Assembly: GCA_036785375.1 (NCBI GenBank)
Contig: JAWMAR010000214.1
Location: 1,860,001-1,924,000, forward strand
Direction of reading: 5' to 3'
Length of the DNA: 64,000 nucleotides
Source of the DNA: Leucoraja ocellata
Lineage: Eukaryota
Position 1 is the stretch's first letter. Every line of letters begins with the position of its first letter. Shown here piece after piece: positions 1 to 64,000 of the stretch. Below the pieces are notes generated by a model. That model searched no databases, was not told the DNA's origin, and saw only the letters and a list, made by a program, of their open reading frames with translations. The position numbers and the translations under genes are program-made.

Positions 1-276
1 TTATTTGTGTCCAAGCAATATGTATGACATGGTTGGTTGTCTCTTTATATAGTGATGTTATGAACAATTATATGCTGTGGAGAAATATAACTTATATAGA
101 CAGCAAAATGATATCTAGAGGGGTAGTAAAATTATATAAAACAATCTATGGGCTCTTGTTTCCAATACATACGAACTGATCAAAATCAGTAGAATCATTG
201 TTGAATTGATGGAGCAGTATTATTCTTTAAGCAACAGAGATTTGATTGGAATGAAATTATTTCTCTTTACCTCCAG

Positions 277-352
277 GTGGCCATGAAGATCTTGAATAGT
301 GGACGATTTAGCATGGGTAGTGCATCTGCAGGAATGATCAAAAAGCTTATTG
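277..352 (+). CDS. acad9: acyl-CoA dehydrogenase family member 9, internal exon (equivalent to human exon 9)
   Basis: ctccag|GTG...ATT G|gtgagt; [25 protein letters not shown] matches ACAD9 [15 protein letters not shown]; 76 nt. Upstream exons lie outside the window. Confidence 0.96.
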
Positions 353-454
353 GTGAGTATTAAAAAAAACGTGAATCATTGCAAACTGATTACTGATTGA
401 TGAAAAAGCATCAAACGTTGTAACAACTCTCAGAGAACTACATCGCCCACAGAT

Positions 455-715
455 CTTGCAATTCTGGTTTGAGCCTGGATGCATATACTATCTGTGTGAA
501 CTTTGCTTATTTTCCCTGAAACCTCTAGTTTCCACCCATATCCTAAAGATTGGTTAATTAGCTGTTATAAATTATCTCTTGTGCAGGCAAATGAACCAAA
601 GCAGAGTTGATAGGCATGGGAAGGTCTACAGGGAAATATGACGCAGGGAAATGGGACTGATGGCATTGCTCTGCTGTGAGCTGGCATGGACCTAATGGGG
701 GGGTGTGATCACAAT
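455..715 (+). mobile_element. old degenerate V-SINE (HE1-like)
   Basis: Decayed V-domain-like sequence (tgtgtgaactttgc...tttccacccatatcctaaagat) and a CR1-like tail. Confidence 0.5.
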
Positions 716-790
716 AACCTCCAAATCCAGCTTAGGTGTGATTTCTTTATTTAACGCTGACAAAAATGAATTTATTGTCCATTCTTAGAT

Positions 791-810
791 GGGGGGGGGG
801 GGGGGGGGGG
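791..810. repeat. poly-G tract
   Basis: 20 consecutive G. Confidence 0.9.
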
Positions 811-1874
811 CTGAGGTATAATTGCGAGGTAGGAGGATTAGACAATATCTGAGGAGGGCCTTATTTTACACAGTGGATGATTGAAGTCTGGAATGTGCTA
901 CCTAAAGAGGTCAGCTGAAGACTTTCCGATTGATCCATAACATGCCGTAGCCCGCGACAACCTTCTTTGCTCTCCTGCACATAACCAATTTCCACATAAT
1001 TTGGAAACTTACTTACATATCTATCTTATCGCTATCCAAGATGGAATACAATTTTTCCATAACATAAACCAGATAACCCTTTTTTAACAATCAGCCATGT
1101 AGATTGTGAGAAGAAGTTGAGAATCCAGTGCTTGATCATTTGTGTAGATTTCAGGCTGAGATGGATCGAGTTCAGGTCAGTAAGGGAATTAAGGATTATG
1201 AGCAATGGGCAAGAAGATGGACCTAAAGAAAGTCCTATCATCCATGATCTTACTGAATGGTGGAGCAGGATTGAGAGGCTGAATTGCTTACTCCGGTTCC
1301 TGGTGCTATTTCTTGTGGTCCTATGGCCTGTCACATCCCTGCTTCCTGCCTGTTGGTCATTCATTTATCTGTACCAAAGTGATACTATGGGCTCTAACCT
1401 TATGGCTTAAATCTTGAGAAGCATACTCTGTAAGTCCAAATACAATCTACTCATCCCCTGTTATCCAATCTGGTTAACATTTCCTCCCCAGAAAAACTCA
1501 TGAAGCGATGCTGAATCTGCTCGATTAGAATATAATTTTTTCAATGTGCATGGTGTTTGTTGAGAAGATATTTCCCCTGTGAGGGATCTAGAACTAACAA
1601 CATAATAGGACGTCGCTTATTTCATATGGGAAAGAGGAGCCATTTATTTTCAGTGAGGAGAGGAAGTAGAGTTATTGAATATATCCAGTTGATTTACAGA
1701 CATTTAAAGAATCAATGGCTGTGCATAGATAGTGGGGTGTGGCCAAGATGAAATCAACCATAATCTTATTAAATGGGAAAACAGGATCCTGAGGACCCAC
1801 TCCTGCTCCCGTTTAGTTTTGTTTACAAGGCTTTATGCAAATACAATCTTCAATTTTTGTTGTGTTTTGTGTAG

Positions 1875-1945
1875 AGTTGACTGCAGCATTTGCTGATACC
1901 CGCAAACAATTTGACAGGAAGCTGAGTGAGTTTGGATTGATACAG
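1875..1945 (+). CDS. acad9: ACAD9 exon (equivalent to exon 10)
   Basis: gtgtag|AG...CAG|gtgggt; (E)LTAAFADTRKQFDRKLSEFGLIQ; 71 nt, phase compatible with the previous exon. Confidence 0.96.
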
Positions 1946-2009
1946 GTGGGTCCTTTTTTTGTTTTATCATTACTGGTTATAGGCAAAACATTGACAGAAC
2001 AAGGTAAAA

Positions 2010-3510
2010 TTTATAGGGTCAACTTGCCCACACCGGCCAGCATGTCCCATCTACCTTCCCGCATTTGGTCCGTATACTTCCAAACCTGTTCTGTCCATAT
2101 ACCAGTCTAACTATTTCTTAAATGTTGGGATAGTTCCTGCCTCAATTACCTCCTCTGGCAGCTAGTTCCATACATCCACCACCCTTTGTGTGAAAAGGTT
2201 ACCCCTTGGATTCCTATTAAATCTTTTTGCTTTAACCTTGAACCTATGTCTTCTGGCTGTTGATTCCCCTACTCTGGGCAAGATACTCTGTGTGTCTACC
2301 CGATCTATTCCGCTCATGATTTTGTACACCTCTATAAGATCACCCCTTATCCTCCTGTGCTCCATGGAATAGAGTCCCAGCCTACTCAACCTTTCACCAT
2401 AGCTCACATCCTCTAGTCCTGGTAACATTCTCGTAAATCTTCTCTGTACGCTTTCCAGCTTGACAACATCTTAGGACTACCTAAGATGGCACCTACCTGC
2501 GGCAACATTTTGCCAGCGGCACAACAGAAACTCTTCAAATATAGTATTTCTGAGCTCACCTGCATTAAAGAATCTGCAGAAACCAACGATGTAAGAAGCG
2601 AGTAGCTAACGCATTTAAATGCATTAGTGCTACTGCGATCTCCCGACTGTGAGGGAATCCCCGATTGGAGGGGACTCTCGATCTTCTACAGGTGCACAGT
2701 AGAGAGAATACTGACTGGTTGCATTGTGGCTTGGTTTGGTAACTTGAACGTCCAGGAGTGGAAAAGATTGCAGAACGTTGTGACCACTGCCCAGTCCATC
2801 ATCGGCTCTGACCTCCCCACCATTGAAGGGATTTATCGCAGTCGCAGCCTCAAAAAGGCTGCTATAATAATCAAAGACCCACACCATCCTGGCCACACAC
2901 TCATCTCTCAGTTACCATTGGGAAGAAGGTACAGCTTGAAATCTGGAACATCCAGGTTTACGAACAGCTTCTTCCCCACAGCCATCAGGCTATTAAACTC
3001 GCCATCAAACAAACTCGTCATCGAACAATAACAGCCTATTGCACTTTATCTGTTTATTTACCGCGTGTGTGTATATATATATGGTCTATGGTATTTAGAC
3101 ACACTGAACTTTTATCTCCTGTTCTGCATTATGTTTACATATTCTGTTGTGCTGCAGCAAGCAAGAATGTCATTGTCCTATCTGGGACACATGACAATAC
3201 AACTCTCTTGACTTGACATCTTTGCTATAAAGCAGTGCCCAGAACTGAACACAATACTCTAAATGCAGCCTCACCAACGTCTTATACAACTGCAATATGA
3301 CCTCTCAACTTCTATACTCAATACTCTGGCTGATGAAGGCCAATGTGCCAAAAGCCTTTCTGCACAACCGATCCACCTGCCATTCCAGCTTCAAGGAACT
3401 ATGCACCTGCACTCCTAGATCCCTCTGCTCTACAACACTACCCAGAGCCGAACCATTCACTGTGTAGATCCTGCCCATGTTAGATTTCCCAACATACAAC
3501 ACCTCATTGC
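2010..3510 (-). mobile_element. CR1/HER1 LINE 3' fragment, interrupted by a Rex1-type insertion at 2473-3216
   Basis: ORFs 2162-2428 (LPGLEDVSYGERLSRLGLYSME..RGDLIEVYKI) and 3305-3502 (QRDLGVQVHSSLK) are typical CR1 RT C-terminal sequence. Confidence 0.9.
2473..3216 (+). mobile_element. internally deleted Rex1/Babar-type non-LTR element (5' UTR joined to 3' end)
   Basis: Starts near aagatggc; ORF 2627-3031 FYRCTVE.ILTGCI..WFG...SFFPTAIRLLN; (CTTGA)n tail; acatctt on both flanks. Confidence 0.8.
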
Positions 3511-3589
3511 ATTAATGACGATACTTTAATCTATCTTTAATTAATGTAGAAGATAAAAATAAAGTTTACCTGGCAGTTTCCTAATATCA

Positions 3590-3707
3590 GTCTGATATTT
3601 CATAATATCATCAGTCTGAAGAAGGGCCTTGACCCGAAACGTCGCCTATTCCTTCTCGCCATAGATGCTGCCTCACCCTCTGAGTTCCTCCAGCATTTTT
3701 GTCTACC
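3590..3707 (+). mobile_element. Penelope pLTR-derived short repeat with a minimal hammerhead motif
   Basis: ctgaagaagggccttgacccgaaacgtc core at 3616-3643; 12-bp direct repeat ttcctaatatca at 3578-3589 and 3708-3719. Confidence 0.7.
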
Positions 3708-4881
3708 TTCCTAATATCAAATGTTATTCTTATTGGCAATGTGTCTGATTGTAAACAACATTTCTTGCTTTTCACTGCTAAATTCCATGAAATAAAGAAG
3801 AATAAAATGTAGGAGAGTAATTGAAAGAAAACTAACCTGGCTGTGTTTTTTGATGCAATACTCCAATTTTTTGAAATGCACTGTTTTCTGACCCATTCCC
3901 CAAATAGTAAATGATTGTTTAGTATAAAGTCAAAGGGGGCACAGACTGCAAGAATGAAATCAAGAATGTGAATCACAGGATTAATCTTTGTTCTGAGGTA
4001 TTCTATAATCTCTGCTAAAGTTATTGTCGTTATTTTATTGCATTTGGAAATGGAACATGGGGAAATTATTTGTTCTGCCCATGGTGTTGCGTAAACTAAT
4101 TGTAATTTTCAGCGTGTATTATGTAAATACAATAAATTTCATTTCAGATGTCTTCAGAAGCAAGCGAATTTGGTAAACAAAGTGATACAACCATAATGTT
4201 TAAACTTTTTGAGATTCATGAGACATATCTGGAAAACCTGTAACCTTGCTCACTCTGTTCCTCCATTCATCACAAGCTTTGGAATGAAGATATTTGCAGA
4301 AGTATCATTACAAGTTTCACACATTGTGGAATTGGCATCAACATTGTTTTCCAATAACTTGTGACTGAGAAACTTGATTAGTTTATTGTGTTTGTAGGGT
4401 TTAAATTAATCATTTGAATTTTTTTAGTTGGATACTGAATCATAGATTTTAAAATGACTGATTCTGCTTCTTGCATTTTAAGTGTGGGAGGAGCAATTTA
4501 AGGCACCTTAAGAAGAAGAACCAAAACGGATTCATCTTTGGCCAGTGAATTGTCTCAAACATTTACACTTAGACATTTAAATAAATGAACTAGAGGTCAG
4601 ATGCCATTGAATCTGATCTCTTCCTCTGCGACTGGCCATCACTATAGAGAACACCAGTATACTGAACTGACAGGCTGGCTGGAGTATAGAGCATAATTAT
4701 CTCTGGATAGCCACAGCACCCAAGCAGCCAGGCTGATCCGACCCACTAAGTTGTGAAAGGCATGAATGGCAACAATAAAAGTATGAGCATCCTGAAATGA
4801 CAGCAAACCAGATTGAGCACGACCCGACTTATTATCTGATCAATTTTAATCAGTTTTCATAGAAATTGCAATTTCTTTTAG

Positions 4882-5001
4882 GAGAAATTTGCTCTGATGG
4901 CTGTGCAAGCATATGTAATGGAGAGCATGGCTTACTTGACTGCAGGAATGATGGACCGGCCAGGAGAGCCAGACTGTTCTCTGGAAGCAGCCATGGTTAA
5001 G
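4882..5001 (+). CDS. acad9: ACAD9 exon (equivalent to exon 11)
   Basis: ttttag|GAG...AAG|gtaatt; [40 protein letters not shown]; 120 nt. Confidence 0.97.
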
Positions 5002-5077
5002 GTAATTAATTGAAATTCAAAAATATTCTCTTAAACTAGGTACACATGACAATAACTTGCCTTTGAATTGAATTGGA

Positions 5078-5565
5078 GTATTGTGCTCAGTTTTGGTCAC
5101 CCAGCTATAGGAAAATGCAGTTAAGATGCAAATAATGATTAGAAGATTTACGAGCTATAGGGAGAGGTTGGGCAGCTTAGGACTTTTTTTCCTTGGATCT
5201 CAGGCGGCTGAGAGTGATCTTATTAAATGCATAAATCTTGCAGAGAGTAGGGATTAATGCACACGATCTTTTTCCCAGGTTAGAGATATCAAGAGGTTTA
5301 TGGTGAGAGGTGCAAGATTAAACAAACCTCAAGGGGCAATTTTCCAAACAGATGGTGGTGGGTATATGAGATTCCAGAGGAAGTAGTTGAGGCAGGTACA
5401 ATAACCACTTTTAAAAGACAGATGTGGATAGATTCATGGATAGGAACATTTAGAGAGATATGGGCTAAACGAGGGCAAATAGCACTAGTCTTGATGGACC
5501 ACCCTTGTCAACAAAGACGAGTTGGGCAGAAGGGCTTTTTTTGTGCAGTATGTTTCTATGACTCC
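5078..5565 (+). mobile_element. degenerate CR1/HER1 3' fragment
   Basis: ggagtattgtgctcagttttggtc (LEYCVQFW-like) through a CR1 3' UTR ending ...tttctatgact. Confidence 0.8.
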
Positions 5566-6411
5566 AAGTATGGCCAAAACTAATTTACTTCTGACCAGTG
5601 AATTGTCTCAGACTTATGCAGCTCGACATTGAAACAAGGATGTCATAAAGCAGCTGGAGGGCACCCAGTGACCACATCAGGGAGGTGTCAAGGAGGCCTC
5701 CCTCCATTGTACTGGAAAACGTGGTCACCAGGATGCACTATGAACCATCTCTTGCATTACTGTGGATGTTTCAAATTGTGTTTTTGCAGTAATGTATTGT
5801 TTTGCACATCCTTTTTCTTCTTACTAACGTATAATTTATAGATCTCTTTTATTTATAATTGATGGTCTGAGTGTTGTTTATGTGTACGTGTCTATGATGT
5901 TGCTGCAAACAAGTCTTTCATTGTACCTGTACCTCACCATACTTGTACATCCACAATAAATACGACTTGACTTGAACTGCTCGTAAGGTCAAAAAATAAA
6001 CTACATGACTGGATTAATATCTGCGGATTTAATTATAATGTTCCTTGCCAATCTTGAAGCAACTGTTTGGAATTAAGAAATATTACTTTCCCATGATTTT
6101 TCCGTTGAGGCAAAGGTCATAATAGGTGACATATCAAAACTATTGCTATTAAGAATGGTACTGAATTGAATGCTTGCTCTTTAGGTAAAGTTTTCCTTAC
6201 TTACTTCCTGTAAAATTGCATACAGTATGATGCCAAAGCATTCATATCTTCATTAAATATAAAAATATATTTACAAAGAGCCATCATTGTAACATTGTTT
6301 AATTGTTAAACAATTCGAAGTGCAAGTAAATTGCAATCTTGATTTAACACTTTAAAATAATGCATCTAATTTTCTTCTGTTGATGATTTAACATGACTGA
6401 ATAATGGCATC

Positions 6412-6630
6412 TTCTCAGATGGCACCCAACCCAGGCGACTCTTTATGTGCTAGTCACAGAAATGGACCTGCAATCACACATTAGTCACTCAGCACTTTTA
6501 AATCTCCACTCGTACTGAACACTGAATGACTCAATTGTAATCGTGTGTTGTCTTTACACTGACTGGTTAGCTCGCAACAAAAGCTTTTTACTGTATCTCG
6601 GTCCACGTGACAATAAACTAAACTTAACTA
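6412..6630 (+). mobile_element. short non-autonomous retroelement with a Rex1/L2-type tail
   Basis: agatggcac start; 3' end ...gtgacaataaactaaacttaact resembles other LINE tails in the window. Confidence 0.5.
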
Positions 6631-6679
6631 TGCAGAGTGGCATCCAAATAAGTTCTAACTGAATATGTCTTTGGACCAG

Positions 6680-6808
6680 ATTTTCAGCTCAGAGGGAGCA
6701 TGGACATGCATAAGTGAAGCACTGCAGATTCTAGGGGGCCTAGGCTATATAAAAGATTATCCTTATGAACGATACCTTAGGGATAGCAGAATTCTTCAGA
6801 TATTTGAG
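6680..6808 (+). CDS. acad9: ACAD9 exon (equivalent to exon 12), ends in the catalytic Glu of the IFE|G motif
   Basis: gaccag|ATT...GAG|gtaaga; [43 protein letters not shown]; acyl-CoA dehydrogenase signature QxxGGxGY; 129 nt. Confidence 0.97.
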
Positions 6809-6924
6809 GTAAGATACATTTGTTTCATTTGTTTGGATGCTAAATGTAATCATAACAATTAAGCATGTTGTAAAATGGTAAGTAATTCTTTGGATAGAAT
6901 CTTTGTATGTAATAGAATACTTTT

Positions 6925-9900
6925 ATAGTCACGGGAGAAATTTACAATACACCATTAACTATGATAAATATTTACATGCCTAATTTTGATAACCCACAAT
7001 TTTTTAAGAAAATAATAGATTTAATCGCAGAGCATAATTATCAAAATATAATAATGGGGGGAGATTTTAACTGTGTTATAGACCCATACTTAGATAAATC
7101 AATAAAGGTAGGGAAGCGTCTTGTTAAAACTAAGACCTGTGAATTTGTAAATATTTAAATAAAAAATAACAACATAGCTGATGTTTGGAGAACAGCAAAT
7201 CCAAGTGGTAGGGAATATTCATTTTACTCATCAGTTCATAAAACTTATTCACGAATTGACTATTTCTTATTGGACATAAAATTAATCCCGTATACGAATA
7301 AACCATCATATCATAATAGCATTATTTCTGATCATTCACCATTGACTTTTATACTTAAAATTGAGGGAATGCCGGGTATAAAACCTTTTTGGAGATTCAA
7401 TGCACACATATTAAATAACCCGCAGGGCTATGAGTATATAAAAGAACAAACACATTTTTTTTTCGAAATAAATGACACGCCGGATATTTCTGCACCGCTA
7501 TTATGGGGTAAGTTTTCAAAATAAGGAAAATAAAAGAGAACTTCAGCGGATAGAACTGGAAATAAAATTACTAGAACTGGACAATGCATCTGACCCAACC
7601 ATAGATAAACATAATAAGATAACTTTATTGAAATATAAAATCAATAGAATACTATCGGCAAGAGTAATAAGATTATTCCAAATTACAAAACAAGCACACT
7701 TCGAATTTGGGGATAAGCCACATAAATTACTTGCGAGGCAACTGAAGCAACAAGAAAAGGAAAAACTATCACTAAAATTAAATTGGATAAGGGTGAGTTT
7801 CTAACACTGCCAAAGGATATTAATAAGAGGTTTGCCTAATTTTATCGTAATTTATATACACCTAAAATAAATACAGATGTTAGTAAAATTACACATTTTT
7901 TTAGATAATTGCAATCTCCCAAAATTGGATAGTTTAGAACAAGAGCAATTAGGAGCACGGATTACTAGTGAAGAAATAAAACAAATAATAAACTCACTGA
8001 AAAATGGGAAGACCCCAGGACCAGATGGTTTTAGTAATGAATTTTATAAAAGATTTCAGAAGGCAAATGTACCAAGATTATTCAATTTATACATGCAGGC
8101 TTTTACCGAAAATCAACTACCAGAAACCCTAGCAGAAGCAACAACAACGCTTATACCAAAAAAAGATAAAGATTTAGATGAACCGGGTTCTTATAGAGCT
8201 ATTTCACTTCTAAATACGGATCAGAAAATTTTAGCAAAGATTCTAGCTAGAAGACTAAATAATTATATTAACAATTTAATAAATACGGATCAAACGGGAT
8301 TTATACCCAAAAGACAATCATTTAATAATTTGAGAAGGCTTTTCAATATAATGTACTCTCACAATGAGGACAATGAAGATATTTCAGTTGTTACGCTGGA
8401 TGCAGAGAAGGCATTTGATCAGGTAGAATGGCAGTATTTATACAAGGTACACCAAAAATTTAATACGGGAGAGAATTTTATTAGTTGGGTTAAACTACTT
8501 TACGATAGACCTACGGCAAGAATATTAACTAACAATATGCTATCTCCAACATTTTACTTATCAAGGGGTAATAGGCAAGGTTGTGCCTTATCACCATTGC
8601 TATTTGCCCTTATGATAGAACCGCTGGCCGACAGGATTAGAAATCACCCGAATATTCACGGATATAACACTAAGGACTCAAAGAATAAAATTTCATTATA
8701 CGCTGATGATATCCTTTTATATATTACTAATACACAAACGAGTATACCCACATTATTAACACTAATTGAGGAATTCAGCTCTTTTTCAGGATATAGAATA
8801 AATTGGAATAAAAGCTAAATAATGTCTTTAAAACCACAGGATTCGAGACACTTACTAAAATTCCCCTTCAAAATTGCAACAGAAAAATTCAAGTATCTGG
8901 GTATTCAAATTACGAGAAGACACAAATCATTATTTAGTGCCAATTTTATACCACTATTAAATAAACTGAATGATATGATTACATTTTGGAAAACGCCCCA
9001 GCTCTCATTGAATTAACGCTATAAAAATGACTTTCTTACCACAATTAATATATCTGTTTCAAGCGATCCCAATATATATTCCAAAATACTTTTTCAAAAA
9101 ACTAGATTCTACTATCACTCATTTTATATGGGATTACAGAGCACACAGAATTCAACAAAAGCATTTGTGTAAACCTAAAGAAGTTGGGGGTTTATCATTA
9201 CCTAACTTTATGTATTACTACTGGGCAATGTATATTAAGAACATAATGTACTGGTTGGATAGTTCCACTCAGCAGTTAGAGTGGATAAGACTGGAGAAAG
9301 AGGAGTGCTATCCGCACGATATAGGAACGATCTTGCTCTCACCGATAAAATTGAATAGTATAATATATAAGAAGAACCCAATTATTCACAATACAATAAG
9401 AATTTGGAAACAAATAACAGTATCCTTGAAATTAAATAATCTATCAGTACTAACCCCACTATTGAACAACCCCGTATTCAAACCATCTCTCATCAACAAA
9501 ACATATCAACAATGGGATAGACTGGGGATTAGGAAAGTAGGGGATATGTATGAATTGGGCAAACTGTTATAATTTCAACATTTAAAATTAAAATTTAAAC
9601 TGAAGGATAATCAATATTTTAAATATATACAGATATGTGACTTTATGAAGAAATATATACATAGATTTCAAACTATATTTTAGACCCTTTAGAAGAAGCA
9701 ATGAATATTAAGGCTGATTCACAAAAACTAATATCATACTTTTATAATAATATATTAAATAGAGAATTACCCTCAACAGAAGCACTAAGAGAAGATTGGG
9801 AACAAGTCAAGTCAAGTCAAGTCAAGTTTATTTGTCACATACACATACGAGATGTGCAGTGAAATGAAAGTGGCAATGCTCGCGGACTTTTGTGCAAAAG

Positions 9901-10944
9901 ACAAACAACAAAACAACCAAACAAATTATAAACACAATCATAACACACATATTCTTTTACATAATAAATAATAGAATGAAAAACGTTCTGTAGAGTTAGC
10001 CCCTGGTGAGAAAGGCGTTTACAGTCCGAATTGCCTCTGGGAAGAAACTCCTTCTCAACCTCTCCGTTCTCACTGCATGGCAACGGAGGCGTTTGCCTGA
10101 CCGTAGCGGCTGGAACAGTCCGTGCTAATGATAAAGATCTCGAAGGATAGATGGGAGAAGTATCTGTTGAACACACATAATTGTTCTATTAATGCAACAT
10201 AATTTAATTCAATTCAAATTATTACATAGACTATATTATTCAAAAACGAGGTTGAATAAATTTTATCTAAACGTCTCTCCCAGATGCGATAAATGTTTGT
10301 TTCAAAACGCTAATATAACACATTCATTTGTAGGATGTACAAAGTTGAATAAATTTTGGAGCGATATATTTGATATATTTACAAAGCTTTTCAAGTCCAC
10401 AATAGAACCCAAAACGGAATGGATTATATTTGGATTAATAGTAGAAGATATCAATTTAAATAAAGACCAAAACATTTTTTTTAATTAGCACGCCTTGAAG
10501 AAATGAGACTCCGACTAATAGATAAATATGACCAATTCTTAAGGAGTTGGTCTCCTTTCATCGACTTTTTGGAATCATGTGATGCAGCGGTACGGTAAAG
10601 ATTGCTGATTTCAGTCCATGCCGTGGATAGATCTACATCTCCGAATAAAGACTTGAAAATTTCTCTTTTAAGGGGCCTTCTCTCCTATTTCTACTTTCCA
10701 CTTTTTCTTTTTTTTATATACACACTTCACGTTTTTCTATTCTCTACCATCTATTTTTCCTCTTTTCCCCCTTTCTATTGTTTTCTTTTTCTTGTCTTGC
10801 TTACTTCCTTCTCAAAACATAAAACTAGAGGTTGTACATAGAATGGATTACGGTATGACATAGTTGGCACCTAAAATTGGGTTCCACTGTACTGTTTTGT
10901 ACTGTATTAACTTCTAATAAAATTTAAAAACATTTTTTTTTTTA
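6925..10944 (+). mobile_element. 5'-truncated L1-clade LINE (ORF2 APE-RT, disrupted)
   Basis: APE motifs NIYMPN, GGDFN, SDHSP; RT motifs KTPGPDG, LDAEKAFD, RQGCALSP, YADD; C-terminal Cys motif; AATAAA plus A/T tail; 14-bp TSD aatagaatactttt at 6911-6924 and 10945-10958. Confidence 0.95.
9803..10123 (-). mobile_element. Rex1-type 3' end nested in the L1
   Basis: (CAAGT)n tail on the + strand; near-identical family member at 42655-42990; interrupts the L1 ORF2 frame. Confidence 0.8.
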
Positions 10945-11893
10945 AATAGAATACTTTTGTGGATTTTGTCACCTATATAATGAACGGAATTAGTTTGTGA
11001 ATCATAAATTGGAAAAGATACATTTGTTTTTAATATGTAACTGTTACTTCACTTAACCTGCAAATCTGACTCTCACAAATTACATTTTATGGCACTTTAT
11101 AAGACTTGACAGGTACGTAAATAGGAAAGGTTTTGAGGGATATGGGGCAGACATTTGCAAATGGGACTAGATTGGATGGAGCATCTTTGTTGGCGTGTAT
11201 GAGTTGGGCCAATGGACCTCTTTCTGTGCTGTATGACTATATGCAATCGATATGTTTCTAAGCAATGTATGTAACAAAACTGTAAATGCCTGACAAACTG
11301 GACCGATCTTCTACAGCTCAAAAATACAGTGTATTTATGCTCTTTGAATAGAACTTGCAGTCTATGGTATATTTGAATTACTTTATTTCATCAACATCTG
11401 CAGTAAAGGAACATAATGCCTTCCCTTATTCATTAAACAATTTGCAGTCCAATGCTGTGATCCAATACAATTTAACCTGTGATAAAATATTTCTGATATT
11501 AATATTATGAGCAAGCTTCATAAATATGCAGACTTCGTGATTTTTCTTTAACCAATGGGGCTTATTGTTTTAAATACACACAGACTCTCAATTTGGAAAA
11601 AAAAAGCCTTGTGGAGGCATCATAAATCTCTGTGTATGTTGAATATGCACATATATAATGATGAATGCAAGACGCACCCAGTTCAGTGGTATAGCTGTTG
11701 TGTTTGGCAACAGTATACTGATTGTGATCATGAAAACCAACAAATTGTGAAATGTGGCTGTTCTGCACAAGTAAACTAGTGCTTGTTCTTGCTGGATTAA
11801 CATATTTAACCAAATAACCACAATTAAAGTATTTATTTTAAAGCTGGCAGCTTCCATTTTCCGACAGATAAAATTATATTTCATGTATTGCAG

Positions 11894-11973
11894 GGTACTA
11901 ATGAAATTCTACGGATGTATGTGGGCTTGACTGGATTACAGCATGCAGGAAAAATACTCACTGGAAAAATTAA
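11894..11973 (+). CDS. acad9: ACAD9 exon (equivalent to exon 13)
   Basis: ttgcag|GGT...AA|gtaagt; [26 protein letters not shown]; 80 nt. Confidence 0.97.
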
Positions 11974-12446
11974 GTAAGTTGGCGTAAACATGTTTTTTCG
12001 CTCTGTTCTAAAGGTTTTTCTTCTAAAGCACATCCTAAATATAAGCACCCTCCCCATCCTCAACCACTGTTTAGTTGAGACAAATCTGACAATCCATCAG
12101 TGGTATCTTTGACTATATCTTCAACTCACCCTTCTTTGCTATGAGAGTACTGTGCCGTTGTCACTGGTTTTAATTCTCATTTTTCTTCTATGATATTCTG
12201 TAACTTAACCTAGTTGAATGTATTTGAAGTCAGGTTGCAGAACTGATGCATAGCTAAAATTTGAGCAAATTTAAATATCTCAATTATTCGTGGGAGGAAA
12301 ATAAAGTCTTGCTTCAGAATTTGATAAATCTGGTATAACTGAGTTGAAATTCAATGTGTTGTGCATTGTTACAATTGTGTCTTTTTGATGGTTCCTCAGG
12401 CCACTACGGGCACTTCTAAATACACACTTTTTCTATTTGCTTCCAG

Positions 12447-12570
12447 AGAGATGAAGAAAGGAAATATTGGAGTTGTGTTGGAGATTTTAGGAAAAAAATT
12501 GGGAGGATCCTTTACAAAAGTGGATTATGGGCTCACGGGCAAAAATGGTGTTGTGCATCCCAGTTTAGAG
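12447..12570 (+). CDS. acad9: ACAD9 exon (equivalent to exon 14)
   Basis: ttccag|A GAG...GAG|gtagtt; EMKKGNIGVVLEILGKKLGGSFTKVDYGLTGKNGVVHPSLE matches GLTGNHGVVHPSL; 124 nt. Confidence 0.95.
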
Positions 12571-13220
12571 GTAGTTATTGATATGTCAAAGTTTCTGAAT
12601 GCAAATGTATCTGTCAAGTGTTGTTTCTTTGGGGTGTAACATAATAACCAGCTAATAATTATCATACAGAGCAGACCATCAAGCAAATTACATAATTGAA
12701 CACTTAAATTCTTGGGAAACACAAAATATATGCTTCTGTAAAAGTAAATGTCATGGGCAAATAGTCATGTCAACAGTTTTGCGAATCAAAATCAGTAGAT
12801 TTCTACTGAGGATGTAAATTAATGGTTTATTTTTTTTTTAGCGGCAAACATTCATGACAATGTGTGGATTTGAAACATAGTTTAACTGAATCATTAACCA
12901 ATTAATGTTGAGTTAAGTGTCATCTAAAATTGAATTTAGACATATTAGCACGTTACCAAATGCCCCCTAAAAAAATTCCAATTTAGCCCCATGAGCTTAA
13001 AATTGGTAAAAAATCTAGTCTATGTTACCACACGTCTTTTTTAGAAAGCATATGTAATGTCAATTGCACTAGCTTCAACTATCCTTATTATTTCATGAAA
13101 GGATCCCATCATGTTAGTCTAACATGATTTGCCTTTAAATTCCAAATGACTGAAGGATGATTTAATACACCAAAATTATAAATGTGAACATGAGCAACTA
13201 TTTGAATTTGTTTCCTTTAG

Positions 13221-13298
13221 GCCAGTGCCAAGAAAATGGAGGAGAATGTGCACTTTTTTGGCAGCATAGTAGAAAACGTATTGTACAGATATGGCAAG
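13221..13298 (+). CDS. acad9: ACAD9 exon (equivalent to exon 15)
   Basis: ctttag|GCC...AAG|gtaatc; ASAKKMEENVHFFGSIVENVLYRYGK; 78 nt. Confidence 0.95.
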
Positions 13299-13783
13299 GT
13301 AATCAATCAATATTTATTTTCTTATTAAATGTGGTCATGTCAAGAAAATGTTTACTTGTTCTGTAAATTGCGTAAAAATGTTCAACTGAAAGTTGGATTT
13401 TGATACCTTTATCACAAAACTATCATCTATGGAAAATGAATATCTAAAATCTGTGAGTATAAATTGCAAAATGCAGTAGCAGATCTTTTGGTAAATACAG
13501 GCATTTGTGCACCAGTTGCCAGCATTCTTTCCACACTCTGCCATCACTCCCAGGTAGCTCACTGTACAAACGACAAGTTATAAACTTGCTGGTAGGCGTG
13601 CTCTGACATTGTATTCCGTTCTTTTAAGATTGTAATGTTAAATAATAAAATTAAATAAGTGTAAAGCACATTAAAAAAATTATTATGTAAACAGTTAAGT
13701 ATGTATCCAGTTCTTAGTTACCAAAAATAATTTAGATATTTTTAAAGAAAATAATTATTTATCTTGATTAAGTAAATCTCTAA

Positions 13784-14092
13784 GGTTTAGTTAAGAGATA
13801 CAGCACGCAAACAGATCCTTCAGCCCACAGAGTCCGCACCGACCAGCGATCCCCGTACACTAACACTATCCTACACACAGTAGGGACAATTTTACATTTA
13901 TACCAAGCCAAATAACCAACAAACCTGTACGTCTTTGGGGTGTGGGAGAAAACCGAAGATCTCGGAGAAAATCCACGCAGATCATGGGGACAACGTACAA
14001 ACTCCGTACAAGACTGCATCCTTAGTCAGGATTCAACCTGGGTCTCTTGCGCTGTAAGGCAGTAACTCAACCGCTACGCCACCGTGCCGCCC
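13784..14092 (-). mobile_element. full-length tRNA-derived V-SINE (HE1-like)
   Basis: Minus strand: A box TGGCGTAGCGG, B box GGTTGAATCC, V-domain, CR1-like tail. Absent at the paralogous site near 38117. Confidence 0.9.
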
Positions 14093-14642
14093 ACTTGTTA
14101 AACATGAGTTTCATTCTGCCTCGGTGCATTTCAGTTGAGAGTAATTATAGGAGTTCATTATTTGTTCACTTTACTGTCTGTTTTTAGTACAGAACCTGAT
14201 AAGGGATCATCAAGAGCAGGGAAATTAAATGAGAAACCCTTTCTAATACAGACATCATTTTAGACGGCCAACATTTTAGATATTGAGGAAAGCATTTGCT
14301 CCAGGAAAGTGCCATCTATTGGTTACAACATGTAAAACAGATTTATTTTGAGAAGTCCAAGTTCCACTGCATCTTTTTTAACATTTAAATCTGAACATGA
14401 GGATTCATAATTAAAAGCGTGATTGCAATGAAAAAATGGAACGAGGACCAGTAAATAGGGGACACAGAAATGAAAAACTTTAAGGTGTATGTGTTATTTT
14501 GTTGTTTTTGTTGTTATGCAAAAAAATCGCATTTTTATATTTTTTTTAAATACTAATTTCAGAGAGTGAATGTGCACTTGCCTGCTAGGAATTAACTTGC
14601 AAACAATAAATGTGCCATTTTGCCAAGCAGGACTGTTATTCT

Positions 14643-15060
14643 ATGGTGGACAAAAAACAAAATAATGCGCTATGGTAGCTTCTTGACACAAACATTTATC
14701 ACAGATGGGTGAGACATTGGGGAAGAGTATATTTATTTTAGTTTTTGAATAATATGGTCTATGTAATCTTTTGAATTGGATGAGAGTATGTCGTACGTTG
14801 ATCGAACATTTATGCACCTGTAGTAAGTAATTATCCCAGCTCTCTTTTGAAATTTTTATAGCTAATTCTTGTTCCCAGTCTCTTCTAATTCCATCAGTTA
14901 TGGGTATTTCTATGTTTAAGAGGATGTTATATAAGTACGATATTAGATTAGCTGATTCCGCCTTTGTCTTCATTGCTTCATCCAGTAAGTCGGTAGGCAT
15001 ATTATGATAGTCTTTTGTATATTTTTTCAGATAATCATGAATTTGAAGATATTTAAATAT
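14643..15060 (-). mobile_element. L1 ORF2 C-terminal fragment
   Basis: FKYLQIHDYLKKY...WEQEL...CSINVRHTLIQFK...SPICDKC is homologous to the C-terminus of the 6925-10944 L1. Confidence 0.88.
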
Positions 15061-16749
15061 CTGTAAGAGAATTAAAATCACAAAATTACTATGTGGCTGA
15101 CTGGAACTACTACCATTACCTGGCTGATGTTCCAAGATAAATATAAAGAGGGAATCAACATTAATTACCATAGAACACATGGTGACAGAGTAATATTGAA
15201 TGGTCCTCCTGCAGGAATTTGAGCACATGATGTAGGCTGACTATTCAACATAGAACTAAAGAATTGCTGCACTGTTAGAGGTGCTCCACCCTGGATGACA
15301 TGTTAAACTGAGCCCCATTTGTTCCTGTATTATTTCAAAGAACACCAGTTAACCCAGTGTCACAGTCGATTTTTACCCTTCCATCAACATCACTAAAACA
15401 GGTTGACTCAGACATTTTAGCTCTTGGTTTCATTTAGCTTTTCTACTGTTTTGTGCTCAAAACAAAAAAAAACCTGATCTCAAGGTAGATCAAAAGGACA
15501 CAAAAGCTTTGCCCATGTGGAAATAGAAATAAATCTAACACCAATTGATCTGGGTATGTTCATTGCCTCATATACACAGGGCTAGATTATGCAGCTCTTA
15601 TACTCTGGGACTGGAATTTCATCAATTGTTAAAGATTTAAAATAGCTTGACTTGATTCTTTTTGAGAAAATCAATATTCCTGGAGACCTGCTGTGAATTG
15701 TACCTTTTAAAATGACTTTATCTTCATTTCACTAGAGCGATGTAAAATTTATGGTTTTGGGTTGTAACATTACATTTTGGTATTTGACATTCACACGAAT
15801 AGAAGATTCAATCCTTTATGACCATTTTAATCATAAAATTCTTCATCAACATCCATCAACCCAACAATATTCCATCTAAAATGTTGAGAATTGTGCCTAA
15901 TCCAACCACTGGTAACAGGAATTCATTCGTCATGTTTGCCTTGCTTTATAAAGCTTGTCATTAATCTGGGTGGCCAAATATCAGACTCTGTCATTGGAGG
16001 GATTTATTTGATCTATGGTCACAGGTACTCGATAATTTTCAATACCACCCTCAGATTACCCTGTAATCCCTTTTCTCATGAGAACAGTTCTCACTTTTCA
16101 TTTGTGTCGTCTTTCGCAAGGCAATATCCAATGTGTGTAATGATTATATTATTGGACGAACATGCAGAAATTTGCAATACTATTCCACTGTTTCAAATCC
16201 CTAACCATGGCAGTTTAGGAATTTAATTAGGAAAGGAAATTAATAATGGTAACCCTGAAACTACAAGATTATCAATAAAAACCTAGGTGGTTTATTAACA
16301 TAAAGAAGAAATTCAGCTGTCGTTGCCCTGCCTATGTGGCTGCAGTCCACCTGTGTAGTTTATTCTTAACTGTATCCTTAGTTATAATAATGATCTGTAC
16401 TGTTCCTTATTTATTTCCTCAGCATCTTTGCTATAGCGTAGAGCTTCAAACTGATCAGTCCAGACTAAAGTGATTTCATGAAGATATTACATGAATTCAC
16501 CACTTAATTGTACTTTTGATAATGTTTTAAAAACAAATTCATAAAATTTAGCTTCCTGTTAGTTTTAAGAAATATACGCGTGATGAGCTGAAGTGCTGAA
16601 AGTAATGTCTTGTGAATATATCTGACTGACACTTGGCTTTGACCTTAGCTTGCTGGTCACTGATTTTCCGCTCAGCCACTCTGCTACACTCCCATTCTGT
16701 GCCATTTTTGATTGAAATACATCAACAGCCCATCTTCAACACTGGCTTG

Positions 16750-17105
16750 TGTAGGAAGGGACTGCAAATGCTGGCTTACACTGAAGATAGACACAAAATG
16801 TTGGACTAACTCAGTGGGACAGGCAGCTCCTCTGATTAGAAGGAATGGGTGACGTTTCGAGTCGAGACCCTTCTTCAGACTGAGGTGGCGGTAAACTGCC
16901 CTGGCACACCCAGGCGCCAGCTCTCGGACACCTCCTTCTACTTATCCTTGGACCATGGCCCCCTAGATGGGCATCAGGCCATAATCTCAGACCATTTCTG
17001 ATTTTATCACTTCTGGTTGTCTACTCTCCACAGCCTCCAACATTATCGTTACCCAGCCCCGCAAGGCCCTGTTTTATCTTCTCCACAAAATCCATAAACA
17101 GAACT
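16750..17105. mobile_element. Penelope-like element fragment: inverted pLTR (minus) joined to an RT fragment (plus)
   Basis: Minus-strand pLTR with hammerhead core at 16851-16878; + strand RRQLSDTSFYLSLDHGP...PRKALFYLLHKIHK is Penelope RT-like. Absent from the paralogous site near 45784. Confidence 0.8.
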
Positions 17106-17647
17106 ATGCAAGGAATGGAGTGATATGGATCATGTAGAAGCTGAGGAGATTAACTTGGCATCATATTTCGCACAGATGTGAACTGATGGGTCAATTTCTT
17201 TACTGTACTGTTCTAACTGTTCTGTGGGCTGTGACTGAGATGGAGAAAGGTCCATGCGGGATGGTGATTCCCAATGCACATTACTTACTTGTAATGTAGG
17301 ACTGTTTTCCTTTCTGCCTCTATTTACAGACAACGGGTACTCATGGGCTTTTTTGTTAACCAACTGCAGTAACTATGCACATATACACATAGCCCTGTGT
17401 TTCTGGATTTAGTTTAGAATTGTACCACCTTGTTTATTTTGCCTTTCCTTAATTTGCCCAAGAAATACTATTCTGCATGAGTGTTACTGGACAAGATCAA
17501 GAGGAGTATCCTAATCTAATATCATTGTAAGTCAGAGAGTTGGGTTAGTTTAAGTATAAATGACAATGAAGGTGAGGATTTCAAAATAATGATTTGATTA
17601 AATGCGAATTAACTAAGAGAGCGAATAGTCATGAAATATAAGTATTA

Positions 17648-18452
17648 CAGGTACACAACCTTTTATCCGAAAGCCTTGGGACCAGACACTTCTCGGATTT
17701 CGGAATTTTTCGGATTTCGGAATGGAAGATTTTTAGCGTAGATTAGGTAGGTAGCGCGGGCGGCTTGAAAAGTCTGGAGCGGCTGCCTCCTCCCCGGAGA
17801 CCGGGGAATCATTGTAAATCATTGCTTAAATGTTAGTCAGTTAGTTTGGAGAGATTTTATGTGGTGTGGGGGGGGGGGGGGGTGAAGGGGGAAACTTTAA
17901 TTCTTAGTCGGCGGCCACAGCGCTGGGATACCAATGCCTCACCGGGTCGCCGTGTGGTAAGCTCCGGAGTGCTGTGGCAGCGTCCGGCCGCGGGCCGCGC
18001 TGAATTTGGAGCGCCGCGCAGCCAGGGGTAAAGTTGCTGGGGTCGGAGCTACAACCGGCGCCAGACGCCCGCAGCCCCAGCTCCGCGATGTTGGGAGTCG
18101 GCGGCCACAGCGCTCCAGAGCTTACTGAACGGCGACCCGGTAAGGCATTGCCCGCTCCCCGCCTCTCCGACCAGGTAGGGGACTAAGAATTAAAGTTTCC
18201 CCCTTTGCATAAAAGCCCTCCAAACTAACTGACTAACATTTAAGCAATGATTGACAGATGTTTAAGTGTCTCCCCGGTCTCCGGGGAGGAGGCAGCCGCT
18301 ACAGTAGTACAGACCTGGGTTGACCGTGGGTTGTTTCGGGTCAAGTTTGGCGCCAAACGCGAGCTTTGGTGTGCAGACGACATCCTGGAAAAAATGTCTG
18401 TTTTTCGGCGCTTTTCGTTTTCCGGAATTTCGGATAAAAGGTTGTGCACCTG
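17648..18452. mobile_element. pogo/Tigger-like MITE
   Basis: TIR caggt(a/g)cacaaccttttatccgaaa at both ends; TA TSD; empty site near 46338; internal ~130-bp inverted repeat. Confidence 0.9.
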
Positions 18453-18584
18453 TAATAGTTAGTTGTGGTCAATATAGGAGGAATTTCACCCACCTAAATC
18501 TTTATATATTTGATCTAATAATGTTAACTTTGAATTTTGTTTTGCATAAGTCTGTCATAGAATAATGTGTACCTCTCTCTACAG

Positions 18585-18713
18585 ACTATAGTAGAAGAAC
18601 AACTGGTGGTGAAGAAAGTGGCCGATATTCTTATTAATCTTTATGCCATGACAGCAGTTATTTCGAGAGCTAGTCGCTCTATCAGCATTGGGCTTCGCAA
18701 TCATGATCATGAG
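18585..18713 (+). CDS. acad9: ACAD9 exon (equivalent to exon 16)
   Basis: ctacag|ACT...GAG|gtaggt; [43 protein letters not shown]; 129 nt. Confidence 0.97.
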
Positions 18714-19274
18714 GTAGGTTCATACTACCTAGGCAATTAATATTACTCCCATCAAATTTGCAGCAAATCTAAATCTAATTTATGCTACTCCACCCAAGTT
18801 TTGAAACCAAAAATATTGCTTTTATTAATGGTATTAAATATTTAACCCAATGACATAGAAGTTTAACTTGACAATTATGTTTTAAAGAAAATAACAGAGG
18901 CAATAAATTGTAGGTGCTGCTGCAAGAAATTATTCTTTTGCCCAGTAGTTTATAGACAAACCAATGATAAAGTCGAACCGAACCAATAGTCATCGATGAT
19001 ATAAGTCACTTTGTCTCCTGTGTGTATGGTGAAACAAATATGATTATTACATAGAACAAAAAACAAAAGGCTGGGTGACCTCGGCACATCAGGCAGCAGC
19101 CATGGAGGGAATGGGCTTTCCCATCATAGATGCTGTCTGACCCACTGAGTTCTACCAGCACTTTGACCTTTGCTCAGGACCAGCTCCTGCAATTTATTAT
19201 TGATCCATGATTATTTCATGGGAGTTTTTGTTCTATGGTTTATTTTTTAAGGTGCTTATCTCAGAATGTATATA

Positions 19275-21900
19275 CAATGCAATCAGAAAGTATTCAGACC
19301 CCTTCACTTTTTCCACATTTTGTTATGTTCCAGCCTTATTTTAAAATGCATTAAATTCTTTTTATTTATCATCAATCATCACACAATACCGCAGAATGAA
19401 GGAACGATAACAGGTGTTTTGAAATTTTTGCAAAGTAATTAAAAATAAATAACTGAAATCACATTTACATAAGTATTCAGACCCTTTGCTATGACATTCA
19501 AAATTGATCTTCGGTGCATCCTGTTTCCATTGATTATCCTTGAGATGTTTCTACAACCTGATTGGAGTCCACCAGTGGTAAATTAAATTGATTGTACATG
19601 ATTTGGAAAGGCACACACCGTCTATATAAGGTTCCACAGTTGACAGTGTATGTCAGAGCAAAAACCAAGCCATGAAGTCGAAGGACCTCCGAGACAGGAT
19701 TGTGTGGAGACACAGATCTGGGGAAGTGTATAAAATAACTTCTGCAGCATTGCAGGTCCCAAAGAGCACAGTATTTTCTTAATTGGAAAAACTTTGGAAC
19801 CACCAGAGCTCTTCATTTGGCCACCCAGTCAAACTGAGCAATCGGGGGAAGGGCCTTGGTCAGGGAGGTGACCAAGAACTTGATGGTCACTCTGACAGAG
19901 CTCCAGAGTTCCTTTGTGGAGATGGGAGAACCTTCCAGAAGGACAACTATATCTGCAACACTCCACCAATCAGGCCTTTATGGTAGAGTAACCAGACGGA
20001 AGCCACTCCCCAGTAAACGGCACATGACAGCTCTCTTGGAGTTTGCCAAAAGGCTCTCGGACCATGAGAAACAAGATTCTCTGGTCTGATGAAATCAAGA
20101 TTGGACTCTGTGGTCTGAATGCCAAGTGTCATGTCTGGAAGAAACCAAACACCGCTCATCACCTGGCCAATATCATATCTATGGTGAAGCATGGTGGTAG
20201 CAGCATCATGCTGTGGGGATGTTTTTCAGCGGCAGGAACTGGGAGACTAGTCAGGATCGAGGGAAAGACGAACGGAGCAAAGTACAGAGAGATCCTTGAT
20301 GAAAACCTGCTCCAGAGCGTTCTGGACCTCAGACTGTGGCGGAGGTTCACCTTCCAACACGACAATGACCCTAAGCACACAGCCACAACGCAGGAGTGGC
20401 TTTGAGACAAGTCTGTGAATGTCCTTGAATGGCTCAGCCAGAGCCCGGACTTGAACCTGATCCCACATCTCTGGAGTGACCTGAAAAAGGCTGTGCATTG
20501 GCGCTCCCCATCCAACCTGACAGAGCTTGAGAGGATCTGCAGAGAAGAATGGGAGTAATTACCCAAATACAGGTGTGCCAAGCTTGTAACGTCATACCCC
20601 AGAAAACGTGAGGCTGTAATCGCTGCCAAAGATGCCACAACAAAGTACTGATAAAGGGTCTGAATACTTATGTAAATATTTCAGTTATTTATTTTTATTT
20701 ACTTTGCAAACATTTCTAAACACCTTTCACTTTTTTATTATGGGGTATTTTGTGTAGATTAATTAGGTATGTTACAAAACCTACCTGAATTGTGGCTGAG
20801 CATCTGCCCTACCCCGTGTGCGCGATTTTGGCGCTGTTTAGAGGGGGCGGGTTTAAAATGCGATTTTTACTAGGCTGTTCCAATCGAAAATGTTCAGCCT
20901 AGTAAATCATTAACGGAAAATCGCTGAAAGACCCCGTCGCAAAAGGTATTATTAGTTTTTATGGCCTTGTATAATATTTATAGTAGTTTAAAAATCACTC
21001 TCTAAACTCGCAACCTCTCGCAGCCCCAGGGTTTTATAAAGCAAACAATTAAAGGTATGTACCTTATTTTTACATTAAATGGGACTTGTATATAACCCTG
21101 TATATAAAGTTTTCTATAGCGAGTAGTTCATTTTGGGCTCTTTATATCCCGCAGTATTTTTCTGGGCATTTGAGGGCACAAATCCAGCGCAATGTGAACG
21201 TTCTAAACCAGCGCGTTCACAGGAACCCACTAGAAAGCCGATTTAAATTGACTTTAATTTACAGCAATTGAACACTAAATTCCTTCCATTTGGCCTATAA
21301 ATTGATGTAAATGAGATTTAAAAATCATGTTTTATTGTGAATTATTTGTGAATATTATTTGGACACTTGGGCTATTTAAAAATGTTAATCATTTATTAAG
21401 AAATGAATAGATGTTTAGATCTAGTAATTGAAGTTTGAAATTAGCTACAATTGGGTAACTAACTAATTATATGCTTTAATTTCAGGTCATCCAAGTAAGA
21501 TTATTTTATATTTGTTTCAGAATGCTTCAATCTATGATAACTGAAAATTTCATTCAGTTCTCTTAATTTTTAAGAAGGTTATGGGCTTTTGACTGTCCAC
21601 GCTCACAGCTTTTTTGTTATGTCCATAGAAAATCAATAGGGAACAAGATGTTAATTTCCGAGTATGAAAATGGCCATAACTTTTTTATTACTTGAGATAT
21701 GAAAGTGAATTAGGTGTCAAATTAAACTTATTGTTATGCTTTATCTGATGGGATAAATTGCAAACTTGATTTTTTAAATCTCAAAATTTTGTAACATTGC
21801 TAGATTGATGATAAAATAAATGATTCCATTTTAGAATAAGGCTTTAATGTAACAAAATGTGGAAAAAGTGAAGGGGACTGAATACTTTCTGAATGCACTG
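19275..21900 (+). mobile_element. Tc1 transposon (IR-DR type) with frameshifted DD34E transposase; right TIR interrupted by a 1-kb MITE
   Basis: TIRs cagtgcattcagaaagtattcag; TA TSD with empty site near 47000; [27 protein letters not shown] and QSPDLN motifs. Confidence 0.95.
20764..21802 (+). mobile_element. non-autonomous DNA transposon with TAG termini and 7-bp TSD (hAT-like), copy 1
   Basis: Termini taggtatgttacaaaa / ttttgtaacattgcta; TSD gattaat/gattgat; inserted in the Tc1 TIR. Confidence 0.85.
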
Positions 21901-22094
21901 TATTCCCATACCTCTGATGAAAAGGAAATTGTAATACATTCTAGCAAAGGTTATGAATCACAAAACACGGTATGGCTATTGAAGGAAAATTTGTCATTTG
22001 GGAGGAGGGAAAGAAGTACTGTTCTGTCAAAAATTATCCTGTTGCATTTAGAAGGATGAGGTGGTTCACATTGCAACCTACCTGATAATGAAAA

Positions 22095-22420
22095 CCTCGA
22101 TAGAGTGGACAGGATGTTTCCAGTAATGAGAGAGTCTAGAACTAGGGGCATAGCCTCAGAATAAAAGGACATACCTTCATAATGGAGATGAGGAATTTAT
22201 CGAGCCAGAGGGTGCTGAATCTGTGGAATTCTCTGCCACAGACGGCCGAGATATTGGGCATTTTTAAGGTGGAGATTCATCGGTTCTTGGTTAGGAGGAG
22301 CATCAAAGGTTATGGGAAAAGGCAGGAGAATGGAATTGAGAGTAAAATCGAGATCAGCCATGATTGAATGGTGAAGTAGATATGATGGGCTGAATGGCCT
22401 AATTCTGCTCCTATATCTTA
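22095..22420 (+). mobile_element. CR1 3' fragment
   Basis: QRVLNLWNSLPQ and a CR1 3' UTR; partial paralog at 55605-55785. Confidence 0.8.
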
Positions 22421-23113
22421 TGGTCACGTGCTTACAGAAGGCAGAAAACAACTCTAGATTAACTATCCTATTTTTCTCTTACATTGTTAATCTCTCCAAA
22501 ATGGATGATGTACAATAAAAACAATGCAGCAAAATGTCCTCCCTCTCCCAACATAATTGCATCGTTCTGCTTGTGTCGGCCAGTAGCTCAAAACCACCAG
22601 CTCGGTTTCCATATCATTATTTCCAATGTTTTCCTTGCTGCCATATGCGTTAGGATTCAAAGTCTTCAACATTTTTGGAAGCAATTACTTGTGCCTTCTT
22701 TGACATTTATCCTAATGGACTGCAGTAATCCAACAGTTTGTCTTTTCTGGAATGATTGATTCCTTCACAATACTATACCACTGATTGATCTTGATGGCTT
22801 GTCTTGCGGGTCTCATAACTAATTTGTCAGAGATAGAATAAGCCTGTAATAGCTCCAGGCTTGTATATGTGCAGTGGATTTCTTTTCTGAATTCAACTCT
22901 TAGAAAACAGACATCTAAGAGTATAAATTTAAATAATAAGCACATGCCACTCATCTCAGTTGTACAGTTTTAAAAATATTATTATTTTCAAGGCACCAGG
23001 CCAGACAAATTGCTGAATTTTATATAAGTAGAATTGCTTAACATAATTACGTTTCTGGAATGAATAGAAGTAAATTGCTGTCTTTATTAATAATTCAACC
23101 CACACGATTACAG

Positions 23114-24154
23114 TAGCAATGTTACAAAATTTTGAGATTTAAAAAATCAAGTCTGTAATTTATCCCATCAAATAAAGCATAAAAATAAGTTTCATTTGAC
23201 ACCTAATTCACTTTCATATCTCAAGTATTTAAAATGTTATGGCCATTTTCATACTCGGAAATTAGCATCTTGTTCCCTATTGATTTTCAATGGACATAAC
23301 AAAAAAGCTGTGATCGTGTGCTGTCAAAAGGCCATAATCTTCTTAAAAATTAAGAGAACTGAATGAAATTTTCAGTTATCGTAGATTGAACCATTCTGAA
23401 ACAAATATTAAATAATCTAACTTGGATGACCTGAAATTAAAACATATAATTAGTTAGTTACCCAAGTGTAGCAAATTTCAAACTTCAATTACTAGATCTA
23501 AACATCTATCCATTTCTTAATAAATGATTAACATTTTTAAATAGCCCAGGTGTCGAAATAATATTCATAAATAATTCACAATAAAACATGATTTTGAAAT
23601 CTCATTTACATTAATTTATAGGCCAAATGGAAGGAATTTAGTGTTCAATTGCTGTAAATTAAAGTCCATTTTAAATCAGCTTTCCAGTGGGTTCCTGTGG
23701 AACGCGCTGGTTTAGAACGTTCACATTGCGCTAGATTTGTGCCCTCAAATGCCCAGAAAAATACTGCGGGATATAATGGGGCCAAAATGAGCTACTCGCT
23801 ATAGTAAACTTTGTATATAGGGTTCTTAAGAAGCCCTTTTTAATGTAAAAATAAGGTACATACCTTTAATTGTTTGCTTTATAAAACCCTGGGGCTGCGA
23901 GAGGTTGCGTGTTTAGAGAGTGATTTTTAAACTACTATAACTATTATACAAGGCCATAAAAACTAATATTACCTTTTGCGACGGGGTCTTTCAGCGATTT
24001 TTCGTTAATGATTTACTAGGCTGAACATTTTCGATTGCAACAGCCTAGAGAAAATCGCGTTTTAAACCCGCCCCCTCAAAACAGCGCCAAAATCACACAC
24101 ACGGGCTGGGGCAGATTTTCAACGATGCTTCAGGTACGCTTTGCAACATACCTA
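23114..24154 (-). mobile_element. same 7-bp-TSD element, copy 2, inverted
   Basis: Reverse-complement match to 20764-21802 over its whole length; perfect TSD attacag at 23107-23113 and 24155-24161. Confidence 0.88.
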
Positions 24155-24229
24155 ATTACAGGGAGAGCATACAAACTCCACAAGTACAGGACCCGTGATC
24201 AGGACTGAACCGGGTCTTTTTAAGCATTT

Positions 24230-24497
24230 TATTGAGTACAGGCCTTTTGGCCCATCAAGTCCTCGCCGACCAGTGATAATCCCGTACCACTTGCACTTTC
24301 CTACACAATAAGGACAATTTACAATTTTACCAAAGCCAATTATGCTACAAACCTGTACGTCTTTGGAATGTGGGAGGAAACCAGAGAACTGGACGAAACC
24401 CCATGCGATCACAGGGAGAACGTACAAACACTGTACAATTAGTATCGAACATGGGTCTTTGCCCTTGTGAAGACAGCAGCTCTACCACTGTGTCGCC
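24230..24497 (-). mobile_element. HE1-like V-SINE
   Basis: Similar to 13784-14092 (acaaacctgtacgtctttggaatgtgggaggaaacc...). Confidence 0.8.
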
Positions 24498-25670
24498 AAA
24501 GTTAATGATACAAATAAAAAAGATGTTAAAAATAAAGATGTAAATCATTTAAAAGCTCTTTTCGTTAAATAAATTTAATCATTAAAGCAGCTAATCAATT
24601 CAGAACCATTTAAATTACTTTATAGATACCTGTGAGCCTTGCAATTATTCCTCTCCATTCATATGCTGGTGCAATCGCTGGGTTATTACAGAGCATTCAT
24701 GTTCCACCACACACTTCCTGAGAAGTGTAATTAGGGAATCGGCTGCAAAGAGCAACCAGCAGTTTTAGGGCTTCGACAGTTGCACAGAAATTCTAAAATT
24801 GCTGAAATTTATGTTGGGAGATACTTGGTCTGCAGCAAGTTCTGACCATTGTTTGATATTTGTTTTATAAATAGTATTTGAATACAATTACATTTACAAA
24901 TTATGTCCTAGACCTATTTAAAGGTTTTGCAGAACTCTTGGATAAGGTAATATATCACATGCAGAATCCAGCTGAACCTGGATTCTATTTTGCCAGCAAC
25001 TGCTGTCTGTATCAAGTTTGCATGTTCTGCAACTTCAGTCTTCCATCTTCAGAGTAAGAATTTCATCATTCCTTTTTGGGGCATAGACCAGCTGAGTACA
25101 TTGAAGAAGTAAAGAACTGTAGATGCTGCAACTTTGAGCAAAACACAGTGTTAAGAGGAACTCAGCAGAGGAAGGAATAGACACAACATTTCGGGTTGGG
25201 GCCATTTTTTCAAACTGGAGACTGAAATTGAATATAAAATCCAAGATTCATTTAAAGAAAGAATGCATTAAATCTGGTGAATTGATACCAACTCAAATTT
25301 GAAGTATTTCGCTGTAGAAAAATTACATTTTTAATAACAAGATCTTTCTTGAATTTAAAGATGACTGCCTTGGACTATTATGAATGGGACTGGTCTAAAT
25401 TTAGCATTTCACTTCCTTCAAAAATGATTTGATCTTTTCAGTAACATTTAAGAAGCACAAAGAAATAGTTTCTGAACTGTTAATAACCTGATTTGAAATG
25501 GCTATTGGAGTTAATGTTTGTATTTGCTTAATTATGTATTTTTTCCATGTATAGTAGCACGGAAATGCATTTTTCAGGAGCTGAAGAGGACAAACAGACT
25601 ACATCTGTTTCCTCTTTGGTTTGACATGATTTTCTGAACTGTTTCCCAGATGTTCTCTTTCTATCATCAG

Positions 25671-25743
25671 ATTTTACTTGCCAACACCTTTTGCTCTGAG
25701 ACCTATTTCCAGAATAATTACCTTTTGATGAAACTACAGAAAA
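25671..25743 (+). CDS. acad9: ACAD9 exon (equivalent to exon 17)
   Basis: catcag|ATT...AAA A|gtaagt; ILLANTFCSETYFQNNYLLMKLQK matches VLLANTFC; 73 nt. Confidence 0.95.
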
Positions 25744-26227
25744 GTAAGTATTTTCAAGAATATGAAATGCTACTAAGGAATGCATAAAGCAAACCTTGAA
25801 CTGTTCAGATGAAATTACAAATGTTGCCGTCTACAGCAATATATTTTGGAACGGGCATTTTACTAAAGGGCATTATCTGCATAACAGGATTTTTCTTGAA
25901 TTCCGATGACATCGGCTTGTCATAGGACTGGTTTTAATTTAATTTATTTCACTTCCTCAAAAAAATGATTGCGATCTTTTCAGTAATTGTGTATTTTTTC
26001 AATTTATAGTAGCATGAATTAATGCACTTTTCAGCAGCTGAAGAGGAGCAAATTCTAAACATGCTCATAATTCTCCACAGTACCACAAATACTGTAAATA
26101 AAAAGTTATTCTGAGAATACAGAGCAGGTCAGGTCGTATCTGTTCTGAAAGAAACACTTAATGTTCAGGTCAATGACCTAGCATCAAAACTGCCAATAAT
26201 TATTTTCTTTTACCAAAAAAAAGACTG

Positions 26228-28158
26228 TGTAGCGGGTGCGTGAGAGAGCCTGGAATGAAGGCGAGGAGCCAGGCAAATTCTGTAGAGGCTTTAATGAGCA
26301 CAGCACACTACTCTCTGCTTCAGTGAGAGACTGAAGACTGGTCTCGCACCAAAAATCCCTGCTCTTATCTTGTCGCTGGGAGCCGTCCCCGAAGTGCCGA
26401 GGGGGATGAACCAGGGAGTGGCCTACTCCCCAGGAAATGCCACAGGACTCCCCCACGAACCGGAGGCATGAAATGGACGGGGACGTATGGGACGACCAGC
26501 CCGTGCGCGCACAACGGCGGGTGCAGGAACCGGAGTGCCAGGCGAAGGTAGCGGCGCGGGCGCTTGGGGAAAGGGCCGGAACGGCCTTGAATGGTCCTTC
26601 ATACGGCCGCTGAAGGGGCGTCCAGTGCGCGTCCCGACGGAGGAAAACAAACGGGCAGTCCTGGAGAACGGAAGGATCGTGCAGCCTGAACGAACCGTGG
26701 CGAGACGTCGGCGCCGGTTCCAACTTGACCACCTTCTCCCGAAGCCGTTGCAGGGCGGCCGATGGCTGCTCCGCCTGGCCCTGTGCTGATGGGATAAACT
26801 CACCAGGCACTGTCAGCGGGGTCCCATACACCAACTCAGCTGAGGAGGTGGCCAAGTCCTCTTTGTGCGTGGTGCGGATACCCAGCAAAACCCACGGCAA
26901 TGCGTCGACCCAGTCCGGGTCCTTGAGCCGAGCCTTCAGGGCAGCCTTGAGCCGGCTGTGGAAATGCTCCACCAGGCCGTTCGCCTGCGGATGATACACC
27001 ATGGTGCGGTGCAGGTTAACCCCGAGAAGGCGAGCCATGGCCGACCACAGTTCAAATGTGAACTGAGGCCCCCGGTCGTACGTAATGTCCAGCGGCACTC
27101 CAAATCGGGCAATCCAGTGTGCCGCCAAAGCACGGGTACACGTGGCTGAGAGGAGTCTGCAAATGGAACCACTTCCGGCCACCGCGTGAAACGGTCGACC
27201 ACGGTTAGGACGCAGGTGATGCACCAAGAAGACGGTAGCGGCCCCACGATGTCCATGTAGATATGATCAAACCGCTGGAGAGGGACGCGGAACTCCTGGA
27301 GCGGTGCCCGCACATGCCGCTGTACCTTGGCAGTTTGGCATGAGATGCAGGTGCGCGCCCAATGCCGAACCTATTTGCGCAACCCGTGCCGCATGAAATG
27401 GGAAGCCATGAGGGCCATCGTCGCCCAAACTGAAGGGTGGGCCAGCCCGTGGAGCACCTCGAACACTGCGATGCCAGGCGACAGGGACGATGGGCCGCGG
27501 CTGACCAGTCGAGATGTCGCACAGCAGCCATGCACCCCCAGGGCCACATGGAACGTCCTTCAATCGCAGACCCGAAACTGCGGTACGATAGGTGGACATC
27601 TCATCATCCGTCAGCTGGGCAGCCAGCAGTCAATGCCATCGGCCACCTGTAAATTGGTGTTGACCGTGGGACGAGACAAGACGTCGGCTACTCTGTTGTC
27701 TTTTCGCTCTATGAAAATAATGGAGGTCGTGTATTGAGAGACAAAAGCCAACTGCCGCTGCTGGCGAGCAGACCACGGGTCAGAAACCTTGGCGAACGCA
27801 AAGGTGAGTGGCTTGTGGTCCATGTAAGCAGCAAATGTCCGCCCCACCAAAAAGGAACGGAAGTGGCGCACGCTGAGGCAAAGGGCGAGGAACTCGCGGT
27901 CAAAGGCAGAAGGCTGCGTGTTCTGATCACATCGGGGTCACCAGTGTAGTGGGTGCGTGAGAGGGTCCGGAATGAAGATGAGGAGCCAGGCAAATTCTGT
28001 AGAGGTTTTAATGAGCACAGAACACTACTCTTCGCTTCAGTGAGTGACTGAAGACTGGTCTCGCGCCAAAAATCTCTGCTCTTGTAGCTGGGAGCCGGAC
28101 CTGACCATGAAGTAGGGGGAGGAACCAGGGAGTGGCCTACTCCCAAGGAACCGCCACA
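26228..28158 (-). mobile_element. internally deleted Gypsy LTR retrotransposon (RNase H and integrase only)
   Basis: TG..CA LTRs at 26228-26444 and 27945-28158; 4-bp TSD ACTG; tRNA-Trp PBS; PPT gtgggggagtcc; RNase H (FDREFLA, DHKPL, ADVLSR) and integrase (DIVGPLP, DRGPQF, YHPQANGLVE, RPYEGPF) motifs. Confidence 0.95.
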
Positions 28159-29225
28159 ACTGCACTATTTGAAGATGCTTTTTAATCTTGGTTTCCTACC
28201 ATTTTCAATTGCACAGTGAAATATTCAGTGTAATTTTACTGCATGAATAGACAAGAGTTTTTCAGAAATGAACTTGGGAAACAATAGATCTCCTTCGTCT
28301 TCATTATTTGCGGCATAGCAGCTGGTAAATCCAATAGAACACCATGATGGAGCTCAGAGTAACACGCTTTTTAGGACAGTTACTTTTGAGCTTGATCAAA
28401 TCCTCAATGATCAGGATGCTGAATTGGAAGAAGATGCTGACATTGATTCATCTATCTTTCTAGTGGATTTGGAGGATTTTCAAGGAGTCTTTACCTTATG
28501 GTGACTTTCAAGATATGCCAAATGATTTAAATCTTCCAGATTGTTGCAATGGATTTTGATTGGTGATGTCATTGAAAGGTTGAGAGAGGACTTTTATCTT
28601 TCAGGTGTTTGGTGTTCGACCAGTTCTATCCTATGAAGAAATCAACAATGACTCGATGCTTGGCCAAATCCCTCACTGGTGTGGGAATCCTTGGTCTGAC
28701 AACTCAAAATAGAGTGACATTGGAAAAGGCATTGAGTGCTTTGAGTCTCTCTGATAGGAGCATATGGAACCAAGTGTAGAAGGAACATACAACCTAGACA
28801 ACCTATCCACTTTCTCTCTGAAGCACCACCACCTGCGGTAGAATCGTCAGCATTTCATAGTTCAGTCACCTCAACGCCCACCGAACTGGAGTGGAAGCAC
28901 ACCATCTTTAACCACAAGGACCTGCTCAAAAGGAAGAGGATGAGAATCTCACTATTTAATTTGAGTGTGTGGGGTTGGGCGTTGGGAGATCCAGCATTCC
29001 AAATCTATAGACAAAGACTAGGCAAAGTTTATCAAAAGTAAGAAAGTATTTTGGGAGAAAGTATTCCTGAAGCATTATTCCCAGAGCACAGGAATAGTGA
29101 TTGAATAATTACATTTTGCAACACAGGAGATACTACCTTCATGAAGCCTTTGCCAGCTCCCCAAAAGCATGACCTAATTCTCTCATTTTCTGTCAATGAG
29201 TTAAAAGTAATGGAAAGTCACTAGT

Positions 29226-29770
29226 GTCATAAGAAATAGGAGTAGAATTAGGCCATTCAGCCTATCAAGTCTACTCCCCCATTCAATCATGGCTGATCTA
29301 CATCTCCTAAACCCATTCTCCTTCCTCCTCCCCTTAACCACCGACACCTGTACTAATCAAGAATCCATCTCTGCCTTTAAAATATCCACTAACGGCCTCC
29401 ACAGCCTTCTGTGACAAAGAATTCCACAAATTTACTACCCTCTAAATATCTCATCTCCTTCCTTAAAGAACATCCTTTAATTCTGAGGTTATGACCTCTA
29501 GTCCTAGACTCTCCCACCAGTGGAAACATCCTCTCCACATCCACTCTATTCATGCCTTTCACTATTCTGTATGTTTCAATGAGGCCACCTCATTCTTCTA
29601 AACTCCAGCGAGTACAGGCCCAGTGACGACAAACTCATCATAGGTTAACCTACTAATTGTTGGGATCATTCGTGTAAACTTCCTCTGAACCCTCTCCAGA
29701 GCCAGCACAACCTTCCTCTGATATGGTGCCAAAAATTGCTCACAATATTCTAAATGCAGCCTTACCAGCT
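29226..29770 (-). mobile_element. CR1/HER1 3' fragment
   Basis: cataagaaataggagtagaattaggccattc tail on the + strand followed by antisense CR1 RT sequence. Confidence 0.85.
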
Positions 29771-30296
29771 GGAGGAAAAAAAGCTCAAATTTGGCACATA
29801 CGTGTAAAGGTTAAACATTGAATAGATTTCTGGATGTGCTCACAGTGACAATAAACATTTAAACAATTGGCAACATAGCCACATCTATCTTTATTTAATT
29901 TGCAATTTGTGATCTTTATCAAATTGACAAATTAGTGTATATAATTTGAAATGTCATCAACATTTTAAGCATAAAGTGGCAATATGATATTCCATAATTA
30001 ATCTCAATTTCCTCTTGAGGTTGTACATTAGAGTGCAATGTGGACAGTTGGGATTGGAAAAATTACTATTTATTAAAAATACTGAAACACTTTTGTTCAA
30101 AATCATCCTTTGACTTGTAATGTGGAACAGATGAGGTAGAGTATATGTGAAAAGATTATCCATAATCTATTTTGCTGTGTGCTCGATTATGCTGTACTAC
30201 GAACTTAAATTATCCCACTCAATACTCTTTAATAACGTACTTTAAAAGTAATGATCAACTATATTTTTTCCTAATGCATTTATTTTTCTTTGTTAG

Positions 30297-30397
30297 ATTC
30301 CCCAGAAAACCTTGATGACAACATTAAGAAAATAGCACACGAAGTGTTGGACAAGAGAGAATATATTTGCTCACATCCACTTGACCGAACGTTTTAG
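30297..30397 (+). CDS. acad9: ACAD9 last coding exon with stop codon
   Basis: tgttag|AT TCC...TTT TAG; (N)[32 protein letters not shown] matches the ACAD9 C-terminus YICAHPLDRT. Confidence 0.97.
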
Positions 30398-30431
30398 GAA
30401 ATAGCTATGGTTTTAGTTTTTAAAACTTGTA

Positions 30432-30463
30432 AATAAATCTGGGCATTATCAATTGGCAATAAA
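30432..30463 (+). promoter_or_regulatory. candidate polyadenylation signals of acad9
   Basis: AATAAA at 30432-30437 and 30458-30463, shortly after the stop codon. Usage is unproven. Confidence 0.45.
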
Positions 30464-31121
30464 AGAAAACTGCTCGATTCCTGATAAAAAGATGATTTAC
30501 TAAATAATTAATAACATGTATTTGTTCATGCAGTTGAATTGATTATATAGTATCATTCAGTAGTTTGTTCAATGACAGATTAAACAATGTATTTATGATG
30601 GGAATAACTGAGTGTTTTAGCCAGTTAACATAGACCACATCAGTTTGAACATCAAAAGTACAAGTATTACCAAACAATGAATCAGTTAACTGGGTATCTG
30701 TTGGCATTTTTTTTTTAAAGTGATAGCTCTTCGACATTTCCTCATTTAGTCAATTAAGCTTTCGGATGTGGAGAATGCTCAGTGCAGTTTTGCAAAGGAA
30801 AAAAAATACAAAACGGCTTTAATTTGTGATTGAAACTAACTTATGACATTGTTAACATTTCAGATTTCAGAAGGATTGAAGACTTGAGAATGGAGGGTTA
30901 GCTATTTGCAGAATTACACCATGAAGCCTTAATGTAGCATTGGTTGGTAGGTACATTTGTGTTGGCTCTGAATCTGCAACTATTATTAGTTTGCACAGAG
31001 TTCTGGCAAGTGAACAATTGGAGTCTGATTTCTAGTATATAATGATTTCTCCATTAAGTGCTGAGTACCCACCAGAGTTTGTTCAGTCCCAGTTCGAAAC
31101 AGAGATGTTCTGTTGAAGTAA

Positions 31122-33253
31122 TGGGCCTGTCCCACTTAGCGATTTTTTTTAATTTATTTTTTTTAGGCGACTGTCATAGTCTTGTCAGATCGACTGTACC
31201 CCATCCTACGACTATGTCTAAGACAAGCTACGACAACCTAAGACCTAGTCGAAGTCACGCTACAGTAAGCTCCCGACAACCGACGACCCAATAGTGGTGA
31301 CTTAGGACGTCCTCCTTCGACACACCTACACCTACGACAACTGATGTCAAGCTACGACCCTGTAGGCGTCACAATGACCACATTGACATCATCCTATTTT
31401 ATTATTAAAGGGTTTGCAGGATGGGGTTTCCAATCATTCTGAGTCATGACTGCCATGAAGAAACTTCAGAGGTCATTGCTCTCAGTAGAAGAATCCCTGC
31501 TGCTTGCAGCAGCCCTAATGCTTATAGATCCGCAAGACAGAAGGACAAGAAGAATGGTGAAGAAGAAGCCCAACAAGAGGTCTGTGTGGTTGAAGCCCTT
31601 GTTCCACAGAAGACCCAGGTTGGGCCAGTATGAGAACCTGATGACTGCTTTAGCAAGAAGATCAAGCTGCCTTCAGAAACTTCACTAGAATCCCCTCCAA
31701 GCTGTTTCAGGAACTGAAGACACTGGTGGGCCCTCTCCTGGAGAAAAAGGAGACCTTCATGAGGAAGCCACTGGAACCAGGCCTGTGCCTAGCCATCACC
31801 CTCTGCTACCTGGCATCAGGAGACTCCTACAAGAGCCTCTCCTACAACTTTCTTGTGGCCAACAACACCATTAGCAAAATTGTCTGAGACACCTGTGAGG
31901 CCATCATCAATGCTTATGAAGATGAAGTCATGGACTGCCCTAGCACACCAGATGTGTGGAAGAGAGTGGTGCAGGGGTTTGATACAAGATGGACCTTCTA
32001 GCACAAGTGGGGCAGTTGACGGCAAGCATGTGGCTATCAGGTGTCCACCCAAGGGAGGTTCAATCTACTTCAACTACAAGAAGTTCCATTCCATCGTACT
32101 CCTAGCTGTGGTGGATGCAAACTATAATTTCCTGTTTGGGCACACCTGACAGTGTCGCAGATGGTAGGATCTCCATTGGGCAAGCACTGGAATCAGCAGG
32201 CTTTCCTGATCCATAACCTCTGTCAGGAGAAGATATCCCTGACATCCACCACACACTGGTTGCTGATGATGCCTTCCCACTCAGGTCATGGATGATGAAG
32301 CCATACCCTCACAGGCAGATGTCAAGGGAGCAGAGGACCTTCTGCTCCCTTGACATCTGCCAGGGCTAGGGTGGGTCATGGAAAATGCCTTTGGCATCCT
32401 CGCCAGCAGATTCAGATGCTTGCTGACTATGATGGAGCAGGAGCCCAAGAATGTGGAGACCATTGTGTACGCAGCATGTGTCTTCCACAACCTGATCTGT
32501 ACCAGAAGTGGAGCAGCAGCAGCAGCCATGCAGGAGGGTGACCGACTGGACAACCAGACAGGCAACATCACAGGCTCATAAAGGACAGGCTGCATCTATG
32601 GTGCCACTGAAGAGATTGCCAGGAAACACCAGCAAAAAGAGAGCCAAGGAGCAGAGAGACCATCTGCACTTACTACAACTCCGAACGAGGCAGTCTAGCA
32701 TGGCAGAACGACTTCATCTGAAGACCAGCAGCAAACATCCCACATCACAAACAAGTCCACCACTCCAGGAAGAAAGCCCACTACAGACCACAAGATAAGG
32801 CCCTTTTCAGGATCACCCACATCCTCCCAAAAGAGTTTAATTTTAAATGCAGTGCAGTGTTTGTGTTTTATTCATCACAATATATAAAAATAATTTGCTT
32901 TTCAATGCAGTGCAATACGTGGAGATGTGTACTTACGTTTTTTCAATGCGCCAATCAAATGCACCAATGACAATCTACGTCACCTGGCGACAGCCTACAT
33001 CATCCTGACGACCCACTACCACTGCACCAACGTCACGAGAATTCAAGCTACGCTCCATGGTGTCAAAACCACTGTCGCCGCTGTTGAAAAATTAGCGGCG
33101 ACCAGAATGCCGTTACGACTTGTTGCAAGTCTGAGGAAACTACTCACGACCATGCAGGCGACACCCCGGCAACTACCCGCTAACATGTGACCGTGTGGTG
33201 ACCGCATAGTCTGGTGTAGTCACCTAAAAAGCCGCCTAAGTGAGACAGGCCCA
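31122..33253 (+). mobile_element. PIF/Harbinger transposon with degenerate DDE transposase
   Basis: TIRs tgggcctgtc(c/t)cacttag; TAA TSD; [40 protein letters not shown] and ENAFGILASRFR motifs; multiple frameshifts. Confidence 0.93.
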
Positions 33254-34033
33254 TAAGTGTGGTGGAATACTTGGTCAGAACCTCTTCCAGTTAAGAGTGC
33301 AGTGTAGCTGTTGGTTGAGTTTAAGTAATAATGTGCAATTAAATAAATTGGATTAGTTCACATATTAAGTGGTTCACCGTGGCTGAATCAATAATTCATA
33401 TGATATCAAATCAATTGTGCCAAAGCACCAGTAATTTAGATAAAGAAAATGATTAAGACAATCATGACTAAGGTCAGCAAACTACTTATGCTCCATGTCG
33501 TCCTGAAGAAGTATGTTAGTAACATTTTCCATTTATGCTTAACACTGATGAATCTACTGTAATTATTTTGGATGCCCTTCCAATCTCCAACAGACTTGGA
33601 AAAAATATGCATTAGTAGCCATCTGCCTTCAAATTTCAAAATAAGATTAAGGGTACAAAATTCCTGATTTAAAAAAAAAGGGTTATAAAAAAAGACAGAC
33701 AGCAATAAGCGAGTTCGGTATTCCGACTATGCATGCCCAGGTCATAGGTCACTAGCTATAAAACAGTCTTGGCAACGGTGGTGCTGCATCGTGTGCAGGC
33801 TTATGTTTCATCCGTAGTCGGGGGTCATCTCTCCGTCGCTGCTGGCTCTCCGTCGCTGTGGGTGCTGTTGGGTAATCCCCTTCCCCTCCCCGGTGTCCCG
33901 CCCCTGTCCGGAGGTGTCTGGGGTGGCCCTGGTCTGGCGGGGTGGCCCCAGACATGCAGCCGCTGGCTCCAGCTCGGCTCAGCCTATGGCCGGCAACCTT
34001 CCAACCCTCCACCTCCATCCCCCTCCCCTCCCC

Positions 34034-34600
34034 TCAGTCCGACACTGAGATCCTACTGAAGATGGGCAGCCGCCGGGTTACGGGTACTGTTGGTGATGGC
34101 AGCAGCAGCAACCTCATCCCCATCCCTTGCCCAGACCCAAGCCCAGAGTCTGGGCCAGCTCTAACTCCAGGTTGGGGCTGAAGGCCGTCTGCAGAAGTCG
34201 GCACAGTCTAGCTCCGGGCCAGAGGAGGCTGAGCCCAGGCTGGCGCAGGCAAGGCCGGGGGGGCCCTCGCTCCTTGGGGTTGTGGATGCAGTGGCAGCGG
34301 GTACCGTAGGGGCAGAAGCCGGTGGTGTGCAAGGTACGGCTTGTACTTGGGTAGTAGCTGAGGCCGTGGGCGAACTGGCACTTGTCGCAGTAGCAGCCCA
34401 TCGGGAAACAGGTTCTTCTGGAGTTGGGGCGGGGTTGGCGCTGGCTGTGGGTCTGGAACTGCTGGTGTTGTCGGCCTGCCGGGAGAGGCGGAGGTGAGCT
34501 GGGGTTTACACTTCTTTGTGCCGGGCCTCAGGGACGGCATCCCGTCAGTCCGGACACCCCCGGGCGGGGATGGGACACTCGAGTGGGGTGGCGCGGTTCG
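34034..34600 (-). pseudogene. decayed ZFP36/tristetraprolin-family (tandem CCCH zinc finger) pseudogene
   Basis: Minus strand: [33 protein letters not shown], and C-terminal RRLPIFSRISVSD* (stop at 34034-34036); many frameshifting deletions. 5' limit is uncertain. Confidence 0.88.
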
Positions 34601-34944
34601 GCAGCGCTTGTGGGTCGCCACTTGTAGTTCGCCCGTTTCCTTCCCCCCGTCTCCCACTGAAAAAAGACAAAAAATCTGTCCCAAACTGGATTATACTGTA
34701 TTTTTTGTTAGGAATTGGCATCTCAGGAATGGAAAGCAGTGTAACGGCTAAGTACAAGTTAATACAATATGCAACATAAATAAGCAAGGAAAGATGGAGG
34801 ATGAAATAAATCATTTTTGAATTGTAGAATTGAATTGTGGTATACCATACCAGCTCTGGGCTTGAGACAAAAATGTTGGTCTCCATGCCTTAAAAAGGTA
34901 GGCCTGAGATGGACCATGGCACGAAAGAAACAGACACTTAACTT

Positions 34945-36323
34945 CTCAGGCCGTTCTGCCCCGATTACTCAGTTTGGCTGGGCGGCCAGCTGTATGAAGG
35001 GTCCTTAATGACGGAGGCCACTGTGCACCATTCCCCAGATTTGTGTCTCGACACAATCCTGTCTCGGATGTCTGCAGACAATTCCTTCGTCTTCATGGCT
35101 TGGTTTTTGCTCTGACATGCACTGTCAACTGTGGGACCTTGTATAGACAGGTGTGTGCCTGTCCAAATCATGTCCAATCAATTGAATTTACCACTGGTGG
35201 ACTCCAATCAAGTTGTAGAAATATCTCAAGGATAATCAATGGAAACAGGATGAACCTAAGCTCGATTTTGAGTGTCGTAGCAAAGGGTCTAAATACTTAT
35301 GTAAATCTGATATTTCTGTTGTTTCTTTTTAATTACCGTATTTCCTGGCAATTTAGATGCACCCCCAGTATAAGTTGCTAAATGTTGAGTAAAGGATGGC
35401 GGGACAGGATCAAGGGTTTGGTTTAGTTCAAGGGTAGGCAACATCGTCTGTGTGCCCGGGGACTGGCTGCAGTTCCCAGATCCCTCGCATCCCCGTGACT
35501 AGCTGCAGTTCCCAGGTCGCCTGCGAGCCCCGGGACTGGCTGCAGGGCCCATGTCGCCTGCCCTGGGGACTAGTAGAGAGAGAGCAAGCCCAGGACAGAG
35601 CAGCCAGCCTTCCGCCCAGTAGCTACCCGCCAACCACCACCTCCACCAGTTGTGTCTGTGCCGAAGGACACCATGGCCGGCTGGCGGGCAAACTGGCAGA
35701 AGGCGCTGAGGTGGCGGCCGGTTCCGCTGTCCAGTCCCGGCGGCCGCTCGCAGCCACCCAAGGTACTTCCCTCCCCAGCCACAAAACGGTGGCTCCGCGC
35801 CCTGAGCACCACGGCAGCGGTGAGTGAGTGAGTTGCTGGCATGATCCCTGACCCCCCCTCAACGCTCCTGCCCGTGCTGACCCAGGCCAGACTCCCCACA
35901 CACTGTGAAAGGAACTCTTCTCCCCCCCCCCCCCCCCCGCAGCGGCGCTGTCCTTCTCCAGCCGCTTCCCATCAGCTGCCGGCAATGAGGGATAGCCTTG
36001 GCTATCCCTCAGTACAGTAACATCGTTGTTGATGTTGCTGTACTGAGGGATAGCCAAGACTATCTTTCTTGGCTAACAACCTGACCTTTGGCCTCCAAGA
36101 CGCAGGTAAATTTTCATGCCATATTTTTGGGTAAAAAATTGTGTCTTCATTGCTGGGAAATACGGTACTTTGCAAAAAATTCTAAACACCTGTTTTTGCT
36201 GCTTCATTCTGGGCTATTATGTTTAGATTGATAATTAAAAGAATGAATCCATTTTAAAATAAGGCTGTAACATAACAAAATGTGGAAAAAGTGAAGGGGT
36301 CTGAATACTTTCTGAATGCACTG
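34945..36323 (-). mobile_element. truncated Tc1 (same family as 19275-21900), 5' part only
   Basis: TIR ends ...tctgaatgcactg|ta at 36323; MKTKELSADIRDRIVSRHKSGE is the transposase N-terminus. Confidence 0.88.
35336..36165. mobile_element. Tc2/pogo-like MITE nested in the Tc1 TIR
   Basis: TIR ccgtatttcc(t/c)(g/a)gcaat; TA TSD; GC-rich interior. Confidence 0.85.
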
Positions 36324-36794
36324 TATGGTATGTCAGATTTAAGGCATTGAAAACATTGAGAATAATGGAAAATAATAAGCTCTGAGAGGTATACTCAAAA
36401 TAAAAAGGATTTACATAAAACAAAACTGACGTGGGTACCTAACTGGCACAGTTTTAGATTTGTCGAAGCTATCTACATCTGTATGTTCAAAATTTGAAAT
36501 AAAATCTCAGGTACATCAAAAAGATTTGAATATTTGTTAACGTGAATACATTGAGGGACAGTACTTTATAGTCTCAAACAATGTGCCGCTTGTCACAAAA
36601 TGAGTAAATATGGGACGAAGTCTTGCATTAATGTTGGAAACACAAAATGTGCAAGGGTGTTGGGGGATTATCATTCATCAAGAAATATAATTACATTCTG
36701 TATATACATCCAGAGCTCTAATTTATCATATCATGAAAAAAGTACCTTCAACATGAGTCTAACATTAAACTAATCATAATACTATGATGTTGAT

Positions 36795-37670
36795 GTTCCT
36801 ATCCATGTACCTGTCCAAATGAATTTGAAATGTGTTCATTGTTTCTGCCTCAACTACTTCCTCTGACAGCTCGAACCATTGACCCACTGCTCTGTTTATG
36901 AACAAATTGCCCCTCAGATTCCTATTCAGGGGATATGGGGAGAAGGCAGGAACGGGGTACTGATTTGGGATGATCAGCCATGATCACATTGAATGGCGGT
37001 GCTGGCTCGAAGGGCCGAATGGCCTACTCCTGCACCTCTGGTCTATTGTCTAATGTCTAAATATTTCCCCTATCACCTTAAGCAGGTGTCCTTTGGTTTT
37101 TGATTTACGAAAAGAGGGTAAAATACTCTGTGTATCTACCCTATCCATTCCCCTCTTGATCTTATGCACCAACAAGATAATCTTTTCAAGAAATACAATC
37201 CCAACCTGCAATAGCTCACGTCCTCAGATTTTAGCAACATCCTTGTATATCTTCTCTGCACACTTCCCAGCGTAACAGCATATTTCCTATAGCAAGATGA
37301 TCAAAACAGAACTACTCACTACTCCCAACTGGGGCCTCAACAGTGCCTTGTACAAATATAAGATAACATCCCAACTTCTATACTCAAATCCCTGACTGAT
37401 GAAGACCAATGTGACATAAGCCTTTTTGACCAATGTGGCACCACACAAGATACTATGTACCTGCACTCATAGATCCCTCTACTCCCCCAACCGTCCTCTG
37501 AGCCCTGTCATTTACTATGAAGGTCCTGCCCTGCTTAGACTTCCCAAAATGCAACATATATTTATCTGCATCAAACTCCATTAACCATAGCTCTGTCCAC
37601 TTGCCCAACTGATCAAGATTTGGCTGTAACCTTTGGTAACCATCTTTGTCATCAACAATACCATGTCATT
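36795..37670 (-). mobile_element. CR1 fragment containing a short + strand CR1 3' tail (about 36929-37055)
   Basis: Similar to 2010-3510; the nested tail matches 45478-45590. Confidence 0.8.
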
Positions 37671-38471
37671 GAGCAAAGCCTATTATTCAAGCCCCACATT
37701 TATAATATTAAAGATGAAAGTTGGATTTTTAATATCTTTATCACAAAACCATCATCTATGGCAATGCCTACCTAAAATCTGTGAGTATTAATTGGAAAAT
37801 GCAGTAGCAGATCTTTTGGGAAATACATGCATTTGTGCACCAGTTGCCAGCATTCTTTCCACACTCTCCCGTCACTCCAACAACTGCCAGGCAGCTCACT
37901 GTACAAATGACAAGTTATAAACTTACTGGTGGTAGGTATGCTCTGACATTGAGTTCTATTTTTTTTTAAGATTGTTATGTCTATTAATATAATAAGTGTA
38001 AAGTGCATGAAATAATTTATTATGTAAACATTGTTTTCCAGTTTTTAGTTATCAAAAATAATTTTGAATACTTTTAAAAATAATATAATTATTTATCTTA
38101 ATTATGTAGATCTCTAAACTTGTGAAACATGAGCTATTTGGTGCATTTCAGTTGAGAGTGTTTGTAAGAGTTCACTATTAGTTCACTTTACGGTCTTGTT
38201 TTTAGTACAGAACCAGGTAAGGGATCATCAAGATCAGTGAAATTAAATGGGAAATCCTTTTTAAAACGGTCAACATTTTAGACGGCCAACATTTTAGGTA
38301 TTGAGGGAAGAATTTTCTCCAGGAAAGTGCCATCTATTGGTTACAACCTGTATAACAGATTGATTTTGAGATGGCCAAACTCCACCACGACTTTTATAAA
38401 TTTAAATCGAGACATGAGAATTCATAATTAAAAGTTTGATTGTAATGAAAAAGTGTAACGAGGACCAGTAA

Positions 38472-39193
38472 AGAGCCTGTCCCACTTGGGCGACCTAATC
38501 CACGAGTCCAGAAAAGTGTCTTCGACCTGCAAGCTCGAGGGCACTCGCCTGGAAAGCCTCGAGCTGGATCGACCGGCCGCGTTGAAACTGCGAGCTGCAT
38601 CGACCGACCTCGAGTTGCATCGACCGACACACACACACACACATCGCGAAGGTGGGGGCCATGGAAAGCAGAGGAGCGCTGTCTGCGCGATGAAGTGGAA
38701 GGTAAACGGCTGCCACAGTTACGGTAAGTCCTTTAAAGAGCGCGGTTGTGGGTGGGGGTGAGAGAGAAGGGGGGAAAAGGAGTGGAGACACTTTTAAGAA
38801 GTTTAATAAAGTTTAGCGGGCATTTTACCTACCGGTAGGTCTTCCAATTTTACCTACCGGTAGGTCACTCCAATGAAAAAATCAAAATGCCTGGTCAGTG
38901 AAGGAGATTGCCTACGGCTGCCCTCGAGTGCCTGTAAGTAAATAGCGACCCCACTCAACTGCACTATGAGTTAAAAAGACCCATGTGGACCATTTTACTC
39001 GTGGAAAAATTTTCAATATACTGAAATATTTTCCGCGACATCGCTGAGGCCACGAGTATTCGGGAATTTCCCTCGAGCATGAACGACAGTTCCAGCCACC
39101 TCCTAGGACCTCGTGTCGACCATGCTGCGATTTAAAGTCCAGGGCAAACTCTTCTAAACTCGCAGCTTAAGTCGACCAAGTGGGACAGGCCCT
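38472..39193. mobile_element. Harbinger MITE
   Basis: TIR ag(a/g)gcctgtcccacttgg; TAA TSD confirmed by the empty site gaccagTAAatagg near 14450. Confidence 0.92.
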
Positions 39194-40502
39194 TAAATAG
39201 GACCCACACAAATGTAAAACTTTAAGGTGTATTTGTTATTTTGTTGTTTTGTAGATGTGCACAAAATCACATTTTTACAATGTAAAAAAAAAACTAATTT
39301 CAGAGAGTGAATGTGCACTTGCCTGCTAGGAATTAACATGCAAAGAATAAATGTGCCATTTTGCCAAGCAGAACTGATATTCTGTTGTTTACTTTACTCT
39401 GAGGCAGCTCTAGCTTCACTCAGCATTGTTCAATGGTGTCTTAATAATTATTTTTTGTGATCATATCTCTTCATGAGTAGGTTGTGTATTTCAGTTGAGA
39501 GTAAGTATAGGAGTTCTGTATTTGGTCACATGACTGTTTAAAGTACAGAACCTGGTAAGGAATGATCAAGAGCAGGGAGATTAAATGAGGGGAAGAAAAG
39601 ACACAGGAATGGTCCTGACTAAAAACGTCAACTATCCATGTTCTCCAGAGATGTTGCCTGACCTGCTGAGTTACACCAGCAACTTGTGTCTTTTTTTGGA
39701 AACCAGCATCTGCAGTTCTTTGTTTCTAGTTCAAGAAATTAAATGGGAAATTGGTTCAAATTAGTCTATTAGAAGTTGCAAGAAGGCAAAATAGGTGTGC
39801 CCCTGCCTTAGAGAGAATGTATAAACATTGGACTCAAAAATGGAAATAAAACAGGAATATGTGAAATTGGGAAGCATATTTAACTATCTTTGAAAGGAAA
39901 TGTTTAAATATAAACACGTTACTTTGATGAAGTGTTACTACAATGGCAGTGAAACTAAATATTTTGTATGGAACTTACACTCTGTAATGATGACCATAAA
40001 ACAAATGGATTTTCCTCAATATCCACATCGTTCACTAATATTCTTCAGGAGAAGACATCATCTATCCCTACCGGGACTGGCATACATTTGACTCAGACCA
40101 TACACCTGTTAACAATTAGCTGCTGACTATAAAGTCTCAGCAAATTATTCAGTTGTTGAGTAAAATAGAATAAAGACATTCACCGGACAAATTTCAGTTC
40201 AATCATCAGTTTTAAGTATGTTCAATAGTGAGTTCAATAAACGAAGGGTCCTGACCCAAATTCATAATCGCTTTGTCTCACACCTTCTGTCTTTTCATCT
40301 CTGGCCTTTGTCCAACTATCTGTCTATCATGTGGCATGTTCACCTGACAGGCTGAGTTGCTCCAGCACTTTGTGTCTTTTTGTGTGAACCAGCATCTGCA
40401 GTTCCTTGTTTCTACACTGCATGAGTGCATTTTGGGGACTGGGCAATTGCTTTGGCTAGGATGAAGGAGAAAATATGAGATAAATGCATCCAAAGCTTCT
40501 TT

Positions 40503-40697
40503 GTGTGAGAAGGAACTGTAGATGCTGGTTTCAACCGAAGATAGACACAAAAAGCTGGAGTAACTCAGCGGGACAGGCAGCATCTCTGCAGAGAAGGAAT
40601 GGGTGACGTTTCGGGTCGGAAGAAGGCCCGAAACACACGACCTGAAACATCACCAATTCCTTCTCCAGAGATGCTGCCTGTCCCAATTACTCCTGCG
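40503..40697. repeat. palindromic head-to-head Penelope pLTR-derived repeat
   Basis: Arm gggacaggcagcatctctg...gacgtttcgggtcg is mirrored by cgacctgaaacatc...cagagatgctgcctgtccc. Confidence 0.75.
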
Positions 40698-40709
40698 GGT
40701 GGAGACGGA

Positions 40710-40892
40710 GCAGAGAGAGAAGGGGGAGAGAAGGAAGGGAGAGAGGGGGGGGGAGGGGAAGAGAGAGGAGGAGATAGAGAAGAGTGGAGAGAGAGAAGGG
40801 GGAAGAGAGAGAAGGGAGGGAGTGAGGAGGGGAAGAGAGAGGAGAGAGAGAAGAGTGGAGAGAGAAGAGGGGAGAGAGAAGGAAGAAAGAGG
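40710..40892. repeat. polypurine (GA-rich) low-complexity tract
   Basis: About 180 bp consisting almost only of G and A. Confidence 0.9.
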
Positions 40893-41431
40893 AGCGTGTG
40901 GTTCATTTACCCACACAAGCCATAGGTGACTGGGCAATCTGAACTCAAGCACCAAGTTGAAAGCGGCCGAAGATGTACAGCCCCCACGCTCCCACGGCCA
41001 CCCTCCGCGGGCTGCGGGTCAGGTGGAGCGGAGGTTTAGGACAATGTTCATGCCTTCACAGTGATGTGATGGACACGGGGGTCTGGACCAATCGCTGACA
41101 AGTCCCGCCCCCCCGGCAACGTCAAGTCCATTATTGGACTTTTCTGTTGAGTGGCATTCGGTCCTTTGGCCTGGAGGTGACGCCGCCTTTCGACAGCGGC
41201 CATTCGGTAAGTTTGCTTTTAGGCGACGCAGCTTTTCGGTTCCTTGGGTTTTAGGCGTCCCGCCCTTTCGGTTAGTTTGCATTTAGGCCTCCTATCCTTT
41301 CGGTTCGTAGGCGTTTCGTCTTCGGACTCTTTCGGTTTATTGTCGTTTCGGCCTCGTTTCCATTCCGTTCTTTGGCTTCGACTTCTTTGCTTCGGCCCCT
41401 TAGTCCCCTTTATTCAACTGTAATACTGACA

Positions 41432-42228
41432 CCTCCCTTTTCCCTATCCAATTGTAGATTAAACTTGACTATGGTCACTACCCCCTGATGGCTCATTAAC
41501 CTCAAGTTCCTTTATCAAATCTGGTTCATTACATAACACTAAATCCAGAATTACCCTGTCCCTGGTAGACTCCAACACAGCTGCTCTAAGAATCCATCAG
41601 GAAGGCACTCTGCAAAGTCATTTTCTTGGGATCCACTACCAACCTGATTTTCCCAGTCTACCTGCGTATTGAAATCTCCCATAACAACTACAGCATTACC
41701 TTTAATACATGCCAATTTTAACTCCTGATTCAACTTGCATGTCCAGGCTACTGTTTGGGGGCCTGTAGATTAGTCCCATTAGGGTCTTTTTACGCTTACA
41801 ATTTCTTAGTTCTATCCATACTGACTCCACATCTCCTTTTTCAATGTCACCCCTTGCAATGAACTGAATTTCATTCCTCACCAACAGAGCTACCCCACCC
41901 TCTCTGTCCACTTGTCTGTCTTTTTGATAGGTGCTATACCCTTGGATATTCAGTTCCCAGCCCTGGCCCTCTTGCAGCCATGTCTCTTTATTAATCAAGA
42001 ATCTGTGAAAATTACCTCCGTAAAAATATCCATTGACTTGGCCTGCACATCCTTCTGCGGCAATGAATTCCATAGATTCACCACTCTTTGACTAAAGAAA
42101 TTCACTCTATCCAGGCCTGTCACTATTCAGTAAGTTTCAATGAGGTTCCCCCTCAACCTTCTAAATTCCAGCGAATACAGGCCCAGTGCCTTCTAATGCT
42201 CATCATATGTTAACCCAATCATTCCTGG
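41432..42228 (-). mobile_element. CR1 fragments (APE domain plus 3' portion)
   Basis: ETWLQEGQGWELNIQGY, GGVALLV, YRPPNS and MGDFN motifs. Confidence 0.85.
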
Positions 42229-42584
42229 TGGAGAATCAATTTTAGACATTTTTCATCTCTTTCTGCAGATCACAGCAATGAAGGAGGAAAGTCTATCCTG
42301 GACTGGATCTCACGGAGCCAATGAAGGGAGGGAGAAAAATACTGGGGTGAGGTTTAATACTTGCAGGGGGCTTACTTACTGATGGGCTGAAGGGACTCCT
42401 CCTGGGCTAGTACAGGCCTGATGGGTCGAAGGGGCTCTTTCAAAAAAAAAAGCTGTGAAATCTCAGTGAAAGGCACTTTTTCTGGACTTTTCCTGGCCTG
42501 CACGGGCCTTTTGCTAATACAGGCAGTTTGGGCCAAAGGGACTGGTTTCTCGGCTAATTCGGGGCCGAAATTAGTGGTTTCAGG

Positions 42585-43225
42585 CAGGCCAAACAACTTT
42601 TCATTTCCATTTCAATTTCAAGCACAGGGCAGGCCAAACAGCTCATTGCATTTTCAAGTCAAGTCAAGTTTATTCATCACATACATATATGAGATGTGCA
42701 GTGAAATGAAAAGTGGCAATGCTCGTGGACTTTGTGCAAAAAGACAAACAAACAAACAACCAAACAAACTACAAACAGAATCACATTCTTTTACATACTA
42801 AATATTGTGGGTGGAAGGAAAAAAGTTCAGTAAAGTTAGTCCCTGGTGAGATAGGAGTTTACAGTCCGAATGGCCTCTGGGAAGAAACTCCTTCTCAACC
42901 TCTCCATTCTCACAGCATGGCAACTCTTTGACTGACCGTAGCAGCTGGAACAGTCCGTTGCAGGGGTGGAAGGGGTCTCCCATGATTTTATTGGCCAGGC
43001 CAAACAGCTTATTGCATTTTCATTTCATTTCCATTTACATTGCAGTTTCAAGCACTGGGCAGGTCAAACAGCTCATTGCATTTTCATTTCCATTGCCATT
43101 GCAGTTTCAAGCACAGGGCAGGCCAAACAACTCATTTCATTTTCATTTCATTTCTATTGCCATTCCAGTTTCAAGCACAGGGCAAGCCAAACAACTAATT
43201 TCATTTTCATTAAGGGCTAACAAAT
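42585..43225. repeat. ~50-bp minisatellite (caggccaaacagctcattgcattttc...) split by a Rex1-type tail at 42655-42990
   Basis: About 6-7 degenerate units containing ggccaaacagctcatt and gtttcaagcacagggc. Confidence 0.8.
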
Positions 43226-44682
43226 CATTTATTGCAAGTACATTGCAGACTCACAGTTCAGTTGATTCAGCTTAGAATGAGAGTAGTGGCTTCTCCCTCA
43301 TGAACTTGCAGAGTGACTGAGTCACATCCAGGCATCCGGGGTTTTATAGTTCCCCCGGAAGGGGCATTACCTTCATCGCGCTGATTGACATGTGAGAGGA
43401 TCTCAAGGTTTTTTAAACACTCATAACTTTTTTATTTTTCATCGATGGGAAAAATTCTCGGAGCCTGCTCAGCGGAGGAGGACTACGAGTAAGATGGCAA
43501 AAAATCATAGCGATATATGGTAGCGTTTTTTCTAAAATCAATATAAAGCGCAGACAGGAAGTGGTCAAGATGACACTTTTAATTATATAGATATATATCA
43601 TCCAGCGATCATTAGAGCCTGGTCACCTGGGAAAGGAAAAGCTAGTTTGAATTTTAAGCATAAATGTTAAATAATGAATGCTGGTGAACTTGAGAAAGCT
43701 GAATAGTTCCTGCAAGAGAATTAAAACCACAAAATTGCTAATGTGGCTGCCTAGGACTACTACCATTACCTGGCTGATGTTCCAGGATAAATATAAAGTG
43801 GGAATTAACATTACTTTCCATACCCCATGTTTCATTTACATCTTACTGAGCCTCAGCTTTCAAAGTATAACTGAGAGTAGCACACATGGTGATACAGTAA
43901 TATTGAATGGTCCTTCAGGAATTTGAGCACAGAATGTAGGCTGATCGCCTGATCATCCAACATAGAACTAAAGAATTGCTTGACATTGATTCTTTTGGAG
44001 AAAATCAATATTCCTCGAGACCTGCTGTGAATTGTACCATTTAAAATGACTTTCTTCATTTCACTAGAGCGATGTAAGATTTGCGGTTTTGGTTGTAACA
44101 TTACATTTTGGTATTTGACATTCACACAAATATAAGATTCAATCCTTTATGACCATTTTGATCACAAAATTCTTCATCACCCTCCGTCAACCCAACAATA
44201 TTCCATCTAAAATGTTGAGAATGGTGCCTAATCCAACCACTGGAACAGGAATTCATTCTTCATGTTTGTCTTGCTTTATAAAGCTTGTCATTAATCTGGG
44301 TGGCCAAATATCAGACTCTCTCAATAGAGGGATTTATATGATATATGGTCACAGGTACACGATAATTTTCAATACCACCCTCAGATTGCCCTTTTCTCAT
44401 GAGAACAGTTCTCACTTTTCATTTGTCTCGCCTTTCACAAGGCAATATCCAAAGTGTGTAATAACTATATTATTGGACGAACATGCAGAGATTGGCAATA
44501 TTATTCCACTGTTTCAAATCCCTCATCGTGGCAGTTTAGGAATTTAATTGGGAAAGGAATTTAGTAATGGCTACCTTGAAACTACAAGCCTATTATTAAA
44601 AACCTAGGTGGTTTATTAACATAAAGAAGGAATTATGCTGTCCTTGCCCTGCCCATGTGGCTGCAGTTCGACCTATGTAGTT

Positions 44683-44937
44683 TACTTAGTTTTAGAGATA
44701 CAGCGGGGAAACAAGTCCTTCGGCCCACCGGGTCCACGCTGACCAGCGACACCACATATTAACACTATTCTACACATACTAGGGACAATTTACATTTATA
44801 GAAAGCCAATTAACCTACAAACCTGTACGTCTTTGGAGGGAAACCGAAGATCTCGGAGAAAACCCACACGGGGAGAACATACAAACTCTGTACGGACATC
44901 ATCCGTAGTCGGGATCGAACCTGGGACTCTGGCGCCA
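44683..44937 (-). mobile_element. HE1-like V-SINE
   Basis: Matches 13784-14092; B box gggatcgaacc on the + strand. Confidence 0.85.
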
Positions 44938-44989
44938 AAATCTAACTCCCTCTAATCCAACCACTGGCTACAGAAATTCATTCTTCATA

Positions 44990-45630
44990 GTTGTCAGGAG
45001 CAGGGAGGTTCTACTGCAGTTGTCCAGGGTTTTGGTGAGACCACACCTGGAGTATTGCGTACAGTTTTGGTCTCCTAATATGAGGAAGGACATTCTTGCC
45101 ATAGAGGGAGTACAGAGAAGGTTCACCAGACTGATTCCTGGGATGTCAGGATTTTCATATGAAGAAAGACTGGATAGACTCGGTTTGTACTCGCTAGAAT
45201 TTAGAAGATTGAGGGGGGATCTTATAGAAACTTACAAAATTCTTAAGGGTTTGGACAGGCTAGATGCAGGGAGATTGTTCCCGATGTTGGGGAAGTCCAG
45301 AACAAGGGGTCACAGTTTAAGGATAAGGGGAAATCTTTTAGGACCGAGATGAGGAAAACATTTTTCACACAGAGAGTGGTGAATCTCTGGAATTCTCTGC
45401 CGCAGAAGGTAGTTGAGGCCAGTTCATTGGTTATATTTAAGAGGGAGTTAGATGTGGCCCTTGTGGCTAAAGGGATCAGGGGGTATGGAGAGAAGGCAGG
45501 AACAGGATACTGAGTTGGATGATCAGCCATGATCATATTGAATGGCGGTGCAGGCTCGAAGGGCCGAATGGCCTACTCCTGCACCTATTTTCTATGTTTC
45601 ATAGATAGATAGATAGATAGATAGATAGAT
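44990..45630 (+). mobile_element. well-preserved CR1/HER1 3' fragment followed by an (ATAG)n microsatellite
   Basis: LVRPHLEYCVQFWSP...LRGDLIETYKILKG; (atag)7 at 45601-45630. Confidence 0.92.
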
Positions 45631-46448
45631 CCGAAGTGCTGAAGGTAATGTCTTGTGAACATATCTGACTAACACTTGGCTCCTTAACCTTAGCGTGCCC
45701 AATTCTGTAACTGATCACTGATTGTCCACTTCTGTGCCATTTTTGATTGACATCAGTCAACAGCCCATCTTCAACATTGGCTTGATAAACACATGGATAC
45801 TCTGGATTACGTAGCAGAGGAGATTAACTTGGCATCATATTTCACACAGACATTGTGAGCAGATGAGCCGGTTTCTGTGCTGTACTGTTCAAACTGTTCT
45901 ATGTGCCATGACTGAAGTGTGAAACAAGGTCCATGCAAGACAGTGATTCCCAATGCACATTACTTACCTGTAATGTAGGACTTGGAAATCAATCTAACAT
46001 TATCTATTTTACTTTCTGCCTCTATTTACAAACGACAGGTACAGATGTGATTTTTGTTATCCAACTACATAGCCCTGTGTTTCAGGATTTCTTTTAGAAT
46101 TGTACCACCTTGTTTAATTTTCATTTCCTTAATTTGCGTTAGAAATGCTATTCTGCATGAGTGTTACTGGACAAGATCAAGAGGAGAATTGCCAGTTTGA
46201 AACCTAATCTAAAATCATAGTAAGTCAGAGCTGGGTTAGTTTAAGTATAAATGACAAGGAAGATGAGGATTTCAAAATAATGATTTGATTAAATGCTAAT
46301 TAACTAAGTTAGAGCGAATAGTCATGAAATATAAGTATAATCAGTTAGTTATGATCAATATAGGAAGAATTTCACCCACCTAAACTATATATTTGATCTG
46401 ACTATATTAACTTTTAATTTTGTTTTGCATGTGTAGCTCCCTCTACAG

Positions 46449-46560
46449 ACTATAGTAGAAGAACTGATGGTGAAATATTCTTATTAATCTTTATGCCATG
46501 ACAGCAGTTATTTCGAGAGCTACTCGCTCTATCAACATTGGCCTTCACAATCATGACCAT
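46449..46560 (+). pseudogene. pseudo-exon copy of acad9 exon 16
   Basis: Acceptor retained; 3-nt and 11-nt deletions (frameshift); a 13-nt deletion between CAT repeats removes the donor site. Confidence 0.93.
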
Positions 46561-48535
46561 ACTACCTAGGCAATTAAAATTACGCCCATTAAATCTGCAG
46601 CAAATCTAAATCTAAATTATTTTGCACTACCGAAGTCATGAAACCAAAATACTGTTTTTATTAACGACATTAAATATTTAAAGTAATGATATAGAAGTTT
46701 AAATTAACAACTGTGTTCAATGAAAATAACAGAGGCAATAAATTGTAAGTGCTGCTGCAATTCGTTTGCCCAGTAGTGAAACAAATATGATTATTGCATA
46801 GAACAAAAAACAAAAGGCTGGACAACCTCGGCACAGGGAATGGGCTTTCCCGTCATAGATGCTGTCTAACCCACTGAGTTCTACCAGCACTTTGACTTTT
46901 GATCAGGACCAGCTCCCGCAGTTTCTTATTGATCCATGATTATTTTCGGTGAGTTTTTGTTCTATGATGTATTTTTTAAGCGGCTTATCTCACAATGTAT
47001 ATATTTCCATACTTCTAATGAAAAGGGAGTTGTAATTATTTCTGCCAAAGGTCATGAATCACAAAACACTGAATGGCTATTGAAAGAAAAATTAAATGAA
47101 CACTAAAATAAAATTATTAATTATGTTCAGTTTCCTTAAAGCATGTTTATTACATTCAGATCAAGGCGAGGATTTGACATTGACGATGAGGATGAACTAG
47201 TAATTGTTTACTTCAACTTTTGAAGCAGTTATGGCGTTAAACAAAGCAGCTGAAGTTTGAATTAAATCAACTCGAATGGGGAGGCGTGTGTTGTGAGTGC
47301 AAAGGTTGTAGGAGTGACTAGAGGAATTTGATTGCCACGCAGAGCTTAGGTCTGCTTGGTGAAAGAGCAACACCAGTGCAGCTCACACGACGGAGACTAT
47401 TGATATTGTACAGTGCTGGAGCTTCCGTTCGGAAGAATTTCGAAACACTTCCAGAGACAGCAGATTATGTGATAGCTGTTGTTTCAAGAAGCAATTTGTG
47501 GTATAAACAAATGCTACATTTGAATGACATTTATTCCAGCAATCAACACAGAGACGGGGAAAGCATTGCTCAGTGTCACAAGATGCATCACGTTTCTGAG
47601 GGTTGCAACTATGGGGCTGAGTTGGACAATCAAATCAGGGATCAAGTTGTATAAAGTTGCAAATCAAATGACTTAAGATGCAAGTTGTTGGAGAAAGGTG
47701 ACATGCTAACATTAGAGGAAACATTGAAAATTGCCTGTTCATTTGAAACCATAGAAACCCAGTTTCAGACCATGAGATTGGATGGAGGAAGCCAAGTTGA
47801 CAAGATGACATTCGCTGGCACTCAGGACATGAACATGGTATGGGTCATTCCAAAGCTGAAGATGACTGAATGTTTTAGATGTGGAGATTTTGGACATTTT
47901 GCTGAGGATTCATGTTGCCCTGCCTCATGCAGGACATTTAGGAGTTGTTGGAACTAAACAAAATTTCTGTACAAAGGTATGGTGCACAGGTATGTAAAAA
48001 GATGTGGAGCGACATGTGAGGTCATGCCATGGATGTCATATGGTGATAGTCCCAGCCACAACTACCTCCTCTAGCAGCTTGCTCCATACACCCATCACCC
48101 TTTGTTACCACTCGGATTCCAATTACATCTTTTCCCCTTCACCTTGAATCTACAGTGCCCTCCATAATGTTTGGGACAAAGACCCATTGTTTATTTATTT
48201 GCCTCTGTACTCCACAATTTGAGATTTGTAAAAGAAAAAAATCACATGTGGTTAAAGTGCATATTGTCAGATTTTAATAAAATCCATTTTTATACATTTT
48301 GGTTTCACCATGTAGAAATTACAGCAGTGTTTCAACATAGTCCCCCCATTTTGGAGCACCATTATGTTTGGGACACAGCAATGTCATGTAAATGAAAGTA
48401 GTCATGTTTAGTATTTTGTTGCATATCCTTTGCATGCAATGACTGCTTGAAGTCTGCGATTCATGGACATCACTAGTTGCTGGGTGTCTTCTCTGGTGAT
48501 GCTCTGCCAGGCCTGTATTGCAGCCATTTCCAGCT

Positions 48536-51153
48536 ATCGGGGCGTCATTTACTCCGAGCGGACAGGACATCAGACTCTGGTAAGACCAGAGGGGGGGTCT
48601 GTGCATTTATGTAAACAAAGCATGGTGCACGGACTCCACCATCATCGAGAGTCACTGCTCAGCTAACCTTGAGTTCCTCTTGGTTAGATGCAGACCGTTC
48701 TATCTGCCCAGAGAGTTCACCTCCACTGTTGTGACTGCAGCCTATATCCCTCCTGATGCTAATGCCAAGCTTGCAATGAAAGAGCTGCATACTGCCATTA
48801 GCAAACAACAGACGCACAACCCCGAGGCAGCCTTCATTGTTGCGGGTGACTTCAATCACTCCAACCTGAAGACTGTACTCCCCAAATTCCACCAACATGT
48901 ATCCTTCCCCACTAGAGTAGACAAGACACTGGACAAAGTCTACACCAACATGGCTGAAGCTTACAAAGCCATCCCCCTCCCCCACCTTGGTCAGTCTGAT
49001 CACGTCTCATTGTTCCTGCTCCCTAAGTACTCCCCACTCATCAGACGGGTTAAACCAACTGTAAGGACAGTTAAAGTCTGGTCAGAGGAAGCGGACTTCA
49101 CACTTCAGCGGTGTTTTGGAAACACTGACTGGAAGGCGTTTGCAGCCCAGGCCACCCTTGACTCCCACACGGACATTGATTCCTACACATCCTCTGTTCT
49201 GGACTTTATAAACTCCACCATCAATAGTGTCACCTCCCTCAAACAGGTGACCATATACCCGAATCAGAAGCCATGGATGAACAGCGAGGTCAGGCTACTG
49301 CTGAAAGCACGGGACACCGCTTTCAGGTCAGGCGATGCTCGAGCCTACAGTTCATCCAGGGCTAACCTGAAGAGGGGCATCAGGAAGGCCAAGCACTGCC
49401 ATAAGCTCAGGATTGAGGAGCACTTCAACAATAACTCCGACCCCCGACGCATGTGGCAAGGCATCCAGGCCATCACGGACTACAGACCCTCCAACATCAC
49501 CCCCACATCCAGCGACGCCTCCTTCCTTGAGGAGCTTAATCACTTCTATGGCCGCTTCGACAGGGACAATCTAGAGACAGCCATCAAGGCTGTGCTACCT
49601 GCCGATCACCAACCCCTCACACTCACCCCCTACGACGTGTACGTGGCACTGAGTAGGACTAATGCACGTAAGGCTGCTGGCCCTGACGGCATCCCCGGGC
49701 GCGTGCTCAGGGCCTGTGCTGCGCAGCTGACAGACGTCTGGACTGACATCTTCAACCTGTCACTTGCCCAAGCAGTTGTCCCCACTTGCCTTAAAGCCAC
49801 CTCCATCGTGCCAGTGCCAAAACACTCCACTGCGGCAAGCCTCAACGACTTCCGCCCAGTTGCACTTACCCCCATCATCACCAAGTGCTTCGAGAGGCTG
49901 GTCCTGGCACACCTCAAAAGCTGCCTACCCCCCACACTGGATCCCTATCAGTTTGCCTACCGCAAGAACAGGAGTACGGAGGATGCCATCTCAACGGCAC
50001 TTCACTCCGCCCTCTCCCACCTCGACAACAGAGACACTTACGTAAGAATGCTGTTCATCGATTACAGCTCAGCATTCAACACCATTATTCCATCAAAACT
50101 GATCACCAAACTCGGTAACCTGGGCATCGACCCCTCCCTCTGCAACTGGATACTGGACTTTCTAACCAACAGACCCCAGTCTGTGAGGTTAGACAAGCAC
50201 ACCTCTTCAACCCTCACCCTGAACACCGGCGTTCCTCAGGGCTGTGTGCTGAGCCCCCTCCTCTACTCCCTCTTCACCTATGACTGCACACCTGTACATG
50301 GTACTAACACCATCATCAAGTATGCAGATGATACAACGGTGATTGGCCTCATCAGCAACAACGATGAGCTGGCCTACAGGGAGGAGGTCCAGCACTTAGC
50401 AGCATGGTGCGCTGACAACAACCTGGCCCTTAACTCCAAGGAGCTCATTGTAGACTTCAGGAAGTCCAGAGGCGGCACGCACACCCCCATCCACATTAAC
50501 GGGACGGAGGTGGAATGTGTTTCTAGCTTCAGGTTCCCGGGAGTCAACATCTCCGATGACCTCTCTTGGACCCACAATACCTCTACTCTGATCAAGAAGG
50601 CTCATCAGCGTCTCTTCTTCCTGAGGAGACTGAAGAAGGTCTATCTGTCTCCTCAGATCCTGGTGAACTTCTACCGCTGCACCATCGAGAGCATCCTTAC
50701 CAACTGCATCACAGTATGGTATGGCAACTGCTCTGTCTCCGACCGGAAGGCATTGCAGAGGGTGGTGAAAATTGCCCAACGCATCACCGGTTCCACGCTC
50801 CCCTCCATTGAGTCTGTCCAAAGCAAGCGCTGTCTGCGGAGGGCGCTCAGCATCGCCAAGGACTGCTCTCACCCCAACCATGGACTGTTTACCCTCCTAC
50901 CATCCGGGAGGCGCTACAGGTCTCTCCGTTGCCGAACCAGCAGGTCGAGGAACAGCTTCTTTCCGGCGGCTGTCACTCTACTCAACAACGTACCTCGGTG
51001 ACTGCCAATCACCACCCCCCCCCCGGACACTTATTATTATTTATTCATTCAAATCGTTTGCTATGTCGCTCTTCAAGGGAGATGCTAAATGCATTTAGTT
51101 GTCTCTGTACTGTACACTGACAATGACAATTAAATTGAATCTGAATCTGAATC
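48536..51153 (+). mobile_element. young 5'-truncated Rex1/Babar LINE with an open 773-aa APE-RT frame (48680-51001)
   Basis: RPFYLPREF, YIPP, AGDFNH, SDH (APE); [29 protein letters not shown] (RT); (TGAATC)n tail. Confidence 0.95.
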
Positions 51154-51319
51154 TTATGCTCTTTTTGGGGGCTAGTCCCCTTCAGTTTTCTCTTCAGCAT
51201 ATAAAAGGCATGCTCAATTGGGTTCAGATCGGGTGATTGACTTGGCCGCTCAAGAATTGATCATTTTGTAGCTTTGAAAAACTCCTTTGTTGCTTTTGCA
51301 GTATGTTTGGGGTCATTGT

Positions 51320-52069
51320 TACCATCAAGGGCACCGCACGATTGGCAGCCCCGCCAACAGCCTGTCTACTTTTTCATCTTTTTTTTAATTTTTAGTGAGT
51401 GTTAAAAGTCTGTGTAAATATTTTTCGGTTTGTTTAACGTGGGGGGAGGGGGAAGGGGTCGGGGGAAACTTTATTTCCGTCTCTTACCTTGCCGGAGTTG
51501 CGATTAATTTTCGTATGGCATTCTCTGGTCACTCTGTGACCTACCATCGATGGAGCTGGAGGCCTCCTCGGACTGACCTTGGGCCCCACCACGGGACGTA
51601 GACTTCACATCGGGGTCAATCCCTTGCCTGCGATCGCTCCAATTGCGGCCTGTGGATTGTACATCGGGAGCTTGCAGTCTCGAGAGAGAGGCCGTGGATG
51701 TCGGGTGCTCCAATATCGCGGAAGGTTCGACCTGCCCCGACGCGGGGTTCGATTGTCCAGCGCAGGGGAGCTGACATCCCCCTGATGAAGGAGCTGATCA
51801 CCTTGATGCGGAGGGCCAGCCGCCGTCTACGGGAGTCAAAATCTTCCCGTCAACGGGGGGCTCGAGGCGCACGACTGCGGGAGAGGAAAGGGAAGAGATT
51901 GAACTTTTTTCGCCTTCCATCACAGTGAGGAATGTGGAGGAGTCACTGTGATGGATGTTTATGTTAAAATGTGTGTTCCGTTGTTTTTTATTTGTATGAC
52001 TGACTTGACAAATGAAATTCCTCGTATGTTGCAAAACGTACTTGGCTAATAAAGTATTATTGTGATTGT
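51320..52069 (+). mobile_element. ~750-bp non-coding non-autonomous retroelement, copy 1
   Basis: Interrupts the Tc1 transposase at attgt; ends aataaagtattattgtgattgt; full-length inverted homolog at 53599-54344. Confidence 0.8.
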
Positions 52070-53598
52070 TTTGCTGTAGAATGAATTACCGGCTAATGAG
52101 TTTTGAGGCATTTGTTTGAACTTGAGCAGATAGGATGTGTCTATACACTTCAGAATTCATTATGCTACTACCATCAGCAGTTGTATCATCAATGAAGATA
52201 AGTGAGCCAGTACCTTCAGCAGCCATACATGCCCAGGCCATAATACCCCCACCACTGTGTTTCACAGATGAGGTGGTATGCTTTGTATCATGGGTAGTTC
52301 CTTCTCCCCTCCATACTTTGCCCTTGCCATCACTCTGATATAAGTTCACCTTCATCTCATCTGTCCACAAGACCTTTTTTCCAGAACTGTGGTTGCTCTT
52401 TTAAGTACTTCTTGGCAAACTGTAACCTGGCCATTCTATGTTTGCGGCTAACCAGTGGTTTGCATCTTGCAGTGCAGCCTCTGTATTTCTGTTCATGAAG
52501 TCTTCTGCAGACAGTGGTCATTGGCAAATCCACACCTGACTCCGGAAGAATGTTTCTGATCTGTCAGACAGGTGTTTGGGGAATTTTCTGTATTATAGAG
52601 AGAATTCTTCTGTCATCAGCTGTGGAGGTCTTCCTTGGCCTGCCAGTCCCTTTGTGATTAGTAAGCTCACCAGTGCTCTCTTTCTTCTTAATGATGTTCC
52701 AAACAGTTGATTTTGATAAACGTAAGGTTTGGCTGAGGCCTCTAACAGTTTTATTCTTGTTTCTCGGTCTCATAATGGCTTCTTTGACTTTCTTTGGTCC
52801 TCATGTTGGTAAACAGCAGTAAAAGGTGATGGAAAGACTGGAGGAAAGACTAGGTGATGAGAGCTCTGCATGAAGGAGGCAATTAAACACACCTGAGCAA
52901 TTACAAACACCTGTGAAGCCATGTGTCCCAAACATTATGGTGCCCTGAAATGGGGGGAAACACTGCTGTAATTCCTACATGGTGAAACCAAAATGTATAA
53001 AAATGCCCTTTAATAAAATCTGACAATGTGCACTTTAACCACATGTGATTTTTTTCTATTACAAATCTCAAATTGTGGAGCACAGAGGCAAATAAATAAA
53101 TGATGTGTCTTTATCCCAAACATTATGGAGGGCACTGTATGTCCTCTGGTCCTCGATTCCCCTACTCCGGGCAAAAGACTGTGCATCCACCCGATCTATT
53201 CTTCTCATGATTTTGCACACCTCGATAAGATCTCCCCTCATCCTCCTGCACTCCATGGAATAGAGACCCAGCCTACTCAACTTCTCCCTATAGCTCACAC
53301 CCTCTAGTCCTGGCAACATCCTCGTAAATCTTTTCTGAACCCTTTCAAGCATGGCAACATTTTCCTATAACATGGTGCCCAAAACTAAACATAATATTCT
53401 ATATGCGGTCTGACCAATGTCTTATACAACTGCAACCTGACCTCCCAACTTCTATACTCAATACTCTGACTGATGAAGGCCAAAGTGCCAAAAGCCTTTA
53501 TGACCACCTTATCTACCTGCGACTCGACCTTCAAGGAACCATGCGCCTGCACTCCTAGATCCCTCTGCTCTACAACACTATCCAGAGGACAACCATTT

Positions 53599-54344
53599 AC
53601 AATCACAATCACAATAATACTTTATTCAACATTTTGCAACATACGAGGAATTTCATTTACCAAGTCAGTCATACAGATAAAAAACAACGGAACACACAAA
53701 ATACATTTTAAAATAAACATCCACCACAGTGCCTCCTCGACATTCCTCACTGTGATGGAAGGCTTAAAAAAAGTTCAAATCCCTTCTCTTCTTTGCTCTC
53801 CCGTGGTCGTGGACCTCGAGCCCTCCGTTGATGGGATGATCTTGACTCCCGTAGCCAGCGGCGTTTGGACCCTCCACATCGGGGCGATCAGCTCCTGCAT
53901 TGAGGGGATGTCAGCTCCCCTGCGCCGGCGAATGAACCCTGCATCGGGGCCAGTCGAGCCTCTGCATCATTGGAGCTCCTGACTCGGCCTCTCCCAAGAC
54001 CGCGTGCTCTTGATGGTAAGTCCGCAGGCCGTGGTTGGAGCAATCCCAGACAAAGGATCAGCTCCGATGTTAAGTCCACGCCCCGGGGAGGGGCTCAAGT
54101 CAGTCCGAGGAGGACTCCAACTCCATCGATGGTAGGCCACAGAGTGACCGGAGATATGATCCGGAAATTAATCGCATCTCGGGCAAGGTAAGAAACTGAA
54201 AAAAAAGTTTCCCCCTCCCCCTCCCCCCACATAAAACAAATAAGAGAACATTTACACAAACTTTTAACACACATTAAAAATGTTAAAAAGATGAAAAAAC
54301 ACACAGACTTGGTGGGGCTGCCAATCATGCAGCGCCCCTGGTGA
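53599..54344 (-). mobile_element. same ~750-bp element, copy 2
   Basis: (ACAATC)n tail on the + strand; interrupts the CR1; colinear with copy 1. Confidence 0.8.
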
Positions 54345-55892
54345 TTCCTGCCCTTGTTCGACGTCCGAAATGCAATAAATCACACTATTCTCTATTAAAT
54401 TCCATCAACCATTCCTCCGCCCACCTGGCCAATCGATTCAGATCTTGCAAAATCATTCGCAACCATCTTCACTATCTGCAACACCATTGACTTTTGTATC
54501 ATCGGAAATTACTGTAGCAGTTTTGATGGAAATCTTCAAGTCACAGTTTACCGGTGACATTATATTCAAACAATGGGCCTCAGTTCATTTCTCAGTTTAC
54601 TGACTACATGGAGAACACAGGTGTGTACCACCACAAAGTTACACCAAAGTGTCCGCAAGCTAATGGAGAAGTGGAACGTCAGAGCCAATCTCTAGAGAAG
54701 AGGATGAGAATTTCTCAAGCAGAAGGCAGAGATTGGAAGGAGATGCTCTTATCAAATGCTCAGCATATAGAGCTACACCACTCAACACATCAGGTAAGTC
54801 TGGCAGAATTGTTGTTTTGAAGGAAAATCCGGTCCAAGATACTATGACATGGGAAATGATCAAGAAGTGGGAGATCATGATGCAGAAAAGAAAATGGCAT
54901 CAAAGCATTATGCAGACTGGAGATGAGATGTCAAACCATCAGATGTGATGCCAGGAGACGAGGTGCTAGTGAGGAGAGAAATGGACATACACTTCATTTT
55001 ACAACCATGCACAGTGGTGTCCAGACAAGGAAATAAGGTGGCGGTCCAATCGACAGGAGTCAAATATGATAGAAACATAACGTATATGAAAAGTATCACC
55101 GTTGTGATAGTCCAGGGACATTGCAACCTGAGGTTGAGACTGTGGGGCATCAGACTCAAGGTTATTAAATTGAGGAGCCAAGAATGCACGAGTCTATGCG
55201 AAACAAGAATCGAGATGATGAACTGATGGAACAGGACTAACATCAGAATCCAGTACCAGTGCAGACATAGGCAGTGGTCAGACCAAAACGTCAGAGAAGA
55301 CCACTAAGGAGATACGAGGACTATGAGATATATTGACATGTGGAAATGATGCATAATCAATGTAATGAACGCCATATCCGGAATGGTGTTGCAATGTTCA
55401 GTTTACAATGTGATGATGCGGATATCCTTTTTGTTTGAGAAGGAATGTCATGGTAACTGATGTCATATTTAAATGTATCACGTGTTACTATGATTCAGAA
55501 TGCTCAGAGGACACATGGAGCCGGGATGGAAAGGAATGGCGGACGAATAAAACAATACGTTAATGTTCAATGCCCTTGTTTATTACATTCGGCTCAAGGC
55601 AACAGAAGGCCAAAACATTGAGTATTTTTAAGGTGGAAATTGACAGGTTCATAATTATTAGGAGCATCAAAGGTTATGGGAGAAGGCAGGAGAATGGAAT
55701 TGAGAGGGAAATATAGATCAGCCATTATTGAATGGTGGAGTAGATATGATGGGCTGAATGGCCAAATTATGCTCCTATATCTTATGGTCACCTGCCTGCA
55801 GGAGGTGGAAAACAACTCTAGACTAGCTATTCTATTTTTCTCTTACCTTGTTAATGTCTCTCCAAATGGGATGATGTAGAGATTACAATAAA

Positions 55893-56026
55893 GGTACCTC
55901 GGATAGTTGGCTTTTAGGCTTCCCTCCCTTTCGGTTAGTTGGCTTTTCAGCTTTATTTCCGTTTGGTTATTTGGCTTCCACTTCTTTGCTTCGGCTTCTC
56001 GTCCTTCAACGCCACGTCCGCACACG
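55893..56026. mobile_element. 134-bp insertion with 8-bp TSD and TTCGG/TTAGG-periodic interior
   Basis: acaataaa at 55885-55892 and 56027-56034; single copy at the empty site near 22512; related array at 41175-41405. Confidence 0.75.
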
Positions 56027-57130
56027 ACAATAAAAACAATGCAGCAAAATGTCCTCCCTCTCCCAACATAGTTGCGTCATTTTGCTTGTGTCGGCCAGTA
56101 GCTCAAAACCATCAGCTCGGTTTCATATCATTATTTCCAATGTTTTCCTTGCTGCCATATGAGATAGGATTCAAGATCTTCACCATTTTTGGAAGAAATT
56201 ATTTGTGCCTTCTCTGACATTTACCCCAATGAACAGCGGTAATCCAATAGTTTGTTTTTTTGTGGACTGATTGATTCCTTCACAATACTATATCACTGAT
56301 TGATCTACATGGTTTATCTTGTCAGAGATTTGTCAGAGATTTGTCACAGATAATAGCTCCAGGCTTGTAAACGAGCAGTGGATTGCTTTTCTGAATTCAA
56401 CTTACAGAAAACAGAGTTCTACACATCTAAGAGTATACATTTAAATAATAAGCACATGCCTCTCGTCTCACTTACACAGTTTTAAAAATATTATTCATTT
56501 CATAGCTCGAGGCCAGACAAATTGCTGAATTTCGTATATATGTAGAATTTACTTAATTACGTTTCTAGAATGATGTCTGCTGAATAGAAGAAAATTGCTA
56601 TCTTCATTAATTATTCAACCCAAATTATTCACAGGGAAAACGTACAAACTCCGACACAGCACCCACTGACCTGTTCCATCATAATACATTTGACATCAGC
56701 ACCATATTTGTAAAGGTCCCATAACCTGACTGCTGTTAGACAAAGCTCCCAGGTTTAATATATTTAGATGAACAGTCTGCAGGCTTCAATTTGGATTTGT
56801 GTCATGATTCTAAAACAAACAATGGAAAATCAGTTTGAAGAGAACCGTAGACCAGGTTCCAGAATGTGAATGGAAGCAAGCAGATGGGGAACTGATCTCT
56901 TATACCACAAACCTTGCAGCACCAGCCACCTTTGACGCTGAGGATTCCAAGTGCCTCATGGTCACTTTGTGCCAACGCCACTAATTTACTACAACATTTC
57001 AACATTGGATATTTTCCAAATTGAAATTGTCAGATTTACTCCACAGGTCAATGTTCCTGATCAGTAAACGATGTGCTTGATAGTGCAGGGAACCAGAAAG
57101 AGGTGTCCCAGCAACTGCATGTTGAGGGGA

Positions 57131-57159
57131 TGGGACCCAACGGATCCCACTTGGTCTAG
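57131..57159 (+). mobile_element. Helitron 3' terminus
   Basis: Hairpin tgggacccaacggatccca followed by CTAG|T; matches the end of 61315-61769. Confidence 0.7.
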
Positions 57160-57169
57160 TATATTATTT

Positions 57170-57900
57170 AAAAAGCTGGATATGAATAGTGGAGGTATGA
57201 TTAATATGTTTACAGATGACATAGAAATTGCTGTGAGGTGAGTAGTCTTTGACTGCAGACCAACATTGATAACATCGGCTGAGTTGTGATGGGTAGAATT
57301 TAATTCTTAAAAAATGTGATTTGTTGCAATTTGGCGAGGACGATAATAAGGCAAGAAATGGCACAATGAATGATAGGACTATGGGAAGTATGGAGGAACC
57401 TTGATGTACGGATCCCGGAAGGTAGCAGCGAAAGTAGCACATGGCATACTTGCCTTCACTAGCCAGTGCATAAAATATAAAAACAGTGGGATTACGGTAC
57501 AATTATTTAAAATGTTACTTAGGACAAAGGCCAAGTATTGTGTGTCTTTCTGGATGCCACACTATTTGGAAGAATGTGATTGCACAGGAGGAAGTAGAAA
57601 GGAAATTCACTAGGATATTGTCCGGAATTGAGCAATTCTGTTGTGAGAAGAGATGGGAAAGGTTGGGTTTGTTTTGTATGGAGCAAAGAAAGCTGAAAGG
57701 GATATGATTGAGGTATACAAAATTATGAAGGGAAAAAATAGGCTCGAGATTCACCATTCCCCTTAGCATGGGTATCGATAACAAGAGAGTATAGGGCTAA
57801 TGTAAGGTGTAGGCGATGTGAGGATATTTTTTTTTCAACCAAAGAGTTGTCAATATCTATAACACACAGCTGGAGGGGCCTGTGAAGGCAGATACTCCTG
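57170..57900 (+). mobile_element. old degenerate CR1 fragment
   Basis: Decayed FADD-like and RKFTRILSGIE-like sequence. Confidence 0.7.
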
Positions 57901-58214
57901 GACTGTGAGCCCAGTGTAATGTCTCACAAATAAAAGTGATGATTATATGCTGCAAGAATCTTTGCTCTGTGACATAGGCCGTTGGGTAAAACAGATTTTA
58001 ACGTAGGATTTAAAGAGCAATTTGGTGGAAATCTGAAATGAAAACAAAATGGTGGAAATATTCAACATATGTGGAAACATTTCACGTCAATGTCCCTTCG
58101 TTAAAACTGAAATCCTTTATTGATGAAAGGTCACTGACCTCAAAAATTAACTCTGTCTCTCGGCACAAGTGCCACCTGACATGTTGAATATGCCCAACAT
58201 TATCCATTTACCAA

Positions 58215-59235
58215 GCTCACGGAACTGGGTTTCTGCAACTGGATGCTTGACTTCCACATCAACCACAATCTGTACAAATTGGTGACAACTCTTCCTCCTT
58301 GATAACCATCAGTGCAGGAGCACCATAGCACCAAATGAGAAGATTACGTACTGTATATCAAAGAATACTCTCTTGAACTTCTACAGGTGTACAATGGAGA
58401 GCACATTGACAACAAAAGAAGATGGTAAAAAGTGGTGAACACTGCCCAATCCATCACGGGTACTGACCTCCCCACCATCGAAGGAATCTACGGGAGTCGC
58501 TGCCTCAAAAAGGGAGCCATCATCATCAAAGATCCACACCACCCAGGCCACAATTTCATGTGATATAGGAGCATGAAAACTGCAACGTCCAGGTTCAGGA
58601 ACAGCTTCTTCCCTACAACCATCACGCTATTAAACACTACAAATAAGCTCCAACTACATAGAGTAGGGGCATTGTTACTTACTTTGCACTATCATTGTTT
58701 GTTAATTTTTTTTAATATATTAGCTCTTTTGTTGTTTACTGTGGTGTTCACTGCAATTTAGAAGAATGAGAGGGGATCTTATAGAAACATAAAATTCTTA
58801 AAGGATGGGGCAGGCCAGATGCAGGAAAAGTGTTCCCGATGTTGGAGGAGTCCAGAACCAGGGGTCACAGATTAAGAATAAGAGGTAGGACTGAGATGAG
58901 GAAAATAAATTCACTCAGACAGTTGTGAATCTACAGAATTCTCTTCCACAGAAGGCAGTGGAGGCCAATTCACTGGATGTTTTCAAGAGAGAGAGTTAGA
59001 TTTAGCTCTTGGGACAAAAGGAATCAAGGGATATGGGGAAAAAGCAGGAACGAGTTACTGATCTTAGATGATTAGACATGATAATATTGAATGGCAGTGC
59101 TGGCTTGAAGGGACGAATGGCCTACTCCTGCACCTATTTTCCTGTTTCTATGTGTTTATATATCTGTTGTGCTGCTGCGTAATTGTTTAATTGTTCCGTT
59201 TTGTGACATAGGACAATGAAACTCTCTTGACTAAC
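58215..59235 (+). mobile_element. Rex1-type fragment interrupted by a CR1 3' fragment (about 58758-59152)
   Basis: CNWMLDF, FYRCT and SRFRNSFFPT motifs; the tail ...actctcttgact resumes after the CR1 piece. Confidence 0.78.
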
Positions 59236-59820
59236 TGAGGACATGGAAGAAGCAAGGAACTGCAGATGCTAGAATTTTTAGCAAAACACAAAGTGTTAGT
59301 GGAACTCAGCGGGACGGTCAGCAACTGTGGAGGGAATAGACGGATGACATTTTGTGTTGGGGCCATCCCTCAAACTGGAGCTTGAATTGAATATAAAATC
59401 CAAGATTCATTTAAAGAAAATGCATTAAATCTGGTGAATTGATGCTAACACAAATTTGAAGTATTAAGCTGTAGAAAAATTATATAATCATAACAGGATT
59501 TCACTTGAATTTAAAGATGACAGCATCGGACTATTATGAATGGGACTGGTCTAAATGTCACTTTCTTCAAAAATGATTTAAATCTTTTCAGTAACATTTA
59601 AGGAACACAAGGATATAGTTTTGGAATTATTATTAACCTAATTTAAAATGGCTATTTTAATTTTAGTATTTGCATAATTGTGTATTTTTTCCATGTACAG
59701 TAGCATGAGTTAATGCATTTTTCAGGAGCTGAAGAGGAGACAGACAGACTACATCTGTTTCCTCTTTGGTTTGACATGATTTTCTGAACTGTTTCCCAGA
59801 TGTTCTCTTCCTATCATCAG

Positions 59821-59893
59821 ATTTTACTTGCCAACACCTTTTGCTCTGAGACCTATTTCCAGAATGATTACCTTTTGATGAAGCTACAGAAAA
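59821..59893 (+). pseudogene. copy of acad9 exon 17, still open
   Basis: ILLANTFCSETYFQNDYLLMKLQK; 2/73 nt differ; acceptor intact; donor weakened from gtaagt to gtacga. Confidence 0.92.
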
Positions 59894-59926
59894 GTACGAA
59901 TTTTCAAGAGTAGTAAATGCTACTAA

Positions 59927-60686
59927 CGGGCCTGTTCCATTTAGGTGATTTTTCAACGGACTGCCAGCGACTGTCAAGTTGCCGGCAGTCGCCTGAAAAA
60001 CCGGCATCTGGAACGGCGACTGTCAGAGTGGAACACACACACACACATACATCGCTTCCTTCACCAGCCCGTTATGCAGGCCGGGGGCAGGGCAAGCGGG
60101 GGAGCACTGCATTAAAGAATCACGCAGTGCAAAGCCAAGGTGAAACAGACACACACCGTGATGAACAGGAAGGTTGGCGCTGTAAAAAGACGGCTACAGC
60201 ACAGTGTATGGCAAGTCCTTTAAAAGACGGTGGGGGGTGAAGGGTGGAGACAACCTTTAAGAAGCCAGAGATACACGGCTGTGAAGTTCGGCGAACATTC
60301 ACATTAACATTACCGGTCAGTTATCCTTGGTTCTGAAAACTACTGCTTACCTTTTTTTCCCAATGAGCCAATGAAATTCACCGGTCTGTACCGGCTACAA
60401 CCTACGAGAACCTCCAAGAACCTTCGACCTCCTGGCAACCCACTAGGACCTCCTGGTGACCCACCTACGGCTCGAGACGTCTCCATGGCGGCTTCATTCT
60501 AGTCGCCGTTAATTTTTGAACATGTTGAAAAATTCACAGCGACCATAATGAGGCCGCGACTAGTTCCCGGAATGCGGGAACTCCTCACGACCATGAAGGC
60601 GACTCCCTAGCAACCACCCGCGAACATGTGGCAACTGCATAGTCTCCTGCAGTTGGCCAAAAAGTCGCCTAAGTGGGACAGACCCA
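59927..60686. mobile_element. Harbinger MITE
   Basis: TIRs cgggcctgttccatttagg / cctaagtgggacagaccca; TAA TSD; empty site ctacTAAggaa near 25773. Confidence 0.9.
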
Positions 60687-60713
60687 TAAGGAGCGCATAA
60701 ATCAGATCTTGAA

Positions 60714-61041
60714 CCCCAACCATGGACTGTTTACCCTCCTACCATCTGGGAGGTGCTACAGGTCTCTCCGTTGCCGAACCAGCAGGTCCAGGAACAGCTT
60801 CTTCCCTGCAGCTGTCACACGACAATGTACATCGGTGACTGCCAATCACCCCCCCCCCCCCCCCCCAGACACTCCTCCCACAGGAAAAACACTATGTCTG
60901 TATACATGTAAATAGATTTATTTATTTAAATCATATTCTATGTCGCTCTTCCAGGGAGATGCTAACTGCATTTCGTTGTCTCTGTACTGTACATTGACAA
61001 TGACAATTAAAATTGAATTTGAATCTGAATCTGACTCTGAA
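60714..61041 (+). mobile_element. short 3' copy of the young Rex1 family
   Basis: Near-identical to 50872-51153; absent at the paralogous site near 25800. Confidence 0.9.
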
Positions 61042-61314
61042 CTGTTTAGTTGAAATTAAAAATGGTGCTGTCTGTACCTATATACTTTGGAATGGACAGT
61101 TTACTAAAGGGCATCTTTTTCATAACAGGATTTTTCTTGAATTCAAAGACGTCTGCATCAGACTGTCGTAGAACTGATCTCAATTTAATTTATTTCACTT
61201 CCTTCAAAATCTGATTTCGATCTTTTCAGTAACATTTAAGGAACATAAGGATATAGTTTCGGAACTATTAATAATCACATCTGAAATGGCTATTGGAGTT
61301 AATTTTAATATTTA

Positions 61315-61769
61315 CTAGACTAAGTGGGACCCGTTATGTCCCAGTCACACGGGAGGGGGGGTGTGGGGGAGGTGGGGTTGTGGGGAGGGGGTTGTGGGGG
61401 GCGGGGAGGGGGGTTGTGGGGGAGGGGCCATATGGGGGAGGGGACAGGGGTGTGGGGGGGCATATGTGTGTGTGGGGAGGTGGAGGAGGGTGTGGGGGAG
61501 GGAGAGGGAGGGGGGTGTGGGAGGGGGCTGGTGTGGGGGAGGGGGGTGGTGAGGGGGAAAGTGGGTGGGGGTGTGTGGGGGAGGGGGAACCTTCAATACC
61601 TTCATAACTTTTGTACTTTCACCTATCGGAACAAAACATATTTGACGTAGCAGAGGGGAACGGAGTAAGGTGGCGAAAAATCGTAGCGCTATGGGGGATC
61701 ATTTTTGTGCAAATTTAATTACAACGCAGGCAGGAAGTGGTCAAGATGAGAGTTTTAGTAATATGTAGA
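61315..61769 (-). mobile_element. complete non-autonomous Helitron (455 bp) with a G-rich tract
   Basis: Minus strand: A|TC 5' end, GGGAC..GTCCC hairpin and CTAG|T 3' end; no TSD. Confidence 0.82.
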
Positions 61770-61789
61770 TATAAATTGTACATTTCTGT

Positions 61790-64000
61790 TTAATGACTGG
61801 TTTATGATAAAATAGTTGGAATGTTTTTTCCCCTGACCATCCTGCTGTCTTGAGGATTTGGTCCATTGGTACATCCAACTACATAGCTGCTGATGTAGCT
61901 GCAGCCCTGGTGGAATTAGATTTTAAAATATTAGTATCCACCCCAGCCTGTGTTAGAACCTGTTTCAGCCATCTTAAGATGGTCTGGACCATCACTTTTT
62001 TGTGTGGTTGCTTGTAGCTGATTAAAAGTGCCTTCTCATTGCCTCTGATGATTTTCGTGTTCTCCATGTATAACAACAAATGTCTTACTACACAGAGACG
62101 ATCATCTGTTGGGTAAGACCTAAATTCTATATTGAGGCCTGCTGATCCCTGTCTGTTCTGCTTAACTAATTGATAAATATGAAACGTAATATTTCCAGAT
62201 GCAGAAAGTTATGTTGTCCAGTCTTAATTTATGTAATGACTGTACCCTTTGTGCCATGACCAAAGCCATTAGCATGACTGTTGTCAGTGTCAGTCTATGT
62301 AGGGACAGAGCTGTTGCTGGAGACCAATTCCTTAGCATCATCAGGACAATACTCACATCCCATATTTGAGCGTACCTGGTTCTTGGGGGGTTGGTATTAA
62401 AAATTCCCCTCATAAGTTTTGTTACCAGGGGGTGAGTCCCAACAGAATGACGCTCTGTTCCTGCCATAGATAAGTTGATAGGGCACCTCCGGCACAGTTA
62501 ATGGCACTATAACTGAGCCCCTCATCATAATGGAGGCCTGCCAGGAATTCCAGAACAGACGGGATGTTCATTGATCTGTAGGTGATGCTGTTTCTGTGAC
62601 AATACATCTCCCATTTCCTGATATAGACCAGATACTGTTTTTTGGTGGACTCTCTGTGGGCCGCCGAAATTATGTTCACTGTTCGGTCCGTCAGTCCCAG
62701 CTGTAGTAGAGGTATTTTTAGACTCTACAAATTAATAAATTCATATAGTTATGACATGGGTGGCTATCCCTTATTATGGGATGAACCAATAAATCTGGTC
62801 TATTCGGGATGGTGATACATGGTTCTAATACCATGTTGAGTATCACAGGGAACCATGGTTGAGTAGGCCCATCTGGTACTACCAAAATACTAGACGCAGA
62901 GTCTTGCTGTATTTTCCTTAATACCCGACTGATGAGGCAGAAAGGAGGGAAACATAAATAAACAATTTCCCCCAATGCAGCGAAAATGCATTTGTCGCCG
63001 CTGCCCCAGGGTCTGGTTCCCAAGAAACATAGTTTGATAACTGGTGATTAAGTCTGGATGCGAATAGATCAATATCTGGTGTTCCATACCGTGCTGTAAT
63101 ATCAGCAAATACTTTTTTGTTCGACATCCATTCGGTGTTGTCATTAAATTTGCGTGACCTGGTGTCTGCCACTAAATTTAGTTTACTGGTAGGTAAGTAG
63201 CTGATATCCAAATATGTCTCTGGATACACCATTGCCAAATTGTATTAGCCAGATTGTTACATGATGTCGATTTGTTTCCACCCATGTGGTTGATATATGC
63301 TACCACGGTGGTATTGTCAATATGTAGTCTAACATGCTGGTGATATAACCCAGTACAATATGACTTTAGGCCATGGAATGTACCCAACATTTCCAGGTAG
63401 TTTATGCCCAGTGTTTGTAATAATGATGCCTCCTGTGCAGTCCATCTACCTCCACAGCTGGAGATGGAATTGGTGGCACCCCAACCAAGTGCACTGGCAT
63501 CAGTTTGTAGCACCATAGAAGGGTTGCTGATAATGATTGGATTGAAACAAAGCCGAATGTTATCTTTCCACCATTTTAGTTCCATTATAGCTTTGATTGG
63601 TAGCTTCATTGGTCTGTCAAAATGACCAGCATTAATTTTGAGTGCTCGTATTTTTGCTCTCTGTAAATTTTGGTAATGTAAAGGTCCGAATTGTGTGGCT
63701 GGAAAAGCAGCCACCATTTTGCCAATTACTTTTGCTACCAATCTGATGGACGGTTTACTGATGTCAATGAAGTTATTGCAAGCCTCTATTAAGTCTATAG
63801 CCTTTCCCTTTGGCAAAGTCACCGACATGTGAACTGAGTCAATGGTGAACCCCAAATAGTCCATAGTAGTGGAAGGCGTTAATTTAGATTTAACTGGATG
63901 GATAATAAACCCCAGTTTTTCAAATAACTGTTTTGTGGCTGTTACGGTTTGTTTGGCCAATTCCAATGTTTTGCCCACAATAAGTATGTCATCTAGATAT
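61790..64000 (-). mobile_element. DIRS1-like tyrosine-recombinase retrotransposon, degenerate and cut by the window end
   Basis: RT YLDD at the window edge; RNase H TDAS..GWG, INYLE, DNTTVVAYIN; methyltransferase-like DLFAS and FPPF; recombinase STRAAATS, AGWS and FY.K motifs. Confidence 0.92.

Follow-up and report, generated by a model that had tools for sequence, protein, structure and literature searches.

An LTR element of 1,931 bp lies on the minus strand at 26228-28158 of the window, by which is meant the whole 64,000-nt stretch of Leucoraja ocellata DNA that was analysed. Its parts are collected in Table 1. The 5′ and 3′ LTRs are identical in 188 of 209 aligned columns (90%), and the K2P distance of 0.109, about 5% divergence per site in each LTR, indicates that the copy is old. 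Between the LTRs, 1.5 kb of sequence consists of a tract resembling tRNA, the second half of RNase H and an integrase broken by frameshifts; RNase H precedes integrase, and a GPY/F-type motif (RPYEGPFK) lies in the ORF at 26184-27266. Among named proteins, the best relatives come from skates (Rhinoraja, 76% identity; Amblyraja, 78%), and no second copy of the family was found within the window. We classify the element as an ancient Ty3/Gypsy copy with an internal deletion; it is a dead fossil, and nothing points to a function.

Table 1. Features of the element and its immediate flanks, in window coordinates
Feature	Position	Strand	Remarks
Left target-site duplication, ACTG	26224..26227	.	
3′ LTR, TG...CA ends	26228..26444	-	
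Short purine run adjoining the 3′ LTR	26448..26454	-	likely remnant polypurine tract, judged by position
Integrase region, zinc-binding and core domains, GPF motif	26580..27475	-	frameshifts and stops; 72-78% identity to skate proteins P0001 and P0011
RNase H, C-terminal half	27614..27908	-	begins at conserved AFDRE motif
2-nt overlap at the junction	27907..27908	-	fits tRNA 40-41 and family pol
Over-long primer-binding site	27907..27943	-	antisense to tRNA-Trp 40-76 including CCA
Mismatches at tRNA positions 57 (27924, T) and 58 (27925, G)	27924..27925	+	
Mismatch at tRNA position 64 (A)	27931	+	
Spacer between 5′ LTR and primer-binding site, 1 nt	27944		
5′ LTR, TG...CA ends	27945..28158	-	
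Right target-site duplication, ACTG	28159..28162	.	

Elsewhere in the window, nested long inverted repeats at 20760-24158 (arms of 561 and 459 nt, 92-94%) likely represent a non-autonomous DNA transposon. Decayed transposase-like ORFs at 31440-32800 presumably resemble Harbinger/IS5-type nucleases, and decayed tandem CCCH zinc-finger frames on the minus strand at 34114-34690, which we take to resemble ZFP36, are possibly a pseudogene. A distant integrase fragment at 54548-54748 is 35-38% identical to P0001 and P0011.

The tract next to the 5′ LTR had been described in the original prediction as matching tRNA-Trp 40-76 with the CCA end at 34 of 37 positions. The same count was obtained when an ARAGORN-called eukaryote-type tRNA-Trp(CCA) gene in locus L001, to which CCA was added and which is not the host's own gene, was used as the reference. 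Against a second tRNA-Trp gene (L014) the identity was 33/37, with a further difference at position 47. Under a uniform model, the chance expectation of a 34/37 match in the window is about 1e-12, and that of 17/19 matches beyond an 18-nt primer-binding site (PBS) is 6e-9. Two mismatches had been assigned to positions 57-58, where they indeed lie; the third was located at 64. As the tract starts 1 nt from the LTR, it is the PBS, extended by 17-19 nt beyond the 18-nt limit, and the presence of CCA at this distance from the LTR points to the mature tRNA primer as template. The possibility that the tract is a tRNA gene was rejected, as Rfam gave no match in 27800-28200 and ARAGORN called no tRNA gene in the window. 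A protein search using the LTR-PBS reading frame gave no match.

The tract continues in frame into the S-A-F-D-R-E of RNase H. The Pfam RT_RNaseH profile is matched only at positions 47-105 of 105, and in the closest full-length relative, P0001, the AFDRE motif is preceded by 522 residues comprising protease, RT and the first half of RNase H. The direct joining of the tract to the RNase H frame, with gag, protease and RT gone, was thus confirmed, and half of RNase H has been lost in addition. Pol-bearing contigs of the family (at least 15 in X6 and at least 4 in X16, two of the sequencing runs described below) match the window up to 27908 and then diverge. The letters at 27907-27908 therefore fit either the tRNA or pol, the part explained by the tRNA only is 35 nt, and the length of the copy, given before as 37 nt, is corrected to 35-37 nt. 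By a rough estimate, an unrelated deletion would start inside the 19-nt tract in about 1% of cases. The exact coincidence of the end of the tRNA match with the junction, where 2 nt overlap, supports read-through of the primer and an aberrant second-strand transfer; the shortness of the overlap counts against this reading.

The distribution of the structure was examined with contigs from four public runs, carrying four species labels, that were aligned to 27760-28260; listed from these are 32 of 1085 pieces, 24 of 292 loose ends and 40 of 174 variant rows. Contigs running from the LTR into the flank are present in all four runs, and hence the insertion predates the split of the four species labels. 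Among the pieces listed, the junction is spanned by X16 record 13 (depth 15.5, 1 difference) and X1 record 3 (depth 15.8, 3 differences), both at the single-copy depth of the flank. Depth bookkeeping would place the three differences of the X1 copy at 27832, 27892 and 27931. This copy appears to retain T57 and G58 but to agree with the tRNA at 64; the mismatch of the window copy there would accordingly be later decay, probably CpG decay after insertion. The absence of rows with another letter at 27924 and 27925 was also considered as agreement with the window and was discarded, since a listed row needs to lie at least about 33 letters from the end of a contig and the short contigs of the tract fall short of this.

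A PBS of at most 18 nt had been taken as the baseline. Among the contigs listed, the other family copies instead match over about 8-13 nt, their short PBSs agreeing with the window only from 27931, 27935 and 27936 (records 19, 20 and 4). The tRNA letter at 27931 is found in 8-9 contigs per run in all four runs, coverage of 27913-27929 amounts to 87-94% of the depth at 27931, and in each run at least one contig with this letter extends into the LTR. Such contigs may come from tRNA genes, from orthologs or alleles, or from additional family copies with a long PBS. The element has kept both LTRs, the PBS and the purine tract, as would a non-autonomous subfamily in which the deleted structure was itself copied many times. 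Such a propagating subfamily had been anticipated, but none is seen among the contigs listed: the junction contigs among the 32 of 1085 pieces are the two at flank-level depth, and at 27892 all non-family depth in X16 belongs to one contig (record 13). We consider a subfamily of this kind very unlikely.

Similar tracts were searched for at other loci. A pattern of tRNA-Trp 48-76 with CCA, in which positions 57 and 58 were left free, returned 20 metagenome loci; a similar long pattern returned 3 loci in genome_contigs and none in viral_contigs. With L001 as the reference, the remaining 22 loci (L002-L023) were reduced to 17 distinct non-gene loci with tracts of at least 29 nt by removing two bacterial tRNA-Glu genes (L012, L016), the whole tRNA-Trp gene (L014) and two 99% duplicates (L017 of L005 and L022 of L009). 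As a pattern demanding a long match was used to select these 17, and not every one is established as an LTR element, they speak for recurrence, not for frequency. Four of them have G at position 58 and one has C, A58 being kept in 12/17; the excess of change at 58 has a binomial p of 0.001 at 5% divergence and of 0.02 at 10% in these 17 loci. A pyrimidine at 57 occurs in none of the 17. The CpG position 64 is changed in 1/17, and the contrast between 58 and 64 is not significant (Fisher p 0.17). The tracts end at 27, 27, 28, 32, 38, 38, 40, 41, 41, 41, 44, 44, 45, 47, 47, 48 and 48 (48 being the edge of the pattern), with clusters at 27-28, beside G26, and at 38-41, where the two ends at 38 lie beside G37; in L006, T replaces G37. 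These features of the 17 loci suggest a modified RNA template.

Many of the tracts lie a few letters after an LTR-like end. In L005, L011, L018, L019 and L072 they stand directly ahead of gag, and L011 and L018, two copies that are 84% identical, have a 29-nt tract in common; the extensions are therefore heritable and do not need a deletion. Long tRNA-Trp tracts thus recur in related Trp-primed Gypsy elements, and uniqueness of the window copy is not supported. In a control, all nine viral_contigs loci with an 18-nt Trp PBS were without extension (3-6 of 19 matches). An 18-nt scan of genome_contigs was rejected as an unbiased denominator, as its 57 loci were mostly chance or bacterial and only about 5 (L027, L047, L055, L072, L075) looked eukaryotic. 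Confirmed relatives of P0001 were found in neither genome_contigs nor viral_contigs.

Some of these loci have features of their own. In L005 (2950-3100; duplicate L017), a CHCC-type Gypsy, a 32-nt tract is followed 44 nt on by a second, short PBS and accompanied by upstream fragments, one with G58; the array looks like serial capture of overrun strong-stop DNA. The PBS of L072 (1501-1530) reaches tRNA position 52 and carries G58. This locus is a 4.3-kb contig in a bacterial assembly, likely eukaryotic contamination, and holds a permuted CHCC Gypsy (integrase, LTR, PBS, gag, protease and the start of RT). L004 and L020 (both 2980-3045) contain 50-nt tRNA-Trp copies ending at 27, with related sequence upstream and unrelated ORFs after them (NADAR; PHD and endonuclease). 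At L013 (2390-3040), tRNA-Trp 41-76 (C58) is attached by its CCA end to an RNase H/integrase frame of a Gypsy element that reads in the same direction, which is opposite to the orientation of a PBS.

In retroviruses, plus-strand synthesis normally stops at m1A58, a modification that tRNA-Trp primers also carry, and products of read-through are known, according to the available part of one report (PMC13191261). Minor strong-stop products extend to 55, 54 or 37 (PMC13191261, PMC8599865, PMC11251516; available in part), and m1A causes both RT arrest and context-dependent misincorporation, as the accessible text of a further study states (PMC4787781). Positions 26, 37 and 58 are described as sites of RT error in zebrafish tRNAs generally, tRNA-Trp being unnamed in the portion of that paper available (PMC11417395).

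We consider it probable that the window copy arose in one faulty round of reverse transcription, in which the plus strand overran m1A58 and the second strand transfer was misplaced. Plus-strand strong-stop DNA would have copied the tRNA past 58, with C placed opposite m1A58, and would have stopped on, or left, the tRNA at 40-42. Its 3′ end, no longer matching the short genomic PBS, would then have joined the minus-strand DNA at the YSAFDRE codons of RNase H via 2 nt, a transfer that would have skipped the leader, gag, protease, RT and half of RNase H. Both LTRs being complete, integrase from the same particle could have inserted the copy normally. The copy would have been fixed before the four species labels split and have decayed since. 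Strand-transfer deletions were reportedly described by Pulsinelli and Temin in 1991.

A closely similar process has been described for HIV-1 by Hardy et al. 2025 as delayed second-strand transfer, in which RT continues over the primer and transfers downstream (PMC12657518). The available part of that paper presents 44 proviruses with tRNA-Lys3 inserts of 7-54 nt at the deletion junction, 5/44 of them changed at 58. As in the window copy, the LTRs of these products are intact, the primer tRNA is copied colinearly beyond the PBS and the junction of the deletion is set by the insert; only a minority is changed at 58, and the 17-19 nt by which the window copy exceeds 18 nt fall within the range of 7-54 nt (PMC12657518). 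In contrast, the HIV-1 products are somatic proviruses primed by tRNA-Lys3, whereas the window copy is a Ty3/Gypsy element primed by tRNA-Trp and fixed in the germ line under four species labels, and the PBS of its family is shorter than 18 nt. With its intact LTRs and a colinear tract at the junction, the window copy works like a product of delayed second-strand transfer. The original prediction that read-through and an aberrant strand transfer made the deletion is thus supported by the CCA, by the end of the tract at the junction and by the likeness to the HIV-1 products as far as these are described in the accessible text (PMC12657518).

The letter at 58 is probably a misincorporation opposite m1A58. 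This part of the prediction is probably supported, as 5 of the 17 other tracts differ at 58 and the change is apparently common to the X1 copy. A host gene with G58 is unlikely, since both fetched tRNA-Trp genes (L001, L014) have A at 58 and m1A58 is described for all retroviral primers, tRNA-Trp included (PMC13191261). T57 is not supported as a further signature of the modification, given its absence from the 17 other tracts; it is possibly an RT error made just after the bypass, or an early mutation. The proposed second stop near the anticodon loop was likewise not borne out: in this copy the tract stops at 40-42, which is 3-5 nt short of G37, and its end may have been set by the point of transfer.

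Faithful copying of an under-methylated tRNA, with T57 and G58 as ordinary later mutations, would affect only the record of the modification and is compatible with the deletion step. At an LTR divergence of about 5% per site, a single chance change at 58 has odds of about 5%; moreover, A58 is kept in 39/44 HIV inserts in the available text (PMC12657518) and in 12/17 other tracts, and T57 fits no signature observed. Two adjacent specified changes, in contrast, have odds of about 0.3%, T57 and G58 but not the change at 64 would seem to be common to the X1 copy, and G58 recurs in 4/17 unrelated tracts and in L072. We therefore regard later mutation as rather unlikely.

The tracts ahead of gag at L005, L011, L018, L019 and L072 raise the alternative that the parent lineage already had a long primer site, fixed after an old read-through, and that the stretch from gag to RNase H was lost afterwards, by template switching or a deletion in DNA that began within this tract or where it ends. 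The several contigs per run that cover tRNA 46-62, at least one of which joins the LTR, and the heritability of lentiviral over-extension sequences, as stated in the accessible part of the report (PMC13191261), fit such a history. It leaves a breakpoint exactly at the end of the tract to be explained; further, the listed family copies with LTR and PBS have a short PBS, and the 24 of 292 loose ends listed have no common leader sequence beyond 27907-27912. We judge an inherited long site unlikely. An origin at the DNA level or by a LINE-type process, in which the PBS recombined or was converted with a tRNA-Trp gene or pseudogene and repair deleted gag-pol, could draw on the homology of a 12-18 nt PBS to tRNA genes and on the tRNA copies reported beside proviral deletions in the available text of another study (PMC12220202). 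The tract is, on the other hand, colinear with the PBS and CCA, has neither a duplication of its own nor gene flank, and lies between intact LTRs and target-site duplications, while the letters changed at 58 and the tract ends next to 26 and 37 at other loci suggest a modified RNA template. Such an origin is in our view extremely unlikely. The HIV tRNA-Gly insertion described in the same study (PMC12220202) was considered and set aside, its structure being different in the part available. Misplaced transfer after read-through of the primer thus remains the preferred reading.

From its Trp PBS, 4-bp target-site duplication and GPF motif, the window copy is probably a Gypsy element of the CsRn1 lineage. 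Members of that lineage (CsRn1, PwRn1, AgCR, CsRn1_Cv1) likewise have a tRNA-Trp PBS starting TGGTGA(G/C)CCC, a 4-bp target-site duplication, a GPY/F integrase motif and RNase H before integrase, in the accessible portions of the descriptions (PMC2582038, PMC3630058). The clade is called invertebrate-specific in the available text of one (PMC2582038), whereas the host here is a vertebrate; the PBS given there is about 12 nt, like that of the short-PBS family copies and unlike the window tract of 35-37 nt. The CHCC gag motif (CX2HX9CX3C) was found in 3/22 scanned loci (L005, L019, L072) and in none of 48 proteins (P0001-P0048), the majority of which begin downstream of gag. As gag is deleted, CHCC cannot be seen in the window copy. 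The L072 integrase is 58% identical to skate P0001.

The primer over-extension sequence of lentiviruses and spumaviruses resembles the window tract in that tRNA-complementary letters directly follow the 18-nt PBS and m1A58 is read through; as far as the available text describes it (PMC13191261), it reaches only about 54-55 and rescues transfer in working viruses, whereas the window tract reaches 40-42 and ends in a deletion. With its tract to 52, G58 and position ahead of gag, L072 is the closer parallel to this sequence. Helenus TRIMs are also non-autonomous LTR elements with tRNA-derived sequence, but in the accessible part of their description (PMC10886601) the tRNA-like sequence lies inside the LTRs round promoter boxes A and B, as opposed to the antisense 3′ half at the PBS seen here. 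Helenus/Ajax TRIMs were therefore rejected as the same thing, their structure being different.

The mechanism itself is not new, having been published for HIV-1 (PMC12657518, available in part). In the literature searched, which omits most subscription and older papers, no report of such a structure in a Gypsy element was found. The window copy probably extends this error, known from retroviruses, to a Gypsy retrotransposon and to the germ line, and it is old enough for several species to carry it. We tentatively suggest, as a possibility that falls short of even chances, that overrun of m1A58 is routine in CsRn1-type Gypsy elements primed by tRNA-Trp, in which the full strong-stop DNA is never matched by the short PBS, and that the overrun becomes fixed in their genomes, sometimes before an intact gag and in tandem. 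Animal genomes would then hold many datable DNA copies of germ-line tRNA-Trp bearing the RT footprints of m1A58 as A to G or C, of G37 as a stop at 38 or a change to T, and of G26 as a stop at 27. If this is true, tRNA modification and error in second-strand transfer would have left a fossil record open to searching, to which the skate copy contributes one dated entry. Since similar tracts recur in related Trp-primed elements, with changes at 58 and ends near 26 and 37, a census of assembled genomes could measure read-through and misincorporation by retrotransposon RT in vivo and date tRNA modification states from DNA alone.
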